Below are positions 1 through 64,000 of a stretch of DNA of 64,000 nucleotides, one piece after another. Position numbers and translations under genes: made by a program. Source of the DNA: Octopus vulgaris (taxonomy: Eukaryota); NCBI GenBank assembly GCA_951406725.2, contig OX597822.1, forward strand, positions 79,484,001 through 79,548,000, read 5' to 3'. The notes beneath the pieces are model-generated. The model was not told the origin of the DNA, did not search any database, and saw nothing but the letters and a program-made list of their open reading frames with translations. Each line of letters opens with the position of its first letter. Position 1 is the first letter of the stretch.

Positions 1-1124
1 TTGCCTTAGAAGTGTTGAGAAGTATTGAAATATACAGACAAGGAAATAATTTTATTCCCAAACGCAGGATAATGCTAATAATATAAGATGAACAGGATGA
101 ACTAACCATATTTTGCAGAAAAATCTGTCGGCAGCCAACCATGAGCTTCGAAATCACATCCCTGTGATTACGCGTAATCCTGCGTTTGAGAATAAAATTA
201 TTTCCTTATCTTTAAATAAATAATAATAACAAACTAGATGTACATTTATCGACCCCTTGAATAGTCACATCGATCCCCAGAGGTCGATATCGACCGCTTT
301 GGAGATCTCTGATTTAAAACGAATAAAATGAATGTTTCTTTTGCACGATTAGTTAAAATGCCAGTTGTAACTCCATCTTGACAAAGAATCAATGTGAAAA
401 GAGTCATATGTTTTCAAGTTCTCCTTACTATCAGAACTTAGATTTTGGTGAACCATGTGGTGTGAGTATGTATATGTGTGTGCTTGTGAGTATGGATGCG
501 CATTACAGCTTGGCTTGGCAGCATAACTCATACTTTTACAAATTGTTTAAGGTGTCTCAAAAGACAGATTCAAAAGTAAATGTATTCCATCAAAAGTACC
601 TCATAAGAATCCCGAGGCTCAACTGACGGGATCGGTGGCTCAAATGAGGGAATTCTGAGAAGAGCAAGATCACAATTACTATAAGAGAGTAGAGCAGTAA
701 TTGCTCATATCTTGACTTAAGATATGAGAGCCAGAGAGAGGGAAAGAGAGAGAGAGAGAGAGAGAAAAGGGAGAGAGAGAGGAGGAGAGAGAGAGAGAGA
801 GGGAGAGAGAGAGAGAGAGCTAGTTGCACAAGTACGTGGTTGGTATTCATTTTGAGCTGATAAACTGAAATGAGGTACTTTGCTCAAGGCCACAACACCA
901 CTCGACTTTTGATTGCAAACACTAGACCATGTGTTTGCACTCTATATTAAATATGGCAACATTGATTTAATAATTGTCTTCATGAAGATCTAGTAAGAAG
1001 TTTCTATGAGTAATTTCTTCTCGAAAACAGAAATTTGTAATTTTGACATGGCACACTTTTAGGGACCATGCGAAAGAAAAAAAGAGATTTTGAGGGATCA
1101 TAGAAGTTTCGTATTGATATTAGG

Positions 1125-1330
1125 GGCGGCGAGCTGGCAGAATCATTAGCACGCGAGACAAAACGCCTAGCAGAATTTCTTCCGTCTTAACATTTTGAGT
1201 TCAAATGCTGTGGAGAACTTTGTCTTCCATTCTTTCGAGATCGATAAAATAAGTACGAGTGGACCTCTGAGGTCAACGTAATCGATTCTCCACTCAAACT
1301 GTTAGCCTTGTGCCAAAACTTTAGAAATAA
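1125..1330 (+). mobile_element. Octopus-type SINE (ggcggcgagctggcagaa family), diverged copy
   Basis: Same head and body as copies at ~10640-10800(-), 20056-20270(+), 23505-23725(+), 38110-38250(-) and 48015-48160(+); contains a B-box-like gagttcaaat. Confidence 0.75.
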
Positions 1331-2032
1331 TTATTTGTACCAATTCCAACAGCATAATTATTGAACATTTCAATAGTTTACTAACAAATATTACGTTTTA
1401 GTTATAAATTATTCATGAAATAAGGGGAAATGAACAAAGAAAAAAAGAAAACTTTGATGAATTGAGCATGTTCAAATAATTAGTAGACAAAACTACATCT
1501 AGGAGTGCTTAAATCTCTTAGTAAGGGGAATAACTACAATAAGATATTTGACAGAAATTGTTGGATAAAATGCATAGTACAGAAAATTATCTTTAAAGTC
1601 AATTAATGAAAGCAACAGAAATGTTACGGTATAATAATTTTTTTTACAGCAAAGCATACTTTGCACAATGAGTAATGTGTAATGGGTACCCATACACACA
1701 CGGTTCTTAAGTGAATAAATTGAATAACGAATAGTTTTTCTGAAGAAAACTAAAATCGCATAACGAGATGAAATTACATCAACAATCTACAAACATACTA
1801 CACACGCGTGCTGAGAGAATACATACGAATGGTACACTAATGAAACAAACCGTAGAGTGAACAGCTTTTGAGAAGAAAATTATATTCAACTTATGAGCTG
1901 AAATCTGAATAACAAAGTACGAGTAGACAACACACTTGTATAAATACTAGGAGAGCATTTACAAATGGTACGGTAAATGTAGAGACTGTATGGCTAATTC
2001 GCAATTCTACAACCTAAAGGCAGAAATATATA

Positions 2033-2552
2033 CAGGGTGCGATGGGTAAAGTGTTGCCATTTTATATTTTTAATTTCATGTATGTTCATTGTTTTTGATT
2101 TTGTCGACTACACAATATAGTAGGGTTAGTTGGGCACCGTCTGTGAGACAAACAGCACCATGACGCCATTCACTCCGCCAGATACTTGGAAACGATATGC
2201 TGCACTGCTTGGCATTGGCGCCAGAATTTCCAATACTAACATTTCAGAGTGTTTGGGTGTCAATCTGAAGACAATGCAATCTGAGGACATGTACCAAGAG
2301 TGATAAAAATCAAACATCCAGTCAACATCATGGTGTTTGGAGTGATCACTAGTCATGGCAACGTTGTGCCCTCATTCATTTTTTCCACACGGCCTCAGAC
2401 TCACCACGGAGGTCTACATCAAGTTCCTGGAGGAGGTAGTGCTGCCCTAGGTCAAGAGGGTGGCTGCTGGAAGACCCTATTCTTGTAACAGGGCTCTGCA
2501 CCATACCATACAAGCAGGCTGTCAGACAATTTCTGCGACCACATAATCCCTA
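2033..2552 (+). mobile_element. Tc1/mariner-family transposon remnant with decayed transposase
   Basis: Starts TA|CAGGGTG; translation KHPVNIMVFGVITSHGNVVPSFIF resembles the DDD/DDE transposase core; frameshifted. Confidence 0.65.
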
Positions 2553-2562
2553 ACCGTAAATA

Positions 2563-3080
2563 CCGTAAATCCTCGAGTATAATCCGCATTTTCCCCCAAA
2601 ATTTAAAGGTCAAAATCCCTGGTGCGTACTATATACGAGATTAAAAATATTTTCTAAGCAATGTCCGAGTCTCTATTTGTTGTCCGGCAATGTTTATTCA
2701 GACGTATTTTGTGATGTCGGGCGCGAAAATACCTTAAGCTAAGCCTGAAAGCAATGAAGTCATAAAAGAATCATCCATAACTTGCAGTAAGCAACATTTA
2801 TTAAAATAAAAATATTCAGAACACAGAATAACATGTAAAAAAAAACAACAATTTGCAAACATATTTACATTCCCATATAACAGTTAAGAACATCACCATT
2901 ATTGTATTACGCACGCGCGGAAGTGTTTGTTCGACTATGTGCTGCTGGCTTAATTACGCACGACTCAAGGTAGAGAAAGAGTGCGTATCATACACAAGAC
3001 TTAGGTTTTTCAGAAGTATAGCCCCCTAAAAATCCCCTGCGTATTATACTCAAGGGCGGACTATACTCGAGGATTCACGG
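2563..3080. mobile_element. Non-autonomous Tc2/pogo-like MITE
   Basis: TIRs ccgtaaatcctcgagtataatccgc / gcggactatactcgaggattcacgg; TA on both sides (2561-2562, 3081-3082). Confidence 0.85.
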
Positions 3081-4754
3081 TATATGGTCCCATGTCCGTA
3101 CTATATATCTATTTTAGCTTCTCTGTACCATACATTTATATTCAGTTTACGATTATATAGAAGTACTGTCTTTCAGAGAATGTATACATTTGTTTATATA
3201 AGAAAATCATTTACATATATTAATATCAAATTATTGCATTCATATTAATCAAATCACCTCAAATGTTGCCTTTCATTTGATCCACTCCAATCATAAACAG
3301 CCATTGACGACAAGCATGATCTTTGAAGAGTAATTGATCTAGTTACAATGAAATTTCACAAAAAAAAAGTTTATCTTACTCTTATGTCCATACCAGAAAG
3401 TATTTTTGCATATGAGTAAAAGTAAAGTAACTCTCCTAAATATAACTGTTTCAAATCCCAAGACTTCTAGGACCGATTATTCAGTTACTGTGAAAGACGA
3501 GTAACCGAGATCACAACATTCACACTGAATGGGACACTATTTTTGATATAAACAAGAATATTATAGAGGCTACCTTCTGCGTGAAACATTCACGGGTTCA
3601 GCTGATATGAATTAATTCTACAGAAGAATATGTATTTTTACCTTATACATTTGTTAACACTAGAATCCTTTTGGGTTTATAACACAAATGGAGAGAATAT
3701 GGCACTATCAATTAAATATGATTCGAATCTTGGGTACGGCTATTTTTTCCATAACTGTTCTTAGATTACTTATGTAAGTTTCGGCCGAAGCTGGCTCAGC
3801 CCATGTCTAATTTAATGGAAGAGATACACAGTCTGCTCTTGGACATCGTAGCCCATTCGAGCATAGAGTTATTGTTTTCAGAGATATGTCCTGGTGTGGC
3901 GGTTTGTCTGGTATTTCCTCCTTTATGTGGGCTGGCACGATGTTGAAGAGAGCCGGGCCAGTTGAGGTGAAATAGTTCTGTTATAGTGCTGTGATACGGC
4001 ATGTGCGTGTGTGTGAAATTTCTGAAATAGCTTAGGATTAAAATTCCTTTGCTATGTATTTTCCAAGGAAGCTGTGTTTTATGTCTCAGCTGGAGACTAT
4101 TCTGGAGCCATTCTCATAGGAAATTCTATGATGAAAACGTAAAATAAACTGCATCAACTTAGCTTAATGCTCAAAATCCAGGTCATATCCAATCGTTCAC
4201 TTCATTTGAAAGACTGTGGACTAGTGGTTAAACTGTTGCACTCAAAATTGCAAGGTTATGGTTTCAAGTCCCGGGTCGGGTGGTACGTTGTGTTCTCGAG
4301 AGCAAAACACTTCATCTTATGTTACTCCAGTTCATTCAGCTTCAGAATGAGTAACTTTGCGATGTACTGCTGTCCCATTCAGATCTCGGTTACCCATCCT
4401 TCACGGAAACCGAGTAACCGGCCCTTGGAAACCCGGGACTTGAGGCCATTATATCTAGGAGAGTTACTCTAATTTAACTCGTTTCTGTCTGTCTGTCTGT
4501 CTGTCTGTCTGTCACTGTCTCTCTCTCACACACATATATGCACACGCACACATATATGCACACGCACACATACACGCATGCACGCACGTACACACACACA
4601 CACACGCCAGAGAACAACGCATGCAGGAAAATATTGCATATGATGTTATGCTGATTGAAAGTGAAGCCATTTTCCTTACTCTCTATAAGTAACGTTTGCA
4701 AAGAAAGATAATCGATAATAAAAAAAAAATCCACATCAGAAAGTATGAAAGTAT

Positions 4755-7700
4755 TCATGTTTCGTAACAAAAAACGGCACAAGAATAGCTGTCTAAGCCT
4801 CCTAGAAGAATCAAAGAACCCTCTGTAACATGGATATCGTAGATGAGGTAGACTTCGATATCAGCAAGACTGATGTAAGTTTCCATTGAAGTATCCAATG
4901 TTACTTGTAAAATATCGCTCTCTCTTTCCGTTATGTACACCTTTTCCCCGTGTATTGCTATTCGTCTGGGAAACCACCTTAACGGTATGTCGAGAAGCCT
5001 AACCAATCCATCTCTATACCAACAAAGACTTTCACTTGATTTGCTTTTCTTCAGGATAACGATGTCTTCGCTCGATGTGACACCAATTGCTGTGACTGTG
5101 TCCATCCCAAAATCCATTTGACAACTGTATTCATACGTTGCACCGTCAATGTGAAGTACATCTACATATGAGGATGGCAGATGTGGACGATATATCCGAT
5201 TTGGATCACCTTCATATGCACAGACCAATCGACCAGTATTTTTTTTATGAATCATGGTGTATGTTTTTTCCGTGTTGATGGTTTTTAAAAGTGTCAGATC
5301 ACTGTTGAAGAACATCAGCCCTTTAACATCAGAGAAGACGGCAACGAAACACCTTTCCGTCCAGTAGCATATGTCAAGTGGCATTCTTTCAAATGCTCTC
5401 TGCTGAAGTATGTGACCTTCTGTTGTGGCCACAATAAGAGTAAGCTGGTATAGCAGTACAACTATATCCTCTTGTAGCTTAATTAGATGTATGTTTTTGT
5501 AGATTCCAAAGTCGCAGCCCCTATTTGGATCCCCAAAAACTGTAGTTGAAATTGGAAACATCTTGGTTCTATGAGGTAACCTCCTGATTGTTATTTGATC
5601 GTTCTTCAATGTACAATTTGCTATGTAATTACCACGTCTCACTTTTAGGCCTCTTTCAACAATTTCACTTGATCTACTTCTCGATTGGTCAACTACCACT
5701 TTCTTATTAGTTATCTGAGTTATAATATCCGAACTGGAAGAGAAATGAAGAACAGAACCAAGCTTTATTGACGTACATTTCAGAACTTTCAACTGGTCGC
5801 CATCAATCTGTATGATATGATATTCAGCCAAATTAGTAAGTACACAATAGTAAGTATTTCTTATTTTTTTCCGTATTAATCCATAAGATACTGAAGTTTG
5901 CCAGACTTTACACCTTCTCAAATCTTCTTGGCTCAGTTGAAATATTTCTTGTCTATCAGGAACTGTGACCATTATGTAGTTTTTGTCTGAAAAGCACACA
6001 CCACCAACTAAAGTTTCAAGATCCGTGTGATATAGCAGCTTCCCATTTCTCTGATACAGTTTAACATTTCCAGTATTGCCCTTTTCAATCACAACTGTCT
6101 TCCCATCCACAGAAATATCGATATCTTTTATTTGAACAGAATATCGGTCAGTCACTAGCTGACAAACGTGGAAACTTTCCCGATTTAATTTAAGCATGCC
6201 TTCAGCATATAAATACTTTTTGTCAAATCCAACAAACTTTGGACCTTTGCAGCTAATGCTGGTGAAATTAAATGGACGCGTACAATGTTCTGAATTAAAA
6301 AATATTTTCTTGTATTTGCCAGTGTGTGTCAAACAAACAATGCGAGTATTTTCATCGTGAGAATTCTGTAGAGAAGCGTAGACATAAGCGTCGTCGATTG
6401 TTAAACACCCACTACTCATAGACACCAAGGGACAAAAAGTATGCAAACGTTCACCATTGCGGTTCATAAAAATGATAAATTTCTTGATTAAACGAAACCC
6501 TGCAGCGTAGACGATAATGACGTCATCAGCATTAACTGCGATATCATATAGGCCATTATTCACTTCGTTCCTTTCTAAGTCTATTTCTTTTATTACACGG
6601 ATTGTCGGAAGTAGTTCAATGATATGAAGGGCAGGCACTTTTGTTTTATCGTCCGAAAAATTCGTTCCCATTGTTATTCTTGTGGGACCTTTGTTAGTCT
6701 GAATCCGTTGACGAATACTACAAACTAATTGATTATCTGAAAAAGAAGCGATGCACTTATATTTTCTTTCTACCTCGTATGTGGTGAAGGACAATGGAAA
6801 TTCAACTGCTAATGATAACAATTGATTTGCAGTAACTGTCATAGCCAATGTGTTTGGCCTCCATCGACACATTCGAATGGGTAAAACATCCAGTTTGATT
6901 GAGTCCAGAAGTTTTCCATCAAAAGTTAATACCTTAATGTTCTTATTATTTTGATCGCATATTGCAATCAAGTTGTTTTCAGTAATAACTGAACAAAGAA
7001 CGTTCACTGTTTTTTCATCTCCTAAACACTGAGGGACCAAGCATTCTCGAGATTTATCAGAAACTGATAAATCCTGCAGATATAATTTCGAAGACAGCAT
7101 TTCAGTTACACAAATGTTTCTTGAAAATACATCGACGTGATCAATGAACATGTTAAGCTGATTCCTGGTCAGAGGATCCTTCATCTCCAAATTATGGTTA
7201 CTTAAAGCAAACAGTCGACTTTCGTCTATCAGATAAACACAAGTTTTATCAATGCATCCGCCATGCAGAAAACACTGAGGTTTGAAGTTGGTGGGTAAAA
7301 GAGTGGAGTCAGCTTTTGATGAGGTTTTACACTCAAATACTTTCTTCTTAGTAACAATCAGCACATTGAATGTTTCATCGTCAATTGCTAATGGCTTTAT
7401 TACGAAAGGGACACTGATTGTAGAAATGATTTCCCCTTGGTTGTGTTTTTGAATCGATACAATATCTAAATTGCATGGCTTATCACAAAAGCAAAGAATT
7501 CGACCATTACTGAATTTGCGTACACATACATAAGGTTTACTTAACGATATACTTCGAACTCGTTTCGATAGATTTCCGATTACCCTTAATTCTTTCTCCA
7601 ATGGTAATGTTATTCCTATTTGGCTACTATCCCATCGGCATATATCTGTAGCTAAGGACGGCAGAAATAATGTAGACATTACACGTCCATCTTTGGAAAT

Positions 7701-9779
7701 GTATAACAAGCAAGATGTATTCATGTCTGATACGACCAGCTGTCCATTTGGTATATGACATACATCTGCGATGAGAATTTTCTTATTCTTATAGGAATCT
7801 CGTAAATCTATATTTTGAATGTAAGGATTTACCAAATCTAAATGACAACTGGACCATTCTTTATACTTGTAAAAAAGAACTCTATTGAGCTTAATGTCTA
7901 GCACAGAAAAAGTTCCTTGGAAAACACCGATTTGAGAGTGAACAGCGCAAGGAAATTGTAATCGCCATTCGACTTCTCCATATATATTGTAACACTTGAG
8001 AAAGTAACCTTTATTGTGCACAATATAAAAGTGTAAATTATCGGAGTAGATGTGATGGAAGTCAAAATCCAGTTGTTTTTCAAAAAGCCTTTCCCCAAAA
8101 CTTGAATAAAAAAGCAGTTTGTTTTCCTTCAAATCTCCTACTATGAAATTGAGTGGAGTCGCAGCAATGGTGACATCAACATGTTCCAATGAAATTTTGT
8201 TTTCGATTATAACGTTGTCATTTTTAATAGAAAGGATGTGTACCTCTTTACTTTCACTTGTGGTCACAGCCAAAACCTTATCTAATATCATATGACACAT
8301 TCGAATGTAATCAAAGTGGACGTCTATGATGTGACCTTGTTTTAGTATTGGGTAGTGAACGGAGTACGAAATGAATTGAATCTTTTTCTGTTCCCTGAAC
8401 AGAATAAGAAAAGTGTTTGAGTTGAATTTACAAAAGACATCAGGTTGGAAATGAAATTTACAAGCCTTTTCGAGGATTTCTTTTCCATTATCTGTGAATA
8501 ATACAGCTTTCGGACGTGAATAGATAAATAATGTAGAATTACTTGATATAGGCAAAATCCATTGAACATAGCCTGGATCGTCTATATAAATTTGATTATT
8601 TAAAACTGGAGTTTGAAACTTCTGCAAATAGCTTGTCCTTGGCCAAAAGTCTTCGTTTGTTCTAATAATGTGCACAAAACCTAAATAGTCGGACAAGACA
8701 ATAATATTTTTACCAAGAGTAAGATGCCGGGCTTTTATTCCAATTTCTCTTTGTGATACACCACCAGTAGGAGAAATTCTATGAATAATATTACCTTGGA
8801 GGACATAAAAATAGTTATGATAAACGGTGATAGCTGGTGAAGAATCTAAAGAATGGCCGTATAATTGAAATAATTGATGACCATTGAGGTTGTAGCAAGA
8901 AATATGATTGAAATTAGTAAATGTGACTAAGAGGCGGTATTCTGCTATTGCAATGTTTGTAGGTTCATCTTTTAGGCTAAATTTGCTTTCGATTGTATCA
9001 TTATACCAGTCTACGAGATATATTATTTTGCTAAAGAGTTTCACACCCACAAATTCATAATCTTTTACATGGGAAATCTTCTTAAAACCGTACGGAAAAG
9101 TTTTCATTGTGCAAGAAGAAGGACTGAAGAATAGAATTTTTTTCCGAAACGGAATTGTTACCATAACCGTGTCTTTACAAATTTTAGCAATATCAGTGAC
9201 TTGGGAAGGACAGTGAAGCACGTGTTCGTCATGGTTCGTTGTAGTACAGCGTAATGTCATTAAATGCGGTGAATAGGTTACTATTCCATTGTAAATTGCG
9301 ACAATGTTTGTAATTAAGTTCTGGGAATCTTCACCAGAAGCATGAAACTCTGGTGTTGTAGAGACAACTGAAGAGGGATGACGAAATTTACTGTATGGCG
9401 TTGGCATTGCTATGTTCTTGTACGTTGAATGATTGTCGCTTACATAGATTTCAAAAAGTCGTTCGAGAAACCAATTCAGTTTTGGGAAAACAATAAATTC
9501 ATGATTGTTAATATCCCCCTCCAGAATATCTAATCTACTTTTGACATCTTGTAGAAAACGAAATTTATCTAATCCGATACTTTCCAAGTAAATACATTTT
9601 CTATCTATATTGTTTATCATCATCTCAATATTGTCCTTATATTCTTTTATCCTTGGATAATATATGTCTTTGATGGAAATAGTCATTTGCTTTTTTGCTT
9701 TAATTTTCTTACGCATTTCTTCAAGATCTTCGGTCAATTTGGTCGCCAATATTTTTCTTTTTACTTTAGACTTTGGCAT
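4755..9779 (-). CDS. Single-exon 1674-aa protein: N-terminal coiled coil plus ~6 tandem NHL-like beta-propeller domains (similar to molluscan TRIM/NHL-like C-termini, no RING or B-box)
   Basis: 5025-bp stop-free ORF in otherwise decayed DNA, with an in-frame TAA upstream at 9798-9800. A recurring motif at aa ~194 (VTDIAKICKDTVMVTIP), 446 (PDVFCKFNSNTFLILF), 710 (ATDICRWDSSQIGITLP), 967 (PIRMCRWRPNTLAMTV), 1257 (VGGVCFSDKNYIMVTVP) and 1467 (PLDICYWTERCFVAVF). NHL-like blades such as IADVCHIPNGQLVVSDMNTSCLLYISKDG. The fold assignment is inference. Confidence 0.88.
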   Translation of the reverse strand: MPKSKVKRKILATKLTEDLEEMRKKIKAKKQMTISIKDIYYPRIKEYKDNIEMMINNIDRKCIYLESIGLDKFRFLQDVKSRLDILEGDINNHEFIVFPKLNWFLERLFEIYVSDNHSTYKNIAMPTPYSKFRHPSSVVSTTPEFHASGEDSQNLITNIVAIYNGIVTYSPHLMTLRCTTTNHDEHVLHCPSQVTDIAKICKDTVMVTIPFRKKILFFSPSSCTMKTFPYGFKKISHVKDYEFVGVKLFSKIIYLVDWYNDTIESKFSLKDEPTNIAIAEYRLLVTFTNFNHISCYNLNGHQLFQLYGHSLDSSPAITVYHNYFYVLQGNIIHRISPTGGVSQREIGIKARHLTLGKNIIVLSDYLGFVHIIRTNEDFWPRTSYLQKFQTPVLNNQIYIDDPGYVQWILPISSNSTLFIYSRPKAVLFTDNGKEILEKACKFHFQPDVFCKFNSNTFLILFREQKKIQFISYSVHYPILKQGHIIDVHFDYIRMCHMILDKVLAVTTSESKEVHILSIKNDNVIIENKISLEHVDVTIAATPLNFIVGDLKENKLLFYSSFGERLFEKQLDFDFHHIYSDNLHFYIVHNKGYFLKCYNIYGEVEWRLQFPCAVHSQIGVFQGTFSVLDIKLNRVLFYKYKEWSSCHLDLVNPYIQNIDLRDSYKNKKILIADVCHIPNGQLVVSDMNTSCLLYISKDGRVMSTLFLPSLATDICRWDSSQIGITLPLEKELRVIGNLSKRVRSISLSKPYVCVRKFSNGRILCFCDKPCNLDIVSIQKHNQGEIISTISVPFVIKPLAIDDETFNVLIVTKKKVFECKTSSKADSTLLPTNFKPQCFLHGGCIDKTCVYLIDESRLFALSNHNLEMKDPLTRNQLNMFIDHVDVFSRNICVTEMLSSKLYLQDLSVSDKSRECLVPQCLGDEKTVNVLCSVITENNLIAICDQNNKNIKVLTFDGKLLDSIKLDVLPIRMCRWRPNTLAMTVTANQLLSLAVEFPLSFTTYEVERKYKCIASFSDNQLVCSIRQRIQTNKGPTRITMGTNFSDDKTKVPALHIIELLPTIRVIKEIDLERNEVNNGLYDIAVNADDVIIVYAAGFRLIKKFIIFMNRNGERLHTFCPLVSMSSGCLTIDDAYVYASLQNSHDENTRIVCLTHTGKYKKIFFNSEHCTRPFNFTSISCKGPKFVGFDKKYLYAEGMLKLNRESFHVCQLVTDRYSVQIKDIDISVDGKTVVIEKGNTGNVKLYQRNGKLLYHTDLETLVGGVCFSDKNYIMVTVPDRQEIFQLSQEDLRRCKVWQTSVSYGLIRKKIRNTYYCVLTNLAEYHIIQIDGDQLKVLKCTSIKLGSVLHFSSSSDIITQITNKKVVVDQSRSRSSEIVERGLKVRRGNYIANCTLKNDQITIRRLPHRTKMFPISTTVFGDPNRGCDFGIYKNIHLIKLQEDIVVLLYQLTLIVATTEGHILQQRAFERMPLDICYWTERCFVAVFSDVKGLMFFNSDLTLLKTINTEKTYTMIHKKNTGRLVCAYEGDPNRIYRPHLPSSYVDVLHIDGATYEYSCQMDFGMDTVTAIGVTSSEDIVILKKSKSSESLCWYRDGLVRLLDIPLRWFPRRIAIHGEKVYITERESDILQVTLDTSMETYISLADIEVYLIYDIHVTEGSLILLGGLDSYSCAVFCYET

Positions 9780-11665
9780 TTTCTCAGTATTTAATAATTA
9801 TCTATGCTATATGTGTATAACGATTGTTTTCTACAGAGAATGCTGTATGATTTCAGTGAGTATAAGTTGAGATGCAATTTTTTCTCTTTCCTGTATATAT
9901 TTCCACTTCACATAATGATGCAAATTGTATTTGAGAATGGCATTAATATCAAAACATCAAATTGCTGCTTAGATAGAAGTCAGTTGGGCTGAACGATTAC
10001 TGATAGCCTTTTTTGCAATCAGGAAAACTCAAATATTTGATTCTATCAAATTTAAGTGAAAAATTAAATTATCTATTGTTCATATGGACATCACTAAAAC
10101 AACGAAGTTAAGAATTTTCGTTTTGATGGAAACTAAAACATCCTGAATGCTGATTATTGAAGGTAGACATCTCTAAAAGTTATTTTCATTAAACAACACC
10201 AGTAAATCAAGTGAAAGATGTCTATCCTATGCTATATGCAATGAATGTTGGTTTTTTTTCTTGGTTTCCTGTTTTTGGCTTTAGAAAGAAGCTTAGGTTT
10301 ACTTCACAAGTTACCAACATAGAATAAAATATGAAATTTTACTCATATTTCATCGAATAAACCGTTTCCACTTTTGGCAGTTTTCTTCCAGGCAATTTCA
10401 TATTGAATCTAAAATGAAATTAAAATAAAACAAAATAAATTTAGTTCTGTGAAAATAGATATTAGGCTTTCAAAACATTGTTTGAAAATAATATACAGCC
10501 ACCTCCTCCAACAAAACAGCAAAAGGAAAAAAAAATAATAAGCAAGGAAAATATTTGCTTTTCTCTAAAGGCATTAGACATAAGGAAGTTGATTTTTTAT
10601 TAGATATGAGTTGCATTCAAACCACTATTCTTTTATGCTCGCAAGGCCCGAAATTTTGGGGGAAGGGGCCAGTCGATTAGATCGACTCCAGTACGCAATT
10701 GGTACTTCAATTATCGACTCCGAAAGGATGAAAGGCAAAGTCAACGTCGGCGGAATTTGAACTCAGAACGTGCTAATGCTTCTGCCAGCTCGTCGCCTTG
10801 TTCAAACTATTTTCACTAGAATAATCATTATCTCTTACCTTTTACTTGTTTTAGCTATCAGACCGCGGCCATGCTGGGGCATCGCCTTGCAGAATTTTTG
10901 GTTGAATGAATCAAACCCAGGACTTATTTTCTTTTTTGAAACCTGGTACTAATTCTATCGGTTGCTTTTGCCGAACCGTTAAGTTATAGGGAAATAAATA
11001 CACCAACACCGGTTGTCAAGCGGTGGTAGGGGACAACCACCCCTACCACAATACATACACAACGGGTTTCTTTCAGTTTATGTCTACCAAATCCACTCAC
11101 AAGCTTATAGTAGAAGACACTTGCCCAAAGTGCCACGCAGTGGGACTGAACCCGGAACCATGAGATAAAATCCTTCAAGTATGACTCCTTTGAAAATCTC
11201 CTGAATTCTTTGTGGGAATTTGCCTATCCAGGATTCTATTGGTTTTAATCCTAATCCGTGGGGGATATTTGTGTGGAGAATGATTACACCAAAGCTAGCT
11301 GGGATCGTCACTTTATCTACTCTTTCTAGATGAAGGTAGGAACCAGTTTGCACCGCGGTTTGAAAATTATAGCAAACAAAGTGCTCAATGATTAGGTGCT
11401 AGATGCTGGTCCTGGATCAATTAGACGAAATTTTAAATCAGATGGTTCGGGAATCATTACATATAGTGTATGGCGGTTCTTTAAGCTAATATTGGTTTCT
11501 TTAGATTTCTAGATCCTTGGAAGTCCCTAAAAGTTACTTGATTTTGCTACAAAGTTAGTGAGGTATTCCACATTCTTGAATTTGTCCGTTAACTTACCAC
11601 TTTAAATCATTGTTCGTTTATCTTCATTGGTTTCTATTGTTTTTGAAGAAAGGCCGGTCATTTAA

Positions 11666-11733
<68 letters not shown>

Positions 11734-12574
11734 GTTGCTATGTAGGTAGGTAATGATTATGGGGCGAATATTTCTGTAGACATTCGAAAGCTTCTTGTTC
11801 TTGATTTGTAATGATTTTTATGGCTTGTTGGAATGTTTAAGTTTGCAGATATTTTCAGCCCCGTTATACATTCTTCTAAGTATTTATTCCTGTTTATCGG
11901 TGGTTTAAATCCTGCATTTTTTTTCACGATTGATGGATCTTCGTCGTGTTTATTTTAGAAGAATTTCCACAGATGAAGTTTTCTACAACACTCTTCAGTA
12001 TTTCGTTACAAGATCTGTCGTGTCAAGTTTGAGAGTTGGCGTGAATTTCTGTCCACATTGCAGAAGTTCCATTTCTATTTCTCTGAAATTTCGTTGTGAG
12101 AGTTTTCTTGGGGTCAGTTGGTTCAATATTTTCTAATTAAGGTCTTCTTTCGCTTCTGATTCGAGATCCTGTTCTCTAAAAATAGGCTTCTTTTTTAGCG
12201 ATTCGTTGCTATCCTGTCTTTCAGTTATTCTATTGTATTGGAAGGAATTTGTCCAGTTCTTATACCGCCCACCCTGGTATTTTGGTATGTTCTTAAGATT
12301 CCGCCGTTCTGTAGAAAGAATTGTTTTACCATCTTGGTATGTTGGCTTGTTCGTGGTTTATTTTAGTTTATTTTCCCAATGTTATTATTTGGGTGTCATT
12401 TGTTCTAGTTGGACGAATTAACATGGAGAAATAGGAGTTGTTGCCCTTAGATTACTTTTCGATTTCACTCGTAAATTATTAGTACGGAAAGAGTTATGGT
12501 TCTTCCTGTTGCTGCAAACTTCTGTCGATTCGTATTTCTTTTTTGTTTAGTATTCGCTAATTCTACTCCGTAGT

Positions 12575-13405
12575 GTTTGTATGTAATCAATGAATGAATG
12601 AATGAATGTTGGCATGTAATGAATGAATGAATGAATGAATGAATGTATGTAAAGAATAAATAAATGAATGTTGGCATGTAATGAATAAATGAATGTTTCA
12701 ATGTAATGAAGGAATGAATGAATGAGTGAATGTAATGAATGAATGAATGAATGTATATAATGAATGAATGAGTGAATGTAATGAATGAATGAGTGAATGT
12801 TTGCATGTAATGAAGGAATGAATGAGTGAATGTAATGAATGAATGTATATAATGAATGAATGAGTGAATGTAATGAATGAATGAGTGAATGTTTGCATGT
12901 AATGAAGGAATGAATGAATGAGTGAATGTAATGAATGAATGAATGAATGTATATAATGAATGAATGAGTGAATGTAATGAATGAATAAATGAATGTTTGC
13001 ATGTAATGAAGGAATGAATGAATGAGTGAATGTATATAATGAATAAACAAATGAGTGAATGTAATGAATGAATGAATGTTTGTATATAATGAATAAATGA
13101 GTGAATGTTTGCATGTAATGAATGAATGTTTGCATGCAGTGAATGAATGAATGTTTGTTTGCATATAATGAATGTTTGTATGCAATGAATGAATGAACGC
13201 TTTTTTGTATGTAATGAATGAATGAATGTTTGTTTGTATGTAATGAATGAATGAATGTTTGTTTGTATGTAATGAATGAATGAATGTTTGTTTGTATGTA
13301 ATGAATGAATGAATGTTTGTTTGTATGTAATGAATGAATGAATGTTTGTTTGTATGTAAGAATGAATGAATGTTTGTTTGTATGTAATGAATGAATGAAT
13401 GTTTC
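12575..13405. repeat. Complex (TGAA)n-derived micro/minisatellite
   Basis: Tandem tgaa units with higher-order repeats such as gtaatgaatgaatgaatgtttgtttgtat. Confidence 0.95.
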
Positions 13406-13574
13406 TTCGTATGTTTCTTCGTTGCCGGGTCATAGTGCTAGTTTGGTATAAATTTGTTAAATTAAAAATTTGGGGTAATAAAACATACAATAACATATTA
13501 AAAAGACGAATTAAAATTCCAGAGAAAAATACATAGAAGATAAATATACAAATTTACAAAAATACATAAAAGTT

Positions 13575-13656
13575 CATCTACAGGCTGTTTCGGAGATACA
13601 TCAATTAATATGAAACATATTATATATTTAAAATTGACACTCCCCTCGTCAGGATG
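13575..13656 (-). ncRNA. Minimal type I hammerhead ribozyme (PLE-type)
   Basis: Minus strand: catc-CTGACGA-ggggagtgtcaatt...aattgatgtatctcc-GAAA-cagcctg-TA-gatg. Stem I catc/gatg, intact core, GUA cleavage triplet. Confidence 0.8.
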
Positions 13657-13991
13657 TTTTTTACACACAACACATAGTACACGGAAACAAATGCACAATT
13701 ACATACCTGCTACATGCGAAAAACCAGACATTACGTACTCCCAAAAATTCTCTTAGATACTGAATGCTACTTTATAAGCATATAATTCAGTCTAGCAGCT
13801 ATAGTAAATGGTATGAGCACATCTCCATCTGGACTAATTAATTTCTGCACTCAATTAAATTTTTCATCTTTTAATTTCTCCCATTCATGCAAAGCCACAT
13901 ATTCGAGTTCAAGTCCTTGATACATTTTATACTAATTGCTATTTTTTCTTTTAATTGTTATATAACGATTTAATTACCATTTTAATAAAAT

Positions 13992-14378
13992 GGATGGAAG
14001 CACTCCGTCGGTTACGACGACGAGGGTTCCGGTTGATCCGAATCAACGGAACAGCCTGCTCGTGAAATTAACGTGTAAGTGGCTGAGCACTCCACAGACA
14101 CGTGTACCCTTAACGTAGTTCTCGGGGATATTCAGCGTGACACAGAGAGTGACAAGGTCGGCCCTTTGAAATACAGGTACAATAGAAACAGGAAGTAAGA
14201 GTGAGAGAAAGTTGTGGTGAAAGAGTACAGCAGGGATCACCACCATCCCCTGCCGGAGCCTCGTGGAGCTTTAGGTGTTTTCGCTCAATAAACACTCACA
14301 ACGCCCGGTCTGGGAATCGAAACCGCGATCCTATGACCGCGAGTCCGCTGCTCTAACCACTGGGCCATTGCGCCTCCA
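13992..14378 (-). mobile_element. Full-length tRNA-derived SINE with TSD
   Basis: Head ggaggcgcaatggcccagtggttag...gtttcgattccc (A and B boxes); 14-bp TSD cattttaataaaat (13978-13991 / 14379-14392); nearly identical to 38641-39026. Confidence 0.9.
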
Positions 14379-15361
14379 CATTTTAATAAAATAAAATATA
14401 TTTAATTACTACTTACTATATTTACTATATTTAATTCAATTGTTATTATTACCTCTAACTTTTATTGCAATTTTTATTTTTAAATTTCTTATGGAACGTC
14501 GAGAATAATTAACAGGCGATTTGCTCTTAAATATTAACCACTTAAATGTTAGTGGTTTTATGATTGTGCATTGTAGTGTACCTATAAGATAGAATTGTCT
14601 TTGGTACCTGTTTTCATCTAATTATTACCACAATTTGCTATATATAATGTTAATTCCAATATTATCTTTTAGTATTTTTCCTATATAGATTCTCCGTAAT
14701 ACCTATACTAGTTGCCCCCCCCCTTAACTAGAAGTATAGTCTAGTGCCCATTTGACCGTTTTTCTCATGTATGTTATGTCAATAAGCCGCAGAAGAACAT
14801 ATGCGGTTCCGTACCATTTATATCATTGCCTTCTCTCCCGTACCATTAACTTATTCTCTTATTTATTTTTATCTTTATTTATATATCCATTGAACCGGTT
14901 TTAACTTATGCCCTCGGTTCAAATATAATTGACCAATTGTAGAGATCGCTGGACTTAGACCTGTCCTATTGCGGACAACAGGTGGGGTTCTCTGTAATAT
15001 TTCTATAAGTACCCTAGCTTAAGCACCCTACGGTAATGTTTTGGTTACATTTTAACTTGACTTTTCCCGTTAGCATAGGCAACGCCCTTTTTGCCATGTT
15101 AGTAAGTTTCCTCGTATTATTATTTACTTTTAATAATTTCTTTTCATAACTTTTGAAACAATTTGGTTCCACCTTTATATTGGAATTACCCGTAAAAAGT
15201 TTTTCCTCCCTAGACCAGCACTTGTTCACTCTCTTACCTACGGACCTCGTAACCCCAAGAGGGTAGATTATATGCTTTTAATATCTTGGGCTTCGAGATT
15301 TCTTTCCTAGGCCATGTTTTCTTTCCTATTCCTACTTTATTTGTTTATTTTGGATGCTTTT

Positions 15362-15475
15362 GTTTACTCTGATGAAACACCTGATTCAAATGTCCTATGA
15401 GGATGAAGAATTTTATTTTCGCAATTATTTGTAGGCATTGACTGACAACAGATGCGGAAACGGCCGTAAGATTTG
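15362..15475 (+). ncRNA. Degenerate hammerhead motif in a PLE pLTR-like remnant
   Basis: CTGATGA...GAAA-cggccg-TA with palindromic acggccgt; stems I and II are poorly paired. Confidence 0.45.
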
Positions 15476-15781
15476 TTATGTCACATAAATGTTATGTCAT
15501 GTTTTGTATTAAATAATAAGCTATAAATGTAGTCTAATTCATGTGTTTGTTCATCTGAGGTTTTCTCCATTTTCTGGGGACCTTGAAGACTGCTTTAATG
15601 CAAGAAAGTATACTAGTCCCTTAATATTTGATATTCAGTATTTCATCTATTCAATAATACAATCAATACTTCATTTCATTTTACTATATATACTATTTAT
15701 ACAATATATTTTATATTCTACATTAATATTATAAAGAATATAAATAAAACATAAAAAAACAGACACAGTTGGAATTCCTTT

Positions 15782-15830
<49 letters not shown>

Positions 15831-16030
15831 AGTCTTTTACGACAACATGGTGGACCAGGCCAGTTTAAGCTATCCTACTACTATAATGTAAACTTTTTTG
15901 AACTTATAATATTCTGTGTGTGTATATATATATAGAGATACAATACCAATATTCCACTGAACTTTTTAATGATTCCTTCTGGAAACTATCTTTAACCTTT
16001 TCTTGAGAATATGTATATATATGTTGTAAT

Positions 16031-16316
16031 CTTTTGTGCCCAATATTTTAATGAACTTGTTAAACTTTTTTATATTTTCCCAAGATTTTCCCTTGTAAGC
16101 TGTTCTTAACATGTTCTTATTATCAAGGAATATATATGTAAATTGTAATATTTTGTGACAACCAGTACCTGGCACAACCAAGCTTTTGTGCCCAATATTT
16201 TGATGAACTTGTTAAACTTTTTTATATTTTCCCAAGATTTTCCCTTGTAAAGTGTTCTTAACATGTTCTTGTTACCAAAGAATGTATATATATATTGTAG
16301 TATTTTGTGACAACCA
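16031..16316. repeat. Direct duplication, period ~152 bp
   Basis: cttttgtgcccaatatttt...gtgacaacca at 16031-16164 and 16183-16316. Confidence 0.9.
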
Positions 16317-16344
16317 ATAATTAACATAACCAAACTTTTACATG

Positions 16345-16389
16345 TTACTTTTGACGATCTTTTTCTAAAAAGTGAAACCGGTAAAGTAA
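16345..16389 (+). ncRNA. Minimal type I hammerhead with C3U change
   Basis: ttactt-TTGACGA-tctttttctaaaaagt-GAAA-ccgg-TA-aagtaa; 6-bp stem I, palindromic accggt. Confidence 0.7.
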
Positions 16390-16476
16390 ATAAATAGCTT
16401 TTAAAATTGCATTTTCAAACCTTCTTTCATATATAATTCCACTCGTGCGGTACCTTACAACTTCACTTTGTTATAA

Positions 16477-16508
<32 letters not shown>

Positions 16509-16897
16509 TTCAAATTAATAATAAAAGGGTAAAATTAATTAATCTATCAATTAATTAATAATTTTACCAAGTAGCTCGGTACGTTAAAATAATCTTTATA
16601 GGTAAAATTATGCAAATATTCTACAATTATAAGCATAATTATAATTAGGGGTCAGCTAATTGCTTCACCACATACCGAATTTAGAAATAGGAGTTTAAAA
16701 TATTTCTTTTCTACTACTATAACTACTAATCGGATTCGTGTTGATTCATTGTTTTTCTCTTTGCCTACGTAAAAAAGTGTGTTACAGTCGTGGAGGTTCT
16801 TATAGTAGTAGAAAAGGAATTTTTAACTGCAATTTCTAAATTCGGTATGTGGTAACGCAATTAGATGACTCCTAATTATAATTATGTTCATAATTAT

Positions 16898-16938
<41 letters not shown>

Positions 16939-17126
16939 TGGAAGGCACTCTAATTGGCAAACACTCGTTCAAACAAACATACCCATAGGCACACACACCA
17001 ACTAGACCACACGCGCGCGCGCACCCATACGAACGCGCATGCAGTTGCTCAGGCACAGACTTATCTTGTTCTCCCCTCCCGCTTTCCCACACAAAGAGCT
17101 AGACCCATGAACGTCAACGTGATGAT

Positions 17127-17260
17127 AAGCGAATCTCAGTAGATCTGAGACCGCGGTCACCTTAAAGAAGTCACGCGTAGCTAATGCAAATGCAAGCGAA
17201 TCTCAGTAGATCTGAGACCGCGGTCACCTTGAAGAAGTCACGGGTAGCTAATGCAAATGC
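17127..17260. repeat. 67-bp tandem duplication
   Basis: aagcgaatctcagtagatctgagaccgcggtcacc...gcaaatgc twice (17127-17193, 17194-17260), 2 mismatches. Confidence 0.92.
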
Positions 17261-17427
17261 ACTCACAAATACAAACACGTGTATCGGCAGTAACGCAGGT
17301 GTACACATAACACCACACACACACACTTGAAACGTAACGTTGCTTGAAGTGAAATTGCATCTCTTCTTTGTTCTTGACTAAAAATAGATTTATCTTCCAG
17401 TCCGCTTACCTTTTATTGACATTTGAA

Positions 17428-17718
17428 ATGGATAACCAAAAGTTTCATATTCGTGTTATAATGCTTTTCTTTTTTTAAAAAGGAGAAAATGCTGCAAAGA
17501 CTTTCAAAAACATTTGTGAAATCTATGGCGATGATGCTGTTCGAAGGTGGTTTGCAAAATTTAAAGCTGGAGAGTTTAGCTTGGAAGATGACAATCACAG
17601 TGGAAGACCTTCAAATTTGGATGAAGATATTTTGAAGGCAAAAATCTAAGAAAATTTAAATATCACGACTAGAGAACTTGCAGAGGCGTTGGAAGTTTCT
17701 AAAAGTACGGTTCATGAA
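17428..17718 (+). pseudogene. Mariner (Mos1-like) transposase N-terminal HTH fragment
   Basis: Translates RRWFAKFKAGEFSLEDDNHSGRPSNLDEDILKAKI*ENLNITTRELAEALEVSKSTVH; contains a stop and a frameshift. Confidence 0.85.
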
Positions 17719-18631
17719 GGATATCTCTTTTTGCATATTAAAAAACGCTCCGAACTTTCCCGACAACCTAATGTTATAGCCCTGGACACCCAATGCCATG
17801 TACGGGAATTTGGTAGACGGACACTGAGTAAAAGTCTGTCGTTTATACATAGATAAATGCATGCATATATACATAAATACATACATATATACATATGTTA
17901 TATGTGTGTATGTATATGTGTGTGTGTATGTGTGTGTGATTGTGTTCGTGTTCGTCTCCACCACCGCTTCACAAGGGTGTTGTTTTATCTACGTCTGTAA
18001 CTTACCGGTTCAGCAAAAGAGACTGAAAGAATAAGTACCAGAACCTAAAAGATAAGTACTGGAGGCGATATGTTCGACGAAACACTTCAAGGCAGTGCCC
18101 CAGCATGGCCACTTCCCATTGAATGGAAGCAGTTCAAGATAGAAGACTCTTTGAAGTGAAAATTAAAATTAAAATTTGAAGAGTGTCAGTCGAAGCAAAT
18201 GCCCCAGGACATTTTTTGAAGATCTGGTACTTATTCTATCGGTCTGTTTTGCAGAAGTTACGGAGATATCAAACGATAGAGGTATGTGTGTGACACACAC
18301 ACACACACAAACATGTAGTAACGCTCAAAATTGTGTAATAAACTAATATAATATAATTAAAAGTAATATAAATATATAAATTTAAAAATATATAAAATTG
18401 AAATTATAATTTAAAGTTTAAATATGTATTTCGCCTTCATATTTTACATTCGACTTTTAAGAAAGCCTTCGGCTTTAAATTTTGTCAAAGTTAAATTTTT
18501 ATTCATTTTACTCATTTTCATATTTAAATTTTAAATTATTATTTCAAGTTTATGTATTTAAAAAAATTATATATTCATATTACATTTAATTATATTATAC
18601 ATTCAATTATATTATATTAATTTAAATTTTC

Positions 18632-19168
18632 CGATCTTTTCCAGATTTCAACACAATTTCTAGTTAACTATAAACACTTTAAAACCTCGTATACTGGTAG
18701 AATGTGTTTATAAAACATCAAATATGTTGTAAGATATTTCGTCTGAAAATCTGAGTATTTTGGCAATTTTAAAGTGATTTAAACAATCAACAATCAAAAT
18801 AATTCTATAATTTTGATTGTTAATTGTTTAAATCACTTTTCATTGCTTTCGAGTTTTTTTTACACGCGTAACAATTAAATTAATTTAAAAATTAAGAAAA
18901 AAAAATTAGGGTTAGGGTTAGTTACAAGATGTTGTCTCAGTTTTAGACGCAGCAAATGTTGTTTACCTAAATGGAGGTAATCGATTAGTTAAAATTGCCA
19001 AAATACTCGGATTTTCAGACGAAATATCTCTCAACATATAGAATTTTCTCAATAAAGCCAAGAAAAAAATGATGTTTTAGAAGCACATTCTACCAGTATA
19101 CGAAGTTTTAAAGTATTTAGTTAACTAGAAATTGTGTTGAAATCTGGCTATCAAAAGGAAAAGATCCC
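18632..19168. mobile_element. MITE-like element with long imperfect terminal inverted repeats
   Basis: ~18632-18770 is the reverse complement of ~18991-19168 (ccagatttcaacacaatttctagttaacta / tagttaactagaaattgtgttgaaatctgg); an internal palindrome lies at ~18773-18837. Confidence 0.75.
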
Positions 19169-20724
19169 AATTTTCTTATAATGTTTTTACCTGAGAAAAT
19201 GACTGGATTTTTCGATTTATGACAGGTAGTTCTTATTCTTACTGTAACATTGTGTGAATTGATTCTTCAGAACGAAAACGCCCACTGTAAAATGGCGGTG
19301 GCAATGTTAACTTGTTCTAGTTAAGTCTGAGCACGGAAGAGTTAAAACAATAAACAAGAACATTTCCACCCCCAAAAAATCGTATGAAACTTACGCAAGG
19401 TACCAGGCTTACAAAATGTGTTTGAACGGTACGAAGGAATGTTTTGGCGATCGTACTGATAAACAGGCTGTCACGTTACATAAGCGATTCGGCAACATTA
19501 TCTTTCTCCGTCTGACTACTTCTCGCTTCTTTCTCTCCTGTTGTCACTTAGTCAGTAAGTTTGTTTAGATTCTCTTAGCAGCTACTACAGTTAGTTCGCC
19601 ATCCCCACAACTGTATTTCTGCGTATGTCTCTCTAAAATTTGTGTTAGTCTGTAAATGGCCTCAAATATTGTAGTGAAGTAGCACCTACTTCACTACAAG
19701 TTTTATAATAAACTAGCAGAGATACTCGGCTTTGCTCGGGATTAAAATGGCATAATTTTATTATTGTCTTACTTGTTTCAGTTATGTGACTGCGGCCATG
19801 TTGGAGCACCGCCGTTGGTCGCAGAAATTGACGACAGGATTTATTCTTTGTAAGCCTAGTACTTATTCTATCAGTGTCATCTGCCGAACCGCTAAGTTAT
19901 GGGAATGTAAACACAGTAACATCGGTTGTCAAGCATTGGTGGGGGTACAAACTCAGAAAGACAGACACATACACATACACAAATATACACATATATACGA
20001 CAGTATTCTTTCGGTTTCCGTGTACGAAATCCACTCACAAGGCTTTGGTCGGGGCGAAACGTTAGCACGCCGGGCGAAATGTGTAGCCGTATTTCGTCTG
20101 TCGTTACGTTCCGAGTTCAAACCCTGCCGCGGTCGACTTTGCCTTTCATCCTTATGGGGTCGATAAATTAAGTACCAGTTACGCATTGGGGTCGATGTAA
20201 TCGACTTGATCCCTTTGTCTGTCCTTGTTTGTCCTCTCTATGTTTAGCCCCTTATAGGTAATAAAGAAACATATATATATTCATGGTTTTTAGTTTTAAG
20301 CTATTTTATTCCTTTTCTATGGTGTTCTGCCCTACCTGATTATTTTATTATTTTATTATTTTATAATAGCCTTTATTTACAAAATAAATCTAATTTTTGT
20401 ACCCCTATAAATTCATACTTAGCTTATATAAAACAATACTGATATATTCACTACTTAAAATAAACTGCTTAGATTATAATTTAATTAATATATAGTTAGC
20501 ATGTTCTTTTACTTCGGTACTCCTTTATTAAATACCAGTAAATACCAATTGATCAATCTTCACAGATACCATCTAATAAGTTAGTATTTAAGTATATAAT
20601 ATGTATAAATATTAAGCTATTTCTAGGTAATTTCTTTTCCTCCCTCTATTGTGGTAAAAGTTTGGTATATCCTCAAAAGTATTCAAAAAACTTTTTATCC
20701 TTTTGTTATAATATTATTTTAATA

Positions 20725-21085
20725 CACTAATAAATCTCTGAGCGAGATATAAACAGTAACTGCTCTATAACATAAGGGGGATCAGCCATCTGAATGTGGC
20801 TAGGGTCAGGGCGGGGTAGTGGGGGTGTTACTGATGCATTTAGCCCCAGGCGATCATCAACGTCACCAGAAGGGCTGACACCATCTCGGTGTCCTTGCCA
20901 GCCTGCAAAGGGAGATCAGCCTCCCCGAAGATACGGATACTACATACGGACCGGTTTCGAGGTTATTGCCTCTTGTCAACGCATGGCAAGTACCGTTCTT
21001 CGTTGAGGGACTTCCTCTACAGGCTGGATATATAGGGATTTTCACAGTAACCACAGTCACTGGCGTAGAAAATCCGTTCGAAAAC
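20725..21085 (-). mobile_element. ~360-bp GC-rich inserted element carrying a hammerhead
   Basis: Present in this repeat copy but absent at the equivalent site of the paralogue (~25755-25765); contains the HHR at 20943-20985. Confidence 0.7.
20943..20985 (-). ncRNA. Type I hammerhead, U3-A8 core variant
   Basis: catgcg-TTGACAA-gagg caataa cctc-GAAA-ccgg-TC-cgtatg; 6-bp stem I, 4-bp stem II, GUC triplet. Confidence 0.75.
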
Positions 21086-21664
21086 AACTTCTGAATAATC
21101 CTAAATTTTAGCTTTATACAATATGACAATATTGTTTAAAATATTTAACTTTAGTACCTCATGATAAAATTTCCTGTTTCATTATCAATGGTCTACAAAT
21201 TGCTTATCCCTTTAATTGTCAGCTAATATCTTGATTTAAGATTTCCTTTACCAAATCTCATTATATTGCTTCAAATTAATCTTAGTAGTTTTTATGACTA
21301 TACCCACTATAATTTCTGTGGACACCCTCAGCACCGTTCCTAACAGACACTGCTCCTTGTTCTTTTAGCTTTAGATATACAAAGATTTCATAAACTAGAC
21401 TATAAATTAAAACTGACCCCATAAAACAATGACAAGCTAGATCTGTAACAAGTTATTTTTCCTGATACCTAAGTAGCGTCTAAGCTGAAGAGTAGACAGC
21501 ATGTTCTTTGTCTATCTCCTTCCCTTCTTGGAGGTTTTAGGTAAACTTATACTAATGCGTCCATCTGTTTTAATTTAATTTAATTTTATGCCTTTATGCA
21601 GCTGAGGATTGTTCTGCATTTAAATTGATGTAATGATTGCACATTGTTCAATTAAATGGAGTCC

Positions 21665-22005
21665 ACTTTCGACAAGGCGGAGATATGGTTTTCAATCGTG
21701 TTTGTTTGTTTCTCCGTGGACAAGATATCTTAAGAACCGCCGGATGGATTCAGAGGAAACTTTCAGGGATGGTGCGAACTTATTAGATTTTGGGATTGAT
21801 CCGGTACTGGACAAGGATTCAGGATTATTTTTCCGTTTTTTCTTTACTTAATTTTTGAAAGCGGTCGGATTCATTCTTAGTATTTTCGTTTGTGAGAGCA
21901 ATCGAGTTTATTTCAGATATTCTCATTTTAAAATTCATCTCTTACTGATTGTTGAGAGGACGTTGGTGTTGCCTTGGCAGAGGTTTGCGCTCTCTCGGTG
22001 CTCTT
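21665..22005 (+). mobile_element. Helentron-associated (DINE/HINE-like) non-autonomous element
   Basis: Subterminal cgacaaggc / gccttggcag followed by the terminal hairpin gcgctctctcggtgc, the typical HINE layout. Confidence 0.55.
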
Positions 22006-22007
22006 GC

Positions 22008-22868
22008 TTTTATTAAATTTATTTAACCATTTCTTTATTTACTCAGAGTATATCTGTCTTTCCTTCTAAACTAAAAGTTGTTTTTTGATTTAAAGTTTTC
22101 TTTGATTTTACACAATAGGATTTTTAAACCTTTTAATTTCTAATGCATATTACCGTTTCTTAAAAAGAACCGTTAGTTGAAACGACTAATGAAATTATAC
22201 CAATTTCAAATGTGCATCTGTCAATGTAAATTGTATATTTATACATATAACCTTAATTCTTGTTCCGTTCTCAGTCAAAACTGTCCGACGAATGGGAACG
22301 TGAAACTCTGAGCAGCAGTTTTTGTGATGTTTTTGCAGCTTTAATAATAAAGCATATTACTCTACCTCCGGTATTTGAGTACTATTTTTCCCCACCTTGT
22401 TTTACATTTATGTACTTGCTCACCCCACCAATTGTTATGCGTTCATAAATTAGTTTGATAGTTGAATTCTGATTGGCTGTATGCAAATGAGTTCATAACT
22501 GGGGTCCGGAACTCTCGTAGGAAAAGAAATTGCGCTTCCCGTTCGTCGGACAGTTTTGATTGAGAATGGAACAAGAATTAAGATTATATGTATAAATATA
22601 CAATCTACATTGACAGATACACATCTGAAATTGGTTTCATTCCATTACTCTCTCTCTTTTACTCTTTTACTTGTTTCAGTCATTTGACTGCGGCCATGCT
22701 GGAGCACCGCCTTTAGTCGAGCAAATCCACCCCGGGACTTATTCTTTGTAAGCCCAGTACTTATTCCATCGATCTCTTTTGCTGAACCGCTAAGTGACGA
22801 GGACGTAAACACACCAGCATCGGTTGTCAAGCAATGCTAGGGGGACAAACACAGACACACAAACACAT

Positions 22869-22963
<95 letters not shown>

Positions 22964-23305
22964 TACGACAGGCTTCTTTCAGTTTCCGTCTACCAAATCC
23001 ACTCACAAGGCATTGGTCGGCCCGGGGCTATAGCAGAAGACACTTGCACAAGATGCCACGCAGTGGGACTGAACCCGGAACCATGTAGCTGGTTAGCAAG
23101 CTACTTACCACACAGCCACTCCTGCGCCTCCATTGGTCGTTTCAGCTAACGGTTTTTTAGGAAACGGTGATATACATTAAAAATTAAAAGGTTTAAAATT
23201 CGTATTGTGTAAAATCGAAGAAAACCTTAAAAAGAATCTTTTAGTTTAGAAGGAAAAACATACCCTGAGTAAATTAATAAATGGAAAAAAATAAGTTCAA
23301 TAAAA
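22008..23305. mobile_element. MITE with ~290-bp TIRs; right TIR interrupted by a SINE
   Basis: 22008-22298 is the reverse complement of 22536-22646 joined to 23129-23305. Confidence 0.8.
22647..23128 (-). mobile_element. Full-length tRNA-derived SINE (aggcgcaggagtggctgtgtggtaag family)
   Basis: A and B boxes at the 5' end on the minus strand; internal (TA)n; TSD tccatt. Relatives at ~10830-11160, 17745-18150, 19765-20055, 27000-27440, 39765-39960, 41740-41900, 54740-54950 and 60706-60860. Confidence 0.88.
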
Positions 23306-24613
23306 ACAGATATTAGTTTGTTTATAAAATATTCACTTACATAATTCTAAAAGCATAAAATACATAGACACACATTATTCACACACAAATGCATACAATC
23401 ATTCACTTATACATGCGCACACTAAAAACATACACATATGTATATGTTCAAAAGTTGATACATACATGCATTTATAAAACATATACAGGCAAATATAAAG
23501 ACGATGTGGCAGAAACGTTAGCGCGCCGGGCGAAATGCTTAGCGGTATTTCGTCTGCCGTTACGTTCTGAGTTCAAATTCCGCCGAGGTCGACTTTGCCT
23601 TTCATCCTTTCGGGGTCGATAAATTAAGTACCAGTTTCGCACTGGGGGCGATATAATCGACTCAATCCCTTCGTCTGTCCTTGTTTGTCCCCTCTATGTT
23701 TAGCCCCTTGTGAGTAGTAAAGAAATATATATTTACTAATGTATACATAGGACTCTACACACATACACACAGACATGACAGAAGTAAATAACTCCAGTAA
23801 TCATTAAATTTATTTAAATCTGAAATTAGACATTCAGATTGTTTATTTATTATTATAATGTGAATATCTAATATTTAGTAGACATGCCTTTTGCATTTTT
23901 CAATGCAAGAATCCTATAAGGTATACTACTGATCAGATGACGAATATTCTCTGGCGGAATTTCTTGCCAAGTTTCGTGCAGTAATCTGAAAAAAAGATCT
24001 GACTTTGAGGAGGCTTTCTTGTTCTTTTCGGGGTTGATTAATGAAGTGCCAGTAGCTTCCTACCTCACCATCACCACCACAAAAAAAGAACAAAAAAACC
24101 CCCCCAAAAAACCCCAGACCTTGCGCCTAGTGTAGAAAAGAATAGCACCGCCTGATTAATAACCTAGAGTTGAAAAGATACAAAAGAAAACAAAATCCAC
24201 AATCTTCTGTCTCAATAAACCACTATTGACCTTGAAAGTTGTTTTTTATATTTACTACGGATTTCTTGAAGCTAACTTTCTTCCTACACCTCGATCTCTG
24301 GATAGTATATGTATAATAAAATACAAAATGGGACAAAAACGCAAAACATCCGGACAACTAGGTGATACAAAAAGGGACAACAAACATCCAGATAGACGAT
24401 ACAAAAAAGCAAGGACGGGTCATTCGAAGCCTTTTATCCTCAGTCAAGAACTGGATCATCCTCGCAATTTCGGCTGACCCAATAGTACGAAAGACAGGGA
24501 AGCAAATTAAAAGTATTTTTCAACCGATTTTTAAATATATTGATTGTTTCGTCAAACACACTTCGTTGCATTTTAGGTATGAACACACATAAACGAACAA
24601 CACGGAAGTCCAT

Positions 24614-24651
<38 letters not shown>

Positions 24652-25090
24652 TGCATACACACGTAGACACACATATATGTATGTATATGTGTTTGTTTGT
24701 GTGGGTGTGCTTTTTGTGTGTGTATAACATATGCATTTGTATAAGCGTGTACATGTATATGACTCAACTCTTTGACTCCTTAAATGTATTTAAAGGGTGC
24801 CACAATATATTTACTTATTTATTCTATAGTAGACCCCAGCCTAAATTTACAAAGATATTTCCCTAGATAGCTTCGATAATACTAAATTTTCCTCCTCTTC
24901 GTCCCCTCTCCTTTCCCTTTTCTTCTCAATTTCTATGCTTTCCAATATGGGAATTCCTTGACGAAAATGTTAACTTCTTTTGATTAATGTATCTTTGGCC
25001 CGACAAGCAGTTAGCAGACTACCCCCAGCCCATTTGGAAAATTACTACTTCTGAGGTTCTGCTAGCTATGAAACATATATAGCTTGGATT

Positions 25091-25120
<30 letters not shown>

Positions 25121-25121
<1 letters not shown>

Positions 25122-26870
25122 AAAATAAGCAACAAGGATATCCACAGGTAATGCAGTACACTCGTTTCATGCAACTCCGTTTAATTGAACAATGCAATCC
25201 TTACATCAATTTAAAATGCAGAGCAATTTTCAGCTGCACAAAGACATAAAAGTTAATTAAATTAGAACAGATGGGCATATTAGCGTAATTATACCTAAAA
25301 TCTCCAAGAAGTTAAGGAGATAGACGAAGAACATGTCTTACTGCAGTTTAGAAGTTACTGAATTTTCCAAGAAGATGTACATTGTTACAGACTCTGCCTG
25401 TCACTGATTTTTTGTTTTTATAGGGTCAGTTTTAATTTATAGACTAGTTTATCAAGCCTCTTGTATATCTAAGGCTGAGAGAACAGAGGGCAATATTTGT
25501 AAGGGGTAAGGCTGAGGGAGCAGACAGACATCATAGTTGGTATATTCATAAAAATCAAGATTTATTAGAAGCAATATCATGAGGTTTGGTAAAATAAAAC
25601 TTAAAAATGATGTTAACTGATAATTAAGGGGGTCGACCACTAGCAGGCCATTGATAATGAAACAGGGGAAGACTTATCATGTAGTACTATAGTTAAATAT
25701 TTTAAACACTATTGCTATATTGTATACAGTTAAAGTTTAGGGTTTTTCAAAAGGTTATTAAGAAGAATATTATAACAAAAGGATAGAAATATATGAATAC
25801 TTTTGAGTACATACCAAACTTTTACCCAATAGAGGGAGGAAAAGAAATTATCCATAATGGTTTAATATTTATACATATTGTACACTTAAATACTAACTTA
25901 TTAGATGGTATCTGTGAAGATTGATCAATTGGTATTTACTGGTATTTAATAAAGGAGTACCGAAGTAAAAGAACATGCTAATTATATATTAATAAAATTA
26001 TAATCTAAGCAGTATCTTTTTTATAAGTAGTGAATATACCAGTATAGTTTTATATAAGCTAAGTATGAATTTATAGAGATACAAATATTAGATTAATTTT
26101 ATAAATAAATAAAGGCTAATTATAAAATAATAAAGAAATAAAATAAAATAATCAAGTAGGGGAGAACACCATAGAAAAGGAAATAAAATAGCTTAATTAC
26201 TAATACTATGGTAAAGTATATGTAGCTTCTTAACACCAATAGATAAAATTTTTAGAAAAAGTATAATAATTCAGAATATATTAGACTAAAAATTATATAT
26301 TTACTTATTCAGCTTGTATCAACAAAAGACTGATGTCTGGTATCGGCTAAAGGACTATTTAAGTTATGGAACAATCATATATTACACTAATCTTTTTTTT
26401 AAAACTAAAGGTTATATTATAGGTTTAAGAAGTTATTATTGTTACTCCCTACATGATATTTATAGTTTCTTAGTGGTACTTTTTTAGAAGGGTTATTTAT
26501 ATAAAGGCCCTTATAAATACTAAGATTAGAAGGGTAGAGCCATTTAAGAAAGAGATAAATCAAGTAATTTCTAAAAATAATTTCAAACAATATTGTCTTA
26601 TTGTATAAAGTTAAAATTTAGGGTAATCAAGAAGATTATTAGGAATGAAATTTTACCAAAAGGATAAAACTCCTTTGAATATTTTGAGTATATACCAAAT
26701 TTTTACCACAATAGAGCGAGGAAAAGAAAATTGTAAAGAAATAGTTTAATATTTATTTACTTATTACTTATCTAAATATTAACTTATTTTATGGATTTAA
26801 CTGGTATTAAATAAGGGAACAACTGAGGTTAAAGAACATGTCAACTATACACTGATTTAATTAAATTGAA
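25121..26870 (-). mobile_element. PLE-derived repeat with degenerate hammerhead (25152-25238)
   Basis: Abuts (TA)n; minus strand tgcag-CTGAAAA-ttgc...gcat-GAAA-cgagtg-TA-ctgca; same family as 53497-53815. Confidence 0.7.
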
Positions 26871-27209
26871 CTATTTTAAGTTGTCGAGATACCGGTATGC
26901 ACATCTTAATGTTAGGAAAACAAGATGGTAAGAAAAATTCTTCTCATGTCACAAGACTTTTTTTATTAATAAAATCTAATTGAGGAGTCAACGTGATCTT
27001 GTATCGTTTACTAATTGGACTGCGACCAAGATCAGGCGCCGCCTTTAAGTGTTTAATCAACCAACTCGATCCAAGTACAGTTTTTAATCTGGCAGTATCC
27101 TATCGGACTCTTTTTGCCGAACCAAAATGTTACGGGGGACGTAAATGTAAACAAACCAACACCAGTTGTCAAGTTGTGGTGGGGAGACAAACACGTCGCA
27201 AGCGCAAAG

Positions 27210-27284
<75 letters not shown>

Positions 27285-27503
27285 CAACGGCTTTCTTTCA
27301 GTTTCCCTTTACTAAATGCACTCACAAGGCTTTGGTCGACCCAAAGCCTTAGCAGGAAACATTCTCCCAAGGTGCCAAACTGTGGGAATGAACCCAAAAC
27401 CACATGGCCAGTAAGGAAGCTTCTTAACCACACATCCACACCATAATTTTGATGCTATTTGCAAATTTACAGCTATTATGTGGTTTATATGAACCTGTTA
27501 CTA

Positions 27504-27552
<49 letters not shown>

Positions 27553-27999
27553 TGCTAACAACGTAAGGGATTCGTGTGATTATAAGTAATAAAAATAAAC
27601 GAAATCAATGTTGCAATTTGAATGCGTCATTTATGACTTTTCACTCGCCGAACAAGTATAACTGCTTTGTGTGTTTTATAACGTATTACGTTTGTATTAT
27701 AATGCATTACGTTTGAACTTGAACTGTTTCGTACGTTTGTTGTGTTCCGCTTTATGTGAGTTTTTCAAACGAAAGTAGCAAATGAGTTGGGATGAATGAG
27801 CCCAAGGCTGTGACGTGAGAATCTAAAAGATGAAAGCTTTATATCAAAGGGAAATGAATGGGGGTGGGTGGGCGTGATAAGTTACAGGTGGGAAATTTAT
27901 GTCTCCTAACCTCAGTCGGATCAGGGTTTATAAAGACTGAAAGAAATTATCAGAACATGTAAGCGTGTATTTATAGACAAATGTGTGCCCCCCCCCCCA

Positions 28000-28120
<121 letters not shown>

Positions 28121-28352
28121 ACAAGCGTTCAGTTGGTTGTGACGACCAGGGTTGTCGCTGACTCGATCAACGGAACAGCCAGTTCGTGCTATTAACATGC
28201 AAAGCAATGCACATATTTACAATACATTTACATACATACATACATACATACATATACACATACATACACACACAAACATACATCATACATACATACAAAA
28301 CTACACACACACACATACATATGTACATGCATACACATACATATACACGTAC

Positions 28353-29590
28353 ATAGAGAAACTGTGCCCAGCGGATGTTAACGCAAAGCTGAAGACCAGT
28401 GGAAAAAAGAACACCTACGTTGAACAATTGAGAAATCTGCAGTTACTCTCTCCAGATTACAAGATCAGATTTATACCGGTAATTACTGGGGCAATGGGAT
28501 ATTTAACACACTGCCTAAATATCAATCTTGGAAAATTAGGCTTCTCAGAAACAGAAAGAAGAAAGCTGATTCGAAGACTACAGATCCAAGCCATCACTGG
28601 AACTATAAAAATCTGTAAAACTCTCCAGAAGTTTATCATTTACGTATATATTAAGTATATATGTCTAAATATGGAAGTATATGAATGAGAAGACATACAT
28701 AAAACAAAACATACAAATCTGCACGTATACATACATACATACATACATACATGCATACACACATACAAAAATACGCAGTTCATGTTGTTGAAATTCCAAT
28801 GGAGGAGCCTTGGATCTCGATTATAAACCATCTCTTTCACTACTGGCGAGAAATCTTGAAATAAAACTGTATAATGACATACATACATACATACATACAT
28901 ACATACATACATACATACATACATACATACATACATGCAAACATACATACATACATACATGCAAACATGCATACATACATACATGCATACCTGACATACT
29001 GATTTGGGATATAGAAGAGAAACTGAGCACAGTTGCGGAAATTTGCTGCCCAGTGGATGTTAACATAAAGCTTAAGATTAGTGAAAAAGAGAATATCTAT
29101 GCTGAACTATTGAGACATCTGCAGTTACTCTATCCTGATTACAAGTTCAGGTATATACTTGTGATTATTGGGGCCCTGGGATATGTAACACACTGCCTAA
29201 ATACCAATGTTGAGAAATTAGACTTCTTAAAACCAGAAAGGAGAAAGCTAATTCGAAGGCTACAGATCTGGAACTGTAAAAATCTGTAAAGCTTTCCAGA
29301 AGTTTATCATTTAAATATATATAAACATGTCTAGATATGTAACTACATACATGAAAATACACAAGACATACAAATCTGCACATACATACATACATACATA
29401 CATACATACATACATACATACATACATACATACATACATACATACATACATACATACATACATACATACATACATACATACTTACAAACAAAAATACCCT
29501 GTTTTTGATGTTGAAATTCCAGTGAAGGAACCTTGGATCTAGGTTAGAAACCGGTTCTTTATTGGCGAGAAATCCCGAAATAAACTGAAT
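28353..29590 (+). mobile_element. Two tandem 5'-truncated RLE-type (R4/Dong/NeSL-like) LINE 3' ends within (TACA)n
   Basis: PDILIWDIEEKLSTVAEICCPVDVNIKLKISEKENIY...VIIGALG matches a restriction-like endonuclease (PD..D..K..Y); homologous copies at ~28353-28877 and ~28990-29590 share a 3' UTR. Confidence 0.75.
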
Positions 29591-29761
29591 AATAATATAA
29601 ATATATGACTTTCAGATATTTAGCAACCGGTACTTTGAGAGAACATTCTCTACTGCCCTATATCGCAGCCTACTGAAAAATACACGAAGCGCATATGTTA
29701 AGTATATCTGGTCTATAGTGATATCACACTCGCGCTGCTTCTATTTCATACATATAATATG

Positions 29762-30700
29762 CTAGCTTAAAAGCCGCACATCGGGTGGCTTTTAAGTTAG
29801 CCCCTGCAAAGGCTTCTTGGGCCCAACAACGACACTTCATGCACTGAGTACATATTAAGTTTTATTAAAATTGAATAATATTTTTCAACTAATTAACATT
29901 TTTCATCAAAGCAATGCTTGCAAAGCTGCATTATAAACAACATATTTGTCTTCCCATTCAGGGTCAATACAAATAGCTTGTTTCCATTCCCTATCCTTGA
30001 ACAACCAGCATAGAGCTAGCCGTGAGAAAAACAGGGTTCCATCAGATGAAGCTCAGTTACTTTCAATAATTGTTCCTGGGACTTATTGATTGACATTGCA
30101 TAGCTCACTCACTGGAAATTGAAGTCTTTTGAACTCAAAAGGAAGATCTGGAAGAATTAAGGGGATTCTTGGAATTAAAACTCTTTCCACCTTTCCTGGA
30201 CCAGTAAAGATCTCTTCTTCGAAGAGATGAGGAAGCATCTTCTTGACAACCTTGTTCCGTTACAAAGCTCTGGGGGAATTAGATTTCTCAATAGCATAAC
30301 TGGCACGTTTTCTTTTAGTTCTAGCTTGTGTGGTGGCATTCCTGGAGGAGTCAATGAGTTCAGGAACTCTATTAGATAATTCATTGCCTGCTCTTGTTCA
30401 ACCACAGTGTCAATGGAAAAAATACACCATGCTTTCTTTTTGAATTTCTTGGAGAAGTTTCCAGTTTGTGGGAGCTAATATTGCCCTCTCATAAAGCCAG
30501 TTTGAATCTATGAAACGGTGTTTAATGTTAGGATATACATGATTAATCAAGTCATGGATTCTTGAGACTGAAACTTCACTACCATTTGGGAGTGAAATAT
30601 TTCCAATTTGGTCCATTTGATGGTTCCATTGCCAAGCTGCAACAGCAAATCAGCAAATCTTCCTGCTTTAACAATAATTCTTCTACCGCTACTTAATTTA
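29762..30700 (-). mobile_element. Helitron 3' fragment with decayed PIF1-like helicase
   Basis: YLIEFLNSLTPPGMPPHKLELKENVPVMLLRNLIPPELCNGTRL and WLYERAILAPTN are Helitron helicase motifs; terminal hairpin plus CTAG at ~29762-29800 on the minus strand. Confidence 0.88.
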
Positions 30701-31580
30701 AAGGCAATTTGATGTACGTAGGTCCTTACTTTTCGTACAAATAATTATTTCTATTTCATGGATGACTTTCGCTAGATTTCACAATTTATTTCGATTATTC
30801 CCAATTTTTTTTTCTCCAAGTTATAAGAATTGTTATGTTAATACGGTAATACCTAAGTAGTTACGTACGTACCTGTGGTGTGTGTCACACTTAGTTGAAA
30901 GGAAGAGGTTAAAAGAGAGAAATGAAACGTATTAAGCAGAAGACGTACAATTGAAGAGGCAAAGCGGCAAAGAATTGGGAGAAGTGGGAGTGAGAGAGCG
31001 AGAAAGAAAGGAAGAAAGAAAGAGAGAGAGAGAGGACGTTGATAGCGCTGAGAGGTAAGAAAAATATACTGCGTTAAACGCAGGAGAAAGGTTAGAGGCA
31101 AGGAGACATAGAGGAGGAAGAGAGGAGGAAGGGGGAAGAGAGAAAGAGATTTAGAGAGATAGACTGAGTGAACGAAAGGATAGAGAAGGATAGTGAAAGA
31201 GAATGAAGTTATTCACAGAGAGAAAACGCTGAAAAACTTTTCGTTTTGGACGATAAATGATAAAGCCATTGTGACAGTTATTCTATACCGTTTGAAAGAT
31301 ATTTGTATAAAATTTCATTAAAAATACCAATTTTCCTGAAAGTTATGAGGCGGAAAATGTCAGGCTGTTTGAATTTTCCGAAACTCCTCTCCCTAGTTCA
31401 CCAGAAAAGCTTTTTCCAACAAATCTTAACATACACACAGCCAACAGGATCTTAGCGATTATTTATGGAATTTATGAGGCAACAAAGTGGGCGGGGTATA
31501 CATCAATAGTTATGCCCATAATTATTCGATAGTTATTAAACGATGTCACTATTTACAGATGCTTACATTTTTTATGTTTA

Positions 31581-31608
31581 CCGTGAAGTTTTCACGGGTC
31601 CAGCTAGT
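31581..31608 (+). mobile_element. Helitron-type 3' terminus (hairpin plus CTAG)
   Basis: ccgtgaa-gtt-ttcacgg hairpin followed by gtccagCTAGt. Confidence 0.6.
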
Positions 31609-31867
31609 AAAAATTGTTATCGTACATAAAAATTCGCACCAAAATATCCTTTAAAAAAATCGCCGAAAGCAATTGTAATAATGAAAACTTGGGAATCCAA
31701 AATTTCAGGATTGCGGCTCCGGATTCGACCCGGAATGTTTTTAATTTACTCACTGAGTCTGCCTGATTCTAAAAGGGTATGATATGTTGGGCTACAGCGT
31801 CTAGGAATATAGTTGAAAAAGTGTGACATACTAACATTCGCATTTATTATATTTTATATTATGTATG

Positions 31868-31945
<78 letters not shown>

Positions 31946-32119
31946 AGAATTCACATAAAAAAACAAAAGACGAAGACAGGTGGTGTAGACAACAAACAGA
32001 TGTATTAGTATAACGCTTGGGAATTGAAAAAGTCTTTAACGTTTCGAGCCTACGCTCTTTCGCAGAAAGTAACACAGAAAGAAACAAGGCGAGAAAATAA
32101 AGAATGTGTAGTGGATAGC

Positions 32120-32263
<144 letters not shown>

Positions 32264-32834
32264 GGCAAATTTGTTGTTGAAAATGCTCCTAAATTTGGAA
32301 AACTCCTAATTGTTTAAAATACATTTATTTATATATATATACAAAATTAGTTTCAACAATAATTTTTGTTTATTAATGATAAAAGTTTAAAATTATAAAT
32401 TAGAGAAACATCTTTAAAAGTTTCAATGTCGACAAATTAAAATGTTCATAACGGACAAATTTAGCATTATGAATTAGGAGGACAGGTACAAGTTTAAATG
32501 TTAACAGCAGTCAATAATATTGAAACTGTACATCAATTTGTTTGAATATACAAAGCTCATTAATGTTAGTGGTGATCGACGAGGCATACTGGGTTAAGAG
32601 GGAAAAAACAAGGGAGAAATGAAGGTAGAGCAAAAAGGGAATTTGGTTTACAGTTTCTCTGATCTTCTTTCCGTAGGCGCTTTCGCTTGTAGTCTACACT
32701 GTCCTATACGGGACAGTGCTACTGACGTTTATAGCCCCAGGAAGACATCTCTTCCAGCTGGTTAACGTCACACATTCTGCGTCTGATTAGTATTTGAGAG
32801 GAGGCCATCGCTCCCATTCCTAGCCTTACGTGAT

Positions 32835-32881
32835 ACACACGCACTCGAGTTTCTGGGTGGTTACCCGTTCTCAGCGTGTGT
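32835..32881 (-). ncRNA. Hammerhead-like motif, probably inactivated
   Basis: acacacg-CTGAGAA-c gggt aacc accc a-GAAA-ctcgag-TG-cgtgtgt; 7-bp stem I and palindromic stem III, but G8A and a GUG triplet. Confidence 0.65.
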
Positions 32882-32899
32882 TAATCACCAGCTAGTGAT

Positions 32900-35800
32900 A
32901 AATTCTTTATTATGATCAAATGATCTAACATAGAGGGGACAGCACAGGACTTTACAAACATATGATATTCATGATTTCGTTTAGTTTAAGCAGTTAAAAA
33001 TATAGACTGATATATATATTTGTGATGAGTGTCAATTACAATGAATTATTTCACATTTTGGCCGTACGAATTTACAATAGATTTAAGTAGGATCATTCAT
33101 ACTCACTTTCTTCACCACATCCTTCCATCTTTTCCCGTATACGCTTCGCGACAGGCGTCCCTTCTTCAGCCCTATCTTGCTCTTCAGATGATATCTGAAA
33201 TAATACAGCAAACCAGGGCCGGAGATGAAGGCTCCCGTCGCAAATCCTTTCATCCTCGTTTTCCATATGCACTCTTTCAAAACTGCAACTGTGCATTACA
33301 AACATGCTTCACCTTCCTTTGACAATCCGGGTGGCGGTACAATCTTAATTATACACCCAGCTGATAGCTGTACTCTTCCTAAATGTGACAGAACGTGTTC
33401 CGTGTAAACTATCAAGTCCGAAATCTCCGGACCCTGAACAAGGGCGTGCAGAACGATTTCATCATTCTGCCCGCACCTTGGGAATGCCGGTGGCACAGAG
33501 ACTATGTCTAGACAGTTTATCACGAACAGGTAAAGCGCTCCTATAGCACTGCCAAGTCAGGGATTTCTGGTAGTTATCCAGGTACCTCGACCCGAAAGTT
33601 ATTTTCAACAGGTTGGCTAGCTGGTCCTCATCGAGTCCCAGAGCTTCAGCCAGGACGTCATCCCTCTTGAACTCTATCAGCCCGCTATAGAGTACCGAGG
33701 TAGTATTCCCAGTGCCAACCTTGCCTGCCTTGTGGATTAGCACGAGTGCCTGTCGGCACACTTTTTGCCATTCAGTCAGGTTCCGTCTTTTCATGAAACA
33801 GGGTTTGACTTCCTCCAAGGAGGCCAGTCGCGGAAAGAATGTCTCTGCCAGCGAATTCCATTCCTGGTCACCCTCCAGGTAGAGCCAGAAATGCTTCAGC
33901 CTCAGTGTATGTCTGCACATCATCAGCTACGGCATCCCTAACCCACCCTTTAGCGGGATTTGGCAGCAGACAGAGCGCCTCACAAGCGGTTTTCCTCCCT
34001 TACACAAAAAGCGAAATGTTTAGTCACGAATCAGGGCAAGGGACAACGATCGCACGGTAGGTGATAACAGATGCAATACACACCTGCACTACCTCCGCCC
34101 TCCTTTTCAGGGATAGCGCCCTTCCAGACCATGTCCAGATTAGATCCGCCACCCTGTCCGCCACTTCCCTCCAATTCTTCTCTGTCTGGGAATCCTGTCC
34201 AAACCAGACTTGTCACTCCAGGTACCGAGCCGCAAGCTCCTGCCACCGCCTCGTAACCTTTGATTGCCTCCTCTACACAAGGTAGCTGAGCTTCATCAGT
34301 TACGGCGATGGTGACGTCATCCGCGTAAGCAGAAATAGACTTCCCACATCCCAATTCATTGAGGACGCCTCCCAAATTCTACAACCTCCGCAGCAATGGC
34401 TCAAGAGCCAGTACATACAGAAGCGGAGACAGGGGGCACCCCTAACGAACGGAGCGCGCGATCTTAAACAGCACAGAGAAGTAACTGTTTATCTGAACTG
34501 TATATACGATGCCGCTATAAATGGCAGCGATCCAACCACGGAAGTCTGGCCCAGTCCAGCTGCCTCGATGACTGCTGCCAGGTACTAGTGTCTACCCTAT
34601 CAAAAGCTTTACTATGGTCTAAATGGACCAGTGTCCCACCTTTACCGGATAACTTACCTACCCTGTCTAAGTTGTAGCTCAGGAGATAGAGATTGTCCTG
34701 GATCGACCTGCCTGGATCGACTTCCCAACAAGTTTCACTGCGTCACGCACCAACCTCTTAGCTAACACCTTGACCAAAATCTTTAACTCTACATTAAGTA
34801 GAGTTATGGGCTTAAAATTGCTCGGGTCTTTTCTGATCAGCGTCACCACTCCCCGACTCACAGAGCTGGGAATCCTCCCATTCTGCGGCCAGTTTGTGTA
34901 GACACAGGCTAGAAAGTGCCCGGACAAGTCCGGCATACTACAATAAAATTCATAGGGCAGACCATCCAGTCCCAGCGATTTGTCCTTGGCGCACTCACCC
35001 AGTACCTTTTCAACCTTCGTAGCCGTAATCGACCCTTCACAGCTTTCCGCCTCCCGTGTCGAGAGTCGCGGCCCGCCGGCGAGGAAGTCCCTTAAGAGCT
35101 CCCCACTATCCAACCCGCCGCTCTCCCCGAACGACCGGGTGAAATGCTGGTGAAAAGTCTTTCGCATCTCCTCTTGTCCTTCCATCGAACGTCTGTTAAA
35201 TACTTGATAGAGGCTTCTCTGCCTCTGACTCTTCACACGACATGCCCATCCGGCAAAGTTAATGCCTTCTCTTCCAACCGCACGAAGTTTAGCTCTGACC
35301 CTACACCCTTTGTGTTCGGCTTTGAGATGACGGTACAAAACCTCTCTCGCCGCCATCACTCTGGATGCAGAACCAGACTCCATGGCCTCATCTAATTCCT
35401 TATTCTATTCTAGTCTTATCTAGACTTAACTGCTGGCTAAATCTAATAGACGCAGAATGAATGGCTCATTTGATGGTGCATCACCTCCTATCATTGATAA
35501 TCGCGCCTGTTAATGTCCTCTGCACTAACTCCTTAACCCAAGCACGGAAGGTTTTACAAGTCAAAATAGACATGTTCATCTTCCAGTACCAGGTCCCTGC
35601 CTATGACACTTAACTAGGTACATCCTACACGTCATAAACTTGTGGTCCTTGTAAGGGACACAACAAAAGCGTGGACAATTAGCAGTATCCCTGTCTCTAA
35701 CAATTATCCTATCTAAATAAGATCTGCATGAACCGTCGTTATTAGACCACGTCCACTGTGGAACGAGCGGTTCATCCAGTCTATATCATTCTACTAGATT

Positions 35801-38061
35801 ATAGCTCTCTAGTAGCCTTTTGAGGTCAGGATTTCCCCTTCTATTAGCCGAGCCAACACTATCCACCGGTGCGTCGAGAATAGTGTTAAAGTCTCCTAAT
35901 ACAACTAGATTTTTTGACTTCACTAAGAAACTCTCCAGGTCCCGGTAAAAACCAGCCTACTTTCGCTCATTTGGAGCATAGACAGCTATCAACCTGAAGG
36001 ACTGTTTACTCGCGTGTGTCACATTTTAAACGACCGACCTACCTTCTGGGTCTAGAAAGATTGCACTTACCTGCACGGCTAAATTTTTCCTGAATAGGAT
36101 CACCACGCCACCATTACCCCAGCCGACTGGGAGAAATAAATTTCTCGTAGCCATTTAAAAGGGGTGTGAACGCTTGTGGCTCATTCAGATTGGATTCAGT
36201 TACAACACATATCAATTTCTAGTGACCTAAGGTCGTATAGGAGACAAGTTTGCTTCCATTTCGACCCTAGGCTACGCACATTTATGCACCCTAATTCGTA
36301 CTTACATTTTGATTTTGGGGAGGGGCTGCACGAATTCAGCTTCCCCCATCCTCTTTCTTCCGTAGTGTAGCTGCTGGACTCACAATGAATCTCCTGCCGG
36401 CCATTTCTGCGCTTACTTCCTTTATATCTTTGTGTCAGTTCATTGAACAAACTCACTTCCATCCGAATGTGAGGTGCCAAGTCTTGGTTCGCTTTGTACA
36501 CTTGTGCTTTATGGTGTGCACGTATAATTCATTATAATTCGTTGCTGTCTTTAAATGATACAATTTTGTATTGTACTTTGGGGTGGGGTTTGGAGTTGGG
36601 TTTTAATAAGGAGATGGTGTAGGGAGTTTTTTCTTGTATGTCTACAGTTGCTTTAGATGTTTTTGTATGGGGAGGGGAGTCTGGAACTGAGGCCTTTTTT
36701 CTTTTTTGTGACTCCACTAATGTAAATCCTATTTCTTCTTCTGCGGTTGGTGTTTCTTGCCTTGTTGGTTCGCTTTCCTTGAGCACTTCTGTATGTTGTT
36801 TTGGTTTTTTTCTTTTTCTTCTGTGTCTTTAGATCTTTGTTGGAGAGGGGTTTCGCTCTTTTTCTCTTTACATCCTGAACGGACGTGGCCTTTTTCGCCG
36901 CACTTAAAACAACGCGGCCTATGTCTCTCGAAGCTCACTTTTGCGCTCAGCCCCTCCCCGATGAACACCTATCGAGAAACCCTTCAAAGATTTCGGGGCT
37001 GGCTTGGACCACCATTTCAAGTGACTGGCGCTTCCAATTTTCAGCCTCTTTTTTCTGTATTTGTAGTATTGACATTTTTTCTTCTATATCGTATGTTACG
37101 GATGCTGCATTTCACAATACGCCCAAACCAGCCGGAACTTCCTCCACATTTATTTTCGCCGTTCTCCTGCCTAGATAAGTTGGAAGGAGAATTATTTCGT
37201 CATTTCTCAGTGTTAACGTCAATAGTTCTTTTGCTGTACTCCCGTCAGTAAATTGTGCCTCCACTGTAGCGTTTCTTATACCGCGTCCGACGTATTTTAG
37301 TTTATTCCAAATGGGTTGCATATACTTCTCAATTACTTCATTTTTGACAGACATTATTCGTTTCTCCTTAAGGCTGTACGTCTTACAGACCACAGACTTG
37401 GCAGCTATATTATGTAGTATATCTTGGGAGAGAGCAATTTCGTATCAATCCTTGTTTTCTGTATCATATTCCGCTATTTAAATAATCCACCCATAGACAC
37501 GTTCAGATTCACCATATTGCCGCCAACTTCAATTGAAAAATTGTTTATTTCTTCTGAACCGGTTTCGCACTTTCTTTTTCGTTTTCTTTCGCCTTTTCCA
37601 TCTCTGGGAAATCCAAACTTGATTCTAAGTCAAATTCCATATTAATACAAAAAATTCCTTTAACAGGACACACAAATTTTCAAAAATTGTTTTCACAAAT
37701 TGACAAAAAAAATATTTTTTGCCAAAAAATTGTCTTTCACAAAAATAATTTTTAAATAGTATAATTTTTTCTCTGCAAAAGTGTAAAAATTAGAGTTGGT
37801 AGTTCGACAATAACAGAATTTTCTTCTATGTCGTATGTTACGGATGCTGCATTTCACAATACGCCCAAACCAGCCGGAACTTCCTCCACATTTATTTTCG
37901 CCGTTCACCTGCCTAGATAAGTTGGAAGGAGAATTTTAACAAAATAACCGAGGTTCAAATTTCACAGATTCAACAACAATTCAACAGAATAACAATACAA
38001 AAAGCAGTAGAAGTACAACAAAACGAACTCACGAAGGCAGCAGCCGAAAAATGCAACAAAA
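32900..38061 (-). mobile_element. Full-length decayed L1/Tx1-clade LINE
   Basis: ORF1 zinc knuckle CFKCGEKGHVRSGC (~36900); APE start GCINVRSL (~36290); RT motifs GLDGLPYEFY, FKPITLLNVELKILVKVLAKRL and SAYADDV; 17-bp TSD aatcaccagctagtgat at 32883-32899 and 38062-38078; many frameshifts. Confidence 0.92.
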
Positions 38062-38375
38062 AATCACCAGCTAGTGATGAAAACTCCCTCCGCTCGCAAA
38101 ATACTACATGCTTTTTCGACTCTGAAAGGATAAATGGTAAAGTCGACCTCGACGAAACAGTAATAATAATCCTTTCAACTCAGAACAGAAAAACTGATCA
38201 AATGCTTAATGGCATTTCGTCCGGAGTGCTAACGATTCTGCCAGCTCAGAACAGTTTTTAAAAAATGTGCGTCATTGTCTCCCTCTTCTACAAATATCAC
38301 GCTTTCTTTCTTTCTTTTTAGATATCAGTTTTATTTAGCTAAGAATTATGAATTTATTCAATTATGTATGTATGA

Positions 38376-38408
<33 letters not shown>

Positions 38409-38640
38409 AAAGAGAGAGAGAGAGAGAGAGAGAGGAGGGAGAGAGAGTTATAATTCTTGGACATTGATGAAGGACGATAAATAACAGGTGTCATTATAAT
38501 ATCAGCCAAACTACTTTATGTTATTTAGTTCAGCCCTTTAAACTCCGCGCTGAAGTTCCACAATGGTGGACTTTCTCGTTCATTTCTTTCTTTTTTTCTT
38601 TCTGATTGAAAGAGAGAACTACAAAACAACGAATATCAGT

Positions 38641-39026
38641 GGAAGCACTCCGTCGGTTACGACGACGAGGGTTCTGGTTGATCCGAATCAACGGAACAGC
38701 CTGCTCGTGAAATTAACGTGTAAGTGGCTGAGCACTCCATAGACACGTGTACCCTTAACGTAGTTCTCGGGGATATTCAGCGTGACACAGAGAGTGACAA
38801 GGCCGGCCCTTTGAAATACAGGTACAACAGAAACAGGAAGTAAGAGTGAGAGAAAGTTGTGGTGAAAGAGTACAGCAAGGATCACCACCATCCCCTGCCG
38901 GAGCCTCGTGGAACTTTTAGGTGTTTTCGCTCAATAAACACTCACAACGCCCGGTCTGGGAATCGAAACCGCGATCCTATGACCGCCAGTCCGCTGCCCT
39001 AACCACTGGGCCATTGCGCCTCCACC
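38641..39026 (-). mobile_element. Full-length tRNA-derived SINE with TSD
   Basis: Near-identical to 13992-14378; TSD acgaata(t/c)cagt at 38629-38640 / 39027-39038. Confidence 0.9.
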
Positions 39027-40016
39027 ACGAATACCAGTATTACATATAAGTCAAAGAAATAGCTTACGCCGTTCTGATGAGCATAAAGGTAAAGAATACG
39101 CACACCCAGTATTTAGGGTTAGGGTTTTAGCCTAAGGTTAGGGTTTTTGTTACGCCGAAAACGGATGGTGTGCGTATTTTTTTTTACCTCCGATGTGTAT
39201 GTGGAAGTGTGAAATGCAGTAAGGTTTGTTAAATGAACTCAAGATGGGTAATAAAAATAAATTCAGAGGCAAATTACAATAGACCGCAAAGAAACATTTA
39301 TTATAACTGCAGACATTTCAATCGTAATATTTAATGTTCATGAAAATGTAGAATAAAAGTTAAAGAAAAACCTGAATACAGTATCACAGTAATTCTGGTT
39401 ACTTCTATTCAGCGGTTGGTATAAATGCTAAGCATAAATTCTAAGATTCTAGCTTGAAATCTGTTCAAACTGCAACTTGAAATCAAATCGCGATCAAAGT
39501 TCTTGATCGTTCGTAATATAACTTTCCTCCCTGGAGACTTAACGAGCCAGAACTTCCCATTTTATAACTGACGAACAGACGCCAGGCCAGCCCAGTCACG
39601 TTAAAGATGCGGGCGGTCCAAGTAAAACTAAATGGATCCAACCACCACGCGCTGAATCAAAATGGGCAGTCAAAAGCAAAAATTATCAATGCGGACAGCT
39701 AAAGTTCTGAAGTGCTCATGCTGCCGATACAAAAGTATAGAACAAAGTGACGATTTTTTTGTCTCCTATTTGTTTCAGTCATTGGACAGCGGCAATGCTG
39801 GAGCACCGACTTATTGTGTTTAGCTGAACAAATCTACCCCAAAGTCTAGTATTTTACTGGGCTCTTTGTCGATCTACTGGGTTACAGTAACGTAAATGAA
39901 CCAGCATCGGATGTCAAACGGTGGTAGAAGACTAACACAGACACACTGTCTCACTCACTCACTCACACACACACACACAGACACGCACACACATACACAC
40001 ACGCATACACACACAA

Positions 40017-41700
40017 TTTCTTTATTACCCAGGACGGACTGACAAAGATAAGAAACAAACAACATATTGGGGACATAAAACGCCAAAAACAAAAACAAAA
40101 ACAAAAACAAAACGTATGATAAAAATGAAAGGGTGAAAATAAAAGACGAAAGCGATGTTACTCGCCCCATCGGATAACATCACTTACCTGTCCTCTTTTC
40201 CTATATCCTCTTATAGTCTTTCGAAAAATACATAGTCCCTTATTTTCACACCGTACTGTTTTTCTAGTTCTTTTTTCTCGCCCTGGTCTATTTCCTTTCT
40301 TACTAACAAAAAAACAACAACAAAAAACAACCCCCCCCCAAAAAAAAACCCCCCAAAACCCCCCAAAAACATAAAACATTGTTCAGTTCATTTTCCAGTT
40401 CTTTCACTTGCTTTCCCGTTAAAAGCACTCCTTCTCATCCCAACTATCCGGCAATTTGACTTCACCCCAGTCCCTCAATATTTACAACAGGTCCTCGTCT
40501 TCCTTGTCTCATAAACCTAAAGCAGGAGAGGAATTTTGCAAGTTGTTCTGTGTGTGTATTATTTGCTTTCTTGTTGGCGGGGAATGGGTAGGTTTTGTGT
40601 CTGCAGGGGAAGGGTGGGACGAAGAGGGTGTGGGTGGTGCTGGGATAGGTTGGGGTTCATTATAACTTGCCTTCTTTCTTTTTCTCTACTTCCTTTCACC
40701 ATTGATTTCCCATTCTGCTTGATCTTCCCTCTTTTCCTCTTCTGCCTTTCTCTGTTCCTTTTGCGGTTCCCGGATATCTTTTACCTCTTTTACGGGTAGC
40801 TTCGTTGGTTCTTTCGCTTGTGGAGGGCAGTTAGCTCTTATGTGGCCTTTCAGGCCACATTTAAAACATCGAGGAGTTCTGCCCTCCATCCATACTCCTA
40901 GACTTATGTCTCCCATCGTAATTACCTCTGTTAAGCGTTCCAGGACTTCAGTTTCCGCTTGTACGCTCATCTCTGATACTCCTCCTTCCCAGTTGCCTTC
41001 ATCCATAATCATTTCCTGAAGTATATCTGCCTTATCCTCATTGTCAATGAGAATGGCTGCCACTACCCATTCAGCTTCTATGTCGGGCGGGATTCCTTCC
41101 ACCCTGGTTCTGGACGTCTTCCTGCCAAGATACGAGAGCATAAGGACTACTTTTTCTGTTTTGATAGTCCTTGCTGCCATCCTCCTAGCGACTGCCTCTG
41201 ACTCGAACTGCACAACGACAGTACCATAGTTATTCCCTCTTGTCAGGAATATTATTTTCTCTGCTGTTGACCGTAATGCTTCCTCCACGGTTTCCATTCC
41301 GAGTGAATCTATTTTCCTTTTTTCTGTTGCAAATACTTTGTAAGTTATAGTTTTCCTTTCAAAACTCTTCATCGTCTTCCTTGGCGGTGACAATTCCACG
41401 TCACCGCCTACCTTATTCCCCCAATTTTTGGCCATCTGGCAGCTTAGTAATGTTAATCTCCTTTTTTGTTGGTTTCATCGCTCCTGCAAAAGTCCTTCTT
41501 CCTTCTAACGCCATATCCAGTCTGCTGACCGCTCTCGCCAGTTCCTCCTCCGAAGTCGATAGGTCCGACTCACTGAGGTCAGAATACCTGTTCCTCCTTG
41601 CCATTTCTCAAGAAACACCACTGCTGCGAACAGCAAAAATCCAAAGCAATTACGTAAAACAAATACAACCTTGAACCATTCATCTTACACAGACGAAAAA
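40017..41700 (-). mobile_element. ORF1-only L1/Tx1 derivative (HAL1-like or internally deleted)
   Basis: Frameshifted ORF1 at 40686-41604 with CFKCGLKGHIRANC, homologous to ORF1 at 36700-37400; AATAAA on the minus strand at 40021-40026; no ORF2 motifs in between. Confidence 0.75.
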
Positions 41701-44700
41701 AACGCAAAGCATCACACACGGCATGCTGACGATTCTACCACTCACACGACGAGCTTGCACACGATTTCCGTCAGCCAAATTCACTCAAAAGTCGGTCCGG
41801 GACTATAGTAGAAAGCGCTTGGCCAAAGTGCCACGCAGTGGAACTGAACCTGAAACTATGTGGTTTGGGAAGCAAGCTTCTTACCACACAACCATGCTTT
41901 CTTAACTTTTTTCATGCAATCAAATAGGTTCACAATTAAATGGATAGCGTTTCAATTGAAAACTGTCCTCACAGTTCTTCACAATTTTTTTGTAGCGAGA
42001 GCGTGATATTGGCCACACAACAATAATTTAAATGTTCGTTGGTAATGCATGATTATTTGGTGTTTTGCTAACAATTTCAAGATCACGCAGAATGACGAAA
42101 TTTCAATGACATACTTGTTCTCAAACTGGCTTAGTTATACATTTTCAATGGCTGGTTTCTAATATTGTTTGATCGAGCATTGCCTATACAGGTAATAGTT
42201 TAATTCATAAAACTGAAAGCTGTTCTACGTTTCATTGGTCGGTTCGAAGTTGATTATCTTTACATCGTTTTATAGATCCTTTTAACCCATTGTTACTTTC
42301 TTAAAATTGATCATCTCTTTATCGCATTTCTTTAGCTAATTTAGTTGCCTTACTTTCTCATCTTCTCTATTGCATAATAACATCGTGTTTCTTGTTTTAC
42401 TTGAACCGTTAATTTATTCATCCCATATTCACTGGTTGGTGCAGTAGTTCCCATCTATTACTGTCATTCACATTCTGATTTCCTGATTGCTTAAGCTGTA
42501 CTTTTCACTACTTCATATCTTGAGTCAGCAATGATATTTTTAACGCATTTGTTTTCTCTACGTCATAAATTATAGAAATCCACCAAGGAAATAGGCACGG
42601 TAGCTGAAAGTAGCTCATGGTTGCTATGGTTAGTAAGAGACCGCAAGTGGAACCATTCTGTAGATGAAGACTAGCTCAGTCCTCGCTGTCCCCACCCAGG
42701 CGAAGCATACTGGCTAAGGGGAGAAAAAAACTTGTGGCCCTGAGATATCTGCTGACGATACGGAAGGGTTTCCAGCATTGCAAGCGAGTTAGCCGAAATT
42801 TCAAAGCGTCTGAGCAGCTCCTGCAGTTTCTGCGTGAGGAAAAGCATCTCCGATGTTTATTGCATTGATTTCACCCATAATATCTAAAGTTGCGGAATGG
42901 TTTGGATATAATTTGGAGTGTACATTTATTTAAACTATTATATTATTTCGTGGATAGATTTGTATTGCTGTTGCTTTGTGTAGGCTTTGTTGTACCTTCC
43001 TTAGTATTATTTCCACCGTTGCTACGCCATCGTATCACGGTTTGCGAAATATATATTCTGGAGACTATAACGTGACAGCACCTAATTTCTTTTCATCACG
43101 AATCATATTTTTGCGTAGTTATCTTTCATTTTTCAACCAAATAAACAGCGCATGTCCTGGAAAATTTTACATAAATACTGACACAGTCAACTTGCCGAGG
43201 TATTTATTTTTTATATTATTCTAACTAATGTCTGCTTCAGAACAGTTACTGAATTTCTTCAACAAATATTCCATAACAAGTTATGTGTTGCGTGGATCTC
43301 GATTCGTTGTTTGTGTCTGGATTTTTGCTTGTTATTCTGATATAGTCTTTGTCGGTTGATCCCTTTTGTGATACTTGCAACTTATAGTATACTTCTTTTT
43401 AGGTAATTTCCTCTTCATGAGCGCAGCTTTGTTCCTTTGCAGCTATTCTGATTTCGTGTTTCAGCTACAGGTGATTGATGATCATCCATGGTTACACAAG
43501 GTCCAGTGTTCTTCCCTGCAGGGTAAAGTGATATCTTGAGCAAGTGTCTTTTCCTATATTCTCATATCGGCTCGTGCTTCGTGAGTCAGATTAGATAAAC
43601 GGAAACTGTGTGAAGACCATTGTGTAGATTGTACTTCAAAGATTTCATTTACTTTAATGTTTAATTTTTTTATGTTTATTTATTACTTTGTCCTATATAT
43701 TCTAATATATTTTCCCTATGAATTTCATCCTATTATATCTTTTCATAGTTAGTGCTATTCAATTGTATTTATGTATCGACTTCAATTGTCAGTTTTCATT
43801 TTTTATTTGGCTGCTATTACTAGTACTAAGAGAAAGCTGCCACGAACCATTCTATTTTTCCATGACAAATCAAGCAAAACCTCAGTCCCTTTCTACCCAT
43901 GGCCTATATTTAATGTCACTGGATGTTGTATAAGCAATCTCACCCTGCACGCTTGAAATAATGATCAATATTACCATTTATTATTTATCAATTATCATTC
44001 ACACTCAGGATTCTTAGAAGGAACAGCTATTTAGGAAAACCCTATCTTTACACACTCGTTCAAACACAAACAAAAATCCACATAAAAGGGCAAATAACAC
44101 GACCATCCCCTCTAAACCGCTCTAAAAGTAATAACAATAAGAACAACGTCCAAGTTGTTGCTTTTCACTACATATCGCATTTTTTTGCCATATTCTATGT
44201 TGCCAATCACATTCCGGGTTTCTAACACTTCCCCACACATACATGCGCACACACACAGACACACACGAACTCATGTATTATACTACTCTCAAATTCTTAA
44301 TATTTTAGATTATGATTATATAAGAATTTGAAGTGGAAAACAGAGGGGAATATTTTATGCCTTTCGACTTTGTTTCTTCATTGATATAATGATTTAGTTA
44401 CAATCATTTTGAAAGCAAAATCTTATTTTCGAGACCCATGTGGTCCCTGATATTTCTAGCATACTAAACGATTACGTAGGGGACAGACCACCTTTGAGCT
44501 TGTTTAAAAAAAACAGATAACGATTACCATAAAATAATGAAAGAAATATGAATTCAGTAATTAGGGATAGCATTGTACTGCTTTTTACAAATTTTTTTTT
44601 CAGAGAATTTTCTGGAAAGGGTGAAATGGTCCTCAAAAGCAGAATTCTTCCAGGGTAATTGTAATGAAATCATGAAAACGTATGAGAGAAACAAAGTTGG

Positions 44701-47116
44701 GACAAAGTGCAACTTTATATTTTCCAGAAATATAAATAGAGGCTGTACTACCTCACAGAATAATTGAAATGTCGCATCGGATGAGATTTGTGACTGAAGA
44801 GCGTATATGAAATATTCAATGATAAAAGAATTTCCAAAATTTTGATAAAAGTATACTAGAAATTAAATTTATGAAAAAATTCCAGACAGTGTAGCCATTA
44901 TTTTCTTTTAGTGAAAGTGAGAAAAAAAAAATTACTGTTTATATGATTGTAGTTTCGCGACAGCCTTAGTAATAATACTGAATCGAATTAAAAGTACCTG
45001 GCGGTATTTCTTTACTCTGAGTTCGTGGTTTAAACACAGCCATAAAATTTGATTGCTATTTCTAGAACATCAAGCTATCATTTTGAAGTTCCCTGGTTGG
45101 CCTCGTTTATTATGGTGCTAGCAATGGTGATGTTTGACTTTGAAACATTGTTTTGTACAGGAACGTAGTCTTGATAAACCAGAAATGCTAGCACTAAACA
45201 TGACAATGTACATAGCTATACTTTAGCGTAATCGGGACTTCCAGTCCTACAAACTAATCAAGGACTTTAAAAAAATAATAAAGAACGCCAAGCTATATAA
45301 TTTGCAATATTTATTCAGCCTTTTAACGTTCTGTGAAAAAGCGTAGACTATTAAATTCTTGGGCTTATGACCGTAATGTTGTGGGTTCTATTTCGGTGTA
45401 TCCTAAGCTGAGAGAATTCTTTTCATGTTGACAGAGCCCATTCAGATGTAAAGGTGTTTGTCACAGATCGTCATCTTGCGAGACTTCTGGCCTAAAATCT
45501 TGCAAATACAAGATGTCGACGGCCCTTGATAGCTGCTGCATACTGTGCAAGGGTTGAAAATTTTCTGTTACCGAACTCAAAATGAGGATAACGATATACT
45601 TTGAGTAAATTCAAACGTTCCAGTAGCAGCCATAGCCATCATTGAGCAAACTTTTAACCAAAGACATTCTAACCCTGACCATCCCGTTGTTTTTATTCCA
45701 GACACTATACAACTAGGATACAATATCTAAAATGTTGTTTTCTTAGACAGTAGGGAATGAATTGGGAAAGATTTTGCAGTTCTTTCACGCATTTGAAGTG
45801 ATATCCCAATAAAGTAGGTAGGTACCAACTACATATCGGGAGAGATAGATTTTTGGTAATTCCTTCGAAGGAACCCCCCATTTTGTTCTCTTGTATTCAT
45901 GATCGTACTCTTTCGGTCATTACCCAGCATTTTCACTTCAATGTTTCTTAGTGCCGATATTAGAAGTGCTATGATGTTTGTGTTATCGTATCATTCGTTC
46001 TGCTTATTCTAACTTCACACATTGCAACAGTTTTATTTGATTTTCTTTGAAGGTTCTGCATTCAAAACGTAAGAACTAAGATGAATTTTGAGGTAAATAA
46101 CGTTTAATTTTATTCTGTCATTTTAAATTTCCGGTGGTTAACTACCTTAATTGGTCTCAACAGCTAACTGAATAGCATAAAAACCATACGCTTATAATAA
46201 AGAAAAAAAAACTCTCTTTGTTCCCTCTCCACCTTTCTCACTCTGACTTTTTTCTTTGTCTCTCTATCTGTACTTCTCTGTGAATAAATATATATTCACA
46301 CGAGGGAACAAACGAAAGAAATTAGCACTCAACAAATTTAATTAGTTATATGCCGAACCTCCAGCCATGTAATAAGACGGACTTGTCGTATTCGCCCACG
46401 AAACTTTAAGTCAAATTTCAGGCCTTGTGCTCATAGTAGAAACGAATATATTGCAATGATTTTGCTGAAAGAAACCATGTCGAAGAGAAGTTAAATCGAA
46501 ATCATTTTATCGACGCTTCACTTTTGTTTTTATTTATGTTTTTATTGCTTATTTCGACTGAATGGATCGATTATTTACCAAAGTGTTGTTTGTTTCTAAT
46601 CTTACCAGAAAACATTCAGGTCACCGAAGTGAAGGCCCTCTAAAGGAGCATAGACACCACCCCTCTCTTCTAAGATATTTAAAAATCAATAATTAAATTT
46701 GCGTGGTTTTTCTCTCCAATACCGTATTTGAAAAGTTTCTGATTCTAATGTAACAGATCATCCTCGCTGGCAGATGTTTAGTTCTAAGTCAAACTTGATC
46801 CAACTAACCTATTATCAAAGATGTTCCTTGTGACTCTCGTCTTTCTGTTTTCTGACAAAGTGTATCTAGAACTACATTATCTAATGTGACTTCCTCTTAA
46901 AAGTACTGGTGTTATTTCAGACATTTATTTTCTAACAGGTTGAGCAACCACAAAATGGTTTCGTCTCGACTTGCTTGATCCAGATTGTATGTACGTGAAA
47001 AAATGTGTGCGTTTGTGGTAGGGAAACAGCTGTTATGGCTGCAACAGAAAATAATTTGTCAGTAATAGTTTAGCATAAATAACTTACAATTACTACTGAA
47101 CTTTCTTTGAAGGAAA

Positions 47117-47151
<35 letters not shown>

Positions 47152-48185
47152 CTGTGTGGATATACGTCGATTAAATATTCTTATTCTTCCTGGGATTAAA
47201 GATTTATATTGATTTACATCCGATATACAATTGTATAGTAGCTGTCATACCTGAATATAGATCTTATTAGTTTAGAATGTAATCAGTTTTTAGATTATTA
47301 TTATTTATACTTTTACAAAATGTCAACTTCGAATTTACTTTCAAATATACACTTTGTAATCCAGGAATTTCGTTCTGTGAATACAGTACAGAATCTGTTA
47401 GTTTTAATTCTAAAAGATCGAATGTAATTTTATCTTTTTATATTCGATTCCATTTCAAAGGATTATTAGCACTTCTACTGTTTATTTAGCATTTGAGGGT
47501 TACCAGCTAATAGTCATAAATGTTTTAAATAGTTTCATTGCATATTCATCTGAATGTTTAAGGAAGAGTGCATTTTAGTAGTCATTAATCCACTGCGAAA
47601 TTTAGAAAACAAAACCGAAAATTTGCTTTCTCAGCACGTTATTTCGATTTTAATATACGTTGCTCAGCTCTATTCTACATTTATACTTTCATCATCGTCG
47701 TCGTCATCCTCATCCTCATCATCACCGTCGTCGTCGTCGTCGTCGTCATCATCATCATCATCAACACGTACACATTGCTGTCTCGGGTCCTGGGATTCTT
47801 AGGAACGTTTACCCAATTTCTGTGGCGTACAAGTGACTGAGATCATAGCACAAACCCATAAAAAGGAGGCCAGCCTCTTACATGGTTACTCAACGACTGA
47901 AACAACGTAAAATGGAGCATTTTGTTCAAGAACACATGACACTGTCTAGTCCGAGAATCGAAACCAGAATCTTATGATCAAGAGTGCTATACTCTTACCA
48001 GTGGACCTCGCACCGAGTTCAAATGCCGCCCAGGTCAACTTTGTCTTCTATCCTTTTAGGGTCGATAAAATAAGTACCAGTTGAGCAATGGGGTCGATGT
48101 AACCGACAAGTCCCCTCCTGCCAAATTCCAGACCTTGTGCCAATAGTAGAAAAGATTATTATCATTTTTATTTATTGTTTTTCAG

Positions 48186-48295
48186 ATCCTGTTCAATATT
48201 ATTGGCTTCATTTTAAACACATTCCTCTTTACATTAAGCAAACTCACTTTTCTCTACTTATTGCACCTTCACGAGCACGAATCTAAAGAAACATG
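48186..48295 (+). CDS. CHS: Chitin synthase exon (N-terminal transmembrane region)
   Basis: Acceptor tttttcag| and donor |gtatgt; ILFNIIGFILNTFLFTLSKLTFLYLLHLHEHESKET(W); the phase-2 end fits the next exon (TG|G = Trp). Confidence 0.78.
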
Positions 48296-48592
48296 GTATG
48301 TACATCTATTTCTCTTATAAACATTCTTTGAAAATCTTCATGAAATCAGTTCATGTTATGTTGTTTGTACAAAAACTTTACCAACTAATCTGATTGGGGA
48401 TGCGTTTACGTGCACATACACACACATGCCTAAATACACACATGCATACGTACATTTAATGGTTTGAAATAATGGACTAAACAGTTAAATCGAAGGATAT
48501 TAAGTAAAGACCCTGAAGAAACTGCACTGGTATTATAGTAGGGTTGCAACTGCAACGGTTACTAATCAGTGTATGTGTATACACATACATGC

Positions 48593-48664
<72 letters not shown>

Positions 48665-49007
48665 TTACATTGGATGATAATAGAATTAATGACACCTTCG
48701 TAAATTAATTTTTGGCATATATATATATATATAATATGGTCTTGCTAAATTATCTATTAAAGGATGGCAAGTAATATTATTTGCTAAAGAAATTCGAAAC
48801 CATGGTATAACCGTTAAATAACAAGGTAAAAGTTTTTATTTTTCATCTACTTCGAAATTTGCTATTAAATTGTGGTTTTTTGGCCGTGTTGGCTGCTATT
48901 TCTAGCATGTAAAAATTACCTATTAAAGGGTAATTTTCTATTTTGAAATATGAATATATATATATGTAGTTTACAGTATAAGATGCATAGAAGGTGCTTG
49001 TAAGGAC

Positions 49008-49262
49008 ATGAACATAATGTACATAGGGAAGATGTCTAGGAGCATTGCGGAACGGATAAATGAACATCTAAGACAATATGACGACAGAAAACAGTCCTCC
49101 ATACTCTACCAACATGCCAAAGACCACCATGGAGGTAACTTGGGTCAACTTGACACCCGCATATTATCCAAGTACCCAAAAGACCCAACACTCAGACAAA
49201 TACGGGAGTACGTCCTTATAAATGAAACTTCCCCAATACTAAATAGGAAATATACACAATAA
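49008..49262 (+). mobile_element. Penelope GIY-YIG endonuclease fragment
   Basis: YIGKMSRSIAERINEH...LYQHAKDHH...RQIREYVLINETSPILN. Confidence 0.82.
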
Positions 49263-49466
49263 ATACCATACCTCCAGACCCACAGTTTACACAGGTAGAG
49301 TAGAATAGTTAGTGGACTGTTAAGTAGATAAATGTATGTATGTATGTGGGTGTGAGTGTGTGTGTATGCTTTTTTTTAATCACTTTTTTTGGTTATATTT
49401 TTATTTTTTATTTTTTATATATTTTTATATATTTTTATATATTTTTTATTTTTATATTTTTTATTT

Positions 49467-49502
<36 letters not shown>

Positions 49503-49512
49503 TTTCTGTATG

Positions 49513-49960
49513 TAAGCATTTAGATATGTAAATAAACAGATCAATATACAGACGGATAGGTATATAGGCTATATGAACAAACACATATGGATCCACGGAT
49601 CCACACATATAAAGATACACATCCATACATACAAACATGGTACATAGTTACATAACACACACACACACATATATACATACACATGCAAACACACACACAC
49701 ATACACACACACACATACATACGTACATACATGCATGTATAGGCACACACACATACTGACCCACTGACCCACACTCATGCGCACAAACAAACAAAAGGGA
49801 ACGCAGTGTAAATAACGGACAGAGTCAAGACTATTGAAAAGGTTGCAAGACGCAACGAAAATTTTAGAAAATAAAAAATAAGAAATAAGTGGAAATTTTA
49901 CCGGTGAGTGAGTTAAATAATAAGGCACTAAAAGGGAATGACTCTCCCCAGACACAACAG
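49513..49960. repeat. Dispersed repeat, inverted partner of 60906-61406
   Basis: Reverse-complement match of both unique segments (e.g. gactctccccagacacaacag / ctgttgtgtctggggagagtc). Confidence 0.88.
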
Positions 49961-50015
49961 AATATGCTTCAACACACGAACTCATATAAAGAATCTTGCA
50001 AACCAAATCCCAAAA

Positions 50016-50054
<39 letters not shown>

Positions 50055-50056
<2 letters not shown>

Positions 50057-50398
50057 ACTTATAAATAAGGGCAAACGAAAAAACTTCTAATGCCAAATAT
50101 GCCAAAAATTGGATATATTGTCCATTTACCATATAATTTTTCCCAGTACGCACGCTACTCGAAAAAAGGTCGACAGAAATCTCTAAAAAATTCCATTATT
50201 ACCATATCGGACCGATTTCAGGGTTAGTTCAAAAAGAAATCGGACCGATATGGTAATAATGGAATTTTTAGAGATTTCTGTCGAACCTTTTTCGAGTAGC
50301 GTGAGTACTGGGAAAACTTTTATGGTAATGGACAATATGTCCAATTTTTGGCATATTTGGCATTAGAAATTTTTTCGTTTGCCCTTATTTATAAGTTG
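50055..50398. repeat. Long hairpin: ~165-bp inverted arms, 16-bp loop
   Basis: 50055-50219 is the reverse complement of 50236-50398 with scattered mismatches. Confidence 0.93.
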
Positions 50399-50479
50399 AT
50401 TATAATTTAACCTTTAAAGGTATTTTTTAATATGCTGGCCATTGATAAAATTTTTTTTAGAAAAATTTTTATCCTCCAT

Positions 50480-50515
<36 letters not shown>

Positions 50516-50549
50516 TACATATATCATAATGGGTGAGGCCTGATTATAG

Positions 50550-50606
50550 GATTACCCTGGGTTTCATGCCCATAAAGGGTTTGGCTTTAGGGCGCATCTT
50601 CAGACC
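50550..50606 (-). ncRNA. Minimal type I hammerhead
   Basis: ggt-CTGAAGA-tgcgccctaaag...ctttatgggcat-GAAA-cccaggg-TA-atc; core intact, stem I short. Confidence 0.65.
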
Positions 50607-50625
50607 ACAAACCTGTTGGACTATT

Positions 50626-50956
50626 ACCTCTTCAGAATATGGAGGAGGATATGCCTCGCTGGGAAGGTAAACGATAGGTAATTATTTTTCTTTGCTATTT
50701 AGCTATCGAGTTCCGGCCCCTACATCAACGAGACGAAACGTTGCAAGTTATGCGCGAGATTTTCGGACCATGTTTGCATGGCACAGCTGGAAGCCGATAC
50801 CAAGATCGAAGGGAGACAATCGTTTATCTTCGAAGTGTTTGGTGACCACAAGATGGTGGCGCGGCCAGAACTCGAAAGCGAATGACGAAGGGAGATAATC
50901 ACCTATTGTTTACCTTCCCAGCAAGGTATTTCGCCCCCTCCACATTTTGAAGAGGT
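50626..50956. mobile_element. MITE-like element with ~60-bp TIRs
   Basis: acctcttcagaatatggagg...gggaaggtaaacgataggt is inverted at 50896-50956. Confidence 0.7.
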
Positions 50957-51004
<48 letters not shown>

Positions 51005-51711
51005 ATCTCGATTATATGCTTACACGAGAAAATATCAGATCTAGACAAAGAATGAAATTTATAACTATTCATTTAATAAAAAGAAAAAAAAGGGTTCACC
51101 TTTTTATGGATGAATGTTATAGCAATAAAACTGACTTCCTTTCTGCAGCTTTGCAATGTTATCGGTATATGATATACGATATATATGCCAAGTTTTCTAG
51201 GAAGGAAACAAACCAACAGCCCTTTCAAAGCCTCCAATTATTTGATTTCCGAAAATGATCTTCGCCAGCCTCAGAACTACATTCTCTGTCGTCTTCAGCT
51301 TCAAAGATAGATAATTCTTTAATAACCTTCTTCATCTTATCGTTTCTGTACTACAAAAGGGTTTCTCAACAGTGCTGTATATCTTTAACTTTAAAAGGTT
51401 CTTAGAAGGGCTCAGAATCTCTAGGCAAAAGGCATAATTGTATTTGTTGAGAAATAGCCAGATCATTGAATAGCATCAATAGAAAGGTGCCTTTTGCATA
51501 AACTCTTGAACTTTGAGAGATTCATTACCATCACATATGGAAATCCTTCAAGTTCCATGCAAAACACAGTGAGTCCAACAGTCACCTTTCAGGGATATAC
51601 CCTAGTAGATTTTCTCTTTGTGATTCTGATGGATCATATTCTTGAAATAAATTCTGAACTCTATCCAAGACATAACCTCACCGTCAACTGATCAAAACTT
51701 TAGCTAAGCCT

Positions 51712-51838
<127 letters not shown>

Positions 51839-51998
51839 TATGCATATAAACATATATATATATATAAGTTCAGCAGCAATTTAGGTTCAAATGAATTTTG
51901 TACTTAATTTAGATGCACCAGAATTTTGTATGGTGTTATCCATAAAAATTTGCGGGGTGATTATAATCAAAAGTAAGCAACAAGAATGATTCTGGTAA

Positions 51999-52086
51999 TT
52001 TGGTACAATTGTTTTGCACTACAACATTTTATTAAAAGTTGTAATTATTACAGCAGAATTAAGATGTTGAGTACTCTTCAGTCAAA
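51999..52086 (-). ncRNA. Degenerate hammerhead in a PLE remnant
   Basis: tttga-CTGAAGA-gtac...gtgc-AAAA-caattg-TA-ccaaa (G12A); palindrome acaattgt. Confidence 0.5.
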
Positions 52087-53049
52087 AATATAGGTTTTCA
52101 AATAATGCAAAAGCTTTTAAATCAAGTAGTAACATTTTAGAGAAAGTAGATATACAGATAAAGATGTAGAATTAAATTAGGTTGTGAAGTCCAGCCACTA
52201 ACTGACCAAAACTATGGTTGTGTTTAACTAGTTGTAGGAGTGAGGGTAAGGGGGGTTTCAGAATACCATAAAAGGAATTCAAGTTGCCACTAACAAAATG
52301 CCAATTACTGCTATATGGTGAGAAGAAACTAGGTCAGTGTCAAAAGGTCATTTATCTCCTTTACAAAGAGTAGGGAAAAAAACAAAAGAAACTATCAATT
52401 ATTATTATGAGAAGACAGAATTTTATAATAGGGGGATAGCTTTATTAATTTTAAAACTAGATTAGATTTAGAAAAAATTCAATTTCAAGTTTACAGTGAA
52501 GTTTTTTTAGTCCTCCATGAAAGTTAAGTTGAAGGCTAGTATAGTATATTTCTTATTAATATTATAATATAGGAATACTCATAATTTTTATTTAAAGTAT
52601 TTAAACGTTCTAGTTATGGAATGTATGCAAGATTTACCCAAATCTATACGATTATTCAATAGATTTATATTACTATGATGTTTTAAAATTTCATAAGTTT
52701 CCATAGAACAAAGTTGGCAACCTTCCCTACTATTTCTATAAGGTTTCGCCCTTCTAACTATATCCCATTTTAGGTTGAATCATGTATATATATTAAATTA
52801 GAGATAAAACCACTATTAAGCAAATCAAACAGTGAAAAATTAATAATTCATAAAAAATTTTTAATATATTTTTATATATTTTGTATATTATATTAATTAA
52901 TTTTATTTCTATGTTTTGGTTTATGTTTTTCACTGTTTGATTTACCTAATAGTGGTTTTATCTCTAATTTAATATATATATATATTTATACTGTAAAATT
53001 GGATTTAATCCTTAATCTAATTTTTCCTTGTAAATTTGGATTTACTCCC

Positions 53050-53130
<81 letters not shown>

Positions 53131-53141
53131 CATATATATAT

Positions 53142-53187
<46 letters not shown>

Positions 53188-53411
53188 ATTATTATTATTG
53201 AATGGAAGAAATGGAGTTGAACGAAGATTGTACAGAATTCTTCTTTATTACATTCAATAATAATATTAAACTTCAATTATCCGCACCAACGCACGGTTGC
53301 AACACCAAATGGTCTTATCTCCAACCGTGTATTTTCTGCTGTGATTTTTGTTACCCAGGTATCGGTTAAACTTTTGAATAATCTGTAACAAGAAAATTCA
53401 TCTTTCTATTT

Positions 53412-53471
<60 letters not shown>

Positions 53472-53527
53472 ATATATATATATATATATATATATAAAAA
53501 ACAAACAACAAGGATATCCAGAGGTAA

Positions 53528-53619
53528 TGCAGTACGATCGTTTCATGCGACTCCATTTAATTGAACAATGCAATCATTTCATTACATCAGTTTAAAATGT
53601 AGAGCAATCTTCAGCTGCA
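53528..53619 (-). ncRNA. Intact minimal type I hammerhead
   Basis: tgcag-CTGAAGA-ttgc...gcat-GAAA-cgatcg-TA-ctgca; 5-bp stem I, palindrome acgatcgt; its 3' half is repeated in inverted orientation at 53744-53806. Confidence 0.85.
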
Positions 53620-53927
53620 CAAAGACAGAATTTAATTAAATCAGAAGGACACATTAGTATAATTTTACCTAAAATCTCCAAGAGGATAAGGAGATAGATA
53701 AAGAACATGTTTTACCAACAACATGAGAGTTGCAACTATGATGTTGTTCAATTAAATGGAGTCGCATGAAACGATCGTACTGCATTACCTCTGGATATCC
53801 TTGTTGCTTATTTTTGCTTTTAATCACCTTATTTTGAAATTGTACGGATAATACCGTACTAAATTCTGGTGCCTCAACTTAAGTACCATATTCATCGTAA
53901 CCTACACACACACACGCGCGCGCGCAC

Positions 53928-53958
<31 letters not shown>

Positions 53959-54529
53959 CACCCACAAACACCCCCACACACATGTTTCTCTATGCAGGTC
54001 TTGCTACATAAATCTCATCAACAATGTGATGTGCAAGAATCCCTTGAGAATTCTTCAGCCAAGATCACTGAGTTTCCTGATGCAAAGAAATATGAAAGCG
54101 TGACAATCAATGAGAATTAAAGCCACTTGCCATAAATTCCAGTGATAATATACAACGTGTGGAGGTCAGTAACTTTCCGTATTTGGAGCCTAAATTGTTG
54201 AGAATAACAAATACGTCCCTACATGCAAAGGAGACAATCTTGGAGACCCTGTAACAAGGGTTAGGGTTTAAGATATCTAGCAACCAATTTGTCAAACTCA
54301 GTTACATTGGAAATTATATGTTTGAAATTTGAATAAAGTTTACCTCTTTTCAGACATAGAATGACTGAGTGCAAAGGAGAGAGAAAAAAACAAGCAAAAA
54401 CGAACGAATTTCTCTGAAAACAGTTTTAGAGTAATCAATATCGTGGAATCACGATCGTATTTGTCTTATCTTAAAAAGAATGCTTCCTCGATGGAAGGTT
54501 TTTAACAATTTTCCTTTTTCTCTTCACAG

Positions 54530-54656
54530 GATTGCTGCAATGACATTAGTTCTTGCTGTACCCGAAATTATTACCATAGTCAAACTTTTATGGAGCACGT
54601 CTTTTCTCCTCCATGGCAAATTAAGCGAATGGCCGTCGCTGCCATCTTTGGTATCG
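54530..54656 (+). CDS. CHS: Chitin synthase exon
   Basis: ttctcttcacag| ... |gtatgt; (W)IAAMTLVLAVPEIITIVKLLWSTSFLLHGKLSEWPSLPSLVS resembles the CHS N-terminal VPE..LW..WP segment; phase 2 to phase 0. Confidence 0.8.
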
Positions 54657-54956
54657 GTATGTCACAAATTTAATATTGTTTTCGAGTGTCACGCTGCATG
54701 TCATTTTACTAGTAACCATCATCTTTTACCCATTACTTTTTAAAGTCACTGGACAGGGGCCATGCTGGGGCATCGCCTTGAAGGGTATTAGTCGAAAAAA
54801 TCGAACCCAGTATTTAGGACTTAATTTCTTGAGGTTTGGCACTTACTCTACTAATCTCCTTTGCCGAACCGTTAAGTTACAGGTGGTAAACAAACCAACA
54901 CTAGTTGTCAAGCGGTGAGGACTAACAACAACACGAAGTCACACATAAAAAGGTAT

Positions 54957-54988
<32 letters not shown>

Positions 54989-55653
54989 CATACATACATA
55001 CATACATACATACATACATACATACACACACACATATGCATGTATGTATGTATGTATGTATGACGAGCGGTTACATGAAACTGAGTAATAGCTTGAAAAG
55101 GTGCCGCACAGTGAGACCGCTAAATATTCAACTCATTATATCTCACGTGAAGGAGCATGACCTAGTAGTACATGTATTAGACTCAACATCATAAGGTCGA
55201 TTCCTAGATCGGCTGTGGTATTGTGTCCCTTAACTAAGTAGCTTTAGTTCAGTTTAGTTTTGTTTAGTCCCAGTCTATTCACCCGTAAAATCTAGAAGTC
55301 GCGAGCTGGTGCAATCCTGCTTTACCCACAATTATCGCATCCCGGATGTCTTCTGAATGTAGAGTAAGAGGACCTAAAGAGTGTATGTATGTTCGAAACT
55401 ACATACGTAAGTAATACAATTAGTAAAATTGCAGTTCATGCCCTTCTCGCTCGCTAGAGTTCAGGGTGATCGTTAATTTTATAGGGTTTCCACGAGCGTC
55501 CCTTTGAAGTCTCCCTCTGTTGGGGGTTTAATTATTACAATTTTATTGTTATTCTGTTTACACATGCTTGAGTTCCACTCTATTTGTATTGTGCTGTCCT
55601 GGGCTTGCTCTATTCTTATCTCAGTTACGATTTCTCTGATATATTTCTTGAGT

Positions 55654-55972
55654 GAGGGCGCGTGGCTTAGTGGTTAGGGCACTCGGCTCATGATCGTAAG
55701 GTTGTGAGTTCGATTCCCGGCGACGCGTTGTATCCTTGAGCAAGACACTTTATTTCACGTTGCTCCAGTCCACTCAGCTGGCAAAAATGAGTTGTACTTG
55801 TATTTCAAAGGGTCAGCCTTGTCACTCTCTGTGTCACGCTGATTATCCCCGAGAACTACGTTAAGGGTACACGTGTCTGTGGAATGCTCAGCCATTTGCA
55901 CGTTAATTTCACGAGCAAGCTGTTCCGTTGATCGTATCAGCTGGGACCCTCGTCGTCGTAACCGGCGGAGTC
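55654..55972 (+). mobile_element. tRNA-derived SINE (3' part shared with the 13992 family)
   Basis: gcgtggcttagtggttag...gagttcgattccc head; the tail is the reverse complement of 13998-14180. Confidence 0.85.
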
Positions 55973-55989
55973 TTTTTTTAAAAATATTT

Positions 55990-56560
55990 CTTGAACTTGG
56001 TTGTTAGTGCTCCGAGTGCCCCTGCAGCTCCTGGGATGACAGACACTCTCCTCATAATCCACGTTTTTGCAATTTCGATTTTTAGAAGTTTGTACTTTTT
56101 CATTTATTCTAGTTCTTTGTCACTTATGCGTGCATCCTCAGGTATTGTAATATTTATAATCTTGATTCCAATTTTATCCTTATCTATCACAACAATGTCT
56201 AGTCTTCGAGCATCGGTTAGGGAGTCACATTGGATTGTAAAATCCCAGAGTATTTTATATTCTTTGTTCTTGGTGACTCCTTCTGGTTCGTGGTCTTTCC
56301 ATTTCTGTGCTCTGTCCAGGCCATACTTTTCACGTAGTCTCCATTGAACAAACTTAGCCACGTTATCGTGCCCCCTTTTGTAGTGCTTTTGGGCCAGCTT
56401 GCTACACTCACTCACAATATGTGAGATTGTTTTGTTCTTGCTGCCACACATCCTACAAAGGAGTGATTCGCTGCTCTTATCTATTCGGAAATTGGAGTAA
56501 TTAGGTCTCAGAGCTTGTTCTTGAGCGCTGAATATCAATGCCTCAGTGCATCCTCTTGGC
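55990..56560 (-). mobile_element. R4/Dong-clade LINE 3' fragment (CCHC plus RLE)
   Basis: CRMCGSKNKTISHIVSEC, RGHDNVAK and ILWDFTIQCD...ARRLDIVVIDK. Confidence 0.87.
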
Positions 56561-57075
56561 TAGTCTGTTTCAGAGGACTTTCCGGTCGGGAACTACCACG
56601 GGTAAGTGATACAGGGGGCACTACCGGTTCGAGATGAGCTCTACAAGTACGGATGTGCTGTCAGATGAGTTTGTCCGAGGTGCGCTCAGAGTGACGAAAT
56701 TGTTCTTCTTGCGGTCAGTATCCGGGCGTTGTTCACTTGTGGGGTTATCTCGACTTTGCATTTTATCTTTTCAGGCTGGATCGGTCAATGCAATCCACTT
56801 ACCCCCTCGCACGAAATTCCTGGCCTTGTGCCAAAAATTGAAATCATCATTATCATCATCATCATTATTATTATTGCAAAGACATTATTGGCAACGTTAA
56901 CGTAACAGATCAATCAGTTGAAAACCTATAAAACTAGAAATCTCACTCTCTTTTTCTCGCTCTCCTTCTCTCTCTCTGTCTCGCTTTCTCCCTGTCTGTC
57001 TGTTTTGTCTCTCTGATGTTTTACCTCTTCTTCCACCGGTTTGATCCATGCTATTTCCATTTTATCTATTTTCAG

Positions 57076-57222
57076 GGTATCGTCTGCTCTATAATGGAAA
57101 GCACCGCATTAATATTTTTTCTTATGATAGTCGGTCCCAAACTTCATCCGATTATCCTAATCCCTTTACTAAGCAGTGTGCTCTGCTTGAAAATAGTTTC
57201 ACTGTCTTTTAAACAGGGATTG
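57076..57222 (+). CDS. CHS: Chitin synthase exon
   Basis: tattttcag| ... |gtaagt; 147 bp, phase 0/0; hydrophobic GIVCSIMESTALIFFLMIVGPKLHPIILIPLLSSVLCLKIVSLSFKQGL. Confidence 0.83.
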
Positions 57223-57684
57223 GTAAGTATTTAGCTATTCGAAGATATATCAGTTGTTTAATGCATTCCTTTGCATTTATTAATATGCATGTATATAAAA
57301 AGCTCAGACTGGATAACGCTTGGAAAATAAACCAACTTACACACTGCATATATTAACATACATTAACATATCTATTCTATATATCCTTTCTATGGATGTA
57401 TATCCATGTTTTTTGTGGAAATATGTGAAGAGTGATATTGTACCGTCCATGGATGCACGAGTATATAACGGTGTCATGAAGTTCAATGACACCGTTTTAT
57501 AAATTATATACACAGACTGTCAAAATATGAACTTTATTCTACATCTGTATTGAATATTCTTTATCCGATTCATGAAATGCTTTTACATTGCATACATACG
57601 TATATACATACATACATACATACATACATACATACGTACGTACGTAACGTATGTACATGCATACACACACACACATACATATAT

Positions 57685-57982
57685 ATCACCGTGATCACCG
57701 TGACCGACCGGGCTATCAGATGTTGCTACACATCGCTGGTCACAATGCGCTTCGCATTGTTTTAGCCTTCAAATGACGCCACCCCGCTGGCTAAGCGAGC
57801 AGGCCAACTGAAAAAAAGGTGAGAGAAAGTTGTGGCGAAAGAGTACAGCAGGGATCGCCACTACCTTCTGCCGGAGCCTTGTGGAGCTTTTAGGTGTTTT
57901 CGCTCAATAAACACACACAACGCCCAGTCTGGGAATCGAAACCGCTATCCTCCGACCGCGAGTCCGCTGCCCTAACCACTGG

Positions 57983-57987
<5 letters not shown>
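57685..57987 (-). mobile_element. SINE copy, head cut off by (TA)n
   Basis: 57820-57987 matches the head of the 13992/38641 family, but the tail differs. Confidence 0.7.
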
Positions 57988-58025
<38 letters not shown>

Positions 58026-58065
58026 TCTCACTTTCAGTGTTTTCAAATCCAAACCAAGGAGTTTC

Positions 58066-58117
58066 TGAGCTGATGATAGAAGTGTCTTGATGACTAATCT
58101 TGAAACGTACGTTCTCA
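58066..58117 (+). ncRNA. Type I hammerhead, copy 1
   Basis: tgag-CTGATGA-taga...tctt-GAAA-cgtacg-TT-ctca; palindrome acgtacgt; GUU triplet, predicted cut after 58113. Confidence 0.83.
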
Positions 58118-58626
58118 AATAACCTTTGCATTTGATTTTTTTATGTCTTTACCCCCAAACTTTCGTGAGTTGAGTTGACCAAACACTATACGAGAGAGAT
58201 TTTCTTTAAGTATTAGAAATGGTTTTTAAAAAAGTTTTTTAGCTGCTATTTCTAATGAGTTCAGTATGCGGCAAAGTAATTTATTTTACTAAGCCCTTTT
58301 ATATATTGTAATAATTTGAATTCGCCTTAAATGGTCCCTTTGCATACTGAACACTTGGTGAAATTAATTAATAATTAATTAATTTTACCCTCAATTGTTG
58401 AAATTATAATTAATCTCCCTCTAATTAATGCTTCGGATTTTACCGAAATAAGCAGAGTGTTTGTTGATTTTAACCCACGCTGGTGGAAAGGGGAGAGCAG
58501 AAATTCTTCGCTTGCATGTTTGAGTTTGTTGGCACTGTTAGTTACGAGCAGATCTTCGAAAGCGATGAGAGGCCGAAGGAGTATGCTCTCACTTTCAGTG
58601 TTTTCAAATCCAAACCAAGGAGTTTC

Positions 58627-58678
58627 TGAGCTGATGATAGAAGTGTCTTGATGACTAATCTTGAAACGTACGTTCTCA
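58627..58678 (+). ncRNA. Type I hammerhead, copy 2
   Basis: Identical to copy 1; predicted cut after 58674. Confidence 0.83.
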
Positions 58679-58869
58679 AATAACCTTTGCATTTGATTTT
58701 TTTATGTCTTTACCCCCAAACTTTCGTGAGTTGAGTTGACCAAACACTATACGAGAGAGATTTTCTTTAAGTATTAGAAATGGTTTTTAAAAAAGTTTTT
58801 TAGCTGCTATTTCTAATGAGTTCAGTATGCGGCAAAGTAATTTATTTTACTAAGCCCTTTTATATATTG

Positions 58870-58949
<80 letters not shown>

Positions 58950-59049
58950 TACATACAGACAAACACATAGAGGAAATAATTATGCAATAACTGCCCACTC
59001 ACGCGTATATGCTAGCAATGAAATATATCCATGTATTGTGTGAATGTTT

Positions 59050-60640
59050 GTGAGCCGCACCTATACAAATGCGCCTATTTTTAGTGTAGATTGAACGAGG
59101 ATATCTACACTAGACGCCAGAAGTATGAGGAGTGTTTGAGCATTTGTGATTGAATGTGAGACGAGGGCAATGACATCCGCGAAGTCGAAACCAGTGAGGT
59201 AGGATACTGGACGACATGAACCTTGCCGGGAACAAAGAGTTATGCCTTGTTCAAATAATGTAGCATGCCGTAATACATGACCCAAGATTATAGTGAAAAG
59301 GAAAGGCGTTAAGGTGTCCTCTTGGAGTACTCCTGCGAATGTGACGGTGCCTCCGTCAGGGGTGCATACGAGACATTTGTAGTTTGCATAGATAGAGAGG
59401 ATAGCATTTACAACTTCGTTTGGCTTGCTGTTAGCAGAGGGAATCTGAAACATTCGCTTACGGTGGACAAAGAAAAAGCTCTGAGGAAATTCCCAGAGTA
59501 GGCGCACACAGACTTACGTTTCTTTGCTGAGATTGTTTCAATGAATCGGCGAAGAGTTAAAATAGGTTCGAGAGTGGAGAGGCCTTTGCGAAAGTTGTTT
59601 TGGTTTGATCTGAGTAGTGTTTCGATAGGGTTTCGGATGTAATGAACATGATACAGTTGAAGAGTTTTGCTGAGCATGACATCAAGGTGATGCCATGATA
59701 CGAGCCATATTCTGATAGATCTCTCTTCTTCGGAACAGGAATGATGCGGTTCAGCTTGAATTTCGATGGAGCTTGAGTGGGGATGTAAGTAGAATTTAGA
59801 ATAGGAAGAAGTAAAAAGAAGTCAACCTGGAAGCACACCGTCAACGCCACACGATTTGCCAGTCTTAAGCTGTTTAGCGGCAGTTAATACTTCTCTGAGA
59901 GTAATCTTACCATTTGGAATATTGGTGAGCAGCGGTGGGATTGGCATCACAATTAAGTTTTCTGTGAGATATTTATTGCTATTGAACCGCTTTTCAAAGT
60001 GGAATTTCTAGACTGCTAGCATATCTTGCGGGTTGAAAATGCTGGTGTGGGTGATCTTACACTTTCATGGGGGCCAATTGAGTCAGTTAGCGATTTCTGC
60101 TACTTCAGCTCTCGTGGGTTGCTCTACCAGGACAGTTGTTAACCTTCGTAAAACGATAGTATGGTCAGCATTCGACAAGTTATGGAAATTTTGGGAAACA
60201 CCACAATTGTTATGCGGCCTAAAACTGCCCTGTTTCGTGCTACAGTCGTATATATTCTGCTCTAAGACTGTAGATACTGGCCTCCTACGGCGGCCGAAAA
60301 GCGATCACTAGACGGCACATACACTCGACTTCTGTGCAAGGCTTTTAACATCTCTTGCAGTAGCCATATATTAAGCAAGCCACTATATGAATCTTTACTG
60401 TCCATCAGCCGGACAGTCAAAGACGGATAAAGTTCGCAGGCCATTTGTTTCATCAAATAGGCCAGCCTGTCATTGTCCTATGGACCCCGTGGGGACGTTA
60501 AAGCCTGTCCTGTGCACGTATGAGGGACACAAGACTGTGTACTGTCTCAGATTTGACACGTGTAATGTCATCTCGCACAACATGGGGAAAAGATTTGCTC
60601 ATGGGTTGGAGTCGACATCCACAAGTGTGGCGTAGATGAT
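59050..60640. mobile_element. Decayed RTE-type LINE with 5' inversion
   Basis: Minus-strand RT at 59050-60130 (IIPVPKKRDLS, YHGITLMS, GVLQEDTLTPFLF, FDFADVIAL); plus-strand post-RT region at 60150-60640 (WSAFDKLWKFW, SLDGTYTRLL). Confidence 0.82.
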
Positions 60641-60658
60641 CACAAACACACACACTCA

Positions 60659-60700
<42 letters not shown>

Positions 60701-60856
60701 ATTATGGGTGCAGGCGTGGCTTATAGTTGTGGTAAGGAACTTGTTTCTCAGCCACATGGTTTCAGATTCTGTCCAACTGCAAGTAATTTTACAATAGCCT
60801 TGGGCCAACCAAATCCTTGTTACTGGATGAAGTAGACTGAAACCGAAAGAAACTCG

Positions 60857-60906
<50 letters not shown>

Positions 60907-61583
60907 TGTTGTGTCTGGGGAGAGTCATTCTCTTTTAGTGCCTTATTATTTAACACACCCACCGGTAAAATTTCCACTTATTTCTTATTTTTTATTTTCT
61001 AAAATTTTCGTTGCATCTTGCAACCTATACATGCATGTATGTACGTATGTATGTATGTGTGTGTGTGTGTGTTTGCATGTGTATGTATATATGTGTGTGT
61101 ATGCATATGTATGTATGTGTGTGTATCTGTATGTACGTATCCTGCATATTTATGTGCTTGCTTATCCGTGTTTGTGTATTTTCTATGTGTATGTGTGAGC
61201 ATGTGTTTGTATATGTATGCATCACTGTCTCCTTGTGTGTGCATGTCTGTGTGTGTGTGTGTGTTATGTAACTATGTACCATGTTTGTATGTATGGATGT
61301 GTATCTTTATATGTGTGGATCCGTGTCTCCATATGTGTTTGTTCATATAGTCTATATACCTATCTGTCTGTATATTGATCTGTTCATTTACATATCTAAA
61401 TGCTTATTTACACACACATGCACACACAGACATATGTATATATTTAACTATAAACGTCTCTTCACTTGCCAACAAATATATTCAGCTTTTGTATGAAATG
61501 CTGCCATGTAATATGGCCTACCCTTAGAAAATACCAAATTCTTAATACTTTTGTACTTATTTCTCTCTTTTCTTTTTTTCCAG

Positions 61584-62500
61584 CGCATATTGGGCCATAA
61601 TAACATCGATTCAAACACTAAAACGCTGAAGAATCTGATCTGTGTTGCATTCGGACTAATTTCTGTAATATTAGTTGTGGCCGCATCGTTTATGACTGGT
61701 TTTAGCCAAATCTTGACTACTTCAGAATCTCTCATTCTCTCCACATCCTTATTGGCTTTATCTTTCACGTGGTGTCCTGGAATAGCAACATTTACATTAC
61801 GACCCCGAGCTGACTTCGTTGATGGTCGTAAAAATGCCAGTATAATTTATACCATTTTGAAATTGGTAGTACTTTTTGTCTTAACCGTTGCTGTAATTCA
61901 CTTAAACCACCAGAACAGCTTCGAAGAATCATTTTACAGCTTATTGCAAGGTTTCCTCAATATAAACTCAACAAAAACCATCAGCAATGGACTCTTGATT
62001 CACCTCTTTGCTGGTTTATTATCTCACGTATCTACTTACATATCAACACGAATATGCCTTACACGTAGTGGTATTTACCTACCAACAATATTTGTCACTC
62101 CGATCACAATCTTGATCATCATTGTTGACAATTTCTATGGAGTTTTTCATATCGTAAAGTTGTCTGCCCTGTCAGGATTAACTCTTGCTTCGTGGTTTTG
62201 TTTCGGAATTGCAATTTTACTTTGGTTGTTACCAATTCTAATGCTGGGCATGAACCATACACCTGTACCAAATTCCATACTGAAATCTTCGGAATCGAAC
62301 TTCTTAAGTTTTACTTACAACAATATCTTCCTCGAACATCATTTGCATTTGAATTACAGACCGGAAGGGATTCATACCAGACAGGATAAGACAAGTGAAA
62401 TGTTGACCGGGGTACCCAGCGTGAGCAAAGTTTTTATATGTACAACCATGTATAGAGAAGCAGAATTCGAAATGAAGCGACTCCTGAAAAGTTTAGAAGG
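61584..62500 (+). CDS. CHS: Chitin synthase large exon (transmembrane region to start of the GT2 catalytic domain); gene continues beyond the window
   Basis: Strong acceptor tctttttttccag| and donor |gtaaat; 917 bp open; multi-pass TM segments, [15 protein letters not shown] and [22 protein letters not shown] (metazoan CHS CxTM(W/Y)xE motif). Confidence 0.9.
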
Positions 62501-62524
62501 GTAAATAACTATTTTTAACACACA

Positions 62525-62659
<135 letters not shown>

Positions 62660-62699
62660 GTACATATATGACTCTAAGGTGTTTTAATGATGTATAATG

Positions 62700-63530
62700 T
62701 GTGGAGTGGGAAGGTGTTGTGGGTGTGTATGTGATGTGTGAAGTGAATGATTAGTTGCACAGTATGTATGGGTGTTTGTATAGTAGTGATTGTGGGTGAG
62801 GGTACTGAGGTGGGCGGTATGCAAGTGTGTAGGTGGCGGGTGCGGGCGGTGAGTGGGAATCCTTATGGGATTGGTATCAAAGGAAGAGAGGAGGTGAGGT
62901 TGGTATAAGATGAAGAGAGAAGGTTAGTTGAGCCCTGTGGCACAAAGGAACGAAGAGAGAAGATTAATTCCTGTTCACGATGTAGGCGGGAGTCCGGGTG
63001 GGCCCTGTGCAGAGACAATTCAAACACAGAGAAATATAGCAAATGACTAATAGAGAGGAAATGGGGCGTCATTGCCGAGTCTGATTCCTGGAGGTGCTCC
63101 GCGAGCCAGTTAGCCAAGTGGCGTCCCAGTTGACCAATGCACAGGGAAGGACAGAGAGAGCAGGAGATGCAGTAAATAGCATTACTAGAGGTGCAGGTAA
63201 AGAAGTCGGTGACGTGATAGGGACGGTGATGGGTGCCTGTGAGGATGGTGGTGTTGGAGAGGTAGGGGCAGGCGCGACAGCGTAGGCGGGAGCAGGGGAA
63301 GGAACCAGGCTGGGAGACGGTAGTAGGGAAGAAACTGTGGACCAGGAGGTCACGCAGGTTATGGGCGCGTTTGAAGGAAGGAAGGAAGGGGTAGGTTAGG
63401 GAAGATGTGCGAGGTGGATGGGTCGGACTGGAGTCGCCGGAAGGTTCGGAGAATGGTTCGTGGAGGGTTAGGGTGGAGGGGTCGTAGGTAAGGGGAAACG
63501 GAAAGATGTGGTTGGAAATCAAACTTTTTG
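62700..63530 (-). mobile_element. Penelope-like element C-terminal fragment (Zn motif plus GIY-YIG)
   Basis: FKRAHNLRDLLVHS, PCSRLRCRACPY, FTCTSSNAIYCISCSLC and CIGQLGRHLANWLAEH. Confidence 0.88.
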
Positions 63531-64000
63531 TGCCACAGCGACAACTGCGCCTATATATAATTTCATTACACTAGAATTAGAGACAAAACATGTAGACAAT
63601 GCACAGAGAGTTGCACTTGGCTCTGATTTGTAAATATGTAATAAAGGTGATCGAGAAGTAAAGTTAGCAATGATTTTGTTGCTGTAATTATGATTCTTTG
63701 TTCTATTTCGGTAGGGCCATTATGTCAATAATAAGCACTGGTTCTATTTCACTTCTTCATTTATTTGTCAATTGGTTGACTACTTAATCAATTAACTAAC
63801 TGATTGTTTAATTAATTGTTAAGTTAAACAGTTAATCAGCTAGGTTTGTCAAAGTCTTTTTGTCGCCATTTGCGACGTCACGAAGACATGCCCTCTCTAC
63901 TTGAAGTCCATTTCAGATTTGCCTGTCTGAATTTGTCAGTTGCATCTTTTTGCTTTCATTAAATTTCTTCTGTGAATTCCAGATTATCCTTGTCGAAAAA

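What the first reader, a model, noticed from the sequence alone, without database searches (positions are those of the whole stretch)
20725..21085. Small GC-rich mobile element with a U3-A8 hammerhead and a second conserved motif
Seen: this ~360-bp segment is absent from the paralogous repeat at ~25760, so it is most simply an independent insertion. It has no convincing ORF and holds a well-formed hammerhead whose core reads UUGACAA. The motif gtgttactgatgcatttagccccagg (20825-20850) lies 93 bp from the HHR; a related motif, gtgctactgacgtttatagccccagg (32716-32741), lies 94 bp from the HHR-like motif at 32835-32881, although the surrounding sequence differs. Known: positions 3 and 8 form a Watson-Crick pair, so U3-A8 is a compensatory substitution. 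Inference: this is a family of non-autonomous ribozyme elements with a second conserved cis-signal, perhaps an RT recognition site.
Basis: partly seen in the sequence, partly recalled or inferred. Interest (0 to 1): 0.7.

Follow-up and report, generated by a model that had tools for sequence, protein, structure and literature searches.

The report
Octopus hammerhead retrozyme with U3-A8 core
A 360-base non-coding insertion in an octopus genome is one unit of a repeat that also occurs joined head to tail and carries a hammerhead-shaped RNA motif with a known core variant; it is likely a small parasitic retroelement (a retrozyme, a kind known from other animals), predicted to cut its own RNA and probably copied by Penelope-like retrotransposon enzymes, and the role of its second conserved motif is untested.

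Summary
20725-21087 is an insertion into an older AT-rich repeat. Its minus strand carries a type I hammerhead of canonical build (6-bp helix I, 4-bp helix II, palindromic helix III, GUC site) with a U3-A8 core. The 26-nt motif and its partner at 32716 are real and sit 98 and 100 nt past the predicted cuts; the two copies are diverged homologues over about 175 nt, and the second hammerhead looks decayed.

New here: contigs of public runs join 21087 back to 20728, so the element is one 360-bp unit of a head-to-tail repeat, the defining layout of animal non-LTR retrozymes. No Penelope ORF was found beside either copy. Relatives' substitutions keep the helices around the ribozyme on the minus strand. 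U3-A8 is already known from phage and Schistosoma Penelope hammerheads; I did not find it reported in a retrozyme, nor any octopus retrozyme, in the searches run.

The internal motif's function is untested. A terminal 36-nt segment shared with another abundant repeat is an equally good candidate for reverse-transcriptase recognition. Cleavage, circles and mobility are not shown. Verdict: a modest new variant of a known kind; interest 0.4.

The parts
20725..21087 (-). Whole insertion: one 360-bp unit (20728-21087) plus a 3-nt near-redundancy at the ends; 139 nt before and 224 nt after the predicted cut
   Evidence: head-to-tail joint 21087 to 20728 'goes back 360' in runs X2 and X9, loose ends equal to the unit's start in X1 and X2
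20943..20985 (-). Type I hammerhead motif: helix I 6 bp, core U3-U4-G5-A6-C7-A8-A9, helix II 4 bp with 6-nt loop, GAAA, palindromic helix III, GUC; predicted cut between 20949 and 20948
   Evidence: not detected by Rfam at E up to 10
20899..21026 (-). Predicted long helix that extends helix I through a 4x2 internal loop and would hold the two cut ends together
   Evidence: pair probabilities 0.98-1.0 at the varied positions; 7 of 7 family substitutions at paired positions here are compatible (one needs its partner's listed change; unphased)
20825..20850 (-). Second conserved motif, 98 nt 3' of the cut; its first part is the 3' arm of a predicted hairpin, the rest is mostly unpaired and runs into an A/C-rich stretch; function untested
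   Evidence: one search shows several sister subfamilies sharing this region and diverging on either side
20728..20763 (-). Terminal 36 nt with a small predicted hairpin, shared with another abundant repeat; candidate reverse-transcription start / 'tail'
   Evidence: table 7: 65 (X1) and 73 (X2) contigs leave the element after 20763 into one other sequence; 65 and 62 contigs run on before 20728 into mixed flanks; hairpin
20296..21662 (.). Older AT-rich host repeat interrupted by the insertion (20296-20724 and 21088-21662)
   Evidence: 89% and 77% identical to the inverted copy at 25174-26196
25174..26196 (.). Paralogous copy of the host repeat with the empty site at about 25753-25756
32713..32890 (-). 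Diverged sister copy: motif 32716-32741 and hammerhead-like motif (core 32874-32868) with C3-A8, C10.1-A11.1 mismatches and GUG triplet; probably decayed; its ends were not determined
62863..63570 (-). Context only: fragment homologous to the C-terminal part of RT + GIY-YIG (Penelope-type) proteins, showing such elements occur in this genome; not linked to the finding

Best explanation
The segment is one 360-bp non-coding unit of a repeat that also occurs joined head to tail, and is likely a non-LTR retrozyme: transcripts of tandem copies would be cut once per unit by the U3-A8 hammerhead (probably folded as a dimer through its palindromic helix III), the monomers would likely be ligated into circles, and a Penelope-like RT-endonuclease would probably copy them back into AT-rich DNA. 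Shown: the insertion, its boundaries, the hammerhead anatomy, the head-to-tail joint, lack of coding capacity. Inferred from the known class: cleavage, circularisation, the identity of the mobilising enzyme. Inferred from anatomy: the copy spans the cut site (139 nt before, 224 nt after) and is exactly one unit plus 3 nt, so its template was not a cut linear monomer; a circle copied once round from a fixed internal start at about 20725, or an uncut multimer, would give this. The internal motif is most likely a protein-binding site on the RNA between the cut and that start (about 50%), with a DNA promoter element (about 25%) or a purely structural or passively conserved block (about 25%) as alternatives.
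For: Head-to-tail joint in a DNA-guessed run (X2) and an RNA-guessed run (X9), and loose ends after 21087 that equal the unit's start in X1 (3 contigs, agreement 1.0) and X2 (4 contigs, 0.95). Unit size, GC below 50% and canonical hammerhead build match the class (PMC7229834: mussel units 350-390 bp; PMC4209133). Minus-strand circle folds at -119.7 kcal/mol, z -4.1 against 60 shuffles; plus strand z -2.0. Family substitutions at 20945, 20982, 20991, 20996, 21019, 21026 and 20899 are all compatible with minus-strand pairing; two of them break the plus-strand fold. Between the two window copies helix I keeps 6 of 6 pairs with one two-sided and one one-sided change, helix II has one two-sided change, and helix III stays palindromic with a different sequence. 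No variant is listed at core positions 3 or 8, and contigs identical to the window span the core in X9 (204 nt) and X6 (115 nt). 20 of 24 listed runs, 9 studies, 4 coded organisms hold half or more of the words. None of 150 Penelope-type proteins matches near either copy. A Penelope-like RT starts internally, about 90 nt past its hammerhead cut, and prefers ATT targets (PMC11167929).
Against: The window copy is a lone monomer; the tandem form rests on a few contigs and no array was seen whole. No run is on record as RNA, and contigs cannot show strand, circles or cleavage. Over the whole unit the substitution test is only suggestive: of 28 variants, 12 unpaired, 8 kept, 3 kept only if the partner also changes, 5 broken, against 10.6 broken expected (P 0.009, or 0.16 if the three unphased count as broken; plus strand P 0.056 / 0.14); the 7-of-7 helix was picked after seeing the table. 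The isolated 59-nt hammerhead region folds no better than shuffles (z -0.23) and Rfam does not detect it. 318 loose-end rows, 14 variant rows and 5 joints were not shown, so a minority link to an ORF is not excluded. Eight of nine Xenopus retrozyme dimers did not cleave in vitro (bioRxiv 2026.07.22.740005). The motif shows no significant structure of its own and two-copy consensus folds are weak on both strands.
Confidence: 0.75

Rival explanations
1. The segment is the pseudo-LTR plus tail of an autonomous Penelope-like element, left by a 5'-truncated insertion; the head-to-tail joints come from partial tandems or deletion derivatives.
For: Penelope elements carry type I hammerheads in their pLTRs, including U3-A8 forms, and most genomic motifs are solitary (PMC4209133); 30-40-bp tails are typical (PMC8557442) and the terminal shared segment is 36 nt; a Penelope-type fragment lies in the window; retrozymes appear to derive from pLTRs (bioRxiv 2026.07.22.740005).
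Against: All listed loose ends after 21087 read the unit's own start, none an ORF end; no hit of 150 Penelope-type proteins in 19700-22100 or 31500-33200; the hammerhead has the canonical 4-bp helix II and no extra base between positions 9 and 10.1, unlike the minimal pLTR type. The protein set was seeded by one fragment and may miss other clades.
Confidence: 0.15
2. It is a SINE-like linear element: 21087 is a promoter-defined 5' end, the terminal 36 nt are borrowed from a partner retroelement (LINE or Penelope-like), the hammerhead is incidental to mobility, and arrays arise secondarily; the internal motif would be a promoter element.
For: The exact one-unit length is also what a full-length linear transcript gives; the 3'-terminal 36 nt are shared with another abundant family, as SINE tails are with LINEs (established knowledge); D. 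virilis Penelope has an internal promoter (PMC2377424 abstract); hammerhead cleavage was dispensable for insertion by the anole element in vitro (PMC11167929). A promoter inside newt satellite 2 is recalled, not confirmed.
Against: No tRNA, 5S or 7SL match at E up to 10; no poly(A) or simple-repeat tail and no target-site duplication; the helices around the cut are maintained by substitutions and the whole unit folds well as a circle.
Confidence: 0.08
3. The hammerhead reading or the motif pairing is chance in a GC-richer repeat.
For: Rfam misses both motifs; the 26-nt match alone has BLAST E 0.9 in the window.
Against: Strict descriptor hits 1 of 100 shuffled windows; compensatory changes between the copies; homology over 175 nt at E 0.0056.
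Confidence: 0.02

Closest known systems
Metazoan non-LTR retrozymes (Cervera and de la Pena 2020, PMC7229834; parts 2-4 of 6 and keyword passages read; supplement unreadable)
   Same: Non-coding unit in the 150-450-bp range (mussel 350-390 bp), head-to-tail joints, canonical type I hammerhead with short palindromic helix III, GC below 50%, highly self-paired predicted circle, no LTR.
   Different: Core is U3-A8; the main text mentions neither U3-A8 nor octopus. A conserved internal motif and a terminal segment shared with another family are not described in the parts read. Expression and cleavage are shown there and not here.
Vertebrate non-LTR retrozymes as Penelope derivatives (Li, Clavereau and Pollet, bioRxiv 10.64898/2026.07.22.740005; parts 1-3 of 5 read; supplements closed)
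   Same: Dispersed monomers alongside arrays; co-occurrence with Penelope-like elements; proposed mobilisation by their enzymes.
   Different: No mollusc sampled; no cis-signal identified; here no parent pLTR has been identified.
Hammerheads in Penelope-like pseudo-LTRs, including the U3-A8 variant of Schistosoma Cercyon elements (Cervera and de la Pena 2014, PMC4209133; parts 1-2 of 4 read)
   Same: Type I, palindromic around 15.2-16.2, dimer-dependent, U3-A8 covariation (about 1,300 hits in S. mansoni).
   Different: Those are minimal motifs with long helix II and an extra base after A9, tied to ORF-bearing elements; this one has the canonical build and no ORF was found.
Natural U3-A8 hammerheads (Perreault et al. 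2011, PMC3088659; keyword passages read)
   Same: Same compensatory core pair, stated there to be active in vitro.
   Different: Different genomic setting; not described there as a tandem retroelement in the passages seen.
Anole Poseidon element PAc (Frangieh et al. 2024, PMC11167929; parts 1-2 of 4 read)
   Same: Works-like model: fixed internal RT start 3' of the hammerhead, AT-rich target, tail between two start sites, A/C-rich stem-loop.
   Different: Autonomous, start site inside the ORF about 90 nt past the cut; here the insertion end is 224 nt past the cut and the A/C-rich stretch (72% A+C over 46 nt; 54% in the second copy) lies about 120-160 nt past it. No sequence comparison was possible.

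Membership tests
Non-LTR retrozyme | Short unit (150-450 bp) occurring head to tail | tested here: met
   360-bp unit; joint 21087 to 20728 in X2 and X9, matching loose ends in X1 and X2. The window copy itself is a monomer; no whole array seen.
Non-LTR retrozyme | One type I hammerhead of canonical build per unit | tested here: met
   Helix I 6 bp, helix II 4 bp with 6-nt loop, palindromic helix III, GUC; core pair is the U3-A8 variant.
Non-LTR retrozyme | No protein coding | tested here: met
   Longest stop-free run 92 codons in the circularised unit; no relatives for one 62-residue frame; no Penelope-type protein hit.
Non-LTR retrozyme | No LTRs; GC below 50% | tested here: met
   Only a 3-nt terminal near-redundancy; GC 49.4%, marginal. 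PBS and PPT were not searched for.
Non-LTR retrozyme | Highly self-paired circular monomer (predicted) | tested here: met
   Circular MFE -119.7 kcal/mol, 61% paired, z -4.1 against 60 shuffles on the hammerhead strand.
Non-LTR retrozyme | Target-site duplication longer than 4 bp when present | tested here: inconclusive
   No duplication seen against two empty paralogues; the paper says 'when present'.
Non-LTR retrozyme | Expressed as linear and circular RNA | not testable with these tools
   Only contigs of runs guessed to be RNA were available; they cannot show strand, ends or circles.
Non-LTR retrozyme | Self-cleavage | not testable with these tools
   Needs an in vitro assay.
Pseudo-LTR of an autonomous Penelope-like element | Adjoins an RT + GIY-YIG ORF | tested here: not met
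   0 hits of 150 Penelope-type proteins near either copy; listed loose ends after 21087 are the unit's own start (318 rows not shown).
Pseudo-LTR of an autonomous Penelope-like element | Minimal hammerhead build (long helix II, extra base after A9) | tested here: not met
   against the description in PMC4209133; that paper also reports variants with a small palindromic helix III.
Pseudo-LTR of an autonomous Penelope-like element | 30-40-bp tail at the insertion end | tested here: inconclusive
   A 36-nt terminal segment is shared with another family; whether it is an optional tail was not testable.
Pseudo-LTR of an autonomous Penelope-like element | Match to a curated family in Dfam or Repbase | not testable with these tools
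   No repeat library and no host genome were available.
Rfam hammerhead families | Covariance-model hit | tested here: not met
   No hammerhead family listed at E up to 1 for the window or up to 10 for either region.
SINE | Head derived from tRNA, 5S or 7SL RNA; A-rich or simple-repeat tail; target-site duplication | tested here: not met
   No such Rfam hit; no tail or duplication at the junctions.

The most novel reading that the evidence does not exclude
Octopus genomes hold a large superfamily of retrozymes, invisible to standard hammerhead searches because of the U3-A8 core, whose subfamilies share a two-part cis-signal for a Penelope-like reverse transcriptase: an internal 26-nt protein-binding motif about 100 nt past the cut and a terminal 36-nt start site shared with the partner element. 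Exact one-unit insertions that span the cut would be the footprint of one round of reverse transcription on a circle. This would name the enzyme and the signal that mobilise animal retrozymes, which the class's describers leave open.
Probability: 0.25. Interest if true: 0.65.

Novelty: new variant of a known kind. Interest (0 to 1): 0.4.

Why it matters
The class is known, so the element itself is not surprising. It matters in three modest ways. It extends retrozymes to octopods (none found in print; supplements unseen). It shows a family whose U3-A8 core escapes Rfam and any CUGANGA-based descriptor, so counts of genomic ribozymes may be too low. And it offers two concrete candidate cis-signals, which make the open question of how animal retrozymes are recognised and copied directly testable with a genome assembly and an existing type of in vitro assay.

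Tried and rejected
No host genome was held, so no copy census or covariance model on many copies was possible. Pattern scans for the motif found nothing in viral contigs or metagenome contigs, and a scan for the terminal segment found nothing in metagenome contigs; these collections are not expected to hold octopus DNA, so this says nothing on distribution. Rfam found no hammerhead or other ribozyme at either copy. No RNA holder listed: no evidence either way on expression. Summed contig depth peaks over the motif and falls about four-fold near the cut site and toward the 5' end, but the tool states that it is no copy number, so I do not use it as evidence. I considered a plus-strand ribozyme or pseudoknot at the motif (G-U pairs seemed to favour that strand): single-sequence folds were not significant, the two-copy folds were weak on both strands, and a common variant at 20834 breaks the proposed pairing; rejected as unsupported. 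A two-copy profile found no third copy in the window. The partner family's adjoining sequence and the terminal hairpin have no other match in the window. Protein searches with the Penelope-like fragment against longer proteins and with the element's 62-residue frame found nothing. Earlier findings by sequence and by place were empty. Paper searches for U3-A8 spellings listed 10 papers, of which only PMC4209133 names U3-A8 in a hammerhead; the library misses most subscription papers. A search for a promoter in newt satellite 2 gave no paper that I read to confirm it.

Full report
Host and setting. The window comes from an octopod: all 53 named relatives among the 54 hits of a large ORF at 4755-9797 are from Octopus or Argonauta. 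No whole genome was held, so evidence on other copies comes from one laying of public contigs.

The insertion. The flanks 20296-20724 and 21088-21662 match an inverted paralogue at 25174-26196 (89% and 77%), with the break opposite 25756|25753. A second paralogue at 26634-26644 is also empty, and 12 of the 15 joints listed skip the segment between the same flanks. The insert is 49% GC against 22% and 29% in the flanks. No target-site duplication is visible; the target is AT-rich and resembles the element's own end over 6 nt, which may be microhomology or only shared AT-richness. The longest stop-free run, read across the joint, is 92 codons.

The hammerhead. On the minus strand the core reads UUGACAA (20979-20973), followed by a 4-bp helix II with a 6-nt loop, GAAA, the palindrome ACCGGU and a GUC triplet; helix I has 6 of 6 pairs and continues through a small internal loop. 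A strict canonical descriptor allowing C3-G8 or U3-A8 hits only here in the window, and in 1 of 100 shuffled windows. The palindrome cannot close a stable helix III within one motif but pairs with a second copy (duplex -8.3 kcal/mol), the dimer arrangement described for animal type I hammerheads (PMC4209133). Rfam does not detect the motif. In one search no variant is listed at positions 3 or 8 among 40 rows shown (14 not shown, and rows resting on single low-depth contigs are among those shown), and contigs identical to the window span the core in X9 (204 nt) and X6 (115 nt). U3-A8 is therefore a trait of the family, not a private mutation. It is a known natural variant: Perreault et al. report it and cite in vitro activity (PMC3088659, passages), and Cervera and de la Pena found about 1,300 in Schistosoma Penelope-related motifs.

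It is one unit of a head-to-tail repeat. Twenty of 24 listed runs, from 9 studies and 4 coded organisms, hold at least half of the element's words. Laying four of them (X1, X2, X6, X9) gave a joint from 21087 back to 20728, 'goes back 360', in X2 (guessed DNA) and X9 (guessed RNA), and loose ends after 21087 that read the unit's own start in X1 (3 contigs) and X2 (4 contigs). No listed loose end there leads into other sequence, though 318 rows were not shown. The unit is thus 360 bp and the window copy is one unit plus 3 nt, 139 nt before and 224 nt after the predicted cut. A cut linear monomer could not template such a copy; a circle or an uncut multimer could, and so could a promoter-defined linear transcript. 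None of 150 unnamed proteins homologous to a Penelope-like fragment at 62863-63570 (4 of 4 long ones tested have RT + GIY-YIG) matches near either copy.

Structure. The cleavage-defined monomer folded as a circle gives -119.7 kcal/mol, z -4.1 against 60 shuffles; the opposite strand gives z -2.0. Of 28 listed variants inside the unit, 12 fall on unpaired positions, 8 keep the pair, 3 keep it only if the partner's listed change goes with them, and 5 break it, against 10.6 breaks expected (P 0.009, or 0.16 if the 3 unphased count as breaks; plus strand 0.056 and 0.14). In the helix around the hammerhead (20899-21026) all 7 changes at paired positions are compatible; this subset was chosen after seeing the table.

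The second copy and the motif. The motif at 20825-20850 and its partner at 32716-32741 share 21 of 26 letters and lie 98 and 100 nt past the predicted cuts. The two copies are homologous over about 175 nt: either finds the other as best non-self hit (E 0.0056 and 0.0053), and a gapped alignment scores 176 against at most 145 in 500 shuffles. Identity is 35 of 65 over the hammerhead, 33 of 81 over the spacer and 21 of 26 over the motif (alignment A5), so the motif is the best-kept part. Helix I keeps all 6 pairs through one two-sided and one one-sided change, but the second hammerhead has C3-A8 and C10.1-A11.1 mismatches and a GUG triplet and is probably dead. Other hammerhead-like motifs in the window (32065, 58070, 58631) lack the motif, so it marks this lineage only. 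In one search several contigs share the motif region and diverge on both sides, including a 359-nt contig in X6, which points to sister subfamilies. The motif has no significant fold alone; in the circle its first part closes a hairpin and the rest is unpaired; two-copy folds are weak on both strands. Its function is untested.

A second candidate signal. The terminal 36 nt (20728-20763) are shared with another abundant repeat: 65 contigs in X1 and 73 in X2 leave the element after 20763 into one other sequence, and a similar number run out before 20728 into mixed flanks. They contain a small predicted hairpin. Penelope-like insertions often carry a 30-40-bp tail (PMC8557442, passages), which in the anole element lies between two internal RT start sites (PMC11167929). 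This segment is at least as good a candidate for RT initiation as the internal motif. The second window copy shows no match to it, and the partner family was not identified.

Mechanism. Most likely (0.75) a non-LTR retrozyme: tandem copies are transcribed, cut once per unit by paired hammerheads, ligated to circles by a host ligase, and copied into AT-rich DNA by a Penelope-like RT-endonuclease from a fixed internal start. The layout is shown; cleavage, circles and the enzyme are inferred from PMC7229834 and the 2026 preprint, which also reports that 8 of 9 tested dimers did not cleave. Rivals: pLTR remnant of an autonomous Penelope-like element (0.15), SINE-like linear element (0.08), chance (0.02).

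Novelty. The class and the core variant are each described. I found no report of an octopus retrozyme ('octopus' absent from the main texts of PMC7229834 and PMC5680766) or of U3-A8 in a retrozyme, but supplements and repeat libraries were not visible. Earlier notes of this scan describe similar retrozymes and U3-A8 motifs in other genomes; they are leads, not support. Verdict: new variant of a known kind, interest 0.4; the most novel reading (a defined two-part RT signal) has probability about 0.25 and would merit 0.65.

Noticed in passing
window 58021-58874 (+): A separate family: 561-bp unit in about 1.5 head-to-tail copies (293 nt repeated at 100%) between two (TA)n tracts, each copy with a C3-G8 hammerhead-like motif with a long helix II (cores at 58070 and 58631); lacks the motif of this finding. 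Looks like a young non-autonomous Penelope-type partial tandem.
   Followed up: partly
window about 32030-32065 (-): Lone degenerate minimal-type hammerhead motif beside a microsatellite.
   Followed up: no
window 20728-20763 and contigs of X1, X2, X6, X9: An unidentified, abundant repeat family shares exactly these 36 terminal bases and then diverges; possible partner element.
   Followed up: partly
X6 record 20 (matches 20784-20876): A 359-nt contig of a sister subfamily, close to one unit long, sharing the motif region but differing on both sides; and an X2 loose end before 20947 that resembles the sequence beside the second copy's hammerhead, suggesting intermediates between the two window copies.
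   Followed up: no
window 4755-9797 (-): 1,680-codon uninterrupted ORF of an expanded, uncharacterised family found only in Octopus and Argonauta among named hits; no Pfam match.
   Followed up: partly
window 62863-63570 (-) and 48954-49241 (+): Fragments homologous to the GIY-YIG end of Penelope-type RT proteins.
   Followed up: partly
window 20296-21662, 25174-26196, 26575-26898: AT-rich host repeat of about 0.9 kb present in at least three copies, two of them spaced about 880 bp apart; unclassified.
   Followed up: no

What the first reader, a model, noticed from the sequence alone, without database searches (positions are those of the whole stretch)
58021..58874. Tandem double hammerhead in sense orientation inside a chitin synthase intron: candidate 561-nt retrozyme/circular RNA
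Seen: two identical 293-bp direct repeats 561 bp apart, each with a complete type I hammerhead (CUGAUGA, GAAA, GUU triplet, stem I tgag/ctca). Stem III is the self-complementary acgtacgt, and both ends of the unit abut (TA)n. Known: minimal PLE/retrozyme hammerheads with palindromic stem III cleave as dimers, and tandem copies release monomers that can circularise. Inference: the unit is on the same strand as the CHS pre-mRNA (intron 57223-61583), so host transcription could supply both halves of a double hammerhead, excise a 561-nt RNA (58114-58674) and cut the intron co-transcriptionally.
Basis: partly seen in the sequence, partly recalled or inferred. Interest (0 to 1): 0.82.

Follow-up and report, generated by a model that had tools for sequence, protein, structure and literature searches.

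The report
Octopus retrozyme with two-handed insertion rule
This is a recent copy of a small, protein-free jumping element carrying a predicted self-cutting RNA, and its position in a chitin synthase intron is likely chance; the more telling result is that the family's two-armed copies always pair one long end with one short end, which likely means both strands of the cut DNA copy the same RNA from two fixed start points.

Summary
Observation confirmed. There are two identical 293-bp repeats 561 bp apart, each with a type I hammerhead, on the sense strand of a chitin synthase intron between (TA)n tracts. It is not an assembly duplication: it is one copy of a young, dispersed Octopus family of 561-bp tandem units, i.e. 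a non-LTR retrozyme (non-autonomous Penelope-like element, PLE). A sense intronic position needs no special explanation; 46 of 66 copies are two-armed and inverted. The family data say more than the locus. Copies end at one of two fixed sites, unit position ~290 (A) or ~388 (B). All 41 classifiable head-to-head insertions pair A with B (P=4.5e-13). A sister family (9 of 11) and an autonomous PLE in the same genome (19 of 20, one B+B) follow the same rule. Both arms of a copy share one haplotype. Best model: a PLE protein dimer cuts both strands of (TA)n and primes two cDNAs at the two edges of one structured RNA tail. A monomer circle is likely but unproven. Cleavage, circles and expression were not tested, and the mobilising PLE was not identified. 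The scan's earlier notes held nothing related.

The parts
57076..57222 (+). Chitin synthase-like exon upstream of the host intron
   Evidence: tblastn of O. bimaculoides/O. sinensis proteins and in-frame join to 61584
57223..61583 (+). Host intron (GT..AG)
57986..58023 (.). Left (TA)n target tract; 3-nt TAT overlap with the element's truncated 5' end
58021..58874 (+). Retrozyme insertion: one-armed, 1.52 units of the 561-bp monomer, ending at site A (no tail)
58021..58313 (+). Repeat copy 1 (unit positions 1-293)
58066..58117 (+). Type I hammerhead 1, predicted cut after 58113
   Evidence: sequence; core positions vary in at most 2 of ~170 passes
58114..58674 (+). Predicted 561-nt monomer or circle between the two cut sites
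   Evidence: inferred; circular fold -150.5 kcal/mol, z -6.6 against 25 shuffles
58201..58408 (+). Conserved structured domain (hairpin, long stem enclosing site A, tail hairpin); likely protein-binding and priming platform
   Evidence: 70% identity to the sister family in this region only; 3 of 29 predicted pairs with compensatory change in 4 sequences
58311..58408 (+). ~98-nt tail between site A (unit ~290) and site B (unit ~388)
   Evidence: 3' ends of the 66 insertions
58582..58874 (+). Repeat copy 2; ends at site A
58627..58678 (+). Type I hammerhead 2, predicted cut after 58674
58875..58955 (.). Right (TA)n target tract
61584..62500 (+). Chitin synthase-like exon downstream of the intron

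Best explanation
The repeat is a recent insertion of a young, protein-free 561-bp tandem element with a type I hammerhead, likely moved by a Penelope-like retroelement's enzyme that is predicted to cut both strands of a (TA)n tract and prime reverse transcription at two fixed internal sites of one RNA. Shown: 3' ends fall at site A (~290) or site B (~388); two-armed copies pair A with B; arms and units of one copy share a haplotype. Inferred: a dimeric RT-endonuclease binds the structured domain at unit 181-388. One DNA end primes at B and copies the tail, the other primes at A, and the two cDNAs are joined head to head at variable points. When only one arm survives, a one-armed copy results, like this A-type one. 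Inferred, weaker: the hammerheads fold as a dimer, perhaps with protein help, and release a monomer that circularises. Reverse transcription round the circle would explain arrays of up to 12 units with variants fixed in every unit, although some copies look like products of multimeric templates. The chitin synthase intron is a chance landing site; its transcription could feed the cycle, but this is untested.
For: Family: 198 matches at 93-100% identity from 40 of 1592 candidates scored; 845 exact hits to the tail-hairpin motif shared with the sister family. Ends: 108 of 112 outer ends have (TA)4 within 25 nt. 41 of 41 classifiable two-armed copies are A+B, P=4.5e-13 at 50:50; 5 more have one non-canonical end. 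Sister family: 9 of 11 two-armed copies A+B, 2 with one non-canonical end. Autonomous 727-aa PLE: 19 of 20 A+B. Shared template: discordance at 22 informative sites is 23/4139 within arms, 41/1667 between arms and 36% between loci; 25 of 32 arm pairs are fully concordant against 3.6 expected; 11 rare variants occur in every unit of both arms. In 7 of 39 copies neither arm contains the other, which excludes fold-back for those. 5' ends do not pile up at the cut site (5 of 115 against 4.3 expected) and 95 of 115 arms span a whole hammerhead. In vitro, the Anolis PLE protein cleaves and extends both strands, starts at two internal sites bounding the tail, and is predicted to be a dimer (PMC11167929).
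Against: The mobilising PLE was not found: none of the PLE ORF fragments in 60 loci from two protein searches is attached to the unit as a pLTR (the few hits were separate retrozyme insertions), and the autonomous family that obeys the rule has an unrelated tail. One B+B exception in that family (L222/L243). Unit-specific variants in register in both arms (L026 three substitutions; L029, L048, L043) point to multimeric templates or later conversion rather than a pure monomer circle; L049 is mosaic and L006 differs between arms. PMC11167929 found no strand difference in start site in vitro and no need for hammerhead cleavage. The active hammerhead fold is not the predicted ground state.
Confidence: 0.68

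Rival explanations
1. One reading: the locus is notable because chitin synthase transcription drives a double hammerhead that excises a 561-nt circle and cuts the intron, with consequences for the host gene.
For: Sense orientation and two complete hammerheads; palindrome pairing between copies at P>=0.98; mussel and coral retrozymes make abundant circRNA (PMC7229834).
Against: The insertion is very young: no difference from the C14 copy over 1164 nt, and its junction variant occurs at only 3 loci. Nothing points to co-option. Orientation is uninformative. The active fold is 12.8 kcal/mol above the MFE. Slower hammerhead cleavage within an intron left splicing intact (PMC2995048).
Confidence: 0.15
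2. One priming event plus fold-back or endonuclease resolution: reverse transcription starts once, and the inverted arm arises by self-priming or DNA copying, ending at the other site during resolution.
For: Self-priming was proposed for PLE inverted junctions (PMC3846280) and EN-mediated resolution for the tail (PMC8557442). 4 of 39 copies are in-register palindromes against 1.1 expected, P=0.02. It explains shared haplotypes and in-register variants.
Against: In 7 of 39 copies neither arm contains the other; in 10 the B arm lies within the A arm and in 22 the reverse. Both A and B terminate one-armed copies (8 and 12 of 20), so both act as attachment sites on their own.
Confidence: 0.15
3. 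Uncleaved linear read-through multimers are the only templates. The hammerhead is conserved for another step, and unit identity comes from later unequal exchange or gene conversion.
For: Hammerhead mutants did not affect insertion in vitro (PMC11167929); in-register unit-specific variants and a 4-unit higher-order repeat in L043; 10 rare variants occur in only some units.
Against: 26 rare variants are fixed in all covered units while 100 remain in one unit, so homogenisation after insertion is not general. Without a circle or template jumps, arrays could only shrink, yet copies of two or more units persist across subfamilies.
Confidence: 0.3
4. Assembly artefact or ordinary satellite.
For: The two repeats are identical and flanked by microsatellites.
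Against: The same partial-tandem design with the same fixed 3' ends occurs at dozens of loci on many contigs.
Confidence: 0.02

Closest known systems
Metazoan non-LTR retrozymes (Cervera and de la Pena 2020, PMC7229834; Li et al., bioRxiv 10.64898/2026.07.22.740005)
   Same: Tandem non-coding units with a type I hammerhead, low GC (34%), a highly self-paired predicted circle, dispersed copies and arrays, and coexistence with PLEs; a mollusc example (mussel) is known.
   Different: The 561-nt unit is longer than the 170-400 nt invertebrate circles but within the 51-972 bp range of the preprint. Strict (TA)n targeting, two fixed ends and mostly head-to-head two-armed copies were not seen in the passages I read. 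RNA was not tested here.
EN+ Penelope-like elements: partial tandems, inverted 5' copy, tail (PMC8557442, PMC3846280)
   Same: 5'-truncated partial tandem, inverted adjacent copy, tail at one end, microsatellite target, hammerhead with palindromic helix III and an extra nucleotide after A9 (PMC4209133).
   Different: No ORF; the tail is ~98 nt rather than 30-40. The papers call the tail 'often' or 'optionally' at one end, whereas here it is at exactly one end in 41 of 41.
PAc Poseidon element of Anolis (Frangieh et al. 2024, PMC11167929)
   Same: Two internal RT start sites bounding the tail; AT-rich target; both strands cleaved and extended; hammerhead upstream of the start sites.
   Different: No strand preference of start site was seen in vitro. 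Here start sites are complementary between strands and lie in UA-rich segments resembling the target, whereas PAc starts at non-homologous AC-rich sequence.
L1 twin priming (recalled, not from a call)
   Same: Both target ends prime on the RNA and give an inverted arm.
   Different: In L1 the second site is variable and bounds the first arm. Here both sites are fixed and arms run through them for several units.

Membership tests
Non-LTR retrozyme | Tandem repeats of a few hundred bp, each with a type I hammerhead | tested here: met
   561-bp unit; 40 of 66 loci with two or more tandem hammerheads
Non-LTR retrozyme | No protein coding, GC below 50% | tested here: met
   GC 34%; longest stop-to-stop frames over the unit are 78-108 aa (not scanned against Pfam)
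Non-LTR retrozyme | Dispersed mobile copies | tested here: met
   Near-identical copies on many contigs with distinct junctions
Non-LTR retrozyme | Self-cleavage and accumulation as circular RNA | not testable with these tools
   Folding only; no read-level data obtained
Non-LTR retrozyme | Derivation from the pLTR of an autonomous PLE | tested here: inconclusive
   No ORF-linked copy among 66 loci or two PLE protein searches; only the best candidates were scored
Type I hammerhead (PLE type) | Conserved core CUGANGA, GAAA, UH | tested here: met
   12 core positions vary in 0-2 of ~170 passes each; the family is young, so this is weak evidence of selection; the core is also kept in the diverged sister family
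Type I hammerhead (PLE type) | Short palindromic helix III allowing dimer folding | tested here: met
   ACGUACGU; copy-to-copy pairing P>=0.98
Type I hammerhead (PLE type) | G10.1-C11.1 pair | tested here: not met
   A-U (with the extra nucleotide) or U.U at the base of helix II; this lowers expected activity, not the identification
EN+ PLE insertion signature | Partial tandem, inverted 5' copy, tail at one end, microsatellite target | tested here: met
Autonomous PLE | RT plus GIY-YIG ORF | tested here: not met
   No such ORF in the unit
Plant LTR retrozyme | Type III hammerhead in LTRs, 4-bp TSD | tested here: not met
   Type I topology; arrays up to 12 units; TSD not discernible in (TA)n

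The most novel reading that the evidence does not exclude
PLE insertion is an asymmetric two-handed reaction. One RNA, through one structured tail, hands two different start sites to the two strands of a double-strand cut, so the tail-at-one-end and head-to-head inverted structures of PLEs are a single rule. In this retrozyme the shared template can be a hammerhead-made circle read by two reverse transcriptases at once.
Probability: 0.4. Interest if true: 0.72.

Novelty: new member of a known kind. Interest (0 to 1): 0.48.

Why it matters
The locus alone is an ordinary young retrozyme insertion. The family bears on a question the PLE literature calls open: how complex tandem/inverted structures and one-sided tails form (PMC8557442). 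A 41-of-41 pairing rule, repeated in a sister family and in an autonomous PLE, with both arms from one haplotype, gives a sharp prediction for the existing in vitro PLE system. It also supplies a compact 561-nt natural substrate with mapped start sites. I found no description of an Octopus retrozyme or of this strict pairing in searches (open-access library only; supplements not read).

Tried and rejected
Rfam scan: no hammerhead family reported at E<=1; other hits were below their gathering scores and mostly in microsatellites. Folding the hammerhead alone: z about 0, with a misfold pairing GAGC/GUUC, so no support from stability. Sequencing-run search: no RNA holder listed; no read-level test of expression, cleavage or splicing was obtained. 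Autonomous partner: a protein search with the neighbouring Neptune-like fragment, a short-stem-II hammerhead pattern, the tail-motif pattern and a search with a PLE fragment beside a sister copy found no ORF-linked unit; the 727-aa family found has a different tail and no Pfam hit at E<=0.01. Pile-up of 5' ends at the cut site: not found. L1-type twin priming (inner end of one arm at the other's start): only isolated cases such as L042 and L048. Earlier scan notes: one unrelated archaeal-virus hit. PMC3365414 had no relevant passage. Orthologous empty sites in other octopuses could not be searched.

Full report
OBSERVATION. The window holds two identical 293-nt direct repeats at 58021-58313 and 58582-58874, 561 apart, between (TA)n tracts. 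Each carries a type I hammerhead: UGAG/CUCA stem I, CUGAUGA, a long irregular helix II, GAAA, the palindrome ACGUACGU and a GUU triplet, with cuts predicted after 58113 and 58674. Rfam reported no hammerhead family, but a relaxed motif is found 2 times in the window against 0.02 in 100 local shuffles. A protein 100% identical to the downstream exon is labelled Octopus vulgaris chitin synthase. Proteins of two other octopuses support the + strand intron 57223-61583, and the exons are open with EDR and QRRRW present.

WHAT IT IS. A search of the 2.8-Gb genome with one unit gave 198 matches at 93-100% identity from only 40 of 1592 candidates scored, including arrays of about 12 units. I analysed 66 non-redundant insertions taken from loci L001-L094, dropping 28 as duplicate views of the same insertion. 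They were selected by best full-unit score or by an exact hammerhead pattern, neither of which depends on end type. All are 5'-truncated tandems. 108 of 112 outer ends have (TA)4 within 25 nt, and 40 of 66 have two or more tandem hammerheads. The window's unit is identical to a 1164-nt arm on another contig, and its junction variant occurs at only 3 loci, so this copy is among the youngest. GC is 34% and there is no long ORF. This is a non-LTR retrozyme with the insertion signature of endonuclease-bearing Penelope-like elements.

THE END RULE. Outer ends fall at unit 283-298 (A) or 386-397 (B). Of the 66 insertions, 46 are head-to-head two-armed and 20 are one-armed (12 B, 8 A; the window's copy is A). 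All 41 two-armed copies with both ends classifiable are A+B, with none A+A or B+B (P=4.5e-13). The other 5 have one non-canonical, complex or gapped end. A sister family (592-bp unit, own hammerhead, 70% identical only over unit 181-388) has the homologous two ends: 9 of 11 two-armed copies among 30 loci are A+B and 2 have one non-canonical end. None of 17 further two-armed loci picked by the tail motif has two B ends (some duplicate each other, and the selection favours tails). An autonomous (TA)n-targeting PLE with a 727-aa ORF and an unrelated 70-nt tail is A+B in 19 of 20 classifiable copies; L222/L243 is a real B+B exception and 2 more had one unclassifiable end. The shared domain folds as a long stem whose open loop holds site A, followed by a hairpin just upstream of site B; 3 of 29 predicted pairs show compensatory change in 4 sequences (few sequences, weak test).

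ONE TEMPLATE. At 22 informative sites, discordance is 23/4139 between units of an arm, 41/1667 between arms of a copy and 36% between loci. 25 of 32 arm pairs are fully concordant where 3.6 are expected. Of rare variants covered at least twice, 11 are in all units of both arms, 15 in all units of one arm, 10 in some units and 100 in one unit. Shared haplotype shows a common source; it does not by itself prove one molecule, since one active locus per cell would do the same. Unit-specific variants in register in both arms (L026, three substitutions; L029; L048; L043) suggest that both arms began at the same tail of a multimeric RNA, or later conversion. L049 is mosaic and L006 differs between arms. 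In 7 of 39 copies neither arm contains the other, which excludes fold-back for those; 4 are in-register palindromes against 1.1 expected. 5' ends show no pile-up at the cut site (5 of 115 against 4.3), and 95 of 115 arms read across a whole hammerhead, so templates are ligated or uncut.

MECHANISM. Shown: fixed complementary ends, (TA)n target, haplotype sharing. Inferred: a dimeric PLE protein binds the 181-388 domain, cuts both strands of (TA)n, primes one cDNA at B and the other at A, and the two are joined at variable inner points. Inferred, weaker: tandem hammerheads fold as a dimer and release a monomer that circularises and regenerates multi-unit copies with fixed variants. Folding supports dimer over monomer: the palindromes of the two copies pair at P>=0.98, the double hammerhead costs 12.8 kcal/mol over the MFE and two single ones 17.2. 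Stem I has probability near 0 in the ensemble, so help from protein or co-transcriptional folding would be needed. The circular monomer folds at z -6.6 with the hammerhead unformed.

THE HOST GENE. Host transcription could produce the RNA, but nothing marks this site as special. Most copies are two-armed and inverted, intronic retrozymes are common in Xenopus (43.9% in X. tropicalis), and only 1 of 9 Xenopus dimers cleaved in vitro (bioRxiv 2026.07.22.740005). A slower hammerhead cut in an intron left splicing intact, while a fast ribozyme blocked it (as summarised in PMC2995048). No read-level evidence on expression, cleavage or splicing was obtained.

LITERATURE SEEN. bioRxiv 10.64898/2026.07.22.740005: parts 1-3 of 5, abstract to end of discussion. 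PMC11167929: parts 1-2 of 4, abstract, main text and start of methods. PMC8557442, PMC4209133, PMC3846280, PMC2995048: keyword passages. PMC7229834: passages and the mussel section. PMC3365414: nothing relevant. No supplements were read; they may list Octopus elements or end statistics. These papers describe inverted 5' copies, a tail 'often' at one end, two RT start sites and extension of both strands. I did not find strict A+B pairing, arm haplotype sharing or an Octopus retrozyme in searches. L1 twin priming and the clade labels given to PLE fragments are recalled.

VERDICT. It is a new member of a known kind (non-LTR retrozyme; circle formation and PLE parent untested or unresolved). The intronic setting scores low; the pairing rule makes an open question of PLE transposition directly testable. 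Interest 0.48.

Noticed in passing
window 48954-49262 (+): GIY-YIG endonuclease fragment (Pfam PF01541, E 2e-6), probably a truncated PLE, near (TA)n tracts.
   Followed up: partly
window 62866-63570 (-): PLE-like C-terminal fragment with a CxxC linker (Neptune-like by recall) in the next intron; 14306 first-look candidates in the genome.
   Followed up: partly
window 59061-59883 (-) and ~60100-60560 (+): Degenerate LINE-like reverse transcriptase fragments (RTE-like by recall; no convincing Pfam hit for the one piece scanned) in the same intron.
   Followed up: no
window ~57900-57985 (-): tRNA-like SINE head (by recall) directly abutting the left (TA)n tract.
   Followed up: no
window 50139-50316: Long hairpin with terminal inverted repeats, MITE-like (Rfam MIR4208 hit below gathering score).
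   Followed up: no
window 57076-57222; protein P0001: The O. vulgaris predicted protein skips this exon, the one just upstream of the retrozyme intron, and stops at 709 aa, whereas proteins of two other octopuses include it. Probably a gene-model error, but worth checking in RNA.
   Followed up: partly
L250:1418-2022 (G000:C15): Two-armed copy whose left arm ends at unit ~90, next to the hammerhead cut site, instead of at B; may record priming at a cleaved 3' end. Found after the count of 66.
   Followed up: partly
L043 (G000:C4:27947300-27955200): Ten-unit array with a 4-unit higher-order pattern of variants, suggesting later duplication or a multimeric template.
   Followed up: partly
L036 and L038: Two one-armed copies of different haplotype both stop at unit 99 with length 1412, five bases from the cut site.
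   Followed up: no
L125:2730-3090: Third, more diverged relative with the same tail hairpin.
   Followed up: partly
L225:3193-6534 (G000:C27): Abundant young autonomous PLE: 3341-bp unit, intact 727-aa frame, minimal hammerhead motif, (TA)n target; a candidate for in vitro work.
   Followed up: partly
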